This document shows positions 1 through 40,663 of a stretch of 40,663 bases of DNA, in pieces. The stretch lies in assembly GCA_964601135.1 (NCBI GenBank), contig CAZRMD010000003.1, positions 1-40,663 on the forward strand, given 5' to 3'. The notes under the pieces were generated by a model. That model saw only the letters and a program-made list of their open reading frames with translations, did no database searches and had not been told where the DNA came from. The position numbers were made by a program, and so were the translations under genes. The stretch is from an uncultured Actinomycetes bacterium. GTDB lineage: Bacteria; Chloroflexota; Dormibacteria; CF-121. The stretch's first letter is position 1; the number at the start of each line of letters is the position of its first letter.

Positions 1-135
1 TGAGTACCGTCGCGCTTCCCTGACCCCCGTCGCCTTCAGCACCGCCAGCGATTTACCGGTCGCCCGTCCTGACCCACTTGACAGGTCCTTCCATATCAGG
101 TCGAGGATAGCGAGCGCTGCGGATAACGGCTTGGA

Positions 136-909
136 TCAGGCCGCCAGCGGGTTGGCGGCACTGATGTCATCAACGATCCACTGGACCCCCGTGTGAGCCT
201 CGGGGGTCGTCGCCGGACTAGGCACCGACGTCGGCATGGCCAGGGTCACGTCCATCCCACAGAAGCGACAGCGGGTCGCGCCCGTGTCGAGCTGAGCGGC
301 GCAATAAGGGCAGGCTGATAGAGGCGTCGGCGGCGTGGGCGGCACAGGCACAGCGGTGGAGACTTGCGGAGCGCGCACCAGGATCCAGTCTTCGGCTGTC
401 GCTCCCGGCACGGCCACACTCCCGCCGATGCGGACGATGACCCGGTTGGGGTCGTCGCCGGGATGTTTGCGCACGATCATGAACAGACGATCCGGGCCGG
501 CGGCCGGCGGCACCGGCGGAGCCGCGCTCAGGCGCTGATAGAGCTGGTCGGAGAGAAGATGACGGACGCTATTGAGCTGCTGAGCCTCCAGGGCTTTACG
601 CACCTGCATGACGATCGGAAAGGGGCCGTTTGCATCCACGCTCGCCGACCGCCGGATGGTCGCGGGCAGCTCGGTCCCGGGAGGAAAGTAGCGCTTGACC
701 GACTTCAGCGCCACCGCTTCCGGCGAGTTTTTCCCCAGTAAGGCCTCGACGGCCTGGGACAGCTGCTCGCTATCGATGACCTTCACCTCAGTCGGGTTCG
801 TCGACAAGGGCACGTTTTTGCGGGACTGACCTGCCATGAGCCTCCGGCTCAACAGAGCCCCCGCAGCAAAGACGAAGGTCAGCAAAGCAACAAAGACCAG
901 GCCTTCCAC
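136..909 (-). CDS. Membrane-anchored hypothetical protein with Tim44-like features and a zinc ribbon (CPYC...CRFC)
   Basis: The 387-aa track ORF overlaps the next gene in another frame. The plausible protein starts at GTG 909 (EGLVFVALLTFVFAAGALL, hydrophobic). It contains LLSDQLYQRL and EDWILVR segments reminiscent of Tim44-like domains and two CxxC pairs. Confidence 0.55.
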   Translation of the reverse strand: MEGLVFVALLTFVFAAGALLSRRLMAGQSRKNVPLSTNPTEVKVIDSEQLSQAVEALLGKNSPEAVALKSVKRYFPPGTELPATIRRSASVDANGPFPIVMQVRKALEAQQLNSVRHLLSDQLYQRLSAAPPVPPAAGPDRLFMIVRKHPGDDPNRVIVRIGGSVAVPGATAEDWILVRAPQVSTAVPVPPTPPTPLSACPYCAAQLDTGATRCRFCGMDVTLAMPTSVPSPATTPEAHTGVQWIVDDISAANPLAA

Positions 910-935
910 ACCCGGATTAACGAGGGGAGCCGCCC

Positions 936-968
936 TACCCTGCCCTCCCCGAAGGGGGAGGGAGGGTA
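936..968. repeat. GC-rich intergenic hairpin (REP-like palindrome or terminator)
   Basis: TACCCT-G-CCCTCCCC-GAAG-GGGGAGGG-AGGGTA folds into a 14-bp stem with one bulge. It lies just downstream of the stop at 975. Confidence 0.55.
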
Positions 969-974
969 CCGTCG

Positions 975-1316
975 CTATGCGCTCGCCTGCTGGCTGCTCT
1001 GTCCGCTTGGCGGAGTCGTCGTCGTGTCGCTGTGCTCGTGCGGATGCTGATGCCAGTAGCCCCGGCCGTATCCGCCGCCCCACGGACGCCAGAACGCGAA
1101 CCGGAACAGCAGGAACCCGATCAATAAGATCCAGAACAGCCCGAAGAATGGGAAGAAGCCGAATCCATCGTGGCCGTAGTAGTAGTAGATCCTGCCGTCG
1201 CCACCCGTCGTCGCCACGGCATGGCTGGCCGCGCCCGCCGCGTAGGCGATGAAGCCCACCACGGTGGCAATGGCTGCCGTCGCGAGTCCCCAAGCCCATA
1301 CGAATCGCCGATTCAT
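975..1316 (-). CDS. Small membrane protein (113 aa, two hydrophobic segments, Gly/His-rich tail)
   Basis: ATG at 1316 preceded by an AGGAGGTG RBS; MNRRFVWAWGLATAAIA...GFGFFPFFGLFWILLIGFLLFRF. Confidence 0.75.
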   Translation of the reverse strand: MNRRFVWAWGLATAAIATVVGFIAYAAGAASHAVATTGGDGRIYYYYGHDGFGFFPFFGLFWILLIGFLLFRFAFWRPWGGGYGRGYWHQHPHEHSDTTTTPPSGQSSQQASA

Positions 1317-1407
1317 TTGTCGAACACCTCCTCGAATGTCTCTGGCTTCATCATCCCCACCAATCGTGAAGGAGATGTGAACGCGCGATGGAGCGCCGGC
1401 GCCTATA

Positions 1408-1422
1408 CTTGACTCAGTCAAG
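1408..1422. promoter_or_regulatory. Inverted repeat CTTGAC-TCA-GTCAAG, candidate MarR operator
   Basis: Perfect 6-3-6 inverted repeat about 30 bp upstream of the MarR-GNAT gene. Confidence 0.5.
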
Positions 1423-1451
1423 GAATTGTCGGACGGAGGCAAGGAAGGGAA

Positions 1452-2396
1452 ATGGCTGTCGAAACGGCGTCGCCGCCTCTGCACGATCACGAGCGAGTTG
1501 CCGCGTTGCGCGCCTTCAACCGCTTCTACACCAACGTGATCGGCGTCTTACAAGAAGGCCTGTTGAAGACCCCGTACTCGCTGACCGAGGCTCGAGTGAT
1601 CTTCGAGCTCGCCCAACGACCGGAGACCAATGTCGCCGATCTGCGCCGAAACCTGGACGTCGATGCGGGCTATCTGAGCCGCATCCTCAGTCGGTTCGAG
1701 TCCGATCGGTTGATCGCCCGTGAGCGCTCGGCATCCGATGCCCGACGCAGCGTCATCGCGCTCACGCGTTCGGGTCGCAAGGTCTTCGAGACGCTGAATC
1801 AGCGGTCGGCCGAGGAGAACCAGCGGTTGCTGACAAGGCTGTCTGACGAGGACCAGCGACGGTTGCTCGCCGCCATGACGGTCGTTCGTGAACTCCTCGA
1901 AGGCGCGCCGCCAAAAACCGCCTTTGTCCTACGGCCGTTTGCGTCCGGCGACTACGGCTGGGTCGTCCATCGCCACGGGGTGCTCTACGCCGAGGAATAC
2001 GGATGGGACGAGACGTTCGAAGCTCTGGTCGCGAGGATCGTGGCCGACTACGTTGACCATCGCGATCCTCGACGTGAGAACGCCTGGATCGCCGAGGCCG
2101 ACGGCGAGCCGGTCGGCTGCGTCTTCTGCGTCAAGAAAACAGAGAAGGTTGCGCAATTGCGGCTGCTCCTGGTTGAGCCGCGAGCCCGCGGCTCCGGGCT
2201 CGGCGCGCGGCTGGTCGACGAGTGCATGCGCTTTGCTCGGCGGGCCGGATACTCCGACATGATGCTGTGGACCAACGACGTCCTAACCAGTGCGCGCCGG
2301 ATTTACAAGCGCTTCGGGTTCAAGCTGGTCGAAGAAGAGCGGCATCACAGCTTCGGCCATGACCTGGTCGGCCAAAACTGGTCGGTCGCGCTCTAG
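1452..2396 (+). CDS. Bifunctional MarR-family HTH regulator / GNAT N-acetyltransferase
   Basis: LRAFNRFYT...YSLTEARVIFEL...DAGYLSRIL...DARR (MarR), followed by AQLRLLLVEPRARGSGLG (GNAT acetyl-CoA motif). Confidence 0.92.
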   Translation: MAVETASPPLHDHERVAALRAFNRFYTNVIGVLQEGLLKTPYSLTEARVIFELAQRPETNVADLRRNLDVDAGYLSRILSRFESDRLIARERSASDARRSVIALTRSGRKVFETLNQRSAEENQRLLTRLSDEDQRRLLAAMTVVRELLEGAPPKTAFVLRPFASGDYGWVVHRHGVLYAEEYGWDETFEALVARIVADYVDHRDPRRENAWIAEADGEPVGCVFCVKKTEKVAQLRLLLVEPRARGSGLGARLVDECMRFARRAGYSDMMLWTNDVLTSARRIYKRFGFKLVEEERHHSFGHDLVGQNWSVAL

Positions 2397-2472
2397 CAAA
2401 GCGTGTCGAACACTAGCCGAACTTTCGAATAGCAATCGATCGATGGCGGTTCATCCTTCATAGAATGAATCC

Positions 2473-3087
2473 GTGGCAAACGTATCTCCGGAAGAATTCC
2501 CCGATCCCGTCGTCGATACTCCGCTCGCCGACAAACCTGGACAGAGTCGGGCGATTCTAGCGGGCGGCTGCTTCTGGTGCGTGGAGGCGGTCTATCTGAA
2601 CCTCGGCGAGGGCGTGACCTCGGTCAAGTCCGGGTATGCGGGCGGCACGGCGGGGACTGCTGACTATCAGACGGTCTCGACTGGCACCACGAATCACGCC
2701 GAGTCCGTTGAGGTGGTCTACGATCCCAGCCGGATCAGCTACGGACAGATCCTCAAGGTCTTCTTCGCCATCGCCCACGATCCCACCCAGCTGAATCGCC
2801 AGGGTCCCGACACCGGTCGCCAGTACCGCTCAGCGATTTTCTATGCCGACGACGAGCAAAAGCGGGTGGCGGAAGCGTACATCGACCAGCTGAACAAGGC
2901 GCACGTATTCAACAAGCCCATCGTCACCGAGATCGTGCCGCTCGAAGCTTTCTATCAGGCCGAGACGTATCACCAGGATTACGCGGCGCGCAATCCCCTG
3001 AACCCCTACATCCTCTTTAATGCGCAACCAAAGGTGAGAAAGGTGAAGGCCTACAAGGCCGCGCAGGAGAAGGTCGCTAAGCGGTAG
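2473..3087 (+). CDS. msrA: Peptide-methionine (S)-S-oxide reductase
   Basis: GGCFWC catalytic motif, HDPTQLNRQGPDTGRQYRSAIF, AETYHQDY. Confidence 0.96.
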   Translation: MANVSPEEFPDPVVDTPLADKPGQSRAILAGGCFWCVEAVYLNLGEGVTSVKSGYAGGTAGTADYQTVSTGTTNHAESVEVVYDPSRISYGQILKVFFAIAHDPTQLNRQGPDTGRQYRSAIFYADDEQKRVAEAYIDQLNKAHVFNKPIVTEIVPLEAFYQAETYHQDYAARNPLNPYILFNAQPKVRKVKAYKAAQEKVAKR

Positions 3088-3145
3088 CGCCGAAGGTCTT
3101 CGCTTTGGGGCAATCCTCTCTTGCCGGTGGCTAGCTTCGGCATGG

Positions 3146-3322
3146 TCAGCCGTGCAAGAACTTCAGGACGTCGTAGATGAGCACCGCGGGCCAGACGATG
3201 GCCTTCAGGATCCCCAGCAGTCCATCACCAAACGAATTCACCTGCTGGATGAAATAAACGGCCGCGCCGATGATTGCCAGAAAGTAGGTGCCTCCGGTAG
3301 CACCCGCGGATGTTCGATTCAT
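3146..3322 (-). CDS. Small two-helix membrane protein (58 aa), absent from the ORF track
   Basis: GAGGAGGAGG RBS then ATG: MNRTSAGATGGTYFLAIIGAAVYFIQQVNSFGDGLLGILKAIVWPAVLIYDVLKFLHG, ending in TGA. Confidence 0.8.
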   Translation of the reverse strand: MNRTSAGATGGTYFLAIIGAAVYFIQQVNSFGDGLLGILKAIVWPAVLIYDVLKFLHG

Positions 3323-3435
3323 CGTTTCCTCCTCCTCGATTGTCGAGGAGCAGATCGTAGCGCAGCTCGACCGAGCTCATCCGTTACGAACTCCCATCAG
3401 CTTGGACTTGGATGGCTGCGGCGAGCCCTCTCGCC

Positions 3436-3846
3436 TTAGGCCACAACCAGCGTGCGGAGTCGCTCGGCCATGGCGGCGATCACCTGAATCGCCAGCTGAT
3501 CGTTGCTTTTGATGGCGTCACGGAACTGGGCGTGGCTCAGGACCAGAGCCTCGCCAGGTCCATCGGTGATCACCGTCGCGACGGCCGGTCCGCGTGAGAG
3601 CATCCCGACTTCGCCAAAGAAATCGCCTGGACCGAGCCGAGCAATTTCCGTTCCCCGCCGCATGACCTGGACCTTGCCGCTGGTCAGGATGAAGAACGAG
3701 TCGGTCGGCTGACCCTCGGTGATCAGCGTTTTGCCGGCCGGCAGGCTGACCTCATCGACCTTGCTCGCGAGGTACTGCAGTTCGTGCTTCCCGGCATTGG
3801 CGAACAGGGGCACCTTCGCCAGGCGGTCGATCTTGCTATCCGGCAC
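3436..3846 (-). CDS. Stand-alone cyclic nucleotide-binding domain protein
   Basis: LAKVPLF...LITEGQPTDSFFILTSG...LGPGDFFGEVGML (cNMP beta-barrel); no HTH. Confidence 0.9.
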   Translation of the reverse strand: MPDSKIDRLAKVPLFANAGKHELQYLASKVDEVSLPAGKTLITEGQPTDSFFILTSGKVQVMRRGTEIARLGPGDFFGEVGMLSRGPAVATVITDGPGEALVLSHAQFRDAIKSNDQLAIQVIAAMAERLRTLVVA

Positions 3847-3908
3847 GCCCGAAACACTACACCCACATAAGCCTGTGGGACAATGTGTGGCGCCGTCGAG
3901 GCGGGAGC

Positions 3909-5867
3909 ATGGCCCAGGTCAATGTCGACCAGACGCTGGCGGACGGGCGGGAGGCGGTTCGCCGCCACGCCTGGAGGGAGGCGTATGAGCTGCTTCATGC
4001 AGCCGATCAGGCCGGTGCCCTCGAGCCGGATGACCTCGAGAGGCTGGCCGATGCGGCCTGGTGGAACGGTCGCGCCAACGATTGCGTCGGTGCCTGGGAA
4101 CGAGCCTACACCGCGCATCTCGAGGCCGGCCGAGCCGGGCGGGCGGCGATGGCTGCCATCCAACTCGCCCGTGAGCAGTTTGGCCTCAATGCCGCGGCCG
4201 TCGGCAACGCCTGGCTAAACCGGGCGCAACGCCTGTTGCAGGATCAGCCCGTCGGGGTTGAGCACGGCTACCTGGCGCGGGTCATGGCCGGAAGGGCCAT
4301 GGGCGCCGAGGACTTCGACCGTGCGCTGGAGCTGGCCCGCGAGACGCTCGAGATCGGCACCAAATTCGGCGACCGCGACCTGATGGCACTGGGGCTCCAC
4401 GATCAAGCGCGGGCTTTGATCAGGAAAGGACAGGTCGACGAAGGGATGGCCTTGCTCGATGAGGCGACCGTCGCCGCCGTCTCCGGCGAGCTCAATCCCC
4501 ACTACACCGCGGTCATTTACTGCAATCAGATTGGTGTCTGCGAAGAAATGGCCGACTACCGCCGGGCGGCCGAATGGACGGACGTGGCCCGCCGCTGGTG
4601 CGACCGGATGGCCATCGCCGGATTTCCTGGAATGTGTCGCGTCCACCGGGCGGATGTCATCCGCCTGCGCGGCGCCTGGAAGGAGGCGGAGGCCGAGGCG
4701 CGAAATGCCCTGGGCGAGCTCCGCGAATTTCAGGTGGGGTATGCCTCCGAGGCCCAGTATTTGATCGCCGAGACGCGGCTATGGATGGGCGATTTGACCG
4801 AAGCGAAAGAAGCGTTTGAACAGGCCCATGAGCTGGGCAGGGACCCAAACCCCGGGCTCGCGCTGTTACACCTGGCGGAGGGAAAAACTGACGCGGCCGT
4901 CGCCGCGATTCGCCGCGGTCTCGACAAGGAGCGCAACCCGCTTGCTCGAGCACGGCTGCTCCCGGCGCAGGTCACGATCGCGCAGGCAGCGGGCGATCGA
5001 TCCACGGTTGAGGCCGCTGCCCGGGAGCTGGATGAGACGGCGAAGACGTATGGAACGGCAGCGCTGAAGGCGCAGGCGTCACGCGCCGATGGCGTCGCGA
5101 GTCTGATGCGCGGCGATAGCGAAGCCGCGGTGCAGCAATTTTGTGAGGCGCTGAGTCTCTGGAGACAAATCGAGGTCCCCTACGAAGAAGCGAGAACTCG
5201 CGTGGCCCTGGCATCGGCGTACCGGACAGGAGGCGACACCGACGGCGCGGTCCTCGAGCTTCGCGCCGCCCGCGCCAGCTTTGCCCGGCTTGGCGCCGCT
5301 CTCGATGAGCGCGAGGCAGCGCGGATGCTCGCGGAACTCGGTGATGAGGCCGCCAGTCATCCGGCACCTGGCGATGCGGCGACGCGAACATTCCTCTTCA
5401 CCGACATCGTGCGGTCGACGGCGCTGGTCGAGGCCATGGGTGATGAAGCGTGGAATGAGGTGTTGCGCTGGCATGACCAGACGCTGCGGCGGCTGATCGC
5501 GCAACACGGTGGGGAGGAGATCAAGAACGTTGGCGACGGCGTCTTTGCCGGCTTCCCGCAACCCGGTCAGGCCATCGAATGTGCCGTCCAGATCCAGCGG
5601 ACACTTGCCGAGCATCGCCGTGACCACGGCTTTGCGCCTCAGGTCCGCATCGGCGTGCATCGCTCGGCGGCGACAAAGGTTGGCCAGGACTATCGCGGGA
5701 AGGGCGTCCACCAGGCCGCCCGCATCGCGAATGAGGCGCAGGGCGGCGAGATCCTCGCCAGCTGGCAGACGGCGCAAGCCTGCAAGTTTGCGATCTCCGA
5801 ACCGCGCGAGGTCACGCTGAAAGGCGTGGCCCAACCGGTTCAGGTCGTCAGCGTTAACTGGCGCTAA
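3909..5867 (+). CDS. TPR/MalT-like repeat protein fused to a class III adenylate/guanylate cyclase domain
   Basis: Ala-rich helical repeats, then FLFTDIVRST...KNVGDG...VRIGVH...DYRGKGVHQAARI. ATG 3909 follows GGGAG. Confidence 0.88.
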   Translation: MAQVNVDQTLADGREAVRRHAWREAYELLHAADQAGALEPDDLERLADAAWWNGRANDCVGAWERAYTAHLEAGRAGRAAMAAIQLAREQFGLNAAAVGNAWLNRAQRLLQDQPVGVEHGYLARVMAGRAMGAEDFDRALELARETLEIGTKFGDRDLMALGLHDQARALIRKGQVDEGMALLDEATVAAVSGELNPHYTAVIYCNQIGVCEEMADYRRAAEWTDVARRWCDRMAIAGFPGMCRVHRADVIRLRGAWKEAEAEARNALGELREFQVGYASEAQYLIAETRLWMGDLTEAKEAFEQAHELGRDPNPGLALLHLAEGKTDAAVAAIRRGLDKERNPLARARLLPAQVTIAQAAGDRSTVEAAARELDETAKTYGTAALKAQASRADGVASLMRGDSEAAVQQFCEALSLWRQIEVPYEEARTRVALASAYRTGGDTDGAVLELRAARASFARLGAALDEREAARMLAELGDEAASHPAPGDAATRTFLFTDIVRSTALVEAMGDEAWNEVLRWHDQTLRRLIAQHGGEEIKNVGDGVFAGFPQPGQAIECAVQIQRTLAEHRRDHGFAPQVRIGVHRSAATKVGQDYRGKGVHQAARIANEAQGGEILASWQTAQACKFAISEPREVTLKGVAQPVQVVSVNWR

Positions 5868-5883
5868 GACCGGGCCGTTTCGG

Positions 5884-6657
5884 TCAGCTGGCACTCATGA
5901 CCAGACTGTCCCTCTCCGCCCTGGCCCAGAGGTCGCGCAGATGCTGGACGTGCTCGGGCCTGTACAGCTGCTCGGGGGACACGAAGTGGTGGATTCCCTG
6001 GAACCGCCGGATGTGGATGTCGGGAAAGAGCTGGGCGAGGCGCGCCGCCTCGAGTTCAACCATCGCGGCGGTCTGGTCCCCGTAGCCATAGAAGACCGGG
6101 AATTGGCAGTTACGCAGCTGATTGCGGTCGAAGTCGTACGCCACAAACGCATCCATCATCGCGGCGATTCCCGCCGGCCGATTCTGCATCCATGGCTCGG
6201 GCGGTCCTGACGGCGCTTCGAGGTGCACGCCCGGGCGGACCTGCCGCGTGAAAAAGGTGCGCATATAGTCCATCCCCTGTTGGTCGGCCAGCGCCTGTCG
6301 GAAATCCCTCTCCAGCGCCGCCGCCTCCGGGCTCAAATCGCCAGGCCCCCGACCTGGTTCAAAGACGGCGAGGCTCAACAGCCGATCGGGATGCACCCCG
6401 GCGAACGCAAGTCCGATGAATCCGCCAGCCGAATAACCGAGCAGGTGGAAGCGGCGCGCCCCGAGCGAATCGGCGAAGCGCGTCAGCTCGTCGATCTCGA
6501 GATCAATGGAGTAATTCGAGGGCGGAGTGGCGCCGGCATAGACTTCGAGATCCTTCGCGTGGAAATCCACGTCGCTGCCGATCACGGACTTCAAGTACGC
6601 ATAACGCACGGCCGCGGGCATGACGCCACCAGGGAGTGCAATCACGGGCTGGGTCAT
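5884..6657 (-). CDS. Alpha/beta hydrolase
   Basis: Nucleophile elbow HLLGYSAGG; C-terminal His in GIHHF. Confidence 0.88.
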   Translation of the reverse strand: MTQPVIALPGGVMPAAVRYAYLKSVIGSDVDFHAKDLEVYAGATPPSNYSIDLEIDELTRFADSLGARRFHLLGYSAGGFIGLAFAGVHPDRLLSLAVFEPGRGPGDLSPEAAALERDFRQALADQQGMDYMRTFFTRQVRPGVHLEAPSGPPEPWMQNRPAGIAAMMDAFVAYDFDRNQLRNCQFPVFYGYGDQTAAMVELEAARLAQLFPDIHIRRFQGIHHFVSPEQLYRPEHVQHLRDLWARAERDSLVMSAS

Positions 6658-6728
6658 CTTGAGGCCTCCTTCGACTTTGATGGGGTCAGCATGCGGCTCT
6701 GTCCCGAACCGCGCATCGCGCGATCGCG

Positions 6729-8255
6729 CTATTGAAGGAGGTCGTGCTGCAGGGCGAAGACCGCGGCCCCGGCTCGGGTGGAAACGCCAAGCTTGTCGTA
6801 GATGTGGCGAACGTGATGATCAGCCGTATTCGGTGAGATCCCGAGGGCCCGGCCAACCTCTTTCCTCGAGTGACCGCGGCAGATCAGCCGCAAAACCTCG
6901 ACCTCCCGATCGCTGAGCTCGGCCGGCCATTCCCGTCGTGCCGTGACGCGCCCGGCACCGGCCGCCGTCAGGACGGCATCGACGGCCTCACGATCACGCC
7001 TGCCCGCTGAGACGTCCTGGTTGAGAAGCGCGGCCGCTTCGTCCTTCGAGTGGGCCGGCCGCCACGGCCGGTCCGAGGTCATCGCCTGGAATGCGTCAGC
7101 CACCGACAGCAGCCGAGCGTTTCGTGAGATCTCGGGCGCGCGGCAACCTCGGTGATAACCAGAACCATCGAGATTTTCATGGTGGTGACCCGCGGAATCA
7201 GCCAGCGAGCTGAGCGCTTGACAGCGCAACAGGATGCGCTCGCTGTAGTAGGCGTGCAGACGTACCTGTTCGCGCTCCCCCTCGCTCAATGCTGCCGGCT
7301 TCTCCCAGGTCCCGTTTGGCACGGCTATTCGGCCAAGGTCGTGGACCAGGGCCGCACGTTTCAGGCTCTGCTGATCGTTCGCTCCTGCGCGAATTGCCAG
7401 GGCAGCCACCTGGCGTGAGTGACCGAGCATGAAAGGAGCCTTCATGTCGATGAAATCGGCGAAGACTTCCAGCACCGTGTCGAGCTTTGCGTCGGGTATC
7501 CATGGCCACGGTTCGGGCTCGGCCGCAAGCACGGCGTCCCATGGCGATGCGGTTTGGGCCAGGTCTTGCAAAAGCTCGCCTCCGCAAGCTGCGACGAGAT
7601 GGCTCAGTTCTGGATCATAGGTCCGAGCCTTTTGGCGGCCGGCGATGGTTTTGATGGCGGCGTCTGCATCGCTGGTCCGGCTCAACACCTCGAGGTCGCG
7701 GGCGATAAAGGCGATTCGTGCGGAGAGAGCAATCTGCTCTCCGGCAAGTCCATGCGGCAAACCGTGACCATTCCAGAGCTCAAACGTCTGCGCCAGCGAT
7801 CGACGAATGCCGTCATTCAGGGACAGTCGCTGGGCGAGGTTCTCCGCCAGCTCACAGTGCGCCAGCAAGCCCTGCCGGATCGGCGAGACACCGCCGGCGA
7901 TGAATCCGGGGATCTGCCGGGGCCGCACGTAGCGAAGGACGGTGGGCATGAATTCGCGAGGCGACGCTCCGAGCACCGGAGCAAGCCCAGCCCGGTAGCG
8001 ACGCTCATCGCCGCCAACCCGATGTGAAAGCTCGGACGAATCGGCGGTGCAGCCAATGAAGCGAAGGAGGGCGACATAGTAGACCTCGGAAAGTTCCGCA
8101 GCAGCAAGGTCGAGCTGCCGGCCCAGTCCCATCGCGAGCAGACAGGTTCGTAGCGCCTGCTCCATCGGTTGGCCCATGCCGAGGTCGGTCGCCAGCGAGA
8201 TGGCGGCGATCAGCTCGGCGAGCCGGAAGCTCGTTCGGTCGTGCCCGGTTAGCAT
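6729..8255 (-). CDS. HD-GYP-like phosphohydrolase domains with a C-terminal LuxR HTH
   Basis: RLAELIAAISLATDLGMGQP, LVHDLG, HHENLDGSGY, LSDREVEVLRL...HIYDKLGVSTR. The start was trimmed to ATG 8255 to avoid overlap with ggt. Confidence 0.88.
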   Translation of the reverse strand: MLTGHDRTSFRLAELIAAISLATDLGMGQPMEQALRTCLLAMGLGRQLDLAAAELSEVYYVALLRFIGCTADSSELSHRVGGDERRYRAGLAPVLGASPREFMPTVLRYVRPRQIPGFIAGGVSPIRQGLLAHCELAENLAQRLSLNDGIRRSLAQTFELWNGHGLPHGLAGEQIALSARIAFIARDLEVLSRTSDADAAIKTIAGRQKARTYDPELSHLVAACGGELLQDLAQTASPWDAVLAAEPEPWPWIPDAKLDTVLEVFADFIDMKAPFMLGHSRQVAALAIRAGANDQQSLKRAALVHDLGRIAVPNGTWEKPAALSEGEREQVRLHAYYSERILLRCQALSSLADSAGHHHENLDGSGYHRGCRAPEISRNARLLSVADAFQAMTSDRPWRPAHSKDEAAALLNQDVSAGRRDREAVDAVLTAAGAGRVTARREWPAELSDREVEVLRLICRGHSRKEVGRALGISPNTADHHVRHIYDKLGVSTRAGAAVFALQHDLLQ

Positions 8256-8262
8256 CGATTTG

Positions 8263-10041
8263 ATGTTTACCACGCGCCCAGAGCTGCGCGGCACATTTGG
8301 GATGGTCAGCTCCACGCACTGGCTGGCTTCCCAATCGGGGATGGCGGTTCTCGAGCGCGGCGGCAATGCCTTCGATGCCGCGGTTGCGGCCGGCTTTGTT
8401 CTTCAGGTGGTCGAGCCTCACCTCAACGGGCTCGGCGGTGATCTGCCGATCATCCTCTGGGATGCCGGCAACAAGACGGTCGAGGTCATCTGCGGCCAGG
8501 GTTCCGCGCCGAAAACTGCGTCGATCGCGCAGTTCCGCAAGCTCGGACTGGATGCGATTCCGGGCACCGGCCTGCTGGCCGCATGCATACCTGGAGCCTT
8601 CGGAGGATGGCTCAAGCTGCTCGCCGAGCATGGCACGATGCGACTCCGCGATGTGCTCCAGTACGCCATTGACTACGCGAGCGGTGGTTATCCGCTCATT
8701 CCGGCGATCGTCCAGGCGATCGCCCAGATCGAGCCAGTCTTCCGCAAAGACTGGCCCGAGTCCGCCCGCGTCTACCTCTCTGATGGAGTCCCGAAAGCCA
8801 ATAGAACGTTTCGCAATGTAGATCTCGCTAGGACCTACGAACGAATCCTGAATGAGGCCGAGGCCGCGACCTCCGACCGCGACGGCCAGATCGAGGCCGC
8901 GCACAAGGCCTTCTACCAGGGGTTCGTCGCCGAAGCAATCGACGCGCATTGCCGCAAACCCGCGATGGACAGTTCGGGCCGCCGCCATGGCGGCCTGCTG
9001 ACCGCTGACGACCTCTCGAGCTGGAACGCTCGCGCCGAGCCGTCCACGCACCTGACATACGGCGCGGCCACCGTGCACAAGACCGGACCGTGGGGCCAGG
9101 GACCGGTTTTCCTGCAGCAGCTTGCCCTGCTTCGCGGCTTCGACCTGAAGCGGATGGCGTTGATTGGTGCCGACTACATTCACACCCTGACCGAGTGCGC
9201 GAAGCTCGCTTTTGCGGATCGCGAGGCGTGGTATGGCGATCCCGATTTCGCCGACGTCCCGCTGACCGCGCTGCTCGATGAGAGCTATGCCACCGAACGG
9301 CGACGGTTGGTCGGCCCGCGAGCGTCGCTCGAGCTTCAGCCGGGAAGCGTCAATGGCCGGCAGCCAAGGGTTCCCTGGGCTCATCGTTCCCGCCCCCTTG
9401 TGGGGAGGGCCAAGGAGGGGGCCCTGGGTGATCCAACGCTCGCATCGAATCCGCTGGGCGACACCTGCCATGTGGACGTCGTCGACCGCTTTGGCCACAT
9501 GGTCGCCGCAACGCCGAGCGGCGGATGGCTGCAGAGCTCTCCGGTGATCCCCGGACTCGGCTTCTGTTTAGGGACGCGCACCCAGATGTTCAATCTCGAA
9601 GAAGGACATCCCAATGCGCTGCAAGGGGGCAAACGCCCCCGCACAACGTTGAGTCCCACCCTCGTGACGCGAGACGGCGAGCCCTGGCTCGTGTTCGGCA
9701 CGCCCGGCGGCGATCAGCAGGATCAGTGGTCGTTTAACTTCTTTCTCGCGCACCTCGAGTACGGCTTCAACCTTCAGGCTGCGATCGACACCCCGATGTT
9801 TCATACGGTTCATTTCCCGAGCTCGTTCTTCCCCCACGAGGCGCACCCGGGCCGCCTCCTGGTCGAGGACAGAATCGCACCGCCCGTTGTTACTGAGCTT
9901 CGAAAGCGAGGGCATGACGTCGAGCGAGCCGGCGCCTGGGCGCTGGGGCGCCTCTGCGCCGCCGGCAAGGATCCGCAGACCGGCCAGCTCATCGCCGCCG
10001 CCAATCCGCGGGGCATGCAAGGCTATGCCGTCGGGCGCTAG
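8263..10041 (+). CDS. ggt: Gamma-glutamyltransferase family protein
   Basis: MFTTRPEL..., GGNAFDAAVA, autocatalytic Thr in DTCHVDVVD, GKRPRTTLSP, FGTPGGDQQ. Confidence 0.93.
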   Translation: MFTTRPELRGTFGMVSSTHWLASQSGMAVLERGGNAFDAAVAAGFVLQVVEPHLNGLGGDLPIILWDAGNKTVEVICGQGSAPKTASIAQFRKLGLDAIPGTGLLAACIPGAFGGWLKLLAEHGTMRLRDVLQYAIDYASGGYPLIPAIVQAIAQIEPVFRKDWPESARVYLSDGVPKANRTFRNVDLARTYERILNEAEAATSDRDGQIEAAHKAFYQGFVAEAIDAHCRKPAMDSSGRRHGGLLTADDLSSWNARAEPSTHLTYGAATVHKTGPWGQGPVFLQQLALLRGFDLKRMALIGADYIHTLTECAKLAFADREAWYGDPDFADVPLTALLDESYATERRRLVGPRASLELQPGSVNGRQPRVPWAHRSRPLVGRAKEGALGDPTLASNPLGDTCHVDVVDRFGHMVAATPSGGWLQSSPVIPGLGFCLGTRTQMFNLEEGHPNALQGGKRPRTTLSPTLVTRDGEPWLVFGTPGGDQQDQWSFNFFLAHLEYGFNLQAAIDTPMFHTVHFPSSFFPHEAHPGRLLVEDRIAPPVVTELRKRGHDVERAGAWALGRLCAAGKDPQTGQLIAAANPRGMQGYAVGR

Positions 10042-10120
10042 CGCATGAGCTCCGGCGTTCGCTAGTCTGGAACGTATCGAGAGGGACGACACGCGCTCTG
10101 AACGGGCCGGCAAGGAGGAG

Positions 10121-10390
10121 GTGGATCCCAATCGACTCCTGGAAGGGGAGGATCCGTCGACACCGCATCCCGAAGAGGCGCGGCATTGGGTCGACGTCTA
10201 CAGCGAGCTGCTGACCTTCAAAGAGAAGACCATCTCGAGCGCGCAGCGGAACGCGGACCAGATGTCGATGTCCGAAGCCCGCGAAGAGGTGGAGGAAACG
10301 GACCTGACCGCCCTGGAGGCCGAACTCGACCGGCTCCGCAAGCGCCTCAATTTCTGGGAACGACGCTGCCGCGAGCTCAGGAACGAGTAA
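10121..10390 (+). CDS. Hypothetical helical/coiled-coil protein (89 aa)
   Basis: AAGGAGGAG RBS before GTG; natural codon usage; C-terminal heptad pattern. Confidence 0.75.
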   Translation: MDPNRLLEGEDPSTPHPEEARHWVDVYSELLTFKEKTISSAQRNADQMSMSEAREEVEETDLTALEAELDRLRKRLNFWERRCRELRNE

Positions 10391-10414
10391 GTCTCGGCGA
10401 GGGCGGGGAGGGGC

Positions 10415-11113
10415 TCAGTTGGCGGAGAGAGGAAGCCTGAACCCGACGTAGCTCGGACGTCCCGAGCTCCATGTCATCGATCCGCCGTGGGCTTCGACGA
10501 TGGCCTTCACCAGCGCCAATCCGAGACCCATACCTTCGTCAACGCCCTCGCCCCGCTCTTCGCGAACAAAGGGGTCGAAGAGCCGGGCGGCGTTCGGACC
10601 CAAGCCTGCGCCCTCATCGAGCACTTGCATCTCAACCAATGATCCCAGTGGCCTGGTTGCAATGCTGACCTGGCCATGTGGCTTTCCGTACTTTGCGGCG
10701 TTATCGATGAGATTGAGCAGGCACATCTTCAGGTAGTAACTGTCCCCGACCACCCAGCGGCCGCCAGGCGCGGCCGGCCCCTGGACGTGAAGCTCGACGT
10801 TTCGGTATTGGCACAGTGGAACCGCGGCCTGTCGTGTTTCCTCCATCAGGGAATCAAGGGCGATGCGTTTTTTCCGGATTGGCAAGACGCCCGCCGCGGT
10901 TCGGCTCGCCTCCTCCAGTTGGACTGCCAAATGGTTGAGCTCGCGAATGCTTTCGCGCATCTGCGCCACGATCGCACGCCGGCGCCCCGGATCCGCCTGA
11001 ATTTCGTCGGCGGCGAGCATCTCCAGGTAACCGGCAATCAAGCTGGTGGGCAGGCGCAACTGATGCGCGACCAGGCGCAGGATGCTAGGCCACGGGTGTT
11101 CGCTGCTGCCCAT
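10415..11113 (-). CDS. Histidine kinase core (HisKA + HATPase) with no sensor domain
   Basis: VAHQLRLP H-box within about 20 residues of the start; NLIDNAAKYG, DEGAG, LFDPF, GMGLGL boxes. Confidence 0.85.
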   Translation of the reverse strand: MGSSEHPWPSILRLVAHQLRLPTSLIAGYLEMLAADEIQADPGRRRAIVAQMRESIRELNHLAVQLEEASRTAAGVLPIRKKRIALDSLMEETRQAAVPLCQYRNVELHVQGPAAPGGRWVVGDSYYLKMCLLNLIDNAAKYGKPHGQVSIATRPLGSLVEMQVLDEGAGLGPNAARLFDPFVREERGEGVDEGMGLGLALVKAIVEAHGGSMTWSSGRPSYVGFRLPLSAN

Positions 11114-11189
11114 CCCTAACAAGATACATTCTAATGACGTTATAACGTTTGCTGTTTTGACACGATGGAGCCATAACGTGACCGGGTAA

Positions 11190-12383
11190 ATGGGCTCCGC
11201 CTGGACGAGCTACCTGCGAAATCTCGACTGCACCGCCTGTGGTGCCGAATTCGACGCCGACACCACACGGGGCGTCTGCGCGAAATGCGGAAAAGTCCTC
11301 TTCGCTCGCTACGACCTTGCCGCCGTCAAGGCGGCAGTCTCGCCGCATGATTTCGCGGGGCGGCCGTGGAACCTGTGGCGCTATCGCGAGCTGCTGCCAG
11401 TCCGCAAGCCCAGCAACCTGGTGACCCTTGGCGAAGGCATGACCCCGCTTCTCCCCGTCAGTCAACACGTGGCGACGTCACTCGGATTCCCAGCTGGCCG
11501 GCTATCCATCAAGGAAGAAGGAAAGAATCCAACCGGGAGCTTCAAGGCGCGCGGCATGGCGGTCGCCATCTCGAAGGCGAAGGAGCTGGGCATCGCTGAC
11601 GTCGCCCTCCCGAGTGCGGGCAACGCGGGTTCTGCAGCCGCCGCCTACGCAGCAGCCGCGGGCATTAGAGCGCACATCGCTGTGCCGCGCGATGTCCCGC
11701 CGGTCAACCTGGTCGAGATGCGATTGAGCGGCGCGGACGTCATCCTGGTCGACGGATTGATCGACGAGGCCGGGCGTCTCATCCATCAACTGGCGGTCGA
11801 ACACGGATGGTTCGAGCTCGCCACGCTGAAGGAACCGTATCGTCAGGAAGGGAAGAAGACGATCGGCTTCGAGCTGGCCGAACAGCGCGGCTGGGGTGCC
11901 GACGCGCTGCCGGATGTCATCGTCTTTCCGACGGGAGGTGGCACTGGGATCGTCGGCATGTGGAAGGCATTCGATGAGCTCGGTGCACTTGGTTGGATTG
12001 GCCCGAAGCGTCCGAAGATGGTGGTCGTGCAGGCGGCAGGTTGCGCGCCGCTGGTGCGCGCATTCGAGCAAGGTGCCGATCATGCCGAACCGTGGCTCAA
12101 CGCCTCGACCATCGCTGCTGGCATTCGGGTGCCGTCCGCCATTGGCGACTATCTGGTGCTGCAAGCGATTCGGGAGAGTTGGGGGACGGCCATCGCCGTT
12201 ACCGACAGCGACATCCAGAACGCGCAACTGGAGATCGCCCGCGATGCCGGGATCTACACCGGCCCCGAGGGTGCCGCGACCTGGGCGGCGTTGAAGACGC
12301 TACGACAGAACGGCTTCCTCACGGGCGATGAGGATGTCGTTCTGTTCTCAACCAGCATCGGGACGAAGTACCCGGCGCCGTAA
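11190..12383 (+). CDS. thrC: Threonine synthase (PLP-dependent, N-terminal Zn ribbon)
   Basis: TLGEGMTPL, NPTGSFKARG (PLP lysine), SAGNAG, EGKKTIGFEL, PTGGG. Confidence 0.88.
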   Translation: MGSAWTSYLRNLDCTACGAEFDADTTRGVCAKCGKVLFARYDLAAVKAAVSPHDFAGRPWNLWRYRELLPVRKPSNLVTLGEGMTPLLPVSQHVATSLGFPAGRLSIKEEGKNPTGSFKARGMAVAISKAKELGIADVALPSAGNAGSAAAAYAAAAGIRAHIAVPRDVPPVNLVEMRLSGADVILVDGLIDEAGRLIHQLAVEHGWFELATLKEPYRQEGKKTIGFELAEQRGWGADALPDVIVFPTGGGTGIVGMWKAFDELGALGWIGPKRPKMVVVQAAGCAPLVRAFEQGADHAEPWLNASTIAAGIRVPSAIGDYLVLQAIRESWGTAIAVTDSDIQNAQLEIARDAGIYTGPEGAATWAALKTLRQNGFLTGDEDVVLFSTSIGTKYPAP

Positions 12384-12450
12384 TGCGTACATCCGAAGGT
12401 GACGGTCCCAAATCTCTGCGGCCTCTCGGTTGGGGGCAAGATTCATAGCA

Positions 12451-12496
12451 AATGGTAGTTTCAATGGTAGAGTAATCCCATGAAAACTACCATTGA
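12451..12496. promoter_or_regulatory. Toxin-antitoxin operator repeats and leaderless promoter
   Basis: AATGGTAG at 12451 and 12463; TCAATGGTAG (12461-12470) is inverted to CTACCATTGA (12487-12496); TAGAGT -10 lies 6 nt before ATG 12480. Confidence 0.7.
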
Positions 12497-12725
12497 TCAG
12501 GCAGGTCGCCTGGTCATTCCCAAGGAGCTCCGCGACGCCCTAGCTCTGATTCCGGGTCAGGAGCTTGATGTCCAGATGAAGGATGGGCATCTGGAAATTG
12601 ACGTGCCACCAACCCCCATGCGTCTCAAGCGTGAGGGACGGATTCGCACCGCAGTTCCGCTCAAGAAGCTTCCTCCACTGACCGCTGAGCAGGTTCGGGA
12701 CACGCTGGAACAGATCCGTCGATGA
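12480..12725 (+). CDS. vapB: AbrB/MazE/SpoVT-family antitoxin (VapB-like)
   Basis: MKTTIDQAGRLVIPKELRDAL; ATGA overlap with the PIN gene. Confidence 0.9.
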   Translation: MKTTIDQAGRLVIPKELRDALALIPGQELDVQMKDGHLEIDVPPTPMRLKREGRIRTAVPLKKLPPLTAEQVRDTLEQIRR

Positions 12726-13126
12726 TCGCGACGGACACGAGCGTGGTCGTCGCAGCCTTTGCCTCGTGGCACGGTGCGCACCGAGTGGCGGCTCGGGCCC
12801 TGAAGCCGGGAACGAGGCTCATTGACAGGTGCGCTGCCGAAGCCTACTCAGTTCTGACCCGACTCCCTGCTCCGCATCGAGCTCCGGCCGACCTCGTCTG
12901 GCAGTTCTTGGAAGAGCATTTTCCCGATGACTACCTCTCGCTTAACGAGCGCTCCTTGAAAGGACTTCTCGCTCGACTCCCAGGCCTGGGCATCAGCGGT
13001 GGAGCGACGTACGACGCCGTTATCGGTGCTACGGCAGCGCAAGCAGGGGCGACCTTGATCAGCCTTGATCGGAGGGCGGCCAACACATACCAACGAAGTG
13101 GATGTGACCTGAGACTGCTGAGCTAG
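12722..13126 (+). CDS. vapC: PIN-domain ribonuclease toxin (VapC)
   Basis: DTSVVV, AEAYSVLTRLP, GGATYDAVIG, SLDRRA acidic motifs. Confidence 0.92.
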   Translation: MIATDTSVVVAAFASWHGAHRVAARALKPGTRLIDRCAAEAYSVLTRLPAPHRAPADLVWQFLEEHFPDDYLSLNERSLKGLLARLPGLGISGGATYDAVIGATAAQAGATLISLDRRAANTYQRSGCDLRLLS

Positions 13127-13159
13127 AAGGGCGGCGGAGGGGGTCTTAAGCTGTTCTCC

Positions 13160-13921
13160 ATGCCGCTTCGCATCGAACGCGCGGGCAGGGTAATGATTGT
13201 CACGATCAATCGGCCGGAACGGCGCAATGCTGTCGACGGCGACACCGCAGGCGAGCTCTCGACCGCTTTCCGCAAGTTCGACACCGACCCCGAACTGCAC
13301 GTGGCCGTGCTTACAGGCGCTCAGGGCAACTTCTGCGCCGGCTTCGATCTCAAGGCGCTTGCCGACGGGACCGGCCCTGAGGTCACCGCAGGAGATGGTC
13401 CCATGGGCGTCACCTATCTCCGGCTATCAAAGCCGGTGATCGCGGCGATCGAAGGCTACTGCGTGGCCGGCGGGATGGAGCTCGCGCTTTGGTGCGATCT
13501 ACGCGTCGCCGCTTCCAATGCGACGATGGGAATCTTCAACCGGCGGTTCGGCGTGCCACTGGTCGATGGCGGCACGGTTCGTCTGGCACGCATCGTCGGT
13601 CAGGGTCTCGCCATGGATCTGATCCTGACGGGTCGCCCGATCACCGCCGAGGAGGCCGAGCGGCATGGTCTGGTCAACCGGCTGGTCGAACCCGGCAAGG
13701 CGCTACCCGAGGCCTTCGACCTCGCAACGCGGATTGCAGCCTTTCCACAGGCTGGCACTCGCAACGACCGGATGTCGCTACTCGAGCAATGGGGCCTGCC
13801 CTTAGCGGAAGCGCTCGAGAACGAGCTCCGCTGGGGACGAAAAACAATGGAGAGCGGTGAACCCCTGGACGGGGCCAGGCGTTTCGCGCGGGGCGAGGGC
13901 AGGCGCGGAGCCGGTCTCTAG
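13160..13921 (+). CDS. Enoyl-CoA hydratase/crotonase family protein
   Basis: INRPERRNAVD, FCAGFDLK, KPVIAAIEGYCVAGGMELALWCD. Confidence 0.93.
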   Translation: MPLRIERAGRVMIVTINRPERRNAVDGDTAGELSTAFRKFDTDPELHVAVLTGAQGNFCAGFDLKALADGTGPEVTAGDGPMGVTYLRLSKPVIAAIEGYCVAGGMELALWCDLRVAASNATMGIFNRRFGVPLVDGGTVRLARIVGQGLAMDLILTGRPITAEEAERHGLVNRLVEPGKALPEAFDLATRIAAFPQAGTRNDRMSLLEQWGLPLAEALENELRWGRKTMESGEPLDGARRFARGEGRRGAGL

Positions 13922-13966
13922 GTCAACGCCGAGTCGCTCAGATCAGCGTGGTGGTCCGGGCCTCGT

Positions 13967-14473
13967 TCACGAGATGCCACCAAGCGCGCTCGGCAGCCTC
14001 GTCTGAAAGTCGTGCAGGCCCACCCACGTTGGGTGAAGGTCGATCCTGGCCATCCGGGTGCCTGGCCGAGCGATCTGAGCGAGGTACTGTCGCGCCGGTT
14101 CGTCCCCCAGGTACCGATAAGCCGCAGACGAATATTCCGGAGGAATGCCCTCTACCTCGCTGATGTCGACCCGACCGCGGATGCTCAGAACCTCGGGCGG
14201 GAACGTCTCGGTATCGATCGTGACCGCGGCATGGGGGTTGGTGCGCAGCGCCCGGAGCCGGCCGGCTGGGTGGCGAACATGGGGCGCCGCCACAAATGTG
14301 GGCATCGCAAGCACCTTACCCGTCCAGTGAAACCATGTCGCGATGACCCGTGGTGTTCCGTCGGTTGCGATGTAGGCAAAGCGTGCGGGAATCCGAGAAG
14401 AGAGCAAACGTCGTGCCAGGTCCGTCTGCAACAGGCCGAGATTCCCCTGTTCGAGCGTCATCCCGAGGGCCAC
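13967..14473 (-). CDS. Pyridoxamine 5'-phosphate oxidase-like (FMN/F420 split barrel) protein
   Basis: ARFAYIATDGTPRVIATWF, LRTNPHAAVTID, IRGRV. Confidence 0.82.
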   Translation of the reverse strand: MALGMTLEQGNLGLLQTDLARRLLSSRIPARFAYIATDGTPRVIATWFHWTGKVLAMPTFVAAPHVRHPAGRLRALRTNPHAAVTIDTETFPPEVLSIRGRVDISEVEGIPPEYSSAAYRYLGDEPARQYLAQIARPGTRMARIDLHPTWVGLHDFQTRLPSALGGIS

Positions 14474-14536
14474 CTTCCCTTAAGACCGGCCGAGGCTCGA
14501 GAAATCATCGCCCGTCACTGAAACATAATTGAGTGG

Positions 14537-14923
14537 ATGGCTAAGACCGAACGAGTATTTTCAGACGACACGACCGTAGATCTCTTTGCGGGCTTCCCGG
14601 TCAGGGACTACGCATCGGCCTCAGCGTGGTACGAGCGCCTGCTCGGATGCCCACCAGCCTTCTTACCCAATGAGATAGAGGCGGTATGGGAGCTCGCCGA
14701 ACATCGGTACATCTTCATAAAGGTCCTGCCTGAACACGCCGGCCAGGCTTTCAACCTGTTCTTCATCAGCGACCTGGATCGTTTTACGGCCGCAGTATCT
14801 CAACGAGGATTAGAGCCCACAAAACGGGAAACGCTATCCAACGGTGTGCGCAGGGTGATCTACCTTGATCCCGATCGAAATGAGGTCGGGTTTGGCGGCG
14901 CACCTCTGGCTGCAGCCCGGTAG
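14537..14923 (+). CDS. VOC/glyoxalase family protein
   Basis: PVRDYASASAWYERLLG...DPDRNEVGFGG. Confidence 0.88.
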   Translation: MAKTERVFSDDTTVDLFAGFPVRDYASASAWYERLLGCPPAFLPNEIEAVWELAEHRYIFIKVLPEHAGQAFNLFFISDLDRFTAAVSQRGLEPTKRETLSNGVRRVIYLDPDRNEVGFGGAPLAAAR

Positions 14924-14943
14924 GCGAGTCGTCAGCGCTCCGG

Positions 14944-15546
14944 TTAGCTGGCGATTCGGTCGATTAGAAGGTCGATGTGCACGCCCTCACAGCCGTTCTC
15001 GCTCAGGTCGACATACCACGTGCCAGATGGCAAGCGCTCGGTGTTGCTTCCCGAGGCGTCTTGAACAAGCGTTTCGGTGACGAGATTCTGCTTGAAATCA
15101 TCTGTGTCATTGTCAAAGAGCGCCGCCTGGATATTGCAGCCGATGTTGACGTCTGGCTGAACGTTCGAGGCGCGCCAGCGAACCTGATAGCTGCCGCGAG
15201 AAATCAGAAAAGGCGAGGAGTCATAGTGGTTGCCCGCGCTAGCACTGCCGCTGATGGCTATATGCGCTCGAGGTTGGGGACCGGGGTCCGAAGTTGGAGG
15301 GGCTGCAATCGGCACTGCGGCCGTTGGCGCGGCGTTGGCCGTTGGCACGGCGTTGACCGTTGCCGTGACGATGTCTTTCGGCGCGGTTTCTGAGGGTGTC
15401 GTTACGAGCGAGCTGGAACTCTTCTGGCTCGTGGGACCGGTTGAGGCGCAACCGGCAGTCGCCACAGCCAAGGAAAATATGGCTATGAAGCTAGCCCATG
15501 GCGTTATTCTGGGCGCGCAGGCCTCCAGGTCAGTCCGGTGGAGCAT
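14944..15546 (-). CDS. Hypothetical lipoprotein (Pro/Thr linker plus beta-rich domain)
   Basis: GAGGAGGA RBS; lipobox-like LAVATAGC; low-complexity linker. Confidence 0.7.
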   Translation of the reverse strand: MLHRTDLEACAPRITPWASFIAIFSLAVATAGCASTGPTSQKSSSSLVTTPSETAPKDIVTATVNAVPTANAAPTAAVPIAAPPTSDPGPQPRAHIAISGSASAGNHYDSSPFLISRGSYQVRWRASNVQPDVNIGCNIQAALFDNDTDDFKQNLVTETLVQDASGSNTERLPSGTWYVDLSENGCEGVHIDLLIDRIAS

Positions 15547-15575
15547 TTGGATTCCTCCTCATAGGTCCTTTTGGG

Positions 15576-15618
15576 AGCATGGCCGTTTTGCCGGCCTAGC
15601 GAATCAGGGAAAGCCCTA
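15576..15618 (-). promoter_or_regulatory. Candidate LAL-regulator box and -10 element (copy 1)
   Basis: Minus strand TAGGGCTTTCCCTGATTCGC, 17 nt, then CATGCT; 17/20 identical to the copy at 18457. Confidence 0.6.
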
Positions 15619-15633
15619 TAAGTGCTAGCTAGG

Positions 15634-18423
15634 CTAGGCTGGCCGGCCAGCCTGGGCGTGGGCCGGTTCAGGCTCGTGGGCACCGGCGAATCGATGGGCC
15701 AGCTCGGTACGGGATCGGATTGAAAGCTTGGCATAGATGTGACTCAGATGCGCCTCAACGGTCTTCGGACTGAGGAATAGCTCGGTCGCTACTTCTCGAT
15801 TGGTGGCGCCCTCGGCGACCTTCATTGCGATTTGCAACTCCTGGACCGTCAGATCTTCGACCGCTCCAGTCTTGACCCGATCGAGCGACTCGCCGGTGGC
15901 TCGAAGCTCGTCCTGGGTGCGATCAACCCAGCACGAAGCGCCTAACTGTTGGAAGACGTCGAGCGCCGCATGCAGCCGTTCGCGAGCTTCGGCGCGTCGT
16001 CGCGCTCGTCGCAACCGCTCGCCATAGCAGAGCTCGGTGCGGGCACGCTCAAAAGGCGTCGGCGTGTGCGCATGCCAGTTCAGCGCCTCTTCAAACGCCA
16101 CGGCGAAGTCGGCTTCGGCAAGCAGTCCTCGACACCGTGCTGCGGCCGCCTTCGCCCAGCTTCGGTTGGTGTTGTCAGCCTGGAATTGGAGGAGGTCCAG
16201 GCCAGCCGTCGCCCGAGCTCGGTCGCCGACATGGACGTATGCCTCAATCAAATTCGGCAGGGATTGAAACAGAGCCGGTTCCTGCATCTGTTCAGCGGCC
16301 AGTATGTCCTCGAGCGGAGACTGCGCGGCGATCGCCGCCGTGGGCCGCCGCAGTCCGAGCTCGAGGAGACCCGTAATCGCTGCGGCGTAGGCTCCCATGG
16401 TCAGACCGAGCGGACCATACATCGTCATGGCCTCCGCGAGGTGTGCCTTGCATTCGGCGTCCCGCCCCTGGCCTGCCTCGACCCATGCCATGCAGCACAG
16501 GGCATAGACCAATGCGTTGGTCTGACCAAGCTCCCGGGCCAGTCCGGCCGCTTCAGCCGCGCCGGCGTAAGCCGCCTGCCAGCGACCCATTCGAAAGTCG
16601 ACCTCCGAAAGGTGACCGAGAGGGTAGGGGAGAGCGCCCGGGGCGCTGATGGCGCGAGCTCGGTTGATCAGGCGCTCGAGTGAGGCTCGCGCCCGTTCGA
16701 ACTCTTCCAGCCAGAGGAGGACCACCGAACAGTGGGCGAGCTGAAGTTCGAGCCAGATAGAGTCGGCCTGCTCGATGAAGGCGTGTCCCTGCGATAGAAG
16801 CGGATAACCTTCCTGGAGGCGCCCCAGCAGGATCAGCGTTTTCCCTAGCAAGCCTTTGGCTGCCGCTTCTGCGACTCCGCCGAGACCGTTGCTGAGCTCG
16901 AAAGCCCGTCGGGAGGCTTTCAGCGCCGGCTGCAGCACACCCTCAACCGGATCTCCCTCCTGGTGGCACGTGGTGGCGGCGTCCACCAATATCAGTGCCG
17001 CCTTCTCGCGGTCGAGCGGCTCGATGCTTTCGGCCGCCGGTAGAAGCAGCTTGCGGGCCGCTGCGGGTGAGCCAGTCCACATTTCGATCCGCCCCTGGGT
17101 GTGAAGAACCTCGACACGCATACGCAGATCGCTGGTGTGCTCGAGCGCCTGGTTCAGCAGTTCGAGTCCATGCGCCGAAGAGCCGGCCACATGGGCGTCG
17201 CCCGCCGCCTCGAGCAGCCTGCGCGCTCGGTTGATCGGAGCGGGCGAAAGCCGGGCCGCCCGTTCGAATGTCACCGAGGCTGCCGCATGGGCGCTACGGC
17301 GGCGCGCCTCCCACGCGGCACTTTCCAGGGCGCTGGCAGTGTCTTCGTCCTCGCCGGTGGCGGCAGCAGCAAGATGCCAGGCCCGTGCGCTTGCTGCCTC
17401 CGATAGGTACCGGGCTAGGGCCTGATGAACGGCGCGTCTCGCCGGAGCCGACGCACGGTGGTAAGCCGCGGCCCTGATCAAGGGATGTTCAAATCGAATC
17501 CGCTGGCCGTCGTTGCTGATCAGTCCAGCCTCCTCGGCAATGTCCAGCGCCGCAAAGTCAACATTCAAGCTTTGACATGCCTGGCGTACTTCCGTCGAAG
17601 ACCCGGACTGAGAGGCTGCGCAGATGAGCAGCGCCGTCTGGGTTGCCGCGGGTATCGTCGCGATCCGTCGCTCAAATGATCGCAAGATGGAAGAACCTGC
17701 GGGCAGCGGGTCAGTGAGCGGCTCGGCGCCTGATAGCTGGTCGGGACGTAAAACCCGCGAGACCTCAATGATGGCCAGTGGGTTGCCGCCGGTCGCAGCG
17801 TGAACCTGTTCCGCGACCGGTCTCTTTACGGTGCTGGGCGCGGAAGACTCGAGAAGCCGGCGAGAGGATTCGAAATCCAGGCCGGTGAGCACAATGTCGG
17901 GGATGCCGGGCGCCTCAACGACTTCCGGTTCGCCAGTGCGCACGGCAAACACCATGGCAACGGCGTCCGCGTCCAGCCGCCGAGCAGCAAACAGGATCGC
18001 CCTCAGCGATGCGCTGTCCAGCCATTGAGCATCATCGACGATAACGAGTACCGGTCTGGCCTCGGCCGCAGCTGCGATAAATCCAAGCGTGGCAGCGGCT
18101 ACGGTGAAGCGATCGCCTGCCGGCGGACCTAGGGCGAGCGCACCTCTAAGCGCGGCGGCCTGTGGAGCCGGAAGCTTCCCCATCTGCCCGAGCACCGGAT
18201 GCAGTAGTTCCGAGAGTCCGGAAAACGGTAGCTCGGATTCAACCTCGATACCGGTCGCGCTGAGTACTTGCATGGAGGAGGCGCTAGTCGCGGCGCTCTT
18301 TAAGAGGGCGCTTTTCCCGATCCCCGGCTCGCCACGGATGATCAAGGTTCCGCTTCTGCCGTTCCTCGCCTGGTGGAGCAGCCGCTCGATGGCGGCTTGC
18401 TCGGCGCCCCTCCCCAGGAGCAT
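15634..18423 (-). CDS. Large ATP-binding LuxR-family (LAL) transcriptional regulator
   Basis: Walker A GEPGIGKS, Walker B VIVDDAQWLD, GGNPLAI, C-terminal LTVQELQIA...LFLSPKTVEAHLSHIYAKL. Confidence 0.94.
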   Translation of the reverse strand: MLLGRGAEQAAIERLLHQARNGRSGTLIIRGEPGIGKSALLKSAATSASSMQVLSATGIEVESELPFSGLSELLHPVLGQMGKLPAPQAAALRGALALGPPAGDRFTVAAATLGFIAAAAEARPVLVIVDDAQWLDSASLRAILFAARRLDADAVAMVFAVRTGEPEVVEAPGIPDIVLTGLDFESSRRLLESSAPSTVKRPVAEQVHAATGGNPLAIIEVSRVLRPDQLSGAEPLTDPLPAGSSILRSFERRIATIPAATQTALLICAASQSGSSTEVRQACQSLNVDFAALDIAEEAGLISNDGQRIRFEHPLIRAAAYHRASAPARRAVHQALARYLSEAASARAWHLAAAATGEDEDTASALESAAWEARRRSAHAAASVTFERAARLSPAPINRARRLLEAAGDAHVAGSSAHGLELLNQALEHTSDLRMRVEVLHTQGRIEMWTGSPAAARKLLLPAAESIEPLDREKAALILVDAATTCHQEGDPVEGVLQPALKASRRAFELSNGLGGVAEAAAKGLLGKTLILLGRLQEGYPLLSQGHAFIEQADSIWLELQLAHCSVVLLWLEEFERARASLERLINRARAISAPGALPYPLGHLSEVDFRMGRWQAAYAGAAEAAGLARELGQTNALVYALCCMAWVEAGQGRDAECKAHLAEAMTMYGPLGLTMGAYAAAITGLLELGLRRPTAAIAAQSPLEDILAAEQMQEPALFQSLPNLIEAYVHVGDRARATAGLDLLQFQADNTNRSWAKAAAARCRGLLAEADFAVAFEEALNWHAHTPTPFERARTELCYGERLRRARRRAEARERLHAALDVFQQLGASCWVDRTQDELRATGESLDRVKTGAVEDLTVQELQIAMKVAEGATNREVATELFLSPKTVEAHLSHIYAKLSIRSRTELAHRFAGAHEPEPAHAQAGRPA

Positions 18424-18456
18424 GAAGCCATCTTATGCCGCTTCCTGTCACAGATG

Positions 18457-18499
18457 TAGGGGTTCCCCTGATGCGCGGAACGCCGCCAGGGGGTACTGT
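18457..18499 (+). promoter_or_regulatory. Candidate LAL-regulator box and -10 element (copy 2)
   Basis: TAGGGGTTCCCCTGATGCGC, 17 nt, then TACTGT, upstream of the large lipoprotein. Confidence 0.6.
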
Positions 18500-18543
18500 G
18501 CGGACGTCGCAGTCCACCTTTGCTGAATTCGGGGAGGCGTGGG

Positions 18544-20628
18544 ATGAAGGCGCGGGCCAGTGTTCTCATCGCTTTGGCCTCCTTGTTGATGACCTCGTGC
18601 GATGCCGGAAGCAATTCGACACGAGTCAACTACTGGGGTGGGAAGCCTCCGGATCCGAATGTCCATTTGAGCGCTTTGCCAGTTTCTCTCGATGAACCAC
18701 CAGGTTCTCCCGATCAAGCAGCGACAACTCTAGCCACGAAAGTGCTCGCCAGAGATCAGGACTCGTTGCCCGCTCTTCTCCGCGCCCTCACCGACGGAGG
18801 ATACTCGGTAACGGACGCTGATGGATCGATGGTCTTACCGGCCAGTGAAGACCTCGGTCTCAATGTGCAGCACTGGGAAGTTGAGCAGCTTAGCCGACCG
18901 GGCAGCAGCCAGTTTTACTTGAGCCTTGCGGAACTGGCTTCCATCATGGATATACCAATGCCCCAGATGCCGTCAAACGATCTCGCGGCGGCGCTCCTTC
19001 AGGACATTCGCGACGGCGCTCAGAGTGACGCCCCGAAGCTCCGATTCTGGTCGCATTTCATGCTGGAAATGGGACGGCTTGGGCCATTCGGCGGCGACCT
19101 ACTGACGGCCGCGTCTCCCGCCGAGGTCCACCTCAATCAGATTCAGGTTCTGCTTCTGGTCCATCGGCTTGCCGCCGGCCTTCAGGTTGATGCGGATGTC
19201 GCTCCGCAGGCCAATAAGCCACCTCCATTGTGGGCCGCTCTATGGCCACCTGTAACTGATGCTGAGGCGGCGGACTGGAGTGCATGTAATCCGAAGACGG
19301 AAGAGAAACCTCCATCAGGCCGCGCGGCCGACAGCGCGAAGGAAATTGGGCTAAGCGCTGCCAAGAAATTCATCAAGGATCAAGTGAAAAAAGCGTCAGG
19401 CCTCGTTAAGACGGTAAGCACCATCACGAAGTATGCGAACCAGTTACTCGCTTGGAACGAACTGGCCTTGACCGAGTCAGCATTGAACATTGACATCGCA
19501 ATGGACGACTTCTCAACGGCCGCCCATCGCCCCCTGCTGCGGACTAGAAGTTCGAGCGTTGATCTGGAGTCAAGGCAGTTACTGGCTAGAGTCCATATGG
19601 ACACGGGGGATAAACAAGAGATCAATTGCCTGCGTGACGTATTGTCCAAATATGGGATCGACTACAAGGTCCCAAAGGATGGCCTCCTCCGCGGAGTAGA
19701 GACGAATTGGGAGCTTATGGAGGGAGGCGTATCGGGTGCTGCCGGCGGCAGCGCAACCCTAAAGAGAGGTTTCCTGATTTTCGACAACCAGGGCGGCCGC
19801 TTTGACCAGACAAGAAACAAAACGAACGACAAGACGGGAGTAGCGACGCAAGGCATTAGGGGCAAGCGTCAAAGCACAGACATCCCTTCTACAGCCCCCC
19901 CTTTTCGCCGGCAGGGTACCGTCTTAGTGGGCGTGCGACTTAAAGGAGGAGACATCTATGAAGATCTTGGGAGTGCCGCCAAAAACGCGCTATCGGGTCC
20001 AGCCGCGTTGCTGGGTCGATTCCCCGTTGAGATGTTGTATCGCACCTCGTTCAACGGAGCAACCGAATACTCGTTCCCGGTGATCGATTACTTAGACAGA
20101 TTGAAAGTGGACGGCACCTATCTGGCTGACACAGTCCCAGGATGGCACTGCACGCCATGCGTGTCGCATGTCGATATGTCCTACTCCGGCGTTATGACCT
20201 TTGACACGAAGAATTTTAGCTTTCAGGGAAGCGGTCAAGCTCAGATAAACGTGGTCTCTGTGTGGCCCCGGGATAAGTGCTCAGTTGCAGACTCCGCGAC
20301 TATCCCCATCCACCTCCAGGGGATACTGCGCGGTGATCATTTGAGCGTCTTCGCGACACAAGAGCCGGTGAATGCGGGCGTAAACTTGCGAATGTGTGAG
20401 CCGGGTTCCCAGATCACCGCCTCCTCGTGCAATCCTTTTATTCAACCGGTCGATGTTTCAACCAGCGATTCAGCGGAAGGGGTAGTCGACGGCTACGACG
20501 ACGGTGACAACTCCCTTGTGCAAAAGGGCTTAAAGGGACTTAGTTGTGAAACTTGGGGGAAACCACCGGGTAGCGGTCCGGCGATGAAGCACACTTGGAA
20601 GGTCGTCCTGAGTGCCCCTTCAGATTGA
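18544..20628 (+). CDS. Large hypothetical lipoprotein (about 694 aa)
   Basis: GGGGAGG RBS; MKARASVLIALASLLMTSC lipobox; long open frame, visibly more AT-rich than its neighbours; Cys-containing C-terminal domain. Confidence 0.8.
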   Translation: MKARASVLIALASLLMTSCDAGSNSTRVNYWGGKPPDPNVHLSALPVSLDEPPGSPDQAATTLATKVLARDQDSLPALLRALTDGGYSVTDADGSMVLPASEDLGLNVQHWEVEQLSRPGSSQFYLSLAELASIMDIPMPQMPSNDLAAALLQDIRDGAQSDAPKLRFWSHFMLEMGRLGPFGGDLLTAASPAEVHLNQIQVLLLVHRLAAGLQVDADVAPQANKPPPLWAALWPPVTDAEAADWSACNPKTEEKPPSGRAADSAKEIGLSAAKKFIKDQVKKASGLVKTVSTITKYANQLLAWNELALTESALNIDIAMDDFSTAAHRPLLRTRSSSVDLESRQLLARVHMDTGDKQEINCLRDVLSKYGIDYKVPKDGLLRGVETNWELMEGGVSGAAGGSATLKRGFLIFDNQGGRFDQTRNKTNDKTGVATQGIRGKRQSTDIPSTAPPFRRQGTVLVGVRLKGGDIYEDLGSAAKNALSGPAALLGRFPVEMLYRTSFNGATEYSFPVIDYLDRLKVDGTYLADTVPGWHCTPCVSHVDMSYSGVMTFDTKNFSFQGSGQAQINVVSVWPRDKCSVADSATIPIHLQGILRGDHLSVFATQEPVNAGVNLRMCEPGSQITASSCNPFIQPVDVSTSDSAEGVVDGYDDGDNSLVQKGLKGLSCETWGKPPGSGPAMKHTWKVVLSAPSD

Positions 20629-20716
20629 TTACGCCCTGACCTGGACGTTCACGATTCATACCCACGCCAACTAATTCCTTGATAACCGGCATCGTTCCAT
20701 AACACCGCGTACTTAT

Positions 20717-21273
20717 TCAGTTGGTCGGTGAGTCCGGGGTCCCGTTGCTGAGACCGGCTTGCAACTCACGGATGATCGTGCCCAGTTGGCCCGAAGCGAG
20801 CAGCCCCGGGCGGAGAGGACCTGACGAGTTTTCGCCGATAGGCGGAAGGCCTCGCAGGGCGGCTCGAACCTCTGTTGACATATGGGTGAGCTGCCAGCGG
20901 ATCTCGTCGTTGACGACTTCTGGCCGGCCCGGTGCTGCGAGGCCGGCGGCTTTGGCGGCATAAGCGGCGGCGCCCAGTGCGTGCGCGCCCATGTGGCAGA
21001 TGGCTACGGCTTGACCGGCGGCTCGGGCAGCAGCCAGTGCGGCGGGATCTTTTACATCACTGGCAGGGACGCCACCGGCGAATCGACGGCGAATTTCCTC
21101 GGCAGTGTTTAGTTCTCCGCGGGCGAACGCGCGGGTCCGGGCGATAGCCGCGCGAGGGCGGTCATCACCTGGAGCTTCGGTCTCGAACAGCCCCAGAACC
21201 CGCTCGGCACAGTCAGCCGCCCATGCGGCGACAAGACGTCGGTCAGCTTCGCTAGCGTCTGCGGGGATCTCAC
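20717..21273 (-). pseudogene. Imm-5-like putative immunity protein, 1-nt frameshift near the 5' end
   Basis: GTG start gives MRSPQTL. The long frame SEADRRLVAAWAADCAERVLGLFE...DDRPRAAI...AARAAGQAVAICHMGAHALGAAAYA is offset by one base near 21253. This could be an assembly indel. Confidence 0.7.
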
Positions 21274-21329
21274 GATCCCTACTCTAGGGAGCCGTCATCG
21301 CGGCAAGCGCCTCGATCAAGAGTGAGCCT

Positions 21330-21875
21330 TCAGCCAGAAGCCACCGGATCTTGCCGATCGGGGCGGTCAAGATGGCCTCGTGCTCGGAAGGAGCGCTCAC
21401 TGAGAGCCGCATAACGGTGGGCCGCCATCGAGTGTGCCTCCGCAAGTAAGGGCTTTATCGATTCGAAAGTCTTTGCGGACGGATTGAGCACACAAACCCA
21501 ATGGTTACCGCCATACAGGGGGTGTGGCATGACAACGTCGAGCTGCGAGAAGTCGGGCGTCTCGGCCTCGGACGGAAAGAGAGAATCGTAGGTCTTACGG
21601 CTCACGCCGATGTTCAGCCGGTAAACCCCCTTCCTGTTCAGATCGGAAAGGTTGTCAAACTCCCCGTAGTCCTGACTCACGATGGTTGCGAAGGGAAACT
21701 TGCTCGCACCCTCCAGCCGTCGCTCGGGGTCATAGAAAAAGAAGGTTGTTCCCCAGGACACCTCAGGAGCGCCGTTCTCTTTCGAGGCGATGACAACATC
21801 GACCCCACTAAGCGAGGAGATGTACTCGCTGATAACCCCTTCTTCGAGTGCCCGGGCTGCCATCGCATCCTTCAC
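21330..21875 (-). CDS. DUF6194-like protein
   Basis: WGTTFFFYDP, FPFATIV, SDLNRKGVYRLNIGV, MPHPLYGGNHWVCVLNPS. Confidence 0.78.
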   Translation of the reverse strand: MKDAMAARALEEGVISEYISSLSGVDVVIASKENGAPEVSWGTTFFFYDPERRLEGASKFPFATIVSQDYGEFDNLSDLNRKGVYRLNIGVSRKTYDSLFPSEAETPDFSQLDVVMPHPLYGGNHWVCVLNPSAKTFESIKPLLAEAHSMAAHRYAALSERSFRARGHLDRPDRQDPVASG

Positions 21876-21908
21876 GATACGTTGAACGCTTGCGGGATCA
21901 TCCGGTGT

Positions 21909-22334
21909 TCATGATGGCAGGTCGAGTAGGTCGAGACCGCTCGCAGGATCCCGCACCCGACGCACGCGCGCGGCTTCCGTCCTGACCCAGACTTCCAGCG
22001 TTGGATGCACCCGGCCCTCCTGAACGTGCCCGCCAATCACGGCGTAGTCCGACCGCCCGAACACGCCGTGGACGTGAGGGAATGGCTTGTCATCCTTGAG
22101 TGCGGTGTTGCCCTGGAAGCTCAAGACCTCGAGCTGCTCCTTGAAGTCCCGGTATGAATAGGACCGCGTGGTGGCGTTCCAGTAACCAAGGGTCACCGAC
22201 TGGAAGGCGCCGGTAGCACTCAAGAAGGCAAAGTCGATCTCCTCGTCACTCAGGAATTTTCTGAGCGTCTCCATCGCGGACTCGCCGCTTTCCAGGCGCA
22301 ACATGTAGCGATCCCCAAATTGCTTGAACCTCAT
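21909..22334 (-). CDS. PPC/DUF296 domain protein
   Basis: LRLESGE, EVLSFQGN, PHVHGVFG, GGHV, PTLEV. It overlaps the upstream stop (ATGA). Confidence 0.88.
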   Translation of the reverse strand: MRFKQFGDRYMLRLESGESAMETLRKFLSDEEIDFAFLSATGAFQSVTLGYWNATTRSYSYRDFKEQLEVLSFQGNTALKDDKPFPHVHGVFGRSDYAVIGGHVQEGRVHPTLEVWVRTEAARVRRVRDPASGLDLLDLPS

Positions 22335-23029
22335 GCCACGGCCTCTGACTCCGTCAAGCGGCGGCGAATATCATCGGCAGTGGCCAGCCCGATCAGCTCT
22401 CCATCGGAGGTCGTGACCAGGGCGTAGCCGAGGTGGTGATCGGCCAGATAGCGGTCCACCTCCTCCAGACCTGCGTTGGGCCGAAACGTAACTGGTCCTT
22501 TGAGCATTGCATCCTCGACCGTCCTGGAGGCATTCGACTGGATGTCATTACTCCTGAGCAGTCCCAGCACGATGCGATGCTCGTTGACGACGACGCAGGG
22601 ACTGGTTGAAGCGGACGTCAGCCGCGCCTTAACCTCACTGATGCGCTCATCGAGCTTGCACGTTGGACTGTCACGCCGCGCCAGCGTGCCGAGGTTCGGG
22701 ACGCCTGCCTTTGTCCCCTCCGTTGGAAGGCCCACGGAAACCCAGTCGAGCTTGCCCGGAGGGTAGTCGAAGACCTTGGTGAAGCCGAGACTCTCGAGCC
22801 GCCACGCGGCCCGCTTGCTCATGTCTCATTGGTAGTCGTAGCAGTAGGTGATGACAGGCCGGCTCTTGTCGAGCTTGCTGGTGGTAGTGCGATCGAGTTC
22901 CCGCAGCGGGATGCTGATGGCTCCGGGAAGATGCTCCTCCTCGTACTCCTGCGCAGGGAGAACCTCTACCAATTGCGCGCCTTCCCCCAGCAACTTCTGA
23001 AGCTGCGATCGATCGATGCTTGTCGGCAT
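22331..23029 (-). CDS. Rhodanese-CBS fusion protein, probable selenoprotein (232 aa, Sec68)
   Basis: Track ORFs 22826-23029 and 22331-22822 are in the same frame: ...ITYCYDYQ-TGA-DMSKRAAWRLESLGFTKVFDY. The TGA (22826-22828) falls inside the rhodanese active-site loop, and a hairpin follows. Confidence 0.8.
22795..22813 (-). promoter_or_regulatory. Candidate SECIS element (rhodanese-CBS)
   Basis: CGGGCCGC-GUG-GCGGCUCG; the G-initiated loop starts after a 20-nt spacer from the UGA; GAGAC/GUCUC can form a basal stem. Confidence 0.6.
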
Positions 23030-23057
23030 GGGCCAACCTCCTTTCTATGTGCCGGCG

Positions 23058-23225
23058 CTAGACCTGGTGCAAGGGACTGGCAATGACTCGGCGCACCGGC
23101 TCCGCGACAAAGCGATCGTGGCACCGTTGGGAACAGAAGTGGTGAATGCGCCCGGCAAACTCCCAGTACCACTTGGTGATCGTGGTCAAGTCCCTGCAGC
23201 AGTTCGCGCAGATGTCAGCCTGCAA
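23058..23225 (-). CDS. Small YHS/TRASH-like metal-binding protein (55 aa), absent from the ORF track
   Basis: AAGGAGG upstream of TTG: MQADICANCCRDLTTITKWYWEFAGRIHHFCSQRCHDRFVAEPVRRVIASPLHQV; FCSxxC motif. Confidence 0.65.
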   Translation of the reverse strand: MQADICANCCRDLTTITKWYWEFAGRIHHFCSQRCHDRFVAEPVRRVIASPLHQV

Positions 23226-23355
23226 CGCCCGCGAAGACCTCCTTCAGGGATTTTCCGTCGTCGCGGGACAGGTCCGAAACGGAGGGCCGCCCCCAGTAGT
23301 AGTAGCCGTTGTAGATCGGAAAGATCGTCAGCTCCGGCTCGAGGACCCCGCGCAT
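23215..23355 (-). pseudogene. Short ORF resembling the C-terminal remnant of a redoxin-domain protein
   Basis: MRGVLEPELTIFPIYNGYYYWGRPSVSDL... resembles the YNGYWFWGRPS motif I recall from actinobacterial redoxin proteins. No N-terminal domain is present. Confidence 0.4.
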
Positions 23356-23428
23356 ATCTCAACCTACTGTATGAGGCCGGCCGCCCGCCCGGGATTCCCG
23401 TTGAAGGGCCGGCCTCTCCAGTATCCGC

Positions 23429-23881
23429 TCAGGCCGCGACGCGCCGGGGAACGACGGTGCCGCGGGCTCTCACTTTCATAGACTCAATGGCCACCAACGC
23501 GATGGTCGCAGCCGCCAGGACGAAGTCTTTGAGCAGGAACTGCCCGGCCAGTGAAAGATATGGAAAGCCCTTGGTCCCATAGGTCACGCTCGCGGCGTCC
23601 ACGAAGATCGTCAGCGTGCCGGCGAAGAGGATCAAGATCAGCAACCCGACGTACCGAACGGCGACGCCGGCGACCAGCAAGATGCTGGCGGCGATTTCCA
23701 GTACCCCAACGGCATATACGAATCCGTTCGAGGCCAGGAACGGCAGCCCGGCGTGCAACAGGCCGACGACCGGACTGGGATCGGCAAACTTAAGGGCGCC
23801 AATCCAGAACAGGACGAGGCCGAGGCTGATGCGCAGGAGTGGCCCGGCGATCCGCTCGACCAATGTGAACAATTTCTCCAT
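23429..23881 (-). CDS. DoxX/DUF417 (YkgB/RclC-like) membrane protein
   Basis: LRISLGLVLFWIGALKF and GQFLLKDFVL motifs; AGGAGG RBS. Confidence 0.8.
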   Translation of the reverse strand: MEKLFTLVERIAGPLLRISLGLVLFWIGALKFADPSPVVGLLHAGLPFLASNGFVYAVGVLEIAASILLVAGVAVRYVGLLILILFAGTLTIFVDAASVTYGTKGFPYLSLAGQFLLKDFVLAAATIALVAIESMKVRARGTVVPRRVAA

Positions 23882-23902
23882 CGTTACCTCCTGTGGATTC
23901 GG

Positions 23903-24310
23903 CTACGGCTGAACCGGGCAGCGGAAATCTGCGGCCGAATTCCGGGTCACGGTCACATCGCCCTTCGAAGCAGCGGCTTGGACGGCCTGCGCGCTGGTGA
24001 GCAGGTACGGTGTGACACCGGTTTTGAAGGTGACGAGGTTGACGGCCCATGCACCTCCGTGATAGTCGCCGGTGCCGGGCGCCACCCCGGCGATCCCGAG
24101 TTGGCCGTTGGCCCCGTTGGTGACCTTAAAGAATGGGTCCCTGCCGCTGTTCGGGAAGGCTGACGGGGGGATCACAGTATGGATGGTGCCGCCGTTGTAG
24201 AAGAGCGTGCCGAACCCCACTTCGGCATTCGTGCTGTCGGCAAAGCCCGCGATGGCCGTGCCCAGCAGCAGCGCAACCGCGACGATCGAACCGGCAACCA
24301 GTCGTTTCAT
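23903..24310 (-). CDS. Hypothetical secreted protein
   Basis: AGGAGG RBS; signal peptide MKRLVAGSIVAVALLLGTAIAGFA; APGTGDYHGGAW and terminal FRCPV. Confidence 0.8.
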   Translation of the reverse strand: MKRLVAGSIVAVALLLGTAIAGFADSTNAEVGFGTLFYNGGTIHTVIPPSAFPNSGRDPFFKVTNGANGQLGIAGVAPGTGDYHGGAWAVNLVTFKTGVTPYLLTSAQAVQAAASKGDVTVTRNSAADFRCPVQP

Positions 24311-24377
24311 GGCGTTGACCTCCTGAGTCGGAAATGCGAGCCATGCTGTCAGGCCGGTATGACACGGAGATAACGAA

Positions 24378-24414
24378 GCTTCATCGACGCTTCATAAACC
24401 GGATTCGGCTTCAT
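24378..24414. promoter_or_regulatory. GCTTCAT direct repeats, candidate OmpR-family binding site
   Basis: GCTTCAT at 24378, 24389 (11-bp period) and 24408, in the divergent gap before the response regulator. Confidence 0.6.
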
Positions 24415-24451
24415 CGGCCCGTCACAGACTCTGGCTAAGCTCGAGTGAGCC

Positions 24452-25159
24452 ATGGCCGAAGCGATCCTGGTGGTCGACGACGACGCGAAGATCGTCCGCC
24501 TCGTCCGGACCTACCTGGAGCGCGACGGCTTCGCGGTGGTCGCCGCGACGGATGGGCGGGCAGCGCTGCAAGCTATCCGGGAGCAGCCGCCCCGCCTCGT
24601 GGTCCTGGATTTGATGCTGCCGGAGCTCGACGGTCTGGCCCTCCTGCGCATCGTGCGAGAAGACTCTGACGTGCCGGTTTTGATGCTTTCCGCGCGTGGG
24701 TCCGCCGCTGACCGTGTTTATGGGATCAACGAGGGCGCCGACGACTACCTGGCCAAGCCGTTCTCCCCGGCTGAGCTGGTCGCGCGAGTCAAGTCCCTTC
24801 TGCGGCGCAGCAGTTCGGCGAGCCGGCAATCGTCTCGGCACGACGGAAGGCTCGTTTTCGACGACCTGGCCATCGATCTCGACCGGCACGAGGTCAAGCA
24901 ATCCGACCGGCCCGTGCCGCTCACCGCGGCCGAGTTTCGGCTTTTGAGCGCCCTGGTGCGCGCGGACGGCCGCGTGCTCACTCGTGAGCTCCTTCTCGAT
25001 GCGTTGTACGGCGCAGCGCCGGCCGACGCGCTCGACCGAACTATCGATGTCCACATCGGCAGGCTGCGAGAGAAACTCGGCGATGACGCCGAGCGTCCCC
25101 GCTACATCGCGACGGTCCGTGGGGCCGGATATCGGGTCGTCGGGCCGGCGAGCGAATGA
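24452..25159 (+). CDS. OmpR-family response regulator
   Basis: ILVVDDD, LDLMLP, GADDYLAKPF, RTIDVHIGRLREKL, TVRGAGY. Confidence 0.95.
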   Translation: MAEAILVVDDDAKIVRLVRTYLERDGFAVVAATDGRAALQAIREQPPRLVVLDLMLPELDGLALLRIVREDSDVPVLMLSARGSAADRVYGINEGADDYLAKPFSPAELVARVKSLLRRSSSASRQSSRHDGRLVFDDLAIDLDRHEVKQSDRPVPLTAAEFRLLSALVRADGRVLTRELLLDALYGAAPADALDRTIDVHIGRLREKLGDDAERPRYIATVRGAGYRVVGPASE

Positions 25160-26232
25160 TCCGGCGAGCGCTGCCCGGCCCGATGATGGTTCGCATCGCG
25201 ATCGCCACCCTGCTCGTGACCGCAGCAGCCGTGCTGGTGATCGCTGGAGGCGTGCTTATCGTCAGTCAGTCGCTTTTCCAGCGCCTGATGGAGGAACACG
25301 GCGCGAGTGCGGTCGCCGCCAGGGGCATGTTCGAGCAGACGGTTGGCACCGTCTTCCTGGTTGCCCTGGGGCTTGGCGCCGGGCTGAGCCTCGCGCTCGC
25401 CGTCATCCTGGCCCGTCAGCTGTCGCGTCCGCTCGAGCGCATTGGAGACGCGGCACGACAGCTGGCCGATGGCGATTACCGTGCCCGCGCCCAGCGACAG
25501 GGTCCTGATGAAGTGATCTCGCTGGCCGACTCGTTCAACCAGATGGCGGAAAGCCTGGAAGAGCAGGAGCGGCTGCGTCGCGAGTTCATCATCAACGCCG
25601 CGCACGAGTTGCGAACCCCGCTGACCAATCTGCAAGGCTACCTCGAAGCCCTGCGCGACAATGTGATCGCACCAGACCCGGAGGTCTTTGCCTCACTCCA
25701 TGAAGAGGTTGATCGTCTGGTGCGCCTGTCTCATTCACTCGATTTACTGGCCGAGGGAGGTTCACAGAGGAGCTCACATCCCCCGATCACGATGGACGTG
25801 ATCATCGCGATCCGCTCGGCGGTCGACCTCGCCAGGCCGGCATTCGATCGGCGCGGCATCACCATCGAAACTCGGCTACCAAGCGATGTCCAGGTGCGAA
25901 CCCACCCCGACCAGCTGGCCCAGGTGCTCGCGAACTTGTTGCAGAACGCCTCCCGCTACACACCGGAAGGCGGGCGGGTGACGGTGGCCGTCGAGACCAA
26001 TCCCACAGACGTGCTGATCAGCGTCTCCAACAGCGGCGATGGCATCCCCGCCACCGATCTGCCACACGTGTTCGAGCGTTTCTACCGCGTCGAGAAATCG
26101 AGAGACCGGGCCCGAGGTGGAGCAGGGATCGGACTGGCCATCGTCAAGCAGCTCGTTGAGTCGGCCGGCGGGCGGGTTGGCGTCGAGTCAGCCCCGGGCT
26201 TGACGCGGTTCTGGTTCACCGTGCCGGCCTGA
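25156..26232 (+). CDS. Membrane sensor histidine kinase with HAMP domain (BaeS-like)
   Basis: Two TM segments with a very short external loop, HAMP, AHELRTPL, NLLQNA, FERFYR, GAGIGL. Confidence 0.95.
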   Translation: MIRRALPGPMMVRIAIATLLVTAAAVLVIAGGVLIVSQSLFQRLMEEHGASAVAARGMFEQTVGTVFLVALGLGAGLSLALAVILARQLSRPLERIGDAARQLADGDYRARAQRQGPDEVISLADSFNQMAESLEEQERLRREFIINAAHELRTPLTNLQGYLEALRDNVIAPDPEVFASLHEEVDRLVRLSHSLDLLAEGGSQRSSHPPITMDVIIAIRSAVDLARPAFDRRGITIETRLPSDVQVRTHPDQLAQVLANLLQNASRYTPEGGRVTVAVETNPTDVLISVSNSGDGIPATDLPHVFERFYRVEKSRDRARGGAGIGLAIVKQLVESAGGRVGVESAPGLTRFWFTVPA

Positions 26233-26273
26233 GCGATCCGTCCTGGCCTACCATCGAAAAAAAGGAGGACCTG

Positions 26274-26957
26274 ATGAACGAGCGAAGCTCTCGTGGCACC
26301 GTCGTCTTCGACATCATCGGCACCAGCTTCAGCCTCGGTCGAGTTGGCGATGCGCTGACCCGGATTGGGGCGCCGTCCCACACGCTACCGCTGTGGTTCG
26401 CCCGATCGTTGCGGGATGCCTTCGCCCTCTCGCATGCCGGCGGGTATCAGCCGTTCAAGTCAGTGCTCGAGGCTGAATTGGCGCGCACGCTGCGGCAGCT
26501 CGATGTCCCGGTCACGCCCGAGCAGGTTGCCCAGATCATCGCGTCCTTTGGCCAGCTCGAGCCGCAGCCGGCATTTACCGAGCTCGTCACCGATCTGGCA
26601 GGCGACGGCTGGCGGATCGTTGCCCTGATGAACAGCAGTGTCGAGATGACGAAGGGACTGCTCGAGCGGGCTGGCGTACTGGATCATTTTTCTGCGCTTC
26701 TCTCGACCGATCAGATCCAGAAGTTCAAGCCGCATCCGGCCGTTTACGAGATGGCCCGTAGCGAGTCGGAAGGAGAGATCTGGATGGTGGCCGCCCACGC
26801 CTGGGACATTCAGGGCGCCGCCCGCGCGGGCTTCCGGACCATCTTCATCAGTGGCCTGGAAGGCGGCTATCTCGATGTCTATCCCAGGCCCGACGTCACC
26901 GTCGGTGAGCTCAGCGAGGTTCGCTCGGCGCTGCGCGCGGCTGCGGCCGTCCGCTGA
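26274..26957 (+). CDS. HAD-superfamily hydrolase (haloacid dehalogenase type II-like)
   Basis: VFDIIGT, FKPHPAVY, MVAAHAWDIQGA. Confidence 0.88.
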   Translation: MNERSSRGTVVFDIIGTSFSLGRVGDALTRIGAPSHTLPLWFARSLRDAFALSHAGGYQPFKSVLEAELARTLRQLDVPVTPEQVAQIIASFGQLEPQPAFTELVTDLAGDGWRIVALMNSSVEMTKGLLERAGVLDHFSALLSTDQIQKFKPHPAVYEMARSESEGEIWMVAAHAWDIQGAARAGFRTIFISGLEGGYLDVYPRPDVTVGELSEVRSALRAAAAVR

Positions 26958-26965
26958 GCGACGGT

Positions 26966-27487
26966 ATGGGCATGTCTGCGCTTGGAGCCCTGGTGCGTGG
27001 GGTCATCGCCGCGGCTGTTGGCACCGCGGCCATGGATGCGCTGTGGTATTGGCGATATCGGCGCGAGGGTGGAACCAGCGATCCAATCGCGTGGGAATTC
27101 GCCAGCGGACTCAACGATTGGGACAAGGCGCCCGTCCCTGCCCAGGTGGGAAGGCGTCTGGCTGGAGCGTATCTCGGGCACGAACTACCGGCCGAGAGCG
27201 CCCAGCTGACAACGAACGTCATGCATTGGGGATACGCGTCGTTCTGGGGAAGCGTTTATGGCCTCGTGATTGGTTCAACCCGTTCCAGTAATCCCCTGCT
27301 CGGGTTACCGTTTGGTGCGGCGGTCTGGGGCTTCGGCTACGCCGTCCTGCCGCTGGGCCACTTCTACAAACCTATCTGGGAGTACGACGCGAAGACGTTA
27401 TGGAAGGACTTGAGCGCCCACCTGGTCTTCGGCCTTGCCACCGCGGCCAGCTTCGCGCTCCTAACAAAAGGAGGAAATGATGGCTAG
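26966..27487 (+). CDS. Hypothetical membrane protein (DUF1440-like)
   Basis: AVGTAAMD, MHWGY, YKPIWEYD, DLSAHLVFG. Confidence 0.75.
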   Translation: MGMSALGALVRGVIAAAVGTAAMDALWYWRYRREGGTSDPIAWEFASGLNDWDKAPVPAQVGRRLAGAYLGHELPAESAQLTTNVMHWGYASFWGSVYGLVIGSTRSSNPLLGLPFGAAVWGFGYAVLPLGHFYKPIWEYDAKTLWKDLSAHLVFGLATAASFALLTKGGNDG

Positions 27488-27641
27488 ATGCCCGAAATGC
27501 GGCACGCAGCTGAACGCCGGTGCGATCGATCCTCCAGGGCCACATGGACGGCCCGAGTTGATCTGCCCGCAGTGCGGCAACTACTATCTCTGGGTCGCCG
27601 AACAACTGGAACTGGCCCCTCACCATCCGCTAAAGGCCTAG
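27477..27641 (+). CDS. CPxCG zinc-finger microprotein (54 aa), absent from the ORF track
   Basis: AAGGAGG RBS; MMARCPKCGTQLNAGAIDPPGPHGRPELICPQCGNYYLWVAEQLELAPHHPLKA. Confidence 0.75.
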   Translation: MMARCPKCGTQLNAGAIDPPGPHGRPELICPQCGNYYLWVAEQLELAPHHPLKA

Positions 27642-28286
27642 CTGTTTTCGAGTGAGGGCACGTCGACCGGGATGATATCGCTGCGGGCGAAGATCGGTCC
27701 GACATTCAGACCGATTCGTCGGTAGACGGCCTCGGGCACGGAGATGTCCGCGAGGTAGAGGCTGCCGACCGAGGGCCGGGCCGCCGAGGTTAGCAGACCT
27801 CGCTTCGGCAACGCTAACGTCAGCGTGACCGCAGCGGATCAGTGAAGCCGCTGGCTCGGCGGGGGCACCGCGCAGGCTGTAGCCGATGAGCGCGTCGATG
27901 ATGAGCTCCGACTCGGCGACGAGCTCGGAGGTCCCAGCGCCGTGCAGCCGGATGGGAATCCCCATCCATTCAAGGGTCGTGAGCTGCAATCGCGGCACGC
28001 CGCGCATCTCTTCACCCGCATGCGCCAGCACAACCGTGACAGTCGCGCCCCACGCGGACAGGCGCCGCGCCGCGGCCAGCCCACCTCCGCCGTTGCCACC
28101 ACGTCCAGCCAGAACCGTGATGCGCTGCCCATGCAGCTCGCCGCCGAGGATGTCTCTGGCCAGCGTTGCCAGGCACCGGCCGGCATTCTCCATCATCTGC
28201 AAGAGGCTGATGCCGGCCTCCTCCATCATCAGCCGGTCGACTTCCCGCATCTGCTCAACCGAAACTGACGTGACCGCCGTTTGCAA
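27638..28286 (-). pseudogene. nnrE: NAD(P)H-hydrate epimerase (YjeF-N) with internal deletion and frameshift
   Basis: QMREVDR, LLQMMENAG, GRGGNGGGG, IIDALIGY. Near 27835 the frame jumps to AAVTLTLALPKRGL...LYLADISVP, and the conserved (S/A)xDxPSG segment is missing. Confidence 0.75.
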
Positions 28287-28288
28287 CG

Positions 28289-28573
28289 CTAAGGAACGAC
28301 CTTCACTCCGTGCCAGAACGCGACGTAGTCCTTGATCTGAGCAGCAGCGTCTGAGGGATCGGGGTAGTACCAGGCGCCGTCGCGACTCACCTTGCCGTCG
28401 ACGACGACGTCGTAATAGCTGGCGAGTCCCTTCCAGTGGCAGGTGGTATGTGTCTGGCTGTCGGTAAGGTACTGCCGCCTGACGCTGCTCGGCGGAAAAT
28501 AGTCGTTGCCTTCGACCTTGATCGTTTGATCGCTTTCGGCGATCACCGTGTTGTTCCAAACCGCCTTGGGCAT
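28289..28573 (-). CDS. DUF427 domain protein
   Basis: VIAESD, VEGNDYFPP, TTCHWKGLASYY, AWYYPDP, IKDYVAFW. Confidence 0.92.
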   Translation of the reverse strand: MPKAVWNNTVIAESDQTIKVEGNDYFPPSSVRRQYLTDSQTHTTCHWKGLASYYDVVVDGKVSRDGAWYYPDPSDAAAQIKDYVAFWHGVKVVP

Positions 28574-28605
28574 TCGAATCAGGCCTCCATGTTCTCGGTA
28601 ATCGA

Positions 28606-28821
28606 CTAACCCGCACTCTGGCGTTGCTGCCGGAGTTTGTGCGTCTCCCGGATCGCTTCTCGAAACTCGACGATCATCTGCTGATACTCCGTGACCTCGC
28701 GCGCCGCCTCGACCTGGCCGGCCGCGGCGAGCCGGCCTTTGATGGCCACCGAGGCATAGTAGGCACCGTTGTAATAGGGGAGGAGGTTTTCGAACTTGAA
28801 CGGCGGGTCGCCCCTAGCCAT
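28606..28821 (-). CDS. Hypothetical protein (71 aa) translationally coupled to the peroxiredoxin-like gene
   Basis: Start overlaps the upstream gene end by 8 nt; natural codon usage. Confidence 0.65.
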   Translation of the reverse strand: MARGDPPFKFENLLPYYNGAYYASVAIKGRLAAAGQVEAAREVTEYQQMIVEFREAIRETHKLRQQRQSAG

Positions 28822-29272
28822 GAGAGAGCGCCTTCATGATGGTTTCGTCCTTCGGCCGGTCCGCGAAATCTCGGCCCTCGTAGATGTACCGAACGACGCC
28901 CTGCCGATCGCTTAGGACGAGCGCCGGTTTCGAGATACGCCCTGGCTCGTCCCAAAATCCGAAGGGCTTGATGGCGGTCTCCCCCTCGTGATCGGTCAGC
29001 AGGTCAAAGGGGAGCAGAAGTTTCTCGATCATGTCCCGGTTCTGCTCCGCGGAATCGATCGAAATCGCATAGATTCGAACGCCGGCCTGTCGAAAGGTCT
29101 CGATCTTCCTGGCAATGCTGACCAGCTGCCCATTGCAGTATGGTCACCAGTCGCCGCGATAGAAGACCAGGAGGTTCGGTCCTGCCGGATCGGGCAGCGT
29201 TCGCTGGGAGCCATTCTGGTCTGACAGCGTGAAAGCCGGCAGCTTTGTCCCGACCTTCAGGGTGGTGGCCAT
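28814..29272 (-). CDS. AhpC/TSA peroxiredoxin-like protein, probable selenoprotein (152 aa, UxxC, Sec43)
   Basis: GAGG RBS; MATTLKVGTKLPAFTLSDQNG...LLVFYRGDW-TGA-PYCNGQL...AISIDS, continuing in frame into the track ORF 28814-29032. TGA at 29144-29146. Confidence 0.88.
29112..29136 (-). promoter_or_regulatory. Candidate SECIS element (peroxiredoxin-like)
   Basis: GCAAU-GGGCA-GCU-GGUC-AGC-AUUGC; the GGUC loop starts after a 20-nt spacer from the UGA. Confidence 0.65.
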
Positions 29273-29341
29273 ACCTCTTCGAACAACCTACGCGACAACA
29301 ATCTTCCAGGGCAAGCCGTGCCAATCGATTTCGTAGCGGTC

Positions 29342-30187
29342 TCATACGGGAAAGAGCTTCGCGAAGAAGCTCGAAAATGCCGCCAGCATCAGAAACCAGG
29401 CACCCACGAGAATGAGGATTCGTCCGCCCATTCGCTTGACGGTTGGGGCGTTGGCGCGCATCGTGGCCGTCACGCGCTCACTGGCTGAGGCGATCAAGGC
29501 CGCCAGAGTGAACATCAAGGTGATCATCGCCAGGCCGGCGACGGCGAACGCGAGAACCGCTGCACCGAAGCCACCGACACTGAGCGACGCGCTGGCCAGA
29601 CCGGCCAGGATGGGGCCGGTTCAGCCAAAACCGGCCAGCACGTAGCCGAAGCCGAACAAGAAGAAGCCCGGCAGCGGATGCTCGTGGCGAAAGGCGGCCT
29701 GGCGGCGCATCGCGCCATGCACCGCCGGCTCGAGCGCCCGAAACTCGAAGGGCATGCGGTTGAGCTGGACGAGGCCGAAAAAGATGAGAACCACACCTAC
29801 AGCGGCCCGAATCAGGCGGCCGGTGGTACTCGTGAACGTCACTCCCGCAAAGAGCGCCGTTCCCAAAAGCGCGATGACGAGTCCAGCGAGGATCAAGAAC
29901 ACCGCGGCCCCGACTGCCAATGCTGCCGCATAGCTGAGAGACGCCGCCACACGCCTGTCCGATGCGACACCGGGGGCTCGCGCCAGGATCGAGAGAAGGA
30001 GCGGAAACGAACAGGGCGAAAAGAACGATGCGATGCCCGCGGCAGCGGCGAGCAACAGCAGGGCGCCGCCGGCCACCGGCGGGAGGTGAAAACGTGGATA
30101 CACGACGTAGCCCGCATAGCCAGCCAGCGCGACAGCGAGTATCAGTAAGGAAAGGAGGACGAAGCGCTGCCGCAGAAGCGGTCTCAG
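29342..30187 (-). CDS. CcdA/DsbD transmembrane-type disulfide reductase, probable selenoprotein; start uncertain (CTG 30187 or GTG 30103)
   Basis: First motif SFFSPCSFPLL; second motif GYVLAGFG-TGA-TGPILAGL (TGA 29621-29623), in frame with the track ORF 29342-29527, which ends ...KRMGGRILILVGAW. Confidence 0.8.
29592..29608 (-). promoter_or_regulatory. Candidate SECIS element (CcdA-like)
   Basis: CUGGCC-GGUCU-GGCCAG, a perfect 6-bp stem; the loop starts after an 18-nt spacer from the UGA. Confidence 0.7.
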
Positions 30188-30863
30188 GCTGACGCCGCCG
30201 CATTTCCGCGGAGGACAAGGAGCTTGCGAACCAGGATGCGCCGGCCCTGATTGCTGATGATGCCGTGCTGGCGCCAGTCCGAGAGCGTCCGCGATACGGA
30301 CTCGCGAGTTGCCCCAATCATCTTGCCCAGGTCCTCGTGCGATACGGGTGGAAGCAGCACCCCTTCCGGCGTTTGCTCGCCCTGGTCGATCATCGAGACC
30401 ACGAGAGTGGCTAGGCGACCGGCGACTGGCTGGGAGACCACGCTCTCCAGCGTGTCCTGGAGGTGCACGATTGCTTGGCCATCACCATCATGACCCTGGC
30501 CATCAAGAGCGGGTGCTTAGCCAGCATCTGCAGGAAGTCCTGGCCCCCGGCATCGCAGATATAGCTGTCCTGGATCGGCTCGGCGTGCGTGGCCTCGCTG
30601 CTTCTGCCGAACAGAGCTCCCACGCCGAATAGCTGGCCCGGTCCCAGAACCGCCGTGGTCACCTCATGCCCTTGGGGCGAGAGCTGATAGAGACGAACCC
30701 GGCCCTCCTTGACGAGGTAGACCCGCTCGCTGGAGCCGTCGAGGACAGCCGTTCCCTGCGGACAGTGGCGCATGCGGAGCTCGCTCGAAACCGCGGCCAC
30801 TTCGGCATCGGTCATCCCATCGAAGAGGTTCAGGCGGCGCATGAACCACAGCTTGTCGGGCAC
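30184..30863 (-). pseudogene. Crp/Fnr-family regulator with a 1-nt frameshift (possibly an assembly error)
   Basis: The cNMP domain (30411-30863 frame) and the HTH SHEDLGKMIGATRESVSRTL (30184-30468 frame) join as MAKQ-IVHLQD if one A is added to the AA run at 30471-30472. Confidence 0.8.
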
Positions 30864-30896
30864 GAGTCCAGCCTACGGCAGCGAGCGCTCCGGCGA

Positions 30897-30912
30897 TGTG
30901 ATGCAGGTCACA
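30897..30912. promoter_or_regulatory. Perfect CRP box TGTGA-N6-TCACA
   Basis: TGTGATGCAGGTCACA between the Crp gene and the divergent membrane-protein gene; TAGGCT -10 at 30934-30939. Confidence 0.8.
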
Positions 30913-30974
30913 GAAATCCGGTCCTGGCACCCCTAGGCTGGGAAAAACGAACTCAACCGGGAGGAGAGCGTGAG

Positions 30975-31487
30975 ATGAGCACAGGTGCTATTCCAGCGAT
31001 CAGAGGTGAGACGTCCCCCTGGCTTCGAGCCGGCGCTGCCGGGTTGATCGCGGGACTCGTTTTCGCTATGTGGGCGATGGTCGTGGGGATCTTCGCCAGC
31101 AACCTGTGGGCGCCGCCGCAGGGGATCGCGCAGGCCATCGGCATCGGCAACCCGGGCCATGACTTTCAGATCGTGCCGTTCGTTCTCGGGCTAATCGGTC
31201 ACATGATGAACTCGATCATCATCGGGCTGATCTTCTTCGCGATCGTGGCGGCCCTGAAGCTGCGCGGGGCCATCCTGGTTATCGCCGGCATGGTCTACGG
31301 GTTTGTCGTCTACCTGGTGATGTACCTCGTCGTGCTTCGTGGCCTGCTTTCCGGTACGAGCGCGTCGTTTTTGAGCGCCAACCCGGAGCGGTCCTGGATC
31401 CTCGCCCACCTGATGTACGGTCTCGTCCTCGGCGCGCTGCTGGTCTACGGACCGCTGCGTGAGCGATCGCTGACACGGGTACCCTAA
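30975..31487 (+). CDS. Hypothetical integral membrane protein (about 4 TM, two intramembrane His)
   Basis: GGAGGAG RBS; AGLIAGLVFAMW, LGLIGHMMNS, ILAHLMYGLVLG. Confidence 0.8.
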   Translation: MSTGAIPAIRGETSPWLRAGAAGLIAGLVFAMWAMVVGIFASNLWAPPQGIAQAIGIGNPGHDFQIVPFVLGLIGHMMNSIIIGLIFFAIVAALKLRGAILVIAGMVYGFVVYLVMYLVVLRGLLSGTSASFLSANPERSWILAHLMYGLVLGALLVYGPLRERSLTRVP

Positions 31488-31499
31488 CCAGAAGGAGGA

Positions 31500-31733
31500 G
31501 TGCGCGGCATGGAGTGCGCTGATTGCGGGTGCAAGGTTGAACGCGGCGGAGTCAGGATCGAAGTCTGCGGGAGGTCGAACTGCTGCTGCGCCGACCTCCC
31601 CGTTCGCCGCCCTGCTCCGGATCGCGATGAGGGAATGTCGTTTGATGACCGCGGCATCATGCGCGGCGGCGGTCCGCCTATCGCCTGGTTCAAGGACCCG
31701 GCCGGCAACATCCTGGCTGTGATTCAGGACTAG
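31500..31733 (+). CDS. Small Cys-rich protein fused to a VOC-family C-terminal fragment
   Basis: AAGGAGG RBS; CADCGC...CGRSNCCC followed by [19 protein letters not shown]. Confidence 0.55.
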
Positions 31734-31851
31734 TCACCCCAGCCGGCGAGCGGTGCGGCCTGCCAGCACCCCTTGACAAGGCCCATAAGGACGGTGTAAC
31801 ACGGAGCGGTCAGAGGCGGGACGCGTATGGTCGGGGGTTGAGGAGGGGACC

Positions 31852-32445
31852 GTGGAGACGAGAACGAACGTTACTCGGCGCGATCTGCTCAAAGTCGGGC
31901 TGGCGGGGGTCGCAATCGGTGTAGTAGGAAGTTCGGTTGGGTCGATTGTCGACGCTCGAGCTGGTGGGGTTATTGGGGCTGAGAGCCTCCAGGTAGCGGA
32001 GATCTATGAGTTGCAAGCCGCGTTTCATCGCGCGAAGACAACCGCGGATATCAACCTCATGATGTCGCTGTGGGCGGCGGACGCGACCTTTACCAACCAT
32101 TCCGCGACCGGGACGAAGACATACCATGGTTCAGACGAGATCAGGGCCTTCTGGTTAGGATCCGGCTCGTGGACCCACCATCGGTTCTCCCTGGTGCCAT
32201 CGTTCAAGACAACGATCGAGGTCGATGGCAGCACCGCGTTCCTGTACTTCGAGTGTCACGACGTCGGCGAGTTCGCCACGAAAAACTTTGGAGACCCGAC
32301 GAAGAAGACGATTGTCAACGACACATACTTAGCGGGTACCTTACGTCACATCGGCGGCTCCTGGGTCTTTTCTGATATGACCGCCGGATCGAGCTCGCCC
32401 CTGTCGTATAGCACCTACTACTATCCGATTCCGTCGCGCCGCTAA
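31852..32445 (+). CDS. Tat-exported SnoaL/NTF2-like protein
   Basis: TRRDLLK twin-arginine signal; DINLMMSLWAADATF, YHGSDEIRAFW, IEVDGSTA. Confidence 0.8.
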   Translation: METRTNVTRRDLLKVGLAGVAIGVVGSSVGSIVDARAGGVIGAESLQVAEIYELQAAFHRAKTTADINLMMSLWAADATFTNHSATGTKTYHGSDEIRAFWLGSGSWTHHRFSLVPSFKTTIEVDGSTAFLYFECHDVGEFATKNFGDPTKKTIVNDTYLAGTLRHIGGSWVFSDMTAGSSSPLSYSTYYYPIPSRR

Positions 32446-32565
32446 CTCGGGGCCCAAAGAAGCAGGAGGTTGCGCCGGAGCGTGCACGCGACCTAGATCG
32501 ATGGCCCGCTCCAGGACGTAGCCCACTCCGCGATCCTCGATCTTCTGGACGGGTTACTGGCGGTT

Positions 32566-33327
32566 CTATGCGGGAAATGACGCTACGCCACCGTCGCGGA
32601 AGATCGTGTAGTCGTGCGAGGGCAGGACATGGTCCGCCCGCTTCCTGAGCAGCTCCATCGACTCCATCGAATGGTCGACATCGTTGTGAAATCCGGGTGG
32701 TATGTCGCGCTCCAGATTCTCGTAGGTAAACACCGCGTCGCCGGCGATCACGTAGCGCCCGCCATCGGTGTCGACCAGGATCGCCTGCGAACCGGGCGTA
32801 TGTCCGGGAACGGGAAGCGTTCTGATCCCTGGACGGATCTCTGTCTCGCCGCGCACGACATCAAGGTTGGGCAAGAGGTAGGGTGGATGCGGCCATCCGG
32901 AAAGCGGCGAGAGGAAGGCCTTGTAAAAGAACCGGCCGGGCACCAGCGCATAGCGCAGCTCCGCCGCCTGTACGAGCACCTTCGCCTCCTTGAAGAGATC
33001 GCAGTTGCCGGCGTGGTCCCAGTGGAGATGTGTGAGCAAGACGAGTTCGACGTTCTTTGGATCGACCCCGGCGTTCTTGAGGGCGTTGAGCGGTTCCTGC
33101 TCCCGGCTCCGCTCGAAATGCTCGCCGATGAACTCGGCCGGCTTGCCTCCGACGGGCACGCTGGTATCGACGACGATGGTCGTCTCGCCTTCTAGGACCC
33201 ACATGACGCGCGGGATGCGAATCGTCTTCCCGCAATCGACCAGGTAGGTAATCACCGACTTCTCGATCACAGACGTCCCGGTGTCGAGCGCCTTGATTCG
33301 CCAGCGACCCGTCGTCGCCGGCGCCAT
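32566..33327 (-). CDS. Metallo-beta-lactamase-fold hydrolase (AHL-lactonase family)
   Basis: THLHWDHAGN, PGHTPGSQ, IAGDA, PSHD. The start ATG 33327 overlaps the SDR stop. Confidence 0.9.
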   Translation of the reverse strand: MAPATTGRWRIKALDTGTSVIEKSVITYLVDCGKTIRIPRVMWVLEGETTIVVDTSVPVGGKPAEFIGEHFERSREQEPLNALKNAGVDPKNVELVLLTHLHWDHAGNCDLFKEAKVLVQAAELRYALVPGRFFYKAFLSPLSGWPHPPYLLPNLDVVRGETEIRPGIRTLPVPGHTPGSQAILVDTDGGRYVIAGDAVFTYENLERDIPPGFHNDVDHSMESMELLRKRADHVLPSHDYTIFRDGGVASFPA

Positions 33328-34121
33328 CAGACTTCCTGGCTGGTCGGTCCGAACTGGACGCCGGGCAGCTCGCCGTTGATGGTGTAGCCGCCGTCGACGA
33401 TGATCGCCTCGCCCGTGATGTAGCGGGCGTCGTCCGAGGCGAGGAAGGTGAACACGTTCGCGATCCACTCCGGTTCGCCCAGCTTGCCTACCGGGATCCG
33501 ATCCTCGAAGGCCTTCTGGATTGGCGGCGTGAACATCGGCTCGGTCAAGGGCGTGCGGATGTGCCCCGGTAGAACGCAGTTCACCGTGATGCCGTTCGGG
33601 GCCACTTCGATCGCCAGTGAGCGAGCCAGGCCGATGACGCCTGCCTTCGCGGCGGTATAGGCGGCCTGCAGGCTGCGCGTCTGCACGGCCAGCAATGAGG
33701 AGGTCGTCAGGATTCGTCCACCGCGGCCCTGTTTGATCATCTGGCGGACGGCCTCGCGCGAGCCGTAGAACGGGCCGTAGAGGTCGACCTTGATCATGTG
33801 GTCCCATTCGTCGTCGCTCATCTCCGCGACGCGGCGCTGCAGAACGGCCGCCGCGTTGTTGACCAGAATATCGAGTCCGCCGAAGGACTTCACGGCGTGG
33901 GCAACCATGTCGCGGTTGGTCTCGGGGCGCTTGACGTCGCCGATGAAAGCCGACGCCGTGCCGCCAGCCTTGCTCAATTCCTCCTTGACCCGCTCGGCGC
34001 CCTCGCGATTCTGGTCGACGACGACGACCGCCACGCCCTCCCGCGAAAACGACTGGCAGATGGCGCGGCCGATTCCCGAGCCGCCGCCGGTGACGACGGC
34101 CACCTTGTCCTTCAGCTTCAT
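33327..34121 (-). CDS. Short-chain dehydrogenase/reductase
   Basis: TGGGSGIG, NNAA, YTAAK, PGHIRT. Confidence 0.94.
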   Translation of the reverse strand: MKLKDKVAVVTGGGSGIGRAICQSFSREGVAVVVVDQNREGAERVKEELSKAGGTASAFIGDVKRPETNRDMVAHAVKSFGGLDILVNNAAAVLQRRVAEMSDDEWDHMIKVDLYGPFYGSREAVRQMIKQGRGGRILTTSSLLAVQTRSLQAAYTAAKAGVIGLARSLAIEVAPNGITVNCVLPGHIRTPLTEPMFTPPIQKAFEDRIPVGKLGEPEWIANVFTFLASDDARYITGEAIIVDGGYTINGELPGVQFGPTSQEV

Positions 34122-34131
34122 GTGGTCCTCC

Positions 34132-35010
34132 CTACGTTGATTTGATGGCCCCGAAGGAGAGTCCCCGCACGAGGTACCGCTGGAGCGCGAAGGCGATGAT
34201 CACGACCGGCAGGGCGCCAATCGTCGCGATGGCCGCGATATCACCCCACAGCACATTGTGCGACTCCATCAGGGTTGGCAGGATGAAGGGCAGCGTTGTG
34301 ACACGGCCTCGGGAGAGCAAGACGGCAAAGGTGAATTCATTCCAGGTGAAGATCAAGGCGAACAACGCCGTCGCCACCAGCGCCGGGCGAACGTTGGGCA
34401 ACACCACGTCCCAGAACGCCCGCAGCCGGGAGGCGCCGTTGACCAGGGCCGATTCCTCGATCTCGAGCGGAAGGTCCTGGAAGAAGCCCTTCATCAGCCA
34501 GGTGACGAAGGGCACCGTGAAGACCAGGTACTGAACGATCAAGGCGATATAGGTGTCGACCAGCCCGAGATTTGACCAGAAGAGGAACATCGGAATAGCC
34601 ACCGCGACCGGCGGCATGAACAGGATGCTGAGGATGAAAAAGGACAGGTTGGTGCCGCCGGTGCGAAAGCGGGCGATGCTGTAGGCGGCCAGCGTGCCAA
34701 TCACCATGCCGATGACCGTCGAGCTGATGGCCACGATGGCGCTGTCCTGCAATCCCTTGAGGCCGTTGTAGAAAAATAAGGCGTCGGTGAAATTCTTGAA
34801 GTACAGCTCTGTCGGGATGAAGATCGGCGGGTTGGTCAGCCACTCGTTGGGTGGCTTAACCGAGGTTGCGAGCATCCAGTAGACGGGGAAGAGGAAAAAG
34901 ATCAAGCCGACCGCAATCCCCAGGTAAACGAGCCAGCGCGCCAGACCGGCACGGACGACGGGCGTCGGGAGCGGCCGGCCTCGGCTCAGCGTCGGAGCAG
35001 CGGTCGCCAT
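34132..35010 (-). CDS. Carbohydrate ABC transporter permease (MalG-like)
   Basis: EESALVNGAS EAA motif, WNEF. Confidence 0.94.
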   Translation of the reverse strand: MATAAPTLSRGRPLPTPVVRAGLARWLVYLGIAVGLIFFLFPVYWMLATSVKPPNEWLTNPPIFIPTELYFKNFTDALFFYNGLKGLQDSAIVAISSTVIGMVIGTLAAYSIARFRTGGTNLSFFILSILFMPPVAVAIPMFLFWSNLGLVDTYIALIVQYLVFTVPFVTWLMKGFFQDLPLEIEESALVNGASRLRAFWDVVLPNVRPALVATALFALIFTWNEFTFAVLLSRGRVTTLPFILPTLMESHNVLWGDIAAIATIGALPVVIIAFALQRYLVRGLSFGAIKST

Positions 35011-35918
35011 CAGCCCGCCGGTCGCCCGACGGGGCGCTCCATGAAGCCGAGGATCAAGCGGGCCAGGACGGTGACCAGGATCAGGGTCACGAACGCCATC
35101 GCCGTGCTGTATCCCAGGTCGAAGTAGCGGAAGCCCTGGACATAGGTGTAGAAAGCCAGGCTCTCGGTGCTTGTCCCCGGGCCACCGGCGGTCAGGCTAT
35201 AGATGATGTCGAAGATCTTGAAGGCCGAGATCAGTCGCAGGATCACGGCGATGGCGATGACGCGTCGCAGTAGCGGGATGGTGTGGAAGATGACCATCTG
35301 CCACCCGCTCGAGCCGTCGACGCGGGCGGCCTCGAACACCGGCCTCGGGAGCGACTTGATGCCGGCGAACATCAGCAGGATCATGAACGGCGTCCATTCC
35401 CAGAAATCGGTCAGCACGAGCGAGGGCAGCGCTCCTCGCGGCGAGGCGGTCCAGGGCTGCAGCGGCTGATGGAAAAGTTGGAGAAAGTAGTTGAGCGGCC
35501 CGGAGTAGTACTCGAACAGCTGCCGCCACTGGAAGGCAACGACCGAAGGGGAGAGGATGCTTGGAATCAGCAAGACGGTGGCGATGATCTGCTGATAACG
35601 AGGCAACCGGTCCAGCGCGAGTGCGATGGCCAGTCCAACCACCAGCTGAATGGTGATGACGGAAACCGCGAACACCGCGGTGACGCGCAGGCTGCTCCAG
35701 AACAGCCCGTCGTGAAACAGGTGGACATAGTTGTCCAGGCCGATGAAGCGGGGCGTCGCCACCGAGAGCAACGAGTTCTGCATGAACGACAGCCGCAGCG
35801 CCCAGAGCAGCGGGAAGATGCTGATGCCGATCAGCAGGAGCGTGGCAGGGGCAACGGTGAGGAGGGCGAAGAGTCGCCCTCCGCCAGACGCCTGCCGTCG
35901 TCCGACCACCGCTGCCAT
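35010..35918 (-). CDS. Carbohydrate ABC transporter permease (MalF-like)
   Basis: FIGLDNY, WEWTPF, FEAARVDGSS, LTAGGPG. Confidence 0.94.
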   Translation of the reverse strand: MAAVVGRRQASGGGRLFALLTVAPATLLLIGISIFPLLWALRLSFMQNSLLSVATPRFIGLDNYVHLFHDGLFWSSLRVTAVFAVSVITIQLVVGLAIALALDRLPRYQQIIATVLLIPSILSPSVVAFQWRQLFEYYSGPLNYFLQLFHQPLQPWTASPRGALPSLVLTDFWEWTPFMILLMFAGIKSLPRPVFEAARVDGSSGWQMVIFHTIPLLRRVIAIAVILRLISAFKIFDIIYSLTAGGPGTSTESLAFYTYVQGFRYFDLGYSTAMAFVTLILVTVLARLILGFMERPVGRPAG

Positions 35919-35923
35919 ACGCG

Positions 35924-37318
35924 TCAGTAGTTGATGCCGGCCTTGTGGAAGCTATCTATCCAATCGGCGTAGGCCTTGACCTGGGCGTCTTTGCCCAAAG
36001 ATGTCGTGATGCTGTCCCACTCGTCCGAGGCCGACTTGAGCGCCTGCGCCGGACTGGAGCTTCCGGACAACGCCTCGTTGACTTTGAGGTCGAGGATGTC
36101 GATATAGCGCGGTGCACCCGGAATCGATAGCTCCGGGTAGCCGATGGCGAGGCCGTCCTTGTTGGCATTGACGTAGCTGGTTGCAGCGTCGGCAGACATC
36201 GACGGCTTGCCGGTGTGGTCCTTCACGGCGCTGGTGTTGAAGTGGGACTGGCGGAACGGATCCTCGCCGCAGTTCGGGTCGTAGACATCTTTGATGCTGA
36301 CCTCGCTGCGGTTCATGTACTGGATCAGCTTGTAGGAGTTGTGGGGGTTCGAGCTGTACGCCGAGATCGCCATGATGCGCGAATAGGGCATGTAGTTGCG
36401 CACCGGCGAGGGTGCGTAGCCGTTCATCCCTACCGACTTGCTCTTGGACGAGTCCTCCGCCTTCAGAGCCAGGTCGTTCCACTGCACGACCATCGCGGTG
36501 TTGTTCTTGAGGTAGGCGTCGTTGAGCTCCGGGTAGCCGATCTGGAGAATGTTTGGTGGCGCGAATTGCTTGAGCTTGATCAAGGTCTCGAGCGCCTTGA
36601 CACCTTCATCGCCAGCGATACCGGGCTTCATGTCGGAACTGAACCACTTGCCGCCATTGGCCGCGAAGATGTTGATGAACCAGCCGTAGCAGAAGCCCCG
36701 CTGGCCATAGAAGGCGTTGCCGAACTGGTCCGGCGGGCGGTGTAGCTCCTGGGCGGTCGTAACGAATTCGTCCCAGGTCTTGGGCGGGTTCTTGATCCCG
36801 GCCTTGTCGAACATGTCCTTTCGATAGGTGATCTGGAGCTGGTCACCGTCATAAGCGGCCGCGTAGAGTTTGCCGTTGCGCTTCAGGTAGACGTCCCGGT
36901 AGACGGGTAGCACGTCGTCTAGCTTGAATTCGGACTCACTGCCGAAGTCGGTCATCACGTGCAAGAAGCCCTTGGCGACGAAGTCGCCGATGAAGAAGGG
37001 CGGAAAGACCAGCACGTCATAGACGTTGCTGCGCGTGATCATCTCGGAGACGATCTTCTCGTACTGGCCGACGAACGGCAGCCCGATGATCTTTGGTGTT
37101 ACCCCCACGGCTGACTGCATGTCGTTGGCGAACCAGCGGAAGGGATTGGCATTCTGGCCCTCGTCGATCTCGACGGCGAGCGTGGTCGCCTCGTTCGAGC
37201 TCCCCGTGCCAGTGCCACACGCCGAGAGCAAGGATCCGACCGAACTTCCGCCAAGCGCCAGTAGGGCACTCGCTTTGGCACTGTCTGCCAGGAAATGTCT
37301 ACGGGTGATTGGGGGCAT
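35924..37318 (-). CDS. Carbohydrate ABC substrate-binding protein (Tat lipoprotein)
   Basis: GGAAGGAG RBS; MPPITRRHFL, LLSAC lipobox, YRKDMF, PPKTWDEF. Confidence 0.9.
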   Translation of the reverse strand: MPPITRRHFLADSAKASALLALGGSSVGSLLSACGTGTGSSNEATTLAVEIDEGQNANPFRWFANDMQSAVGVTPKIIGLPFVGQYEKIVSEMITRSNVYDVLVFPPFFIGDFVAKGFLHVMTDFGSESEFKLDDVLPVYRDVYLKRNGKLYAAAYDGDQLQITYRKDMFDKAGIKNPPKTWDEFVTTAQELHRPPDQFGNAFYGQRGFCYGWFINIFAANGGKWFSSDMKPGIAGDEGVKALETLIKLKQFAPPNILQIGYPELNDAYLKNNTAMVVQWNDLALKAEDSSKSKSVGMNGYAPSPVRNYMPYSRIMAISAYSSNPHNSYKLIQYMNRSEVSIKDVYDPNCGEDPFRQSHFNTSAVKDHTGKPSMSADAATSYVNANKDGLAIGYPELSIPGAPRYIDILDLKVNEALSGSSSPAQALKSASDEWDSITTSLGKDAQVKAYADWIDSFHKAGINY

Positions 37319-37346
37319 ACACTTCACTCTCCTTCCTTGAGTTGGA

Positions 37347-38447
37347 TCACGCGATTCGCCGGCCGCTCCCGGCCGATTGATCAGGCGCAAAAAAGTGCAG
37401 CGATTCCGGTCGTAGTTCGAGAAACACCTCCTCTTCCATCCGTAGTCGAAGCTCAGGATCCGATTCGACCTTGAAGATCTCATCCATCAGCCGGAATTCG
37501 TAGATGACCCTCGAGCCTTCGGGCTCCGCGACGTACACCCGCGCGGGGATTCGTTCCGGTGCCGACTGGCGGTGCACCTTGACGGCCGGTGGCCGGATGC
37601 CAACCGTGACGTGGTCGGCCTTGGTCTTCTCGAGTTCGGGCCGGGCCTGTTCGCTGGCCGCCAGCCAGTAATTGCCGGCGCGGGCCCCGAGCCGGCCGTT
37701 GCGCCGCTCGATCGTCGCCGGCAGTAGGTTCATTCGCGGTTCTCCGACAAAGCCGGCCACGAACGTATTCACCGGGCGCGAGTAGATATCGTCCGGTGAA
37801 CCCAGCTGTTGCAGCACCCCGTCTTTCATCACCGCGATGGTGTCGGCCATGCTGAGAGCGTCGAGCTGGTCATGCGTCACCACGACCATGGCCGTCTTCA
37901 GCATCTTTTGCAGCCGCTTGATCTCGCCGCGCATCGTGCTGCGAAGAAGGGCGTCGAGACTCGAGATCGGTTCATCGAGCAGGTAGAGCTGCGGCCGCTG
38001 GATGATGGCACGCGCCAGCGCCACCCGCTGCTGCTGCCCACCCGAGATCTGCTGCACCGAGCGGTAGATCAGTGACTCGATGTCCAGCAACTTCGCGACC
38101 TCGGCCACCCGCTTATCGCGCTCGGCGCGCGCGATGCCGCGAACCTTTAAGGGATAGCCGATGTTCTCGCTTACCGAGAGATGCGGGTAGAGCGCGAAGC
38201 CCTGGAACATCATGCCGACGTGGCGCGCCCGGGGCTCGAGCTTGGTCACGTTTCGCTCGCCCACCCAGATCTCACCCGTGTCGGGCGTCTCCAGTCCGGC
38301 CATCATCCGCAGCGTCGTCGTCTTGCCGCAGCCGGATGGACCCAGCAGACAAAGCAAGGTTCCATCGGGCACGTCCAGCGAGAGATCGCGCACCGCGGGC
38401 ACCGTGCCAAACGATCGCGAAAGGTTCTTGAGCCGAACCGCAGCCAT
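37347..38447 (-). CDS. Carbohydrate ABC transporter ATPase (MalK-like)
   Basis: GPSGCGKTT, ISGGQQQRVALARA, LLDEP, VTHDQ. Confidence 0.95.
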   Translation of the reverse strand: MAAVRLKNLSRSFGTVPAVRDLSLDVPDGTLLCLLGPSGCGKTTTLRMMAGLETPDTGEIWVGERNVTKLEPRARHVGMMFQGFALYPHLSVSENIGYPLKVRGIARAERDKRVAEVAKLLDIESLIYRSVQQISGGQQQRVALARAIIQRPQLYLLDEPISSLDALLRSTMRGEIKRLQKMLKTAMVVVTHDQLDALSMADTIAVMKDGVLQQLGSPDDIYSRPVNTFVAGFVGEPRMNLLPATIERRNGRLGARAGNYWLAASEQARPELEKTKADHVTVGIRPPAVKVHRQSAPERIPARVYVAEPEGSRVIYEFRLMDEIFKVESDPELRLRMEEEVFLELRPESLHFFAPDQSAGSGRRIA

Positions 38448-38951
38448 CTATCTCTTAATCTCCTTCGTCGCCACAGTGGGGGCGGGGGTGATCGAGACCG
38501 GCTCCGGCAGTGGAGCGATCTCCAGATCCTCTTTTGCCGTATGCCGCCGGAAGATCACCCAGAAATTGACTCGCTCGCGATCGGGATAGCCGGCCCAGTG
38601 CCAAACTCCGGGATGAAGCATCAAGCCCTCGCCAACCCGGACCCGCACCGCGATCAACCCGTTCCCGGGAGTCGCTGCTCCTGTCCTCAGGGCGATGGGT
38701 ACCAGCAGCTCGCCATTCATGGGTGCGACGAATTCTGACGTGCGGACGTGCCGTTCCATCTGGCGCACGCGAGCGGGTCGCTGAACCACCTCGCAGATTC
38801 CGACCTCGCCCCATCCATCTTTGAGCTCCAGCGGCGCCAGGGTCGGCCAGTAGCGAAGCTCTTCGTTTTCGACCGGTGGTGCGCTCGACGGCAGCCTGAG
38901 CAGGTATCCGTACGGCTCCAGGCCGGGATCCCCACTTTCGATGATGGTCAT
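38448..38951 (-). CDS. Ureidoglycolate lyase-like cupin
   Basis: MERHVRTSE and HPGVWH motifs. Confidence 0.7.
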   Translation of the reverse strand: MTIIESGDPGLEPYGYLLRLPSSAPPVENEELRYWPTLAPLELKDGWGEVGICEVVQRPARVRQMERHVRTSEFVAPMNGELLVPIALRTGAATPGNGLIAVRVRVGEGLMLHPGVWHWAGYPDRERVNFWVIFRRHTAKEDLEIAPLPEPVSITPAPTVATKEIKR

Positions 38952-39014
38952 CAGAACTCTCCCTTCCGATCCCCTTCATCGCCCCGCGTTTCCCCAGGAA
39001 CGCGGCGCGCCACC

Positions 39015-39058
39015 GATGTAAGCGGTTTCATCCTAACAAGGAGAAATTCTGCTTTCAA
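39015..39058 (-). promoter_or_regulatory. Sigma70-type promoter with overlapping LacI-family operator
   Basis: Minus strand TTGAAA (39058-39053), 17 nt, TAGGAT (39035-39030). GATGAAACCGCTTACATC (39032-39015) matches the TGNAANCGNTTNCA pattern. Confidence 0.75.
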
Positions 39059-39990
39059 GGCCAACGCAATCCGAATAGGCGCTCCAGATCGGCCCGCCGT
39101 GGCAGCGAGCTCTGAGCGCCGACCTTGCTGGCTGCGCCGGCGCCGGCCGCGTTGGCGAGGCGAATCGCTTCCGGAAGAGCGACCCCATCCGAGACAGCAA
39201 CCGCCAGCGCTCCGACGAAGGCGTCCCCCGCCGCCGTCGAATCGACGGCGGTGACGGCGAATGGCTCAACCCGCTGGGTTGTGCCGTTCTCACAGAAGAC
39301 CGATCCCGCCGCCCCGAGGGTCACAACGGCGATGCCGATCCCCTGATTGTGAAGCTGTACCGCCGCGGCGATGGCAGCGCCGGGATCGACCACTGGGTGC
39401 CCAACGAGGGCGGCCGTTTCCGGCTCATTCGTCACCAGGATGTCGAGTCCCTTCAAGTCGGAGACCGCAATGCGACCTGACGGCGCTGCGTTCAGGAGTG
39501 TGCGAATGCGCTTCCGCTGCGCCTGGGCAATGGCCGCACGGGCGACCAGCGGTGGGATCTCGAGCTGGAGGACCAGGAGGTCGCTACTGCTCAAGCCGCT
39601 GAGGGCCGCATCGACCTGGTCGATATCGAGGTTGCCGTTCGCGCCTGATGCGACGGCGATCGTGTTCTCGCCCTGCGGATCGACAAGGATCAGTGCGGTG
39701 CCGGTTGGCGCGGACGCATCGCGGGCTACGCCCTTCGTGTCGACCCCATCGAGACGCAGGCTCTCGATGAGGGTCGCCCCGAATGCGTCGTTGCCAACCC
39801 GTCCCACGATTGCCACCGTCCCACCAAGCCGGGCGGCGGCAGCGGCCTGGTTGGCCCCCTTCCCGCCGGGAAAGGTTTGCAGCGATTCGGCCAGCACCGT
39901 TTCTCCGGCTCGGGGAAGATGGGGAACCCGTGCCACGAGGTCAATGTTCAGGCTGCCCAGGACGACGATTCGGCCCATTTGGTCAGCCAC
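39055..39990 (-). CDS. rbsK: Ribokinase (PfkB family)
   Basis: GSLNIDLV, PRAGETV, GGKGANQA, GENTI, DSTAAGDAFVG. Confidence 0.9.
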   Translation of the reverse strand: MADQMGRIVVLGSLNIDLVARVPHLPRAGETVLAESLQTFPGGKGANQAAAAARLGGTVAIVGRVGNDAFGATLIESLRLDGVDTKGVARDASAPTGTALILVDPQGENTIAVASGANGNLDIDQVDAALSGLSSSDLLVLQLEIPPLVARAAIAQAQRKRIRTLLNAAPSGRIAVSDLKGLDILVTNEPETAALVGHPVVDPGAAIAAAVQLHNQGIGIAVVTLGAAGSVFCENGTTQRVEPFAVTAVDSTAAGDAFVGALAVAVSDGVALPEAIRLANAAGAGAASKVGAQSSLPRRADLERLFGLRWP

Positions 39991-40663
39991 CTGGTAACGG
40001 TTGCGTCGAGTTGCGAACGATCAGCTTTCCGTCGAAAACGATCTTGGCCGGCCGATCCCTTTTCGGACCGTGCTCGATGGCGTCGATCAAGATCTCGGTT
40101 GCCCGGCGTCCCATTTCGAAGGTGGGCTGCTGGATCGTCGTCAGCGGTGGCGAGGTGTACGCCGCCAGGTGGATGTCGTCAAAGCCGACCACCGAGACGT
40201 CTTCCGGGACGCGCCGGCCATGACGCTTGAGGGCCGCGATCACGCCGATTGCGGACAGGTCGTTGGCCGCGAAGACGGCCGTGAAGGGGACCGACTCGGC
40301 GAGCAACCGCTCGATATCCCGATACCCGCTGTCTTCTGTGAAATCGCCTGTGATCCGTAGCCGGCGGTCGGGTTTGACCCGGGCGCGGCTAAGGGCCTCC
40401 TGATAACCGGCGAGCCGTTCCTGACTAACGCGCAGTCGCAGCGGACCGGTGATGTGAACGATTTGCCGGTGGCCGAGCGCGAGCAGGTGCTGCGTCGCCA
40501 GCACGGCGCTCTGCCGGTGATTGACCTGGACGAGCGGGACGCCCGGGAGGTCGATGTTGCGGTCTAAAGAGACAAAAGGCAGTCCTCCGGCTGCCAGCCG
40601 CTCGAGCTCGCGGCGGTGCAGAACCAGGCCGACGGCGAGGATGCCATCGACCTGTTTGGCGCG
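39983..40663 (-). CDS. LacI-family transcriptional regulator (5' end outside the window)
   Basis: LGHRQI, GDFTEDSG, FAANDLSAIG, VPEDVSVVGFDD, PPLTTIQQP; the frame is open to the window edge. Confidence 0.92.
   Translation of the reverse strand, partial: RAKQVDGILAVGLVLHRRELERLAAGGLPFVSLDRNIDLPGVPLVQVNHRQSAVLATQHLLALGHRQIVHITGPLRLRVSQERLAGYQEALSRARVKPDRRLRITGDFTEDSGYRDIERLLAESVPFTAVFAANDLSAIGVIAALKRHGRRVPEDVSVVGFDDIHLAAYTSPPLTTIQQPTFEMGRRATEILIDAIEHGPKRDRPAKIVFDGKLIVRNSTQPLPGG

Follow-up and report, generated by a model that had tools for sequence, protein, structure and literature searches.

The minus-strand interval 22331-23029 of the window (the whole stretch of 40,663 nucleotides that was analysed) is a single gene for a two-domain protein, in which an N-terminal rhodanese is followed by a C-terminal CBS pair. 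It almost certainly encodes one selenoprotein of 232 residues, whose internal UGA is read as selenocysteine (Sec) by SelA, SelB, SelD and tRNA-Sec under the direction of a downstream hairpin; Cys63 is kept, and Sec68 stands in for the usual +5 arginine in a loop extended by two residues relative to the classical one. Taken as a whole, Sec decoding, combined with a more tentative reading in which Cys63 and Sec68 form a functional dyad, is very probably the best explanation of the observations collected here.

Gene structure and domains

The gene and its immediate surroundings comprise the following features.

22331..23029, minus strand: whole gene of 232 codons with Sec as codon 68, plus the TGA stop at 22331-22333 (translation with TGA as U; Pfam Rhodanese match across the TGA)
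23037..23041, minus strand: Shine-Dalgarno-like GGAGG, 7 nt 5' of the ATG at 23027-23029 (read directly from the sequence)
22739..23008, minus strand: rhodanese homology domain, residues 8-97, with the loop Y62-C63-Y-D65-Y-Q-U68-D69 (PF00581; Foldseek match to 3nhv)
22841..22843, minus strand: TGC for Cys63, the canonical rhodanese catalytic cysteine (invariant in 109/109; aligned with the Cys of ICHSGQRS loops)
22826..22828, minus strand: in-frame UGA, codon 68, read as selenocysteine (Cys in homologs; TGA conservation; contigs from soil runs)
22795..22813, minus strand: SECIS hairpin CGGGCCGC-GUG-GCGGCUCG, with a GC-rich 8-bp stem and a GUG loop (fold of -13.1 kcal/mol; synonymous constraint)
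22334..22693, minus strand: CBS pair (Bateman module), residues ~113-232 (PF00571; Foldseek; predicted model)
21909..22334, minus strand: downstream PCC-domain gene, given as context (PF03479, 94.8 bits)
23058..23225, minus strand: upstream 55-aa Cys/His-rich ORF, 28 nt before the gene, with a weak YHS/DUF3330 likeness (YHS 23 bits, cut-off 30.3)

A 67-codon ORF (22826-23029, stop included) ends in ...VITYCYDYQ directly before the TGA at 22826-22828, beyond which the same frame runs on as DMSKRAAWRLESLGFTKVFDYPPGKLDW... until the TGA stop at 22331-22333, for a read-through product of 232 residues plus stop. The Pfam Rhodanese match (PF00581, 51.1 bits against a cut-off of 22.2) covers residues 8-97 and therefore spans the TGA, so that the 67-aa ORF is part of a rhodanese fold only, as the initial annotation had proposed. 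The same annotation had placed a CBS pair after the rhodanese part in one fused gene, and the read-through frame with its Rhodanese and CBS matches bears this out. Pfam recognizes the second CBS repeat only (PF00571, residues 171-225, 46.2 bits against a cut-off of 24), and in Foldseek the C-terminal ~120 residues match complete CBS pairs of AcuB, CBSX1 and MgtE at E values of 1e-9 to 1e-7, superposing on AcuB, on CBSX1/2 and on the cytosolic domain of MgtE. By fold, as in the match to CBSX1 (4gqv, TM 0.84 on the target), two tandem repeats are thus present. The predicted structure model has a mean pLDDT of 91.4. Residues of the CBS ligand-binding motif are only partly, not strongly, conserved across the family.

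Codon 68 and the hairpin that follows it

Counts of codons and of neighbours were made on a pooled set of 109 unique homologous genes or loci, and in 108 of these, drawn from several phyla, TGA occupies the position of codon 68 (TGC in the remaining one); the recurrence of the same codon in the same place argues that the TGA is not there by chance. All 46 full-length matches from 41 of 61 related genomes have exactly one TGA, and two also include a TAA. The family numbers no fewer than 281 loci confirmed among species-representative genomes, the best 80 of which carry TGA in 78 cases and TGC in one, with one unparsed; TGA is found in 14 of 15 matches within the class that contains the lone Cys-form genome. 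When 27 uninterrupted full-length homologs are aligned, Cys63 is invariant and column 68 holds Cys in 25, Arg in one and Trp in one (P0031). Cysteine opposite the TGA is what the initial annotation had proposed to check for; homologs that were consistently two genes, or that lacked this cysteine, had been named as grounds for abandoning the reading, and neither pattern was found when it was looked for. Exact contigs bridging the TGA occur in two other soil metagenome runs, and no variant is listed at the site in four independent soil runs.

The cellular machinery is in place as well. The genome carries SelA, SelB, SelD and tRNA-Sec (the latter on contig C197), and its SelD gene itself has an in-frame TGA. 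SelA is present in 38 of the 41 related genomes with a TGA-form gene; the three in which it was not found are incomplete MAGs (75-93% complete), and the genus has it in 26 of 29 genomes. The rhodanese-CBS gene is absent from all seven SelA-less genomes outside that genus, and no SelA turned up in the genome with the Cys form. A Cys-aligned UGA, its conservation, a SECIS stem-loop and selA/selB/selC/selD in the genome, each a criterion for a selenoprotein, are therefore found together here.

The hairpin begins after a spacer of 12 nt (22814-22825), which puts its loop 20 nt from the UGA. Four constraints have been published for bacterial SECIS elements (bSECIS, bSECISearch model; PMC13188914, Fig. 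2 legend), and the codon-68 hairpin agrees with all four; like the consensus, it has a 3-nt apical loop starting with G-U, an 8-bp stem, a 20-nt distance from UGA to loop and a fold of -13.1 kcal/mol. Unlike the consensus, it is unusually invariant in sequence across phyla, and DNA of many soil organisms piles up there as a result. The invariance is visible at the level of synonymous codons. In the 109 genes the arm codons show entropies of 0.08 (A74, GCC), 0.00 (A75, GCG), 0.08 (R77, CGG) and 0.15 bits (L78, CTC), against 1.0-2.15 bits at every other conserved four- or sixfold degenerate codon. Deviations from the arm codons amount to 3/464 in 116 Sec genes versus 3/16 in four Cys genes (Fisher 5.7e-4, computed over kin that are not independent). 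The Cys control is as small as this because a scan of metagenomes for Cys-form DNA gave 12 loci with only three Cys forms among them (eight were Sec forms and one was distant). Two of the four Cys-form genes keep an intact hairpin, which reflects either recent conversion or some other constraint on the same codons. The only variation in the arms is a change from A-U to G-U at one pair, and since the arms are almost invariant there is essentially no compensatory covariation, so that the support consists of synonymous constraint. Folded whole, the 96 nt around the UGA do no better than shuffles (z = -0.12), and an Rfam search of the window gave no family at the gathering threshold; the informative RNA signal is the local hairpin with its codon-level constraint only. 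Hairpins with an identical 12-nt spacer follow two other UGA codons of the same genome, in selD and in a MerB-like gene.

These observations bear on whether the TGA might be something other than a Sec codon. Gene callers split the gene at this point, an ATG lies two codons past the TGA, and 48 of the best 120 database matches contain the CBS part only, measure 156-171 aa and begin just past it, all of which would suit a true stop, whether in a nonsense pseudogene or between two genes, one for a peptide of 67 aa and the other for a CBS protein of 163 aa. This is nevertheless very improbable, given that both halves are conserved around the same-codon TGA across phyla, that the rhodanese fold spans it, that uninterrupted homologs have Cys, that a constrained hairpin follows, and that inspection of the sequence before the internal ATG (at 22822) showed no Shine-Dalgarno-like site comparable to the GGAGG before the start. 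The chance that the codon is recoded as another amino acid (Trp or Gly), or that it is a sequencing or assembly error, is close to negligible: the tryptophan of P0031 is what could be cited for it, but TGA also serves as the stop codon of this very gene and, in relatives, of ordinary rhodanese genes, the homologs mostly have Cys rather than Trp or Gly, the Sec machinery is complete, and identical contigs from other soil runs contain the TGA.

The active-site loop and its known relatives

Cys63, Asp65, Sec68 and Asp69 are invariant in the 109 genes (codon 68 as counted above), and the family motif can be written Y-C-x-D-x-x-U-D-[LMIV]-[SA]-x-R-A-A. In a MAFFT alignment, in which the placement of the gap within the loop is the program's choice, Cys63 falls on the Cys of canonical ICHSGQRS-type loops, and Sec68, five residues further along, takes the usual +5 Arg position in a loop that exceeds the classical form by two residues. 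It had been suggested that the canonical cysteine is retained and that Sec is a second loop residue, and the alignment upholds both. Classical rhodaneses use the +5 Arg for anionic donors. The six-residue cationic loop (C-x-x-G-x-R/S) is not present here; in its stead the window protein has two aspartates, D65 and D69, and Sec at the arginine position.

The closest solved relative, BH2092 (Bacillus halodurans; PDB 3NHV/3O3W), consists of one rhodanese domain whose loop reads C-x4-C, and it ranks first both by sequence (E 1.7e-11) and by structure (Foldseek, 3NHV; rmsd of 1.5 A over 109 columns at 32% identity). Its segment ITYCWGPACNGATKAA pairs position by position with ITYCYDYQ[U]DMSKRAA of the window protein, but it has Cys for Sec, has no CBS pair, and lacks both Asp residues in its loop. 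The 3NHV structure is a structural-genomics entry, for which a literature search gave only a methods paper and no functional one. The classical single-domain sulfurtransferases (GlpE, PspE, YgaP) share the fold, with the catalytic Cys ending the same strand, and differ in that the loop of the window protein is acidic, two residues longer and supplied with Sec at the +5 Arg position; the NCBIfam scores all lie far under their cut-offs (GlpE 20.8 against 102 bits, PspE 22.8 against 126.3 bits).

Rhodanese-like selenoproteins are tabulated as forms 1-5 in a 2026 review (PMC13188914), and the known ones mostly have Sec in place of the catalytic Cys, in UxxS or UxxG forms (PMC13188914); for none of these forms does that review describe a C-x4-U motif or a CBS pair, and the term CBS is absent from its text. 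Compared by written motif only, U-D-M-S fits form 1 (PF00581, UxxS; PMC13188914). The closest known forms are TsoB (NF045694, UxxxxU) and rhodanese_LYCAU (NF041203, CxU). TsoB, a fusion with a DsbD-like part, has Sec at the rhodanese loop and likewise an x4 spacing, whereas the window protein scores 30.7 bits against the TsoB cut-off of 805, contains a single Sec and has no DsbD part. Rhodanese_LYCAU retains Cys and adds Sec downstream, as the window protein does; the latter nonetheless reaches only 21.5 of the 115 bits required, and its motif is C-x4-U, not C-x-U. Literature and structure searches returned no solved or described protein joining a rhodanese to a CBS pair (matches to the fusion were unrelated by title and abstract), and the literature search found no paper that combines selenoprotein, CBS domain and rhodanese.

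Candidate single-domain Sec rhodaneses were also considered among 16 weaker matches in the relatives, each flagged with one or two TGA codons. Eleven gave a rhodanese frame, and in these each TGA simply terminates a rhodanese of the canonical (ICHSGQRS) or C-x4-C (YCRGPYC) type; for the remaining five the motif filter printed no rhodanese frame.

Neighbouring genes and possible functions

The window copy lies among genes for PCC, DUF6194, a weak YHS-like ORF and DoxX/DUF417, with no mer or thiol-redox neighbours. The likeness of the 55-aa ORF to YHS/DUF3330 is a lead only. The PCC-domain gene is probably co-transcribed, because its ATG overlaps the rhodanese-CBS stop (ATGA), and this neighbour was not seen at other family loci. 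Across the family, a conserved operon was sought and not found; the commonest neighbour cluster occurs at 13 of 109 loci, the clusters being named from one representative each. Mer-type or thiol-redox genes lie within 2.5 kb at 18 of 109 loci (none at the other 91), MerA-like or MerB genes lie within this distance at nine loci from several phyla (absent at 100), and DsbD_2-like genes adjoin the family at eight of the 109. An 88% identical paralog in the same genome (contig C43) follows TlpA-like, DsbD-like and AhpC/TSA-like genes and faces MerB-MerR-MerA, where the MerA, 1.8 kb away, is the genome's only one over the cut-off; this "paralog" may stem from a co-binned strain, since the genome, a MAG, is 5% contaminated. 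The MerB-like gene of the same genome has its in-frame TGA at the catalytic-Cys position, with the hairpin after it. Several predicted selenoproteins have been implicated in Hg/As resistance (PMC13188914). Of the initial annotation as a whole, the rhodanese-CBS Sec gene stands, and the energy-sensing sulfur/selenium transferase is a label only. The loop is without cationic residues, and the genes that recur beside the family point less to energy sensing than to the handling of thiol redox and mercury.

It is possible, if somewhat short of probable, that Cys63 and Sec68 cooperate as a dyad acting on a thiophilic substrate. In this scheme sulfane sulfur, or a soft metal of the Hg(II) kind, would be captured by Cys63, and Sec68 would attack or chelate the Cys63-bound cargo, yielding either a selenenylsulfide or a bridge of the S-metal-Se type; this product would then be handed on, and thioredoxin-like or DsbD-like partners would reset the dyad. 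Judging from the fold, the CBS pair probably gates the site on an adenosine-containing ligand. An anionic substrate is argued against by the invariant Asp65 and Asp69, which replace the cationic residues of thiosulfate sulfurtransferases.

Sec68 might instead be catalytic alone, as in a conventional sulfurtransferase with a perselenosulfide-type intermediate, a structural or dispensable Cys63 and CBS regulation, in effect a faster thiosulfate or persulfide enzyme. The replacement of catalytic Cys by Sec in most known rhodanese selenoproteins, the fit to UxxS and the comfortable Pfam score agree with such an enzyme, but it is unlikely, for the canonical Cys position is that of Cys63, invariant in 109/109, and the loop is acidic and without the +5 Arg. 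There is likewise a low probability that the Cys-x-Asp-x-x-Sec-Asp loop belongs to a soft-metal protein, one that binds Hg(II) or an organomercurial product by chelation and delivers it to MerA or MerB with no redox turnover of its own. The nine loci with mer genes, the position of the only MerA beside the paralog, the UGA-bearing MerB-like gene and the published link of selenoproteins to Hg/As resistance speak for it; the 100 loci with neither MerA nor MerB nearby, the window copy included, speak against it, and the thiol-redox neighbours would fit a redox role equally well. Whether the loop is a selenol site that binds or transfers Hg(II) or other thiophilic metals, making the protein an unrecognised mer accessory, is rather doubtful. 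The dyad acting on a thiophilic substrate is the mechanism preferred here.

The family is large and mostly unannotated, and it ranges over soil Actinomycetota, Chloroflexota, Dormiibacterota, Rokubacteria and others, which are aerobic soil phyla. Most selenoprotein families have many Cys homologs, which makes the near-exclusive Sec form among the genomic loci examined unusual. Rhodanese-like selenoproteins as such are already known; what is new, relative to the sources searched, is a preserved catalytic Cys with Sec as the fifth residue after it, and the fusion to a CBS pair. Because gene callers split the gene, as the CBS-only entries among the best 120 matches illustrate, public annotation probably hides many copies, and a curated family model would correct the split annotations. 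The Cys-Sec loop on a rhodanese scaffold, together with mer and thiol-redox neighbours, offers a lead on the role of selenium in soil bacteria; if the protein were indeed a mer accessory, then it and the UGA-bearing MerB-like gene would point to selenium-dependent mercury handling in these organisms.

The interrupted frame and its codon 68

A rhodanese-CBS frame interrupted by a TGA, as the initial annotation had proposed for 22331-23029, is borne out by translation and by the Pfam Rhodanese and CBS matches. The frame opens at an ATG at 23029 (-) with GGAGG upstream (23037-23041), translates to ...RPVITYCYDYQ before a TGA at 22826-22828, and runs on in the same frame as DMSKRAAWRLESLGFTKVFDYPPGKLDW... 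until its stop codon, TGA at 22331-22333. Reading through the first TGA gives a 232-residue product whose Rhodanese match (residues 8-97, 51.1 bits against a cut-off of 22.2) spans that codon, followed by a CBS match (residues 171-225, 46.2 bits against a cut-off of 24).

Features of the rhodanese-CBS region
23429-23881, -: DoxX/DUF417-like gene, in the same-strand row with the rhodanese-CBS gene
23058-23225, -: 55-aa Cys/His-rich ORF, 28 nt upstream; YHS at 23 bits (below the cut-off of 30.3), weak DUF3330 likeness
22331-23029, -: rhodanese-CBS gene; ATG at 23029, in-frame TGA 22826-22828, stop TGA 22331-22333
22795-22813, -: SECIS hairpin; fold -13.1 kcal/mol, frozen arm codons, within four bacterial SECIS constraints
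21909-22334, -: PCC-domain gene, overlapping the stop of the rhodanese-CBS gene
21330-21875, -: DUF6194 gene, last of the same-strand row

On sequence evidence this is almost certainly a real selenoprotein gene. Five independent lines favour reading the TGA as a Sec codon: the pairing of Cys with Sec, conservation of the codon, the SECIS hairpin, the decoding machinery and independent DNA.

A search of 5.8 billion proteins returned 2129 relatives. Among the best 120 of these, 72 are full-length rhodanese and CBS proteins and 48 are CBS-only entries, 156-171 aa long, whose match is confined to what lies beyond the TGA; TGA forms appear to gene callers in this guise. Cys63, the canonical catalytic residue, is invariant in the 27 of the 72 uninterrupted homologs that were aligned, and a Cys at position 68, the residue that the initial annotation had singled out for checking, is indeed present in 25 of them. 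The other two, P0019 and P0031, carry Arg and Trp; both residues have a codon that is a single-base step from TGA (CGA and TGG), and these may be the codons used here.

Exactly one TGA interrupts each of 46 full-length matches (46/46) from 41 of 61 related genomes, two matches also including a TAA. A scan of one genome per species located at least 281 stretches encoding a relative, and codon 68 in the best 80 of these is TGA in 78 and TGC in one (locus L071), with one not parsed; the record titles name Actinomycetota, Chloroflexota, Rokubacteria, Dormiibacterota, Eisenbacteria, Gemmatimonadales and Bacillota. In the class to which the TGC genome belongs, 13 of 301 genomes have a match, and 14 of 15 matches carry TGA. 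Pooling the loci (111 of 117 stretches passed filters) and removing duplicates left 109 unique genes, 108 with TGA, one of them (L110) from a genome flagged unpublished, and one with TGC. A global reassignment of TGA was rejected, given that TGA also terminates the rhodanese-CBS gene itself and the relatives' ordinary rhodanese genes.

Cys forms are interspersed among Sec forms in a FastTree phylogeny of 144 rows (115 Sec, 27 Cys, 2 other; trait column masked), two long-branch rows of which are unreliable. The tree requires at least 16 changes, with at least five forced by well-supported branches alone for the Sec label, both being counts of undirected changes. One TGA form, L094, comes from a record whose title names the archaeon Candidatus Nitrosopolaris sp., and groups with L100 and L107, from records titled Chloroflexi; for its contig, mis-binning is more probable than an archaeal origin.

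This stretch is found in 20 soil-metagenome runs (12 studies), nine of them possible sources of the assembly; four runs, none marked as a possible source, were compared with it. Window-identical contigs bridge the TGA in two of the four (X10, 22781-23029; X12, 22784-23029), and none of the four has a listed variant at 22826-22828. Summed contig depth in these runs is 5- to 100-fold higher over 22763-22834 than over the rest of the gene, because the conserved hairpin is matched by contigs of many other organisms. These match the ~70-nt hairpin/loop stretch at 90% or more, and the TGA is again visible in several of their loose ends when translated by eye.

The hairpin and the decoding machinery

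Twelve nucleotides past the UGA, CGGGCCGC-GUG-GCGGCUCG (22795-22813, -) forms a stem of 8 bp closed by a GUG loop, with a folding energy of -13.1 kcal/mol. The bacterial SECIS model set out in the legend to Fig. 2 of a recent review has a loop of 3-9 nt on a stem of 4-16 bp, a G within the first two loop positions, a UGA-to-loop distance of 16-37 nt and an MFE of -7.5 kcal/mol or lower (PMC13188914); the hairpin, with a UGA-to-loop distance of 20 nt, lies within all four of these constraints. Synonymous-site constraint is the strongest of the SECIS evidence. Across the 109 genes, synonymous entropy is 1.0-2.15 bits at every conserved four- or sixfold degenerate codon except four in the arms: Ala74 GCC (0.08), Ala75 GCG (0.00), Arg77 CGG (0.08) and Leu78 CTC (0.15 bits). 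Compensatory covariation is nearly absent because the arms hardly vary, the sole switching pair being A-U to G-U and back. Departures from the usual arm codons number 3 in 464 cases among 116 Sec genes versus 3 in 16 among the Cys genes (Fisher 5.7e-4, with related sequences and a small sample), the Cys-form DNA control being four genes only, two of which keep the hairpin intact. Co-translational insertion of Sec at codon 68 under the direction of this hairpin is strongly supported.

Two other genes of this genome, selD and one that is MerB-like, likewise have a hairpin set off from their UGA by a 12-nt spacer. In selD (contig C11, ~11489-12418, +) the in-frame TGA falls within HGAG-TGA-ACK and the hairpin begins 12 nt downstream. 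The MerB-family ORF (PF03243, 89.4 bits; contig C15, ~24868-25527, +) has its TGA at 25309, by eye at the site of the Cys in ...SFC-H-F-V-H-F-F... of a MerB from another locus, followed by the spacer and a 7-bp hairpin with a GGUC loop, and may itself be a MerB-like selenoprotein.

The genome, a MAG in 512 contigs with 82.7% completeness, 5.07% contamination and 64% GC, carries SelA and SelB adjacent on contig C38, tRNA-Sec on C197 and, on C11, a SelD that has an in-frame TGA too. SelA occurs in 38 of the 41 related genomes carrying the TGA form; the three in which it was not found are 75-93% complete, and 26 of 29 genomes of their genus have it. All seven SelA-less genomes of other genera lack the rhodanese-CBS gene, and a search of the TGC-form genome found no SelA. 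A second, partial SelA match (profile positions 1-73) sits at the end of contig C278 (5-223, -), the complete selA being on C38, and may be an assembly fragment or derive from a co-binned strain.

Gene neighbourhoods and paralogs

The same-strand row runs from the DoxX/DUF417-like gene through the 55-aa ORF, the rhodanese-CBS gene and the PCC-domain gene to DUF6194. An in-frame TGA lies six codons upstream of the TTG start of the 55-aa ORF (23058-23225, -); proteins with a YHS domain are among the selenoprotein families listed in a review (PMC13188914). Elsewhere in the window, an ORF of 702 aa whose start resembles a signal peptide and which has no Pfam match (18520-20628, +) adjoins a 929-aa AAA_16/LuxR-type (STAND-like) regulator (15634-18423, -), and 20717-20992 holds an Imm5-like fragment.

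ORFs within 2.5 kb of the 109 loci, many of them cut short, were clustered and named from one representative per cluster. None of the neighbours of the window's copy recurs in the family, and no neighbour is general across the family, the largest cluster reaching 13 of 109. Mer-type or thiol-redox-type neighbours occur at 18 loci, MerA-like or MerB at nine, and DsbD_2-like membrane proteins at eight. Seven loci have as a neighbour a thioredoxin-like 'DF family (seleno)protein' (NF049942; 94.7 bits, cut-off 70), which in five is immediately upstream in the same orientation and in four of these overlaps the start.

The genome holds two further TGA copies (C43, 8426-9115, +; C16, 18936-19619, -). 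The C43 copy, 88% identical to that in the window, lies downstream of TlpA-like, DsbD-like and AhpC/TSA-like genes and faces MerB, MerR and a MerA that is the only one in the genome above cut-off (567 bits against 454); with contamination at 5%, this copy may stem from a co-binned strain. Its hairpin arm has CGA in place of CGG. A pirin gene precedes the C16 copy (47% identical), with DUF3175 also adjoining, and pirin likewise precedes copies in the same neighbour cluster from other genomes of the same genus.

Active-site loop and possible function

A confident AlphaFold2 model from a 28-row alignment (mean pLDDT 91.4, pTM 0.74) places residues 63-69 in a coil that joins strand 59-62 to helix 70-80. 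BH2092 of Bacillus halodurans (3NHV) fits the model's N-terminal domain with an rmsd of 1.5 A over 109 columns at 32% identity and is also the best sequence match; it reads ITYCWGPAC..., with Cys at both positions, where this protein reads ITYCYDYQ[U]...; the CBS pairs of AcuB, CBSX1 and MgtE superpose on the predicted C-terminal ~120 residues. When the domain is aligned with canonical (ICHSGQRS) and C-x4-C (YCRGPYC) rhodaneses of this and related genomes, the canonical catalytic Cys falls on Cys63 and the canonical +5 Arg on Sec68, the loop of the C-x4-C/U group being two residues longer. Y62, C63, D65, U68, D69 and R73 are invariant in the 109 genes, and further Cys are conserved at positions 124 (92%) and 145 (82%).

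Five rhodanese-like selenoprotein forms appear in a 2026 review: form 1 with UxxS, forms 2 and 4 with UxxG, form 3 with CxU (NF041203) and form 5, the rhodanese/DsbD fusion TsoB, with UxxxxU (PMC13188914). Older surveys, in the portions available, list rhodanese-related sulfurtransferases without a rhodanese-CBS architecture (PMC1088965, PMC1976440, PMC2398784, PMC9312934, PMC1794560, PMC12013277). 'CBS' goes unmentioned in the main text of PMC13188914, PMC1976440, PMC2398784, PMC9312934 and PMC12013277, and a literature search found no report combining a selenoprotein, a CBS domain and rhodanese. No NCBIfam release 20 model comes near its cut-off, the best being MoeB (33.9 against 449 bits), TsoB (30.7 against 805) and LYCAU (21.5 against 115). 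Membership in curated forms 3 (LYCAU) and 5 (TsoB) was therefore rejected. These two are nonetheless nearest in working, since the rhodanese loop there, as here, either gains a Sec or holds it as part of a pair; the written UxxS of form 1 fits U-D-M-S, and this protein may or may not be identical with form 1.

The function we infer for the protein is well motivated. Cys63 and Sec68 would constitute a dyad inside an enlarged, acidic rhodanese loop, where Cys63 might take up a thiophilic species (sulfane sulfur, or else Hg(II) or another soft metal) and Sec68 capture it as a selenenylsulfide or S-metal-Se bridge; the species would then be handed over, the dyad reset by thioredoxin-like or DsbD-like partners, and the CBS pair act as a ligand-controlled gate. 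Taken as a whole this scheme is the likeliest of those considered but tentative, rather less than an even bet. The protein could instead be an ordinary sulfurtransferase whose only nucleophile is Sec68, which seems unlikely, or a non-redox mercury chaperone, to which we would give the same low weight. The rhodanese-CBS selenoproteins make up a large family, most of it unannotated.

Follow-up and report, generated by a model that had tools for sequence, protein, structure and literature searches.

Three minus-strand genes of the window (the whole 40,663-nucleotide stretch analysed here, from the metagenome-assembled genome, MAG, of a soil bacterium) each contain a single in-frame TGA, and as a whole they are best explained, with high confidence, as genuine bacterial selenoprotein genes in which UGA is read as selenocysteine (Sec) by means of SelB, tRNA-Sec and a downstream hairpin. 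A first-pass annotation had placed these codons at 22826, 29144 and 29621; reading TGA as U at these sites does yield three continuous proteins, and in all three genes Pfam domains extend over both sides of the codon. Conservation of the TGA, aligned Cys in relatives, RNA-level constraint on the hairpin behind it and the presence of Sec machinery in the genome confirm all three as Sec genes. The genes and their Sec codons, read in frame, are as follows:

22331-23029, minus strand: rhodanese + CBS selenoprotein gene (U68, motif Y-C63-x4-U68-D-M-S)
22826-22828, minus strand: Sec codon (TGA) of the rhodanese-CBS gene
28814-29272, minus strand: Prx-like (AhpC/TSA) thiol:disulfide oxidoreductase selenoprotein gene (redoxin; U43, FYRGDW-U43-PYC)
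29144-29146, minus strand: Sec codon (TGA) of the redoxin gene
29342-30187, minus strand: CcdA/DsbD_TM-like membrane selenoprotein gene (longest ORF with a usual start, 29342-30103, U161)
29621-29623, minus strand: Sec codon (TGA) of the CcdA-like gene (GFG-U-TGP)

The redox-active positions proposed earlier for the three codons also held: in the CcdA-like protein Sec stands where CcdA has its second Cys (by alignment to 5vkv), in the redoxin it takes the first place of CxxC, and in the rhodanese it lies in the active-site loop. Our observations concern the signals for recoding, the conservation of the sites, the pairing of Cys with Sec, the Sec machinery and the genes nearby; all of the chemistry discussed below is inferred.

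Conservation of the in-frame TGA codons

Comparison of the readthrough proteins with their homologues showed TGA at the corresponding site in 20 of 30 rhodanese-CBS loci (Cys codon in 9, site uncovered in 1), 9 of 20 redoxin loci (TGC in 1, and Ser/Thr/Ala/Met in 10, as in ordinary peroxiredoxins) and 74 of 80 CcdA-like loci (Cys codon in 3, uncovered in 3). The nearest redoxin matches (46-79% identity) each have one TGA, and in all three families Cys occupies the Sec site in more distant relatives. Among 16 full-length database homologues of the rhodanese-CBS protein, the site is C in 14 and W in 2. A search of a 1.84-billion-protein library with the CcdA-like protein gave 2170 matches at E<=1e-3; the best 150 of them have Cys at the site in 76 cases, end exactly there in 61, have W in 1 and leave it uncovered in 12.

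The 22-31.6 kb stretch of the window recurs in MAG contigs C43 and C74 at 80-86% DNA identity. All three TGAs are retained in this second copy, dN/dS is 0.10-0.15 on either side of every one of them, and the rhodanese-CBS TGA is found once more in a third paralogue of the same genome (contig C16). Completeness of the MAG is 82.7% and contamination 5%, so the second copy may stem from another population. Contigs from four independent soil studies agree with the window at the redoxin and CcdA-like TGAs and show no indels, and a near-identical form of the window's CcdA-like copy was detected in soil metagenomes of 10 studies.

It is extremely improbable that the TGAs are true stops, whether in pseudogenes, split genes or through sequencing errors, or that the whole genome uses a code in which TGA is reassigned (code 4 or 25). 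Two codons past the rhodanese TGA there is an ATG, at which gene callers begin a 'CBS protein', and a few database entries have W at the sites. However, the codon is retained across many lineages at the loci counted above, purifying selection acts directly past it in a region without a start codon, homologues run through with Cys, the hairpins are conserved and independent assemblies concur. Genome-wide reassignment is further opposed by the rhodanese-CBS and CcdA-like genes themselves, both of which terminate in a TGA used as stop, at the point where their homologues end.

SECIS-like hairpins

Downstream of all three TGAs a hairpin is present whose G-initiated loop falls within nt 22-27 (the U of UGA being nt 1), and the spacers of 18-20 nt that had been described before this loop were recovered in each case. 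These hairpins start 13-15 nt behind the codon and would direct its reading as Sec by SelB and tRNA-Sec:

22795-22813, minus strand: rhodanese SECIS-like hairpin (nt 16-34, stem 16-23/27-34, loop GUG 24-26, MFE fold)
29111-29130, minus strand: redoxin bulged SECIS-like hairpin (nt 17-36, stem 17-23/28-36, loop GGUC 24-27, -7.1 kcal/mol)
29592-29608, minus strand: CcdA-like SECIS hairpin CUGGCC-GGUCU-GGCCAG (nt 16-32, stem 16-21/27-32, loop GGUCU 22-26)

When the CcdA-like sequence is folded alone, its hairpin does not appear in the MFE structure, but the hairpin is conserved across 67 sequences and is recovered by RNAalifold; 95% of cells are paired, against 2-52% with the partners slid, and compensatory changes occur in 5 of 6 pairs. 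Synonymous sites in this region are frozen (the Gly codon is GGT in 66/67 sequences). Stem positions nt 17, 19-23 and 27-33 of the rhodanese hairpin are invariant in 20/20 sequences, and therefore no covariation is available; synonymous entropy is 0 for four stem codons versus 1.5-2.0 bits in the flanking codons, and one C-A mismatch is seen in the stem in copy C43. The redoxin hairpin folds identically in the window, C74 and the orthologous locus L115, while in the remaining orthologues hairpins of another kind stand about as far from the codon. Its sequence is unconserved past close relatives.

A strict criterion asked for a stem of 6 bp or more without interruption and for a loop that starts with G at nt 22-25 and contains GU. 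Such a hairpin follows 309 of 99,152 TGA triplets in the genome (0.31%); those of the rhodanese and CcdA-like genes qualify, and that of the redoxin gene does not. Folding z-scores for the whole 60 nt are weak (-0.3 to -1.0) and single-sequence energies are not unusual.

Sec machinery in the MAG

As the first-pass annotation had noted, no sel genes lie within the window; the genome search it proposed located Sec machinery elsewhere in the MAG. Adjacent selA and selB genes are on contig C38, and selD, with one in-frame TGA of its own, is on C11. The tRNA-Sec was seen only cut at contig ends: C20:1-87 shares 97.7% identity with positions 1-87 of a 96-nt tRNA-Sec of the same genus and has the anticodon loop CUUCAAA, and C308:1-51 exactly matches the 3' part of this tRNA. 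A 'tRNA-SeC' call by ARAGORN on C197 was rejected as not credible. SelA was also present in 5/5 other genomes with a TGA-containing CcdA-like gene (one of them, G338, unpublished).

Features of the three selenoproteins

The redoxin and rhodanese genes fit listed selenoprotein families (Prx-like UxxC and rhodanese UxxS, respectively). In the rhodanese-CBS protein (Rhodanese 51.1 bits, CBS 46.2), the canonical catalytic Cys63 is retained and Sec follows five residues later (C-x4-U), at the end of the active-site loop. The protein may be a sulfur/selenium transferase that uses a Cys-Sec selenenylsulfide or persulfide hand-over, with the CBS part probably sensing a ligand. It is present in 30 of the 301 genomes of a phylum sample.

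The redoxin (AhpC-TSA, 91.7 bits; no signal peptide visible) belongs to a family found in 112/301 genomes of the same sample. It is followed in 7/8 orthologous loci by a 71-aa protein, which is fused to it in L116 and has no match in Pfam or NCBIfam:

28606-28821, minus strand: 71-aa protein gene, overlapping the redoxin stop by 8 nt

The redoxin would act as a cytoplasmic Prx-like UxxC thiol:disulfide oxidoreductase in cooperation with this conserved partner.

The CcdA-like protein is predicted to be a seven-helix member of the DsbD/CcdA superfamily with Cys in the first core helix (SPC) and Sec in the fourth (GFG-U-TGP). It scores 19.9 bits against Pfam DsbD_TM, under the cut-off of 27.1, and its sole PDB match is CcdA (5vkv, E=0.53), with both active residues aligned to the two Cys of CcdA; where CcdA has its second Cys, this protein has Sec, paired with the Cys of the first core helix. 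The gene was detected in only 3/301 genomes of the phylum sample.

Upstream of 30103 its frame stays open and encodes the extra N-terminal helix of the family, without ATG, GTG or TTG. The gene lies behind a disrupted regulator, and the window lacks the flavoprotein gene that C74 carries:

30184-30863, minus strand: Crp/FNR-type regulator, split by a 1-nt deletion (cNMP_binding 30411-30863, HTH_Crp_2 30184-30468)

The family itself is real, but the CcdA-like copy in the window may be in decay and may no longer yield a complete protein, although this is rather unlikely. No usual start codon follows the Crp stop ahead of the first helix, about 1.8 kb of C74 (the flavoprotein gene and the start of the CcdA-like gene) is missing, and the Crp gene, intact in C74, carries the frameshift. 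Neither the junction nor the frameshift is an assembly slip, because contigs of all four soil studies bridge the former and those of three (X2, X3 and X8) cross the latter gap-free. On the other hand, the frame is intact throughout, as are its TGA and SECIS, the near-identical form occurs across the 10 soil studies, and a CTG start, or GTG at 30103, is possible; dN/dS against C74 is 0.13-0.15, although this mostly reflects older history.

Genomic neighbourhood

The remaining genes around the three selenoprotein genes are:

21330-24310, minus strand: co-directional row of six genes, including rhodanese-CBS(U)
23903-24310, minus strand: DUF7482-like, heading the row (weak relative, pairwise E 1e-6)
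23429-23881, minus strand: DoxX/DUF417
23058-23225, minus strand: YHS/TRASH-like (YHS match weak: 23 bits, cut-off 30.3)
21909-22334, minus strand: PCC
21330-21875, minus strand: DUF6194
24452-26232, plus strand: OmpR-type response regulator and HAMP histidine kinase, between the two rows
28289-28573, minus strand: DUF427, next in the redoxin's co-directional row (112 bits)
27630-28301, minus strand: YjeF_N (NnrE-type), last in the redoxin's row (89.8 bits)

Most neighbours named in the first-pass annotation (DUF417/DoxX, DUF427, NnrE-type YjeF_N, the response regulator and the histidine kinase) were confirmed; YHS is weak and Crp is split. Its proposal that these genes and the three selenoproteins form one Sec-based thiol/sulfur redox module is supported only in part and appears improbable. 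The three Sec genes, all with redox-type motifs, do lie within 8 kb, and C43 and C74 contain the stretch at 22-31.6 kb again. Redoxin(U) is again near DUF427 in 2/8 loci (L117 and L118) and adjoins homologues of the two-component pair (62% and 52% identity) in 1/8 (L120), a DUF7482 protein neighbours the CcdA-like gene in 15/80 loci, and the known selenoprotein TsoB unites a rhodanese domain with a DsbD-like domain in one protein. However, the genes fall into two distinct rows with plus-strand genes in between, the rhodanese gene being 5.8 kb away, and a joint neighbourhood is not conserved across loci: rhodanese-CBS(U) has no conserved neighbour in 20 loci (best cluster 3/20), and the redoxin was found near the CcdA-like gene in just 1/80 other loci, by a weak match. 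The unequal spread of the three genes in the phylum sample likewise indicates that they do not travel together.

Possible roles of the CcdA-like family

The likeliest function of the CcdA-like protein, put forward tentatively, may be to move a thiophilic metal (Hg(II), for example) through the membrane by way of its Cys/Sec pair, because most relatives adjoin MerR-type, MerA, HMA or CopZ genes or are fused to HMA. At least one MerR, MerA, HMA, ArsR, CopZ-type or P-type ATPase gene accompanies CcdA-like(U) in 53/80 loci. A MerR-type regulator is within 3 kb in 40 of the 80 (within 300 nt in 30), and a MerA cluster occurs in 10 (representative 561.5 bits, TIGR02053 cut-off 454), ArsR/SmtB in 9, HMA proteins in 8, CopZ_Nterm_CC in 8 and P-type ATPases in 7. 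Some relatives have an N-terminal HMA fusion. No MerR, MerA or HMA gene was found in the window.

It is possible, though not probable, that the protein is instead a classical reductant conduit of the CcdA type, supplied by the UxxC redoxin next to it. Electrons could then pass from NAD(P)H via a flavoprotein disulfide reductase and the cytoplasmic redoxin to the membrane Cys/Sec pair and on to an outer target, and the metal-responsive neighbours could reflect repair of metal-damaged thiols; DsbD-like ScsB systems perform such repair. The alignment with both Cys of CcdA is consistent with this path, as are the position of redoxin(U) directly downstream of the CcdA-like gene in both copies, after 70 nt, the divergent class-I flavoprotein disulfide reductase with a C-x4-C motif in C74, and the secreted TlpA-like redoxins near the CcdA-like gene in 6/80 loci. 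Yet the redoxin's place beside the gene is not conserved, the window encodes no outer-face partner, and the HMA fusions together with the MerA, HMA and P-type ATPase neighbours suggest direct metal handling.

The CcdA-like proteins constitute a large, widespread and mostly Sec-containing family that we did not find in current selenoprotein inventories, being absent from a 2026 list of 119 selenoprotein families and from NCBIfam. The expectation that gene callers would fragment such genes proved correct: the rhodanese-CBS gene is held in databases as 162-aa 'CBS domain' fragments, and 108 of the 120 CcdA-like database proteins among the matches listed cover just 54-63% of the query, all ten of those aligned terminating at GFG. 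Databases carry this selenoprotein family as truncated "CcdA".

Three interrupted genes in a conserved frame

Three minus-strand genes of the window are, on comparative sequence evidence, very probably selenoprotein genes. One of them, which codes for a CcdA/DsbD_TM-like (hereafter CcdA-like) membrane protein, would be the new element among the three, and the other two fit listed families by motif. The in-frame TGAs proposed in the first-pass annotation, at 22826, 29144 and 29621, were confirmed, and each gene yields a continuous protein when TGA is read as selenocysteine (Sec, U):

22331-23029, minus strand: rhodanese-CBS protein, U68, TGA at 22826-22828
28814-29272, minus strand: AhpC/TSA redoxin, U43 in FYRGDW-U-PYC, TGA at 29144-29146
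29342-30103, minus strand: CcdA-like membrane protein, U161 in AGFG-U-TGP, TGA at 29621-29623

Pfam domains span each of the three TGAs, placing an in-frame UGA within a conserved frame, and Cys (or Sec) is found at the aligned site in homologues, as in bacterial selenoproteins. TGA also terminates the rhodanese and CcdA-like genes, at the very point where their homologues end; it therefore still serves as a stop codon in this organism, its meaning depending on context. A GC3-based scan of the window for additional TGA-interrupted genes gave no further candidate and was not discriminating.

A second copy of the region is present on contigs C43 and C74 of the same metagenome-assembled genome (MAG; 512 contigs, 82.7% complete, 5% contamination), which shares 80-86% DNA identity with the window and keeps all three TGAs. 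On either side of every TGA, the two copies differ mainly in the third positions of codons, and Nei-Gojobori dN/dS values upstream and downstream of the TGA were 0.10 and 0.15 for the rhodanese gene, 0.12 and 0.14 for the redoxin gene, and 0.13 and 0.15 for the CcdA-like gene. In soil-metagenome contigs from four studies covering 28600-30900, no indels were observed, nor any difference at the two TGAs covered. The locus is present in near-identical form in soil metagenomes from 10 studies. The C43/C74 copy is syntenic with 22.3-31.6 kb of the window, and pieces of tRNA-Sec lie on three contig ends (C20, C308 and C316), suggesting that the bin may mix two related populations; the copy may otherwise be a paralogue. 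The nearest named relatives of a housekeeping-type gamma-glutamyltransferase gene in the window (8176-10041) are MAGs of Candidatus Dormibacteraeota (82%) and Chloroflexi (73%).

Selenocysteine machinery of the genome

The genome was searched for the Sec machinery, as the first-pass annotation had proposed, and all of its parts were found. The selA gene adjoins selB on C38, selD lies on C11 (11489-12418, plus strand), and the tRNA-Sec gene (selC) is represented by contig-end pieces. The selD gene has one in-frame TGA of its own, as in many Sec-using bacteria. A 96-nt tRNA-Sec of 53-60 bits was identified in 11 of 18 same-genus genomes, and by the tool's tally tRNA-Sec is above cut-off in 19 of 31 genomes. 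Positions 1-87 of C20 are 97.7% identical to positions 1-87 of a same-genus tRNA-Sec, with the anticodon loop CUUCAAA, and positions 1-51 of C308 equal the 3' part of that same tRNA-Sec, indicating that selC is present and broken by contig ends. An Rfam tRNA-Sec search of the genome itself gave tRNA-Ser genes as best matches, the real gene being recovered via the tRNA-Sec of a relative, and an ARAGORN 'tRNA-SeC' on C197 (79 nt long, with a D stem of 3 bp and without a match to the Rfam tRNA family) was rejected as not credible. SelA was also found in all five carrier genomes of the CcdA-like gene that were tested (four of four without the unpublished genome G338, which carries locus L056).

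Hairpins downstream of the TGA codons

With the U of UGA counted as nucleotide 1, the CcdA-like genes carry a hairpin that pairs nt 16-21 with nt 27-32 around the loop GGUCU (nt 22-26). In 67 sequences, pairing was observed in 95% of cells, compared with 2-52% when the partners were slid, with compensatory changes in five of the six pairs, and RNAalifold independently gave the same hairpin. Moreover, all but one of the 67 sequences encode the loop Gly by GGT (0.11 bits), and three other invariant Gly codons nearby vary at 1.7-1.85 bits. In the Escherichia coli fdhF element, G23 and U24 are the important bases of the loop. Among the 20 rhodanese sequences, stem nt 17, 19-23 and 27-33 never vary, and synonymous entropy is zero in four stem codons versus 1.5-2.0 bits alongside. 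The redoxin gene has a bulged hairpin with the loop GGUC (nt 24-27) that is common to the window, C74 and locus L115; more distant redoxin orthologues have different hairpins at a similar distance.

Among the 99,152 TGA triplets of the genome, 0.31% are followed by a hairpin under a strict definition, which takes in the rhodanese and CcdA-like elements and leaves out the redoxin element. The candidate SECIS has strong support in the CcdA-like gene, good support in the rhodanese gene and only moderate support in the redoxin gene. Rfam matched neither a SECIS nor any other family of relevance, whether at E<=1 over 20-32 kb or at the gathering score over the whole window, and single-sequence minimum free energy (MFE) folds of the stretches downstream of the TGAs had unremarkable z-scores. 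For the CcdA-like stretch, the MFE structure was a competing, non-conserved hairpin and was rejected.

The rhodanese-CBS and redoxin genes

Table 1 of a 2026 review (PMC13188914) contains 119 prokaryotic selenoprotein families, including a Prx-like thiol:disulfide oxidoreductase (PF00578, UxxC), a rhodanese-like form 1 (UxxS) and TsoB, a rhodanese/DsbD fusion (UxxxxU). The rhodanese domain (PF00581) of the rhodanese-CBS protein scores 51.1 bits against a cut-off of 22.2, and its Sec lies in a UxxS motif (U-D-M-S); by motif and domain it fits rhodanese-like form 1. The canonical catalytic Cys63 is invariant, and the active-site loop ends with Sec, five residues further on. In 30 loci drawn from a 301-genome phylum sample, the site (in Y-C-x-D-x-x-U-D) is TGA in 20, one of which is the window itself, TGT or TGC in nine, and uncovered in one. 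Full-length database homologues (n=16) have Cys in 14 cases and Trp in two, the latter probably being TGA translated as Trp by the gene caller. A third rhodanese-CBS gene of the same genome (C16, 18936-19619, minus strand) is 47% identical and has one in-frame TGA as well.

With regard to TsoB, the C-x4-U spacing of the rhodanese-CBS protein equals the U-x4-U spacing of TsoB, and the protein gives a weak match to the TsoB model over its rhodanese portion. On the other hand, its fusion partner is CBS, not DsbD, and its first position is Cys, not Sec. Identity with TsoB was rejected: the score was 30.7 bits against a cut-off of 805 (NCBIfam NF045694), the rhodanese and DsbD-like parts are on separate genes, and the motif is C-x4-U, not UxxxxU. 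A search of the genome for TsoB gave none, and the CcdA-like protein had no match to the TsoB model.

The AhpC/TSA domain of the redoxin scores 91.7 bits (cut-off 26), and its W-U-P-Y-C stretch forms a UxxC motif. It thus resembles the Prx-like thiol:disulfide oxidoreductase selenoproteins (PF00578) in fold, in having Sec first in U-x-x-C and in the existence of Cys forms, and fits that family by domain and motif. It differs from them in its conserved 71-aa partner and in its position behind a CcdA-like selenoprotein gene. Across 20 loci, the site is TGA in nine, TGC in one, and Ser, Thr, Ala or Met in 10, as in ordinary TxxC peroxiredoxins; the nearest matches (46-79% identical) have one TGA in every case. 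The 71-aa protein adjoins the 3' end of the Sec-containing redoxin gene in seven of eight orthologous loci and is fused to the redoxin C-terminus in locus L116. In the window it is encoded at 28606-28821 (minus strand), contains the motif LLPYYNGAYY, has no family match, and constantly accompanies the UxxC redoxin. In soil metagenomes, contig depth is several-fold higher across the FYRGDW-U-PYC stretch (window 29062-29215), with many loose ends, indicating that close relatives of this redoxin motif occur in many further organisms of those soils.

The CcdA-like family

In 80 CcdA-like loci from one-genome-per-species contigs, the site is TGA in 74, a Cys codon in three (one alignment being doubtful) and not reached in three; without the unpublished L056, which is also present in the family alignments A2 and A4, TGA is found in 73 of 79. 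For the first Cys, 77 of the 80 loci have TGC or TGT. The comparison of TGA with Cys in homologues that the first-pass annotation had called for came out in favour of Sec for all three genes, and its prediction that gene callers would fragment such genes was also borne out. Many rhodanese-CBS homologues are deposited as 162-aa 'CBS domain' fragments whose start is an ATG behind the TGA. Likewise, 108 of the best 120 database proteins for the CcdA-like query cover just 54-63% of it, and the 10 of these that were aligned all end at GFG, directly before the TGA; aligned full-length entries (n=9) have Cys in six cases and Trp in three. When 1.84 billion representatives were searched with a profile, 2170 proteins were found at E<=1e-3, and the best 150 of these have Cys at the site in 76 cases, end exactly there in 61, have Trp in one and leave it uncovered in 12. 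Hundreds of public 'CcdA' entries of about 190 residues are probably the front 63% of a selenoprotein. The gene was found in just three of the 301 genomes of the phylum sample, indicating a patchy distribution; the sole match of the unpublished genome G058, which was included in the phylum-sample tallies, is a weak non-TGA redoxin that supports no claim. A plasmid collection searched in protein mode gave no match.

The only solved relative is the CcdA structure 5vkv, with a full-length but weak match (E=0.53). In this alignment, SPC and GFG-U-TGP fall on SPC and TPC-IGP of 5vkv, the two active Cys of CcdA. These positions, in the first and fourth core helices and next to Pro, are both invariant in alignment A4. 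The window protein is under the PF02683 gathering cut-off (19.9 and 19.5 versus 27.1 bits), and many of its relatives have a precomputed PF02683 match. For the protein and two relatives, NCBIfam gave no model even at E<=10, save three chance-level unrelated matches (E 0.12-7.3). Unlike CcdA/DsbD_TM proteins, the family has Sec in place of the second Cys and an additional helix at the N-terminus, with an HMA domain fused N-terminally in some members, and its neighbours are of metal type rather than cytochrome c maturation genes.

Arrangement of the genes in the window

The genes lie in two separate rows in the following order:

Row A: DUF7482-like, DoxX/DUF417, YHS-like, rhodanese-CBS(U), PCC, DUF6194
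Row B, minus strand: Crp (frameshifted), CcdA-like(U), 70-nt gap, redoxin(U), 71-aa protein, DUF427, YjeF_N

In row B, the 71-aa protein gene overlaps the redoxin stop codon by 8 nt. In the Crp/FNR-type regulator gene (30184-30863, minus strand), a 1-nt deletion breaks the frame that is intact in the C74 copy, and the same frameshift is found in contigs of three soil studies (X2, X3 and X8). C74 has 1.8 kb more than the window, including a normal start of the CcdA-like gene and, between this gene and Crp, a divergent class-I flavoprotein disulfide reductase of 458 aa (locus L171 of C74, 4453-5829, minus strand) with the active site GGECPYWGC (C-x4-C) and without a C-terminal Cys pair; it scores too low to pass the cut-off for either lipoamide dehydrogenase or MerA. 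The window is without this 1.8 kb, and none of the start codons ATG, GTG and TTG precedes the first helix in its CcdA-like frame, in agreement with independent soil contigs; this copy may be impaired. In row A, a small secreted-looking DUF7482 relative (23903-24310, minus strand) matches one in locus L047 (pairwise E 1e-6); DUF7482 proteins stand beside the CcdA-like gene in 15 of 80 other loci.

The first-pass annotation had joined all three genes into one Sec-based redox module. That reading finds only partial support: the two rows are separate and the neighbours of row A are not conserved; no conserved neighbour of rhodanese-CBS(U) was found within 1.5-kb flanks of the compared loci. The arrangement recalls the 'three selenoprotein operon' (Tso; PMC13188914, section 9) in that several selenoprotein genes lie close by, with rhodanese and DsbD-like parts. 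However, the families are different ones (none is TsoA, TsoB or TsoC), the genes are not in a single operon, and their linkage is not conserved.

Metal-type neighbourhoods and possible function

At least one metal-type neighbour was found beside the CcdA-like gene in 53 of 80 loci. A MerR-type metal regulator lies within 3 kb in 40 of the 80 loci, and within 300 nt in 30 of these 40; a representative scores under the MerR and CadR cut-offs. A MerA cluster is found within the same 3 kb in 10 loci, with a representative over the TIGR02053 cut-off, as are HMA proteins (eight loci), CopZ_Nterm_CC (eight), ArsR/SmtB (nine), P-type ATPases (seven) and DUF7482 (15). In the cultured isolate behind locus L044, the TGA-containing CcdA-like gene is directly 3' of a MerR-type gene. 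Neither merR nor merA stands beside the CcdA-like gene in the window.

Two functions may be considered for the CcdA-like protein. A role as a carrier of thiophilic metals, which we would put at not quite an even chance, is favoured because of the metal-type neighbours, the HMA fusions and the MerR-type gene directly upstream in the L044 isolate; a role as a reductant relay seems somewhat less likely. The listed selenoproteins include a putative mercuric transport protein (MerT, PF02411), a Sec-containing cation P-type ATPase and the SO_0444 Cu/Zn efflux transporter (PMC13188914), and actinomycete CcdA-domain proteins have been annotated as 'mercury transporter' (Table 4 of PMC12195606). The CcdA-like family shares with these proteins the presence of Sec or Cys in a membrane protein of a metal-resistance neighbourhood, part of the family being adjoined by MerA or MerR; it differs from MerT in belonging to another fold family, and metal transport by it is putative.

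Implications for the prokaryotic selenoproteome

A stand-alone DsbD_TM/CcdA family is absent from the 119-family table of PMC13188914, whose supplements could list one. The terms DsbD, CcdA and 'cytochrome c biogenesis' have no occurrence in the selenoproteome texts PMC9312934, PMC2398784, PMC5029168 and PMC1976440, supplements apart, and literature searches found no paper on a stand-alone CcdA/DsbD selenoprotein. Taken as a whole, it is tentatively proposed, at less than even confidence, that the CcdA-like proteins form an undescribed seven-helix selenoprotein family of the DsbD superfamily with an intramembrane Sec opposite Cys, occurring in soil and sediment Actinomycetota, Chloroflexota, Acidobacteriota, Gemmatimonadota and Armatimonadota and in one cultured Bacillota isolate, which would be under MerR-type control, would use selenol/thiol ligand exchange to move mercury or a different thiophilic metal, and would be represented in public databases nearly always by truncated entries named 'cytochrome c biogenesis protein CcdA'. 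Since one carrier is a cultured isolate, this prediction is testable at the bench. Such a family would add a membrane-embedded DsbD-type member to the prokaryotic selenoproteome and connect the use of selenium with heavy-metal gene neighbourhoods among soil bacteria, and the organism studied here would represent a Sec-using soil lineage, with Dormibacteraeota-type MAGs as named relatives, in which several selenoprotein genes are split by ordinary annotation.

What the first reader, a model, noticed from the sequence alone, without database searches (positions are those of the whole stretch)
29342..30187. CcdA/DsbD-type membrane electron transporter with Sec as its second catalytic residue
Seen: SPC motif, then GFG-TGA-TGPILA, followed by CUGGCC-GGUCU-GGCCAG. 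Established: CcdA/DsbD-beta uses two Cys (PC and CxGP-type motifs) to relay electrons across the membrane, and the E. coli fdhF SECIS loop contains GGUCU. Inference: a Cys/Sec membrane redox relay. I do not recall CcdA among the commonly listed bacterial selenoprotein families, so it may be undescribed; this needs a literature check.
Basis: partly seen in the sequence, partly recalled or inferred. Interest (0 to 1): 0.85.

Follow-up and report, generated by a model that had tools for sequence, protein, structure and literature searches.

The report
Selenocysteine-bearing CcdA-like membrane protein family
This gene encodes a membrane protein related to the electron carrier CcdA in which one of the two key cysteines is written as selenocysteine, and it belongs to a sizeable family that databases cut short at that codon and that usually sits next to metal-sensing regulators.

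Summary
On the minus strand, 30187..29342, a 281-codon frame carries FFSPC (Cys59), then GFG-TGA-TGPILAGL (TGA 29623..29621), then CUGGCC-GGUCU-GGCCAG.

The TGA is a real Sec codon:
- All 80 of 80 related loci have TGA at this column.
- The frame stays open afterwards, for exactly 92 codons in 63 of 81.
- The hairpin co-varies: 5 of 6 pairs change on both sides, and 0 of 500 shuffles match.
- The loop Gly codon is GGT in 76 of 80 loci, against 15.7% elsewhere in the same ORFs.
- GGUC starts at nucleotide 22 from the UGA, as in E. coli fdhF.
- The genome holds selA, selB, selD and tRNA-Sec.
- The column is Cys in 56 of 60 full-length distant relatives and aligns with the second active-site Cys of CcdA (PDB 5VKV).

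No CcdA entry appears in a May 2026 table of 119 prokaryotic selenoprotein families. No NCBIfam model matches. RefSeq annotates a 193-aa truncated CcdA.

Function is open. A MerR-type metal regulator lies beside the gene in 43 of 80 loci, and HMA domains are fused or adjacent. In this window the partner is a Prx-like UxxC selenoprotein. I put soft-metal translocation at about 0.45 and a reductant relay at about 0.38.

The parts
29342..30187 (-). Coding sequence of the CcdA-like selenoprotein: 281 codons plus a TGA stop at 29342-29344. The start is uncertain. CTG 30187 overlaps the upstream gene's stop; the first canonical start, GTG 30103, would remove helix TM0.
   Evidence: family profile A3 scores 324.7 bits over 29345-30172 with 1 TGA
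30011..30013 (-). Cys59 codon (TGT) in FFSPCSFP, the first active-site position
   Evidence: invariant in alignment A3; aligned with the first active-site Cys of 5vkv_A
29621..29623 (-). In-frame UGA read as selenocysteine (residue 189), the second active-site position
   Evidence: TGA in 80 of 80 related loci; Cys in 56 of 60 full-length representatives
29592..29608 (-). SECIS hairpin CUGGCC-GGUCU-GGCCAG. The loop is 29598-29602, and GGUC begins at nucleotide 22 from the U of UGA.
28814..29272 (-). Downstream gene in the same operon: an AhpC/TSA (Prx-like) selenoprotein with FYRGDW-U-PYC (TGA 29144-29146) and no signal peptide
   Evidence: Pfam AhpC-TSA 91.7 bits; the same gene with the same TGA follows the second copy on contig C74
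28606..28821 (-). Conserved 71-aa ORF of unknown family, next in the operon
   Evidence: no Pfam hit; 84.5% identical copy in the C74 operon
28289..28573 (-). DUF427 protein, last conserved gene of the operon
   Evidence: Pfam PF04248 112.4 bits; also present after the C74 copy
30184..30863 (-). Upstream Crp/Fnr-type regulator split over two frames (cNMP-binding part 30411-30863, HTH part 30187-30468): a frameshift or an assembly error

Best explanation
Core claim, about 0.95. This is a genuine selenoprotein gene. UGA189 is decoded as Sec through an fdhF-like SECIS hairpin lying inside the coding sequence. The product is a 7-helix protein: an extra N-terminal helix plus the 6-helix CcdA/DsbD-type core. 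By inference the N-terminus is inside and the C-terminus outside. Cys59 (in an S-P-C helix break) and Sec189 occupy the two positions that in CcdA form the redox pair at the centre of the membrane. It belongs to a Sec-dominated clade found in Actinomycetota, Chloroflexota and a cultured Bacillota isolate, and that clade is annotated everywhere as a truncated CcdA.

Committed mechanism, about 0.45, inferred. The Cys/Sec pair is a two-ligand site for a thiophilic divalent metal of the Hg(II)/Cd(II) class. The CcdA-type alternating-access movement exposes the site to either side of the membrane. The ion is thereby handed between cytoplasmic CxxC or UxxC proteins and the outside. In relatives those cytoplasmic proteins are a fused or adjacent HMA domain; here it is the Prx-like UxxC selenoprotein. 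Expression in most genomes is under a metal-sensing MerR regulator. Direction (efflux or uptake for reduction) and energy coupling are not resolved.
For: Sec decoding:
- TGA at the column in 80 of 80 loci.
- 115 of 120 database homologues end exactly at ...G(F/V)G before it.
- After the TGA the frame runs exactly 92 codons in 63 of 81 sequences and at least 88 in 77 of the 78 whose end is on the contig.
- Downstream substitutions follow the coding pattern by codon position (0.41/0.30/0.59), like the upstream part (0.48/0.40/0.63).
- True gene ends use TGA in 40 of 78, so TGA is also a normal stop in these genomes.
- SECIS covariation.
- The loop Gly codon is GGT in 76 of 80, against 15.7% of 2643 other Gly codons in the same ORFs.
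- The GGUC register matches fdhF.
- Own genome: selB 349 bits, selA 549 bits, selD 397 bits with its own TGA, and a tRNA-SeC(tca) found by ARAGORN.
- selA is above its cut-off in 5 of 5 other genomes that carry the gene.

Family:
- PDB sequence profile hits only CcdA 5vkv_A.
- AF2 model has pLDDT 87. Its best Foldseek hit is 5vkv, probability 1.00, TM 0.41/0.48.

Metal link:
- A MerR-family gene is present in 43 of 80 loci. It lies within 500 nt in 41 and within 150 nt in 31. About 0.58 hits are expected at the density of the window's own genome.
- These regulators share the Cys at the '79' position.
- HMA is present in 12 of 80 loci, fused in frame in 3. HMA is precomputed on 16 of 120 database homologues.
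- L067 has arsR, a true merA (561.5 bits against a cut-off of 454) and this gene in one direction.
- MerB-like genes occur in L040 and L054, and P-type ATPases in 6 loci.
- The extracytoplasmic DUF7482 domain fused at the C-terminus (L044, L057, P0202) has no Cys, so it cannot accept electrons by disulfide exchange.
- A review table lists actinomycete CcdA-domain proteins annotated as mercury transporters (PMC12195606, passages).
Against: - Every characterised member of the DsbD/CcdA superfamily carrying these two Cys is an electron carrier (established knowledge, recalled).
- This window has no MerR or HMA gene. Its neighbours are a Crp-type regulator and a Prx-like UxxC selenoprotein. The second copy on C74 has a divergent FAD disulfide reductase upstream. 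That set reads naturally as a redox chain.
- More distant Cys relatives are fused to AhpC/TSA-redoxin domains (P0232, P0253, P0270-P0272).
- None of 25 MerR-like neighbours reaches any metal-specific NCBIfam cut-off, so the metal is unknown. Only 1 of 6 flavoprotein neighbours is a true MerA.
- A regulator shows the inducing signal, not the cargo.
- The neighbour survey covered 333 ORFs chosen by my own filter. Most loci come from MAGs.
- No experiment of any kind supports Sec insertion or transport.
Confidence: 0.45

Rival explanations
1. Transmembrane reductant relay. Cys59 and Sec189 cycle between the selenol/thiol form and a selenenylsulfide. They take electrons from a cytoplasmic Trx-fold donor, here the co-transcribed Prx-like UxxC selenoprotein, which may be fed by the FAD disulfide reductase seen beside the second copy. 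They then reduce extracytoplasmic proteins. In most genomes the relay is switched on by metal stress, in the manner of the copper-linked ScsB system.
For: - Both active-site positions of CcdA are conserved.
- The operon CcdA-Sec / Prx-like-Sec / 71-aa ORF / DUF427 is conserved in two diverged copies in this genome, and the second has a divergent Pyr_redox-type gene (CPYWGC) upstream.
- The same flavoprotein family occurs in 6 of 80 loci.
- Trx-fold neighbours occur in L032, L038, L046, L066, L072 and L095, and in L056, which carries a W-U-P-A-C redoxin.
- Distant Cys relatives are fused to redoxin domains.
- Sec is typical of redox sites (PMC13188914, section 7).
Against: - N-terminal HMA fusions and a Cys-free extracytoplasmic fused domain are hard to fit.
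- In several loci the MerR gene and this gene look like a self-contained pair with no visible outside partner.
- Prx-like neighbours related to the window's occur in only 4 of 80 loci.
- The window's Prx-like protein has no signal peptide, so no extracytoplasmic acceptor is identified here.
- The genome already has a canonical CcdA (C57, 54.2 bits).
Confidence: 0.38
2. Sulfur or selenium trafficking. The DsbD-like core works with a rhodanese-type selenoprotein to pass persulfide or perselenide, or another chalcogen species, at the membrane. The only catalogued DsbD-related selenoprotein, TsoB, is a rhodanese/DsbD fusion.
For: - A rhodanese-CBS selenoprotein (…YQ-U-DMS…) lies in the window at about 22544-23030.
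- Homologues with the TGA at the same column lie in 7 of 80 loci. Two of them carry a second TGA, giving U-x4-U, the motif listed for TsoB (PMC13188914 Table 1).
- In L067 it directly follows the gene.
Against: - Only 7 of 80 loci show this, and in the window the gene is 6.3 kb away.
- The TsoB model does not match this protein at all nor this locus.
- I could not read the TsoB paper, which is not held.
Confidence: 0.07
3. The TGA is a true stop: either a 188-aa half-CcdA as annotated in the databases, or a decaying pseudogene. Alternatively, TGA is read as Trp under an altered genetic code.
For: - Gene callers stop there (115 of 120 homologues; RefSeq WP_272447706.1 at 193 aa).
- Two JGI calls show W at the column.
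- The single-sequence hairpin is not better than shuffles.
Against: - 80 of 80 loci keep TGA and never TAA or TAG, with a conserved 92-codon continuation under coding constraint.
- SECIS covariation and the GGT bias.
- The Sec machinery is present.
- TGA ends 40 of 78 of these same genes, so it is not reassigned.
Confidence: 0.02

Closest known systems
CcdA of Thermus thermophilus (PDB 5VKV) and the DsbD/ScsB transmembrane domain (Pfam PF02683)
   Same: - It is the only solved structure hit by the family profile (E 5.7e-4), with both active-site Cys aligned to Cys59 and Sec189.
- It is the best fold match.
- It shares the 6-helix core with a Pro-Cys helix break.
   Different: - Sec replaces the second Cys.
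- An extra N-terminal helix is present.
- The Pfam score of 19.9 is below the gathering score of 27.1.
- No cytochrome c maturation genes were seen among the 333 neighbours scanned.
- The neighbours are MerR and HMA genes instead.
- The genome has a separate canonical CcdA.
TsoB, the rhodanese/DsbD fusion-like selenoprotein (NCBIfam NF045694), listed in PMC13188914 Table 1
   Same: - It is the only catalogued selenoprotein with a DsbD-like membrane domain.
- A rhodanese selenoprotein with the same U or U-x4-U loop is a neighbour of this family in 7 of 80 loci.
   Different: - The model gives no hit to this protein at E<=10, and only 31 bits (cut-off 805) to a distant Cys relative.
- There is no fused rhodanese.
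- The catalogue lists TsoB's motif as UxxxxU with two Sec, a motif I saw in rhodanese-type neighbours. Here a single Sec sits inside the membrane domain.
- The primary paper was not readable.
[quoted passage not shown]
   Same: They set a precedent for Sec as a soft-metal ligand in membrane transport proteins (PMC13188914, section 7). The genomic company is similar (MerR, HMA, ATPases).
   Different: The folds are unrelated. Pfam shows only DsbD_TM for this protein.
Actinomycete mer-operon 'CcdA-domain mercury transporter' annotations (Table 4 of PMC12195606)
   Same: They are CcdA-domain membrane proteins placed in mercury-resistance clusters together with Trx-domain proteins (passages seen).
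   Different: Those are Cys forms, annotated by pipelines without a cited experiment in the passages I saw. I could not fetch them to measure relatedness. A tblastn of this protein against 72,556 plasmids found nothing.
E. coli fdhF SECIS
   Same: UGA, a spacer, then a stem closing on GGUCU. G22-G23-U24-C25-U26-G27 sit at the same nucleotides counted from the U of UGA. Nucleotide 23 (G) is invariant in 81 of 81 sequences. The encoded peptides even agree: U-x-G-P-x-x-A-G-L.
   Different: The stem sequence differs and there is no bulged U17/18. The spacer is 12 nt rather than 11, with a 6-bp rather than 7-position 5' arm. No Rfam family matches.

Membership tests
Bacterial UGA-Sec selenoprotein gene | In-frame TGA aligned with Cys in homologues | tested here: met
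   Cys in 56 of 60 full-length representatives. The others are 1 W and 3 frameshifted calls. The column aligns with the active-site Cys of 5vkv_A.
Bacterial UGA-Sec selenoprotein gene | TGA conserved in orthologues, with the reading frame conserved beyond it | tested here: met
   80 of 80 loci. The frame continues exactly 92 codons in 63 of 81 sequences and shows a coding pattern by codon position.
Bacterial UGA-Sec selenoprotein gene | SECIS stem-loop just downstream, with G and U in the apical loop at a fixed distance | tested here: met
   Covariation in 5 of 6 pairs, 0 of 500 shuffles. GGT in 76 of 80. Same register as fdhF. Single-sequence energy is not significant.
Bacterial UGA-Sec selenoprotein gene | selA, selB, selD and tRNA-Sec in the genome | tested here: met
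   Searches are above the cut-offs. ARAGORN finds tRNA-SeC on C197. The Rfam tRNA-Sec search itself stayed below the gathering score, and its top hits that ARAGORN typed are tRNA-Ser/Leu/Arg (one untyped).
Bacterial UGA-Sec selenoprotein gene | Selenium shown in the protein (75Se label or mass spectrometry) | not testable with these tools
   None.
CcdA / DsbD_TM (Pfam PF02683) | Score at or above the Pfam gathering threshold | tested here: not met
   19.9 bits against 27.1, though the match spans profile positions 6-215 of 219. 19.2 bits in the genome search. Some Cys relatives pass.
CcdA / DsbD_TM (Pfam PF02683) | Two conserved active-site Cys, one in each half (Pro-Cys motifs) | tested here: met
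   C59 and C/U189 are invariant in A3. Both align with the CcdA cysteines. The second is Sec.
CcdA / DsbD_TM (Pfam PF02683) | Six-helix inverted-repeat fold | tested here: inconclusive
   Best and only credible PDB fold hit is 5vkv: probability 1.00 but E 0.026 and TM 0.41/0.48. The model has an extra N-terminal helix.
CcdA / DsbD_TM (Pfam PF02683) | Electron transfer from thioredoxin to extracytoplasmic partners; link to cytochrome c maturation | not testable with these tools
   No ResB, CcsA or Ccm families were seen among the Pfam hits of 333 neighbouring ORFs. That speaks only against the cytochrome link.
TsoB (NCBIfam NF045694) | Model score (cut-off 805 bits), fused rhodanese domain, UxxxxU motif | tested here: not met
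   No hit at E<=10. The locus is not hit in the genome search. There is a single Sec in GFG-U-TGP.
Known mercury transporter MerT (PF02411) | Match to the family model | tested here: not met
   Pfam lists only DsbD_TM for this protein at E<=0.01. One distant Cys relative has a weak MerC hit of 21.1 bits, below its cut-off of 27.6.

The most novel reading that the evidence does not exclude
An intramembrane Cys-Sec pair on a CcdA-type scaffold carries Hg(II)-class metal ions across the membrane. The ions pass between a cytoplasmic HMA or UxxC protein and an extracytoplasmic Cys-free domain, under MerR control. This would be a new class of metal translocator within a superfamily known only for electron transfer, and the first translocation site built on selenium.
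Probability: 0.4. Interest if true: 0.85.

Novelty: new variant of a known kind. Interest (0 to 1): 0.68.

Why it matters
- It adds a well-supported family to the prokaryotic selenoproteome, one with Sec buried in a membrane active site. The lineages involved (Acidimicrobiia, Gaiellaceae, Chloroflexota, and one cultured Aquibacillus) are not among the classical selenoprotein-rich groups as I recall them.
- It corrects a systematic annotation error. 115 of 120 database homologues, and the RefSeq protein of the isolate, are cut to two thirds of their length.
- The tight link to MerR-type regulators and HMA domains raises a testable question: can the CcdA scaffold move soft metals, or does metal stress call for a selenium-accelerated reductant relay?
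- The peptide after the second Cys of the CcdA family (G-P-I-L-A-G-L) can encode an fdhF-like SECIS in the correct register. That offers a concrete example of how a Cys codon can be converted to Sec.

Tried and rejected
- **Competing hairpin.** ACCGGCC/GGCCGGU is the minimum-energy fold of the window's own RNA. I rejected it as the conserved element: no pair changes on both sides, and 320 of 500 shuffles reach its pairing.
- **Single-sequence folding energies** give no support.
- **Rfam** at E<=10 over 28900-29800 gives only an irrelevant 15.9-bit hit.
- **Rfam tRNA-Sec search of the genome.** The best hit, 45.5 bits, is below the gathering score of 47, and of the five hits ARAGORN types four as tRNA-Ser (two), Leu and Arg and finds no gene in the fifth. 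The tRNA-SeC came from ARAGORN run on the whole genome.
- **NCBIfam** gives no model for the protein even at E<=10. TsoB is rejected.
- **tblastn against plasmids** found no match.
- **Prx-like partner as a family-wide neighbour** is rejected: only 4 of 80 loci. It is conserved only in the two copies in this genome.
- **Metal specificity of the MerR neighbours** is unresolved. 0 of 25 reach a curated cut-off; the closest is L031, at 145.8 bits against 150.85 for Hg-MerR.
- **Flavoprotein neighbours as MerA.** Only L067 qualifies. The copy beside the C74 paralogue ends without a Cys pair.
- **Earlier findings** of the scan were not open.
- **Papers.** Haft & Tolstoy 2025 (PMC12013261) is not held. 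Supplements, including the BSepDB family list, are closed and could name the family.
- **Complex prediction** was not run. Binding of the Prx-like protein would not tell electrons from metal hand-off.
- **Read mapping** was not run. 80 of 80 conservation makes an assembly error at the TGA irrelevant.
Full report
**What is there.** The gene is on the minus strand. Reading 30187->29342 with TGA as U gives 281 residues. FFSPCSFP carries Cys59 (TGT, 30013..30011). GFG-U-TGPILAGLA has the in-frame TGA at 29623..29621. Twelve nucleotides later comes CUGGCC-GGUCU-GGCCAG (29608..29592). The frame ends at TGA 29344..29342.

The start is unresolved. No ATG, GTG or TTG precedes GTG 30103, and that start would remove the first helix. 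CTG 30187 overlaps the stop of the upstream gene as CTGA.

**Is it more than chance?** Not from this sequence alone. The folds are no better than shuffles: z = -1.44 with 18 of 200, and z = -0.53 with 49 of 200. The minimum-energy fold prefers a competing hairpin.

The comparison decides it. A protein search listed 120 homologues, and 115 of them end exactly at ...G(F/V)G, the residue before the TGA. A scan of one genome per species found 236 confirmed stretches, of which the best 80 were fetched. All 80 have TGA at the column: 69 by a first pattern, 5 by a looser one, and 6 by tblastn alignment.

After the TGA the frame continues for exactly 92 codons in 63 of 81 sequences (80 loci plus the window). 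It runs at least 88 codons in 77 of the 78 whose end is on the contig. One runs 63 codons, and 3 run off their contig. Substitutions follow the coding pattern by codon position downstream (0.41/0.30/0.59), just as upstream (0.48/0.40/0.63). The true ends of these genes are TGA in 40, TAG in 31 and TAA in 7, so TGA is also an ordinary stop in these organisms.

**The SECIS.** I aligned 81 sequences over 51 gap-free columns. None of 500 shuffles reaches any measure, and slid partners pair in 2.9-49.8% of cells. The competing hairpin has no double-sided change.

The Gly codon in the loop is GGT in 76 of 80 loci, although GGT makes up 15.7% of 2643 other Gly codons in the same ORFs. In E. coli fdhF, fetched from K-12, the sequence after UGA reads CACGGCCCAUC-GGUUGCA-GGUCU-GCACC. 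GGUCUG occupies nucleotides 22-27 counted from the U of UGA, exactly as in the window. Nucleotide 23 (G) is invariant in all 81 sequences. That G23 and U24 are the SelB contacts is recalled, not tested. No Rfam family matches.

**Sec machinery.** The window's genome is 82.7% complete, with 5.07% contamination, in 512 contigs. It has selB (349 bits), selA (549 bits) and selD (397 bits, with its own in-frame TGA), all above their cut-offs. ARAGORN finds a tRNA-SeC(tca) on contig C197. The Rfam tRNA-Sec search stayed below the gathering score, and ARAGORN types four of its five top hits as other tRNAs and finds none in the fifth. selA is above its cut-off in 5 of 5 other genomes that carry the gene. 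One of those five, G002 with locus L041, is flagged unpublished.

**What protein is it?**
- Pfam gives only DsbD_TM, at 19.9 bits. That is below the gathering score of 27.1, but the match covers profile positions 6-215 of 219 and runs across the TGA.
- NCBIfam gives nothing, even at E<=10.
- A profile of 66 family members hits one solved structure only, CcdA of T. thermophilus (5vkv_A, E 5.7e-4). SFLSPCVLP aligns with FFSPCSFP, and WTPCIGPIL aligns with GFG-U-TGPIL.
- A canonical CcdA that happens to lie in L095 aligns the same way.
- An AlphaFold model (pLDDT 87, pTM 0.76) shows seven long helices, with the first core helix broken at residues 56-60. Its only credible PDB fold match is 5vkv: probability 1.00, E 0.026, TM 0.41/0.48.
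- In a search of 1.84 billion representatives there are 656 hits at E<=1e-3. Of the best 150, 68 stop exactly at the site.
- Of the 60 non-truncated representatives of at least 205 aa, 56 have Cys at the column. One has W, which I take to be a TGA read under another code. Three are frameshifted calls.

So this is a classical Sec/Cys pair at the second active-site position of a divergent branch of the CcdA superfamily. By the positive-inside rule and the model, the extra N-terminal helix puts the N-terminus inside and the C-terminus outside. That topology is an inference.

**Distribution.** Record titles place the 80 loci mostly in Acidimicrobiia and other Actinomycetota, in Gaiellaceae and in Chloroflexota. 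There are a few MAGs with other labels and one cultured isolate, Aquibacillus salsiterrae. RefSeq annotates the isolate's gene as a 193-aa 'cytochrome c biogenesis CcdA family protein' (WP_272447706.1), which is cut at the TGA.

In an even sample of 300 other genomes of the window's phylum, 2 have a match at E<=1e-30, both with one TGA. None of the 2 same-genus or 4 same-family genomes has one. The gene is therefore patchy.

The window's genome has:
- a canonical CcdA (C57, 54.2 bits);
- a Cys relative (C43);
- a second Sec copy (C74, 316.8 bits, one TGA).

**Surroundings in this genome.** In the window, the downstream genes on the same strand are:
- an AhpC/TSA protein with FYRGDW-U-PYC (TGA 29146..29144; Pfam 91.7 bits; no signal peptide);
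- a 71-aa ORF;
- DUF427.

Upstream lies a Crp-type regulator split over two frames. The C74 copy has the same order. Its Prx-like gene is 79% identical and keeps the TGA, and the 71-aa ORF is 84.5% identical. It also has a divergent FAD disulfide reductase with CPYWGC and no C-terminal Cys pair. At the DNA level the two loci match only over 312 nt. I cannot tell whether these are two paralogues or two co-binned populations.

**Surroundings elsewhere.** I scanned 333 ORFs within 2.5 kb in the 80 loci against Pfam. I then searched all six-frame pieces with my own MerR and HMA profiles.

| Neighbour | Loci (of 80 unless stated) |
|---|---|
| MerR-family gene with the metal-type dimerisation domain | 43 |
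| ...within 500 nt of the gene | 41 |
| ...within 150 nt of the gene | 31 |
| HMA domains (in-frame N-terminal fusions in L026, L075, L088) | 12 |
| HMA precomputed on database homologues | 16 of 120 |
| P-type ATPases | 6 |
| Pyr_redox flavoproteins | 6 |
| MerB-like genes (below cut-off) | 2 |
| DUF7482 | 6 |
| Rhodanese-CBS selenoprotein | 7 |
| Prx-like proteins related to the window's | 4 |

- Of the 41 MerR genes within 500 nt, 20 are upstream and divergent, 15 are upstream on the same strand, and 6 are downstream. The same profile finds 4 hits in the window's own 3.67-Mb genome. At that density about 0.58 hits are expected in the 533 kb of loci. This baseline is rough, as it rests on one genome.
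- The MerR-like proteins share a Cys at the '79' position and a C-terminal Cys. None of 25 reaches a metal-specific NCBIfam cut-off. The nearest is the Aquibacillus one, at 145.8 bits against 150.85 for Hg-MerR.
- Of the six flavoproteins, only L067's is a true MerA (561.5 bits). It stands in arsR-merA-orf-this gene-rhodanese order.
- DUF7482 is a TAT-lipoprotein-like extracytoplasmic protein. It is fused to the C-terminus of the gene in L044 and L057 and in the Cys relative P0202. The fused form has no Cys.
- Two of the seven rhodanese-CBS genes carry U-x4-U. A homologue lies in the window at about 22544-23030.
- More distant Cys relatives are fused to AhpC/TSA-redoxin domains.

**How it most likely works.**

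Shown:
- a conserved UGA with a co-varying SECIS in a Sec-competent genome;
- homology to CcdA at both active-site positions;
- the neighbourhoods described above.

Inferred:
- that Sec is inserted;
- the topology;
- the cargo.

The scaffold argues for electron relay, since every characterised relative does that (recalled). The window's own operon fits a chain from flavoprotein to UxxC protein to the Cys/Sec pair.

Three observations argue instead for a soft-metal ion held between S and Se and moved by the same alternating-access motion:
- the cytoplasmic HMA fusions;
- the Cys-free outside domain;
- the many loci where a metal-type MerR gene and this gene form an apparently self-sufficient pair.

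I put metal translocation at about 0.45, the relay at about 0.38, chalcogen trafficking with the rhodanese at about 0.07, and a true stop or recoding at about 0.02. The window's protein is 56-64% identical to MerR-linked and HMA-fused members. I therefore expect one cargo for all of them.

**Comparison with what is known.**
- I read section 7 of the May 2026 review PMC13188914. Its Table 1 lists 119 prokaryotic selenoprotein families. It has no CcdA or PF02683 entry. The nearest is TsoB, a rhodanese/DsbD fusion with UxxxxU.
- The TsoB model does not match this protein or this locus.
- Passages found in the main texts of the BSepDB paper and the deep-Sep paper do not mention CcdA or DsbD.
- Full-text searches for selenoprotein with CcdA or DsbD returned only unrelated papers and that review.
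- Boyd & Barkay 2012 (passages) list MerT, C, F, E and H as the mercury transporters, none CcdA-like.
- A 2025 review table lists actinomycete CcdA-domain proteins annotated as mercury transporters.

Limits: Haft & Tolstoy 2025 is not held, a 2026 groundwater MAG study was not looked up, and all supplements are closed. The family could be named in any of these.

**Verdict.** This is a real, sizeable and mis-annotated selenoprotein family, a Sec variant of the CcdA scaffold with an fdhF-like SECIS. Its functional reading is one of two live options.

Noticed in passing
window 28814-29272 (-): Prx-like AhpC/TSA selenoprotein with FYRGDW-U-PYC (TGA 29144-29146), co-transcribed with the finding. 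The same gene with the same TGA follows the second copy on contig C74.
   Followed up: partly
window about 22544-23030 (-): Rhodanese-like protein with an in-frame TGA in the active-site loop (…YCYDYQ-U-DMS…). Homologues with the TGA at the same column lie in 7 of 80 related loci. Two of them have U-x4-U, the motif catalogued for TsoB.
   Followed up: partly
G000 contig C74:5956-6786 (locus L101): A second Sec copy of the gene (316.8 bits, one TGA) with the same operon and a divergent CPYWGC flavoprotein. It has a normal TTG start. It may be a paralogue or a co-binned relative, since the genome's contamination is 5.07%.
   Followed up: partly
window 30184-30863 (-) and 27630-28616 (-): The Crp-type regulator is split over two overlapping frames. 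The YjeF_N-like gene also looks split by eye, which I did not test. Together they suggest indel errors in this contig, which bears on the unresolved start of the finding.
   Followed up: no
G000 contig C11:11489-12418: selD itself carries one in-frame TGA, so it is a selenoprotein form of selenophosphate synthetase.
   Followed up: no
L056:4997-5284 (-): A redoxin with HTW-U-PAC lies convergent to the Sec gene in an Anaerolinea MAG.
   Followed up: no
L063, L068, L069, L071, L073, L091: A subclade with GF(G/S)-U-TGPLL and 91 codons after the TGA. In L063, L069 and L073 it sits beside a molybdopterin oxidoreductase that appears broken at a stop. Neighbours seen in parts of the subclade also include PNPOx-like proteins (L068, L069, L073, L091) and SfLAP (L069, L071). 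Only L069 has a MerR-family hit.
   Followed up: no
window 29592-29623 (-) versus L105 (E. coli fdhF): The peptide after Sec is U-x-G-P-x-x-A-G-L in both FdhH and this family. The CcdA motif C-x-G-P-I-L is close to it. The ancestral peptide may have been pre-adapted to encode a SECIS.
   Followed up: partly
L044:4652-5302, L057 C-terminal extension, P0202: DUF7482 (PF24298) is fused to the C-terminus of family members and stands alone as a TAT-lipoprotein-like neighbour in L041, L054, L058 and L090 (a partial DUF7482 ORF also lies in L072, whose N-terminus I did not assess). The fused form has no Cys.
   Followed up: partly
G000 contig C43:10504-10962 (-) and 6775-7464 (+): The strongest MerR-type hit in the window's genome lies 3 kb from the Cys relative of the family.
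   Followed up: no
P0011, P0012, P0254: Database proteins with W at the Sec column. I take these to be TGA read under a Trp-recoding table by the gene caller. They span the full length and confirm the continuation.
   Followed up: no
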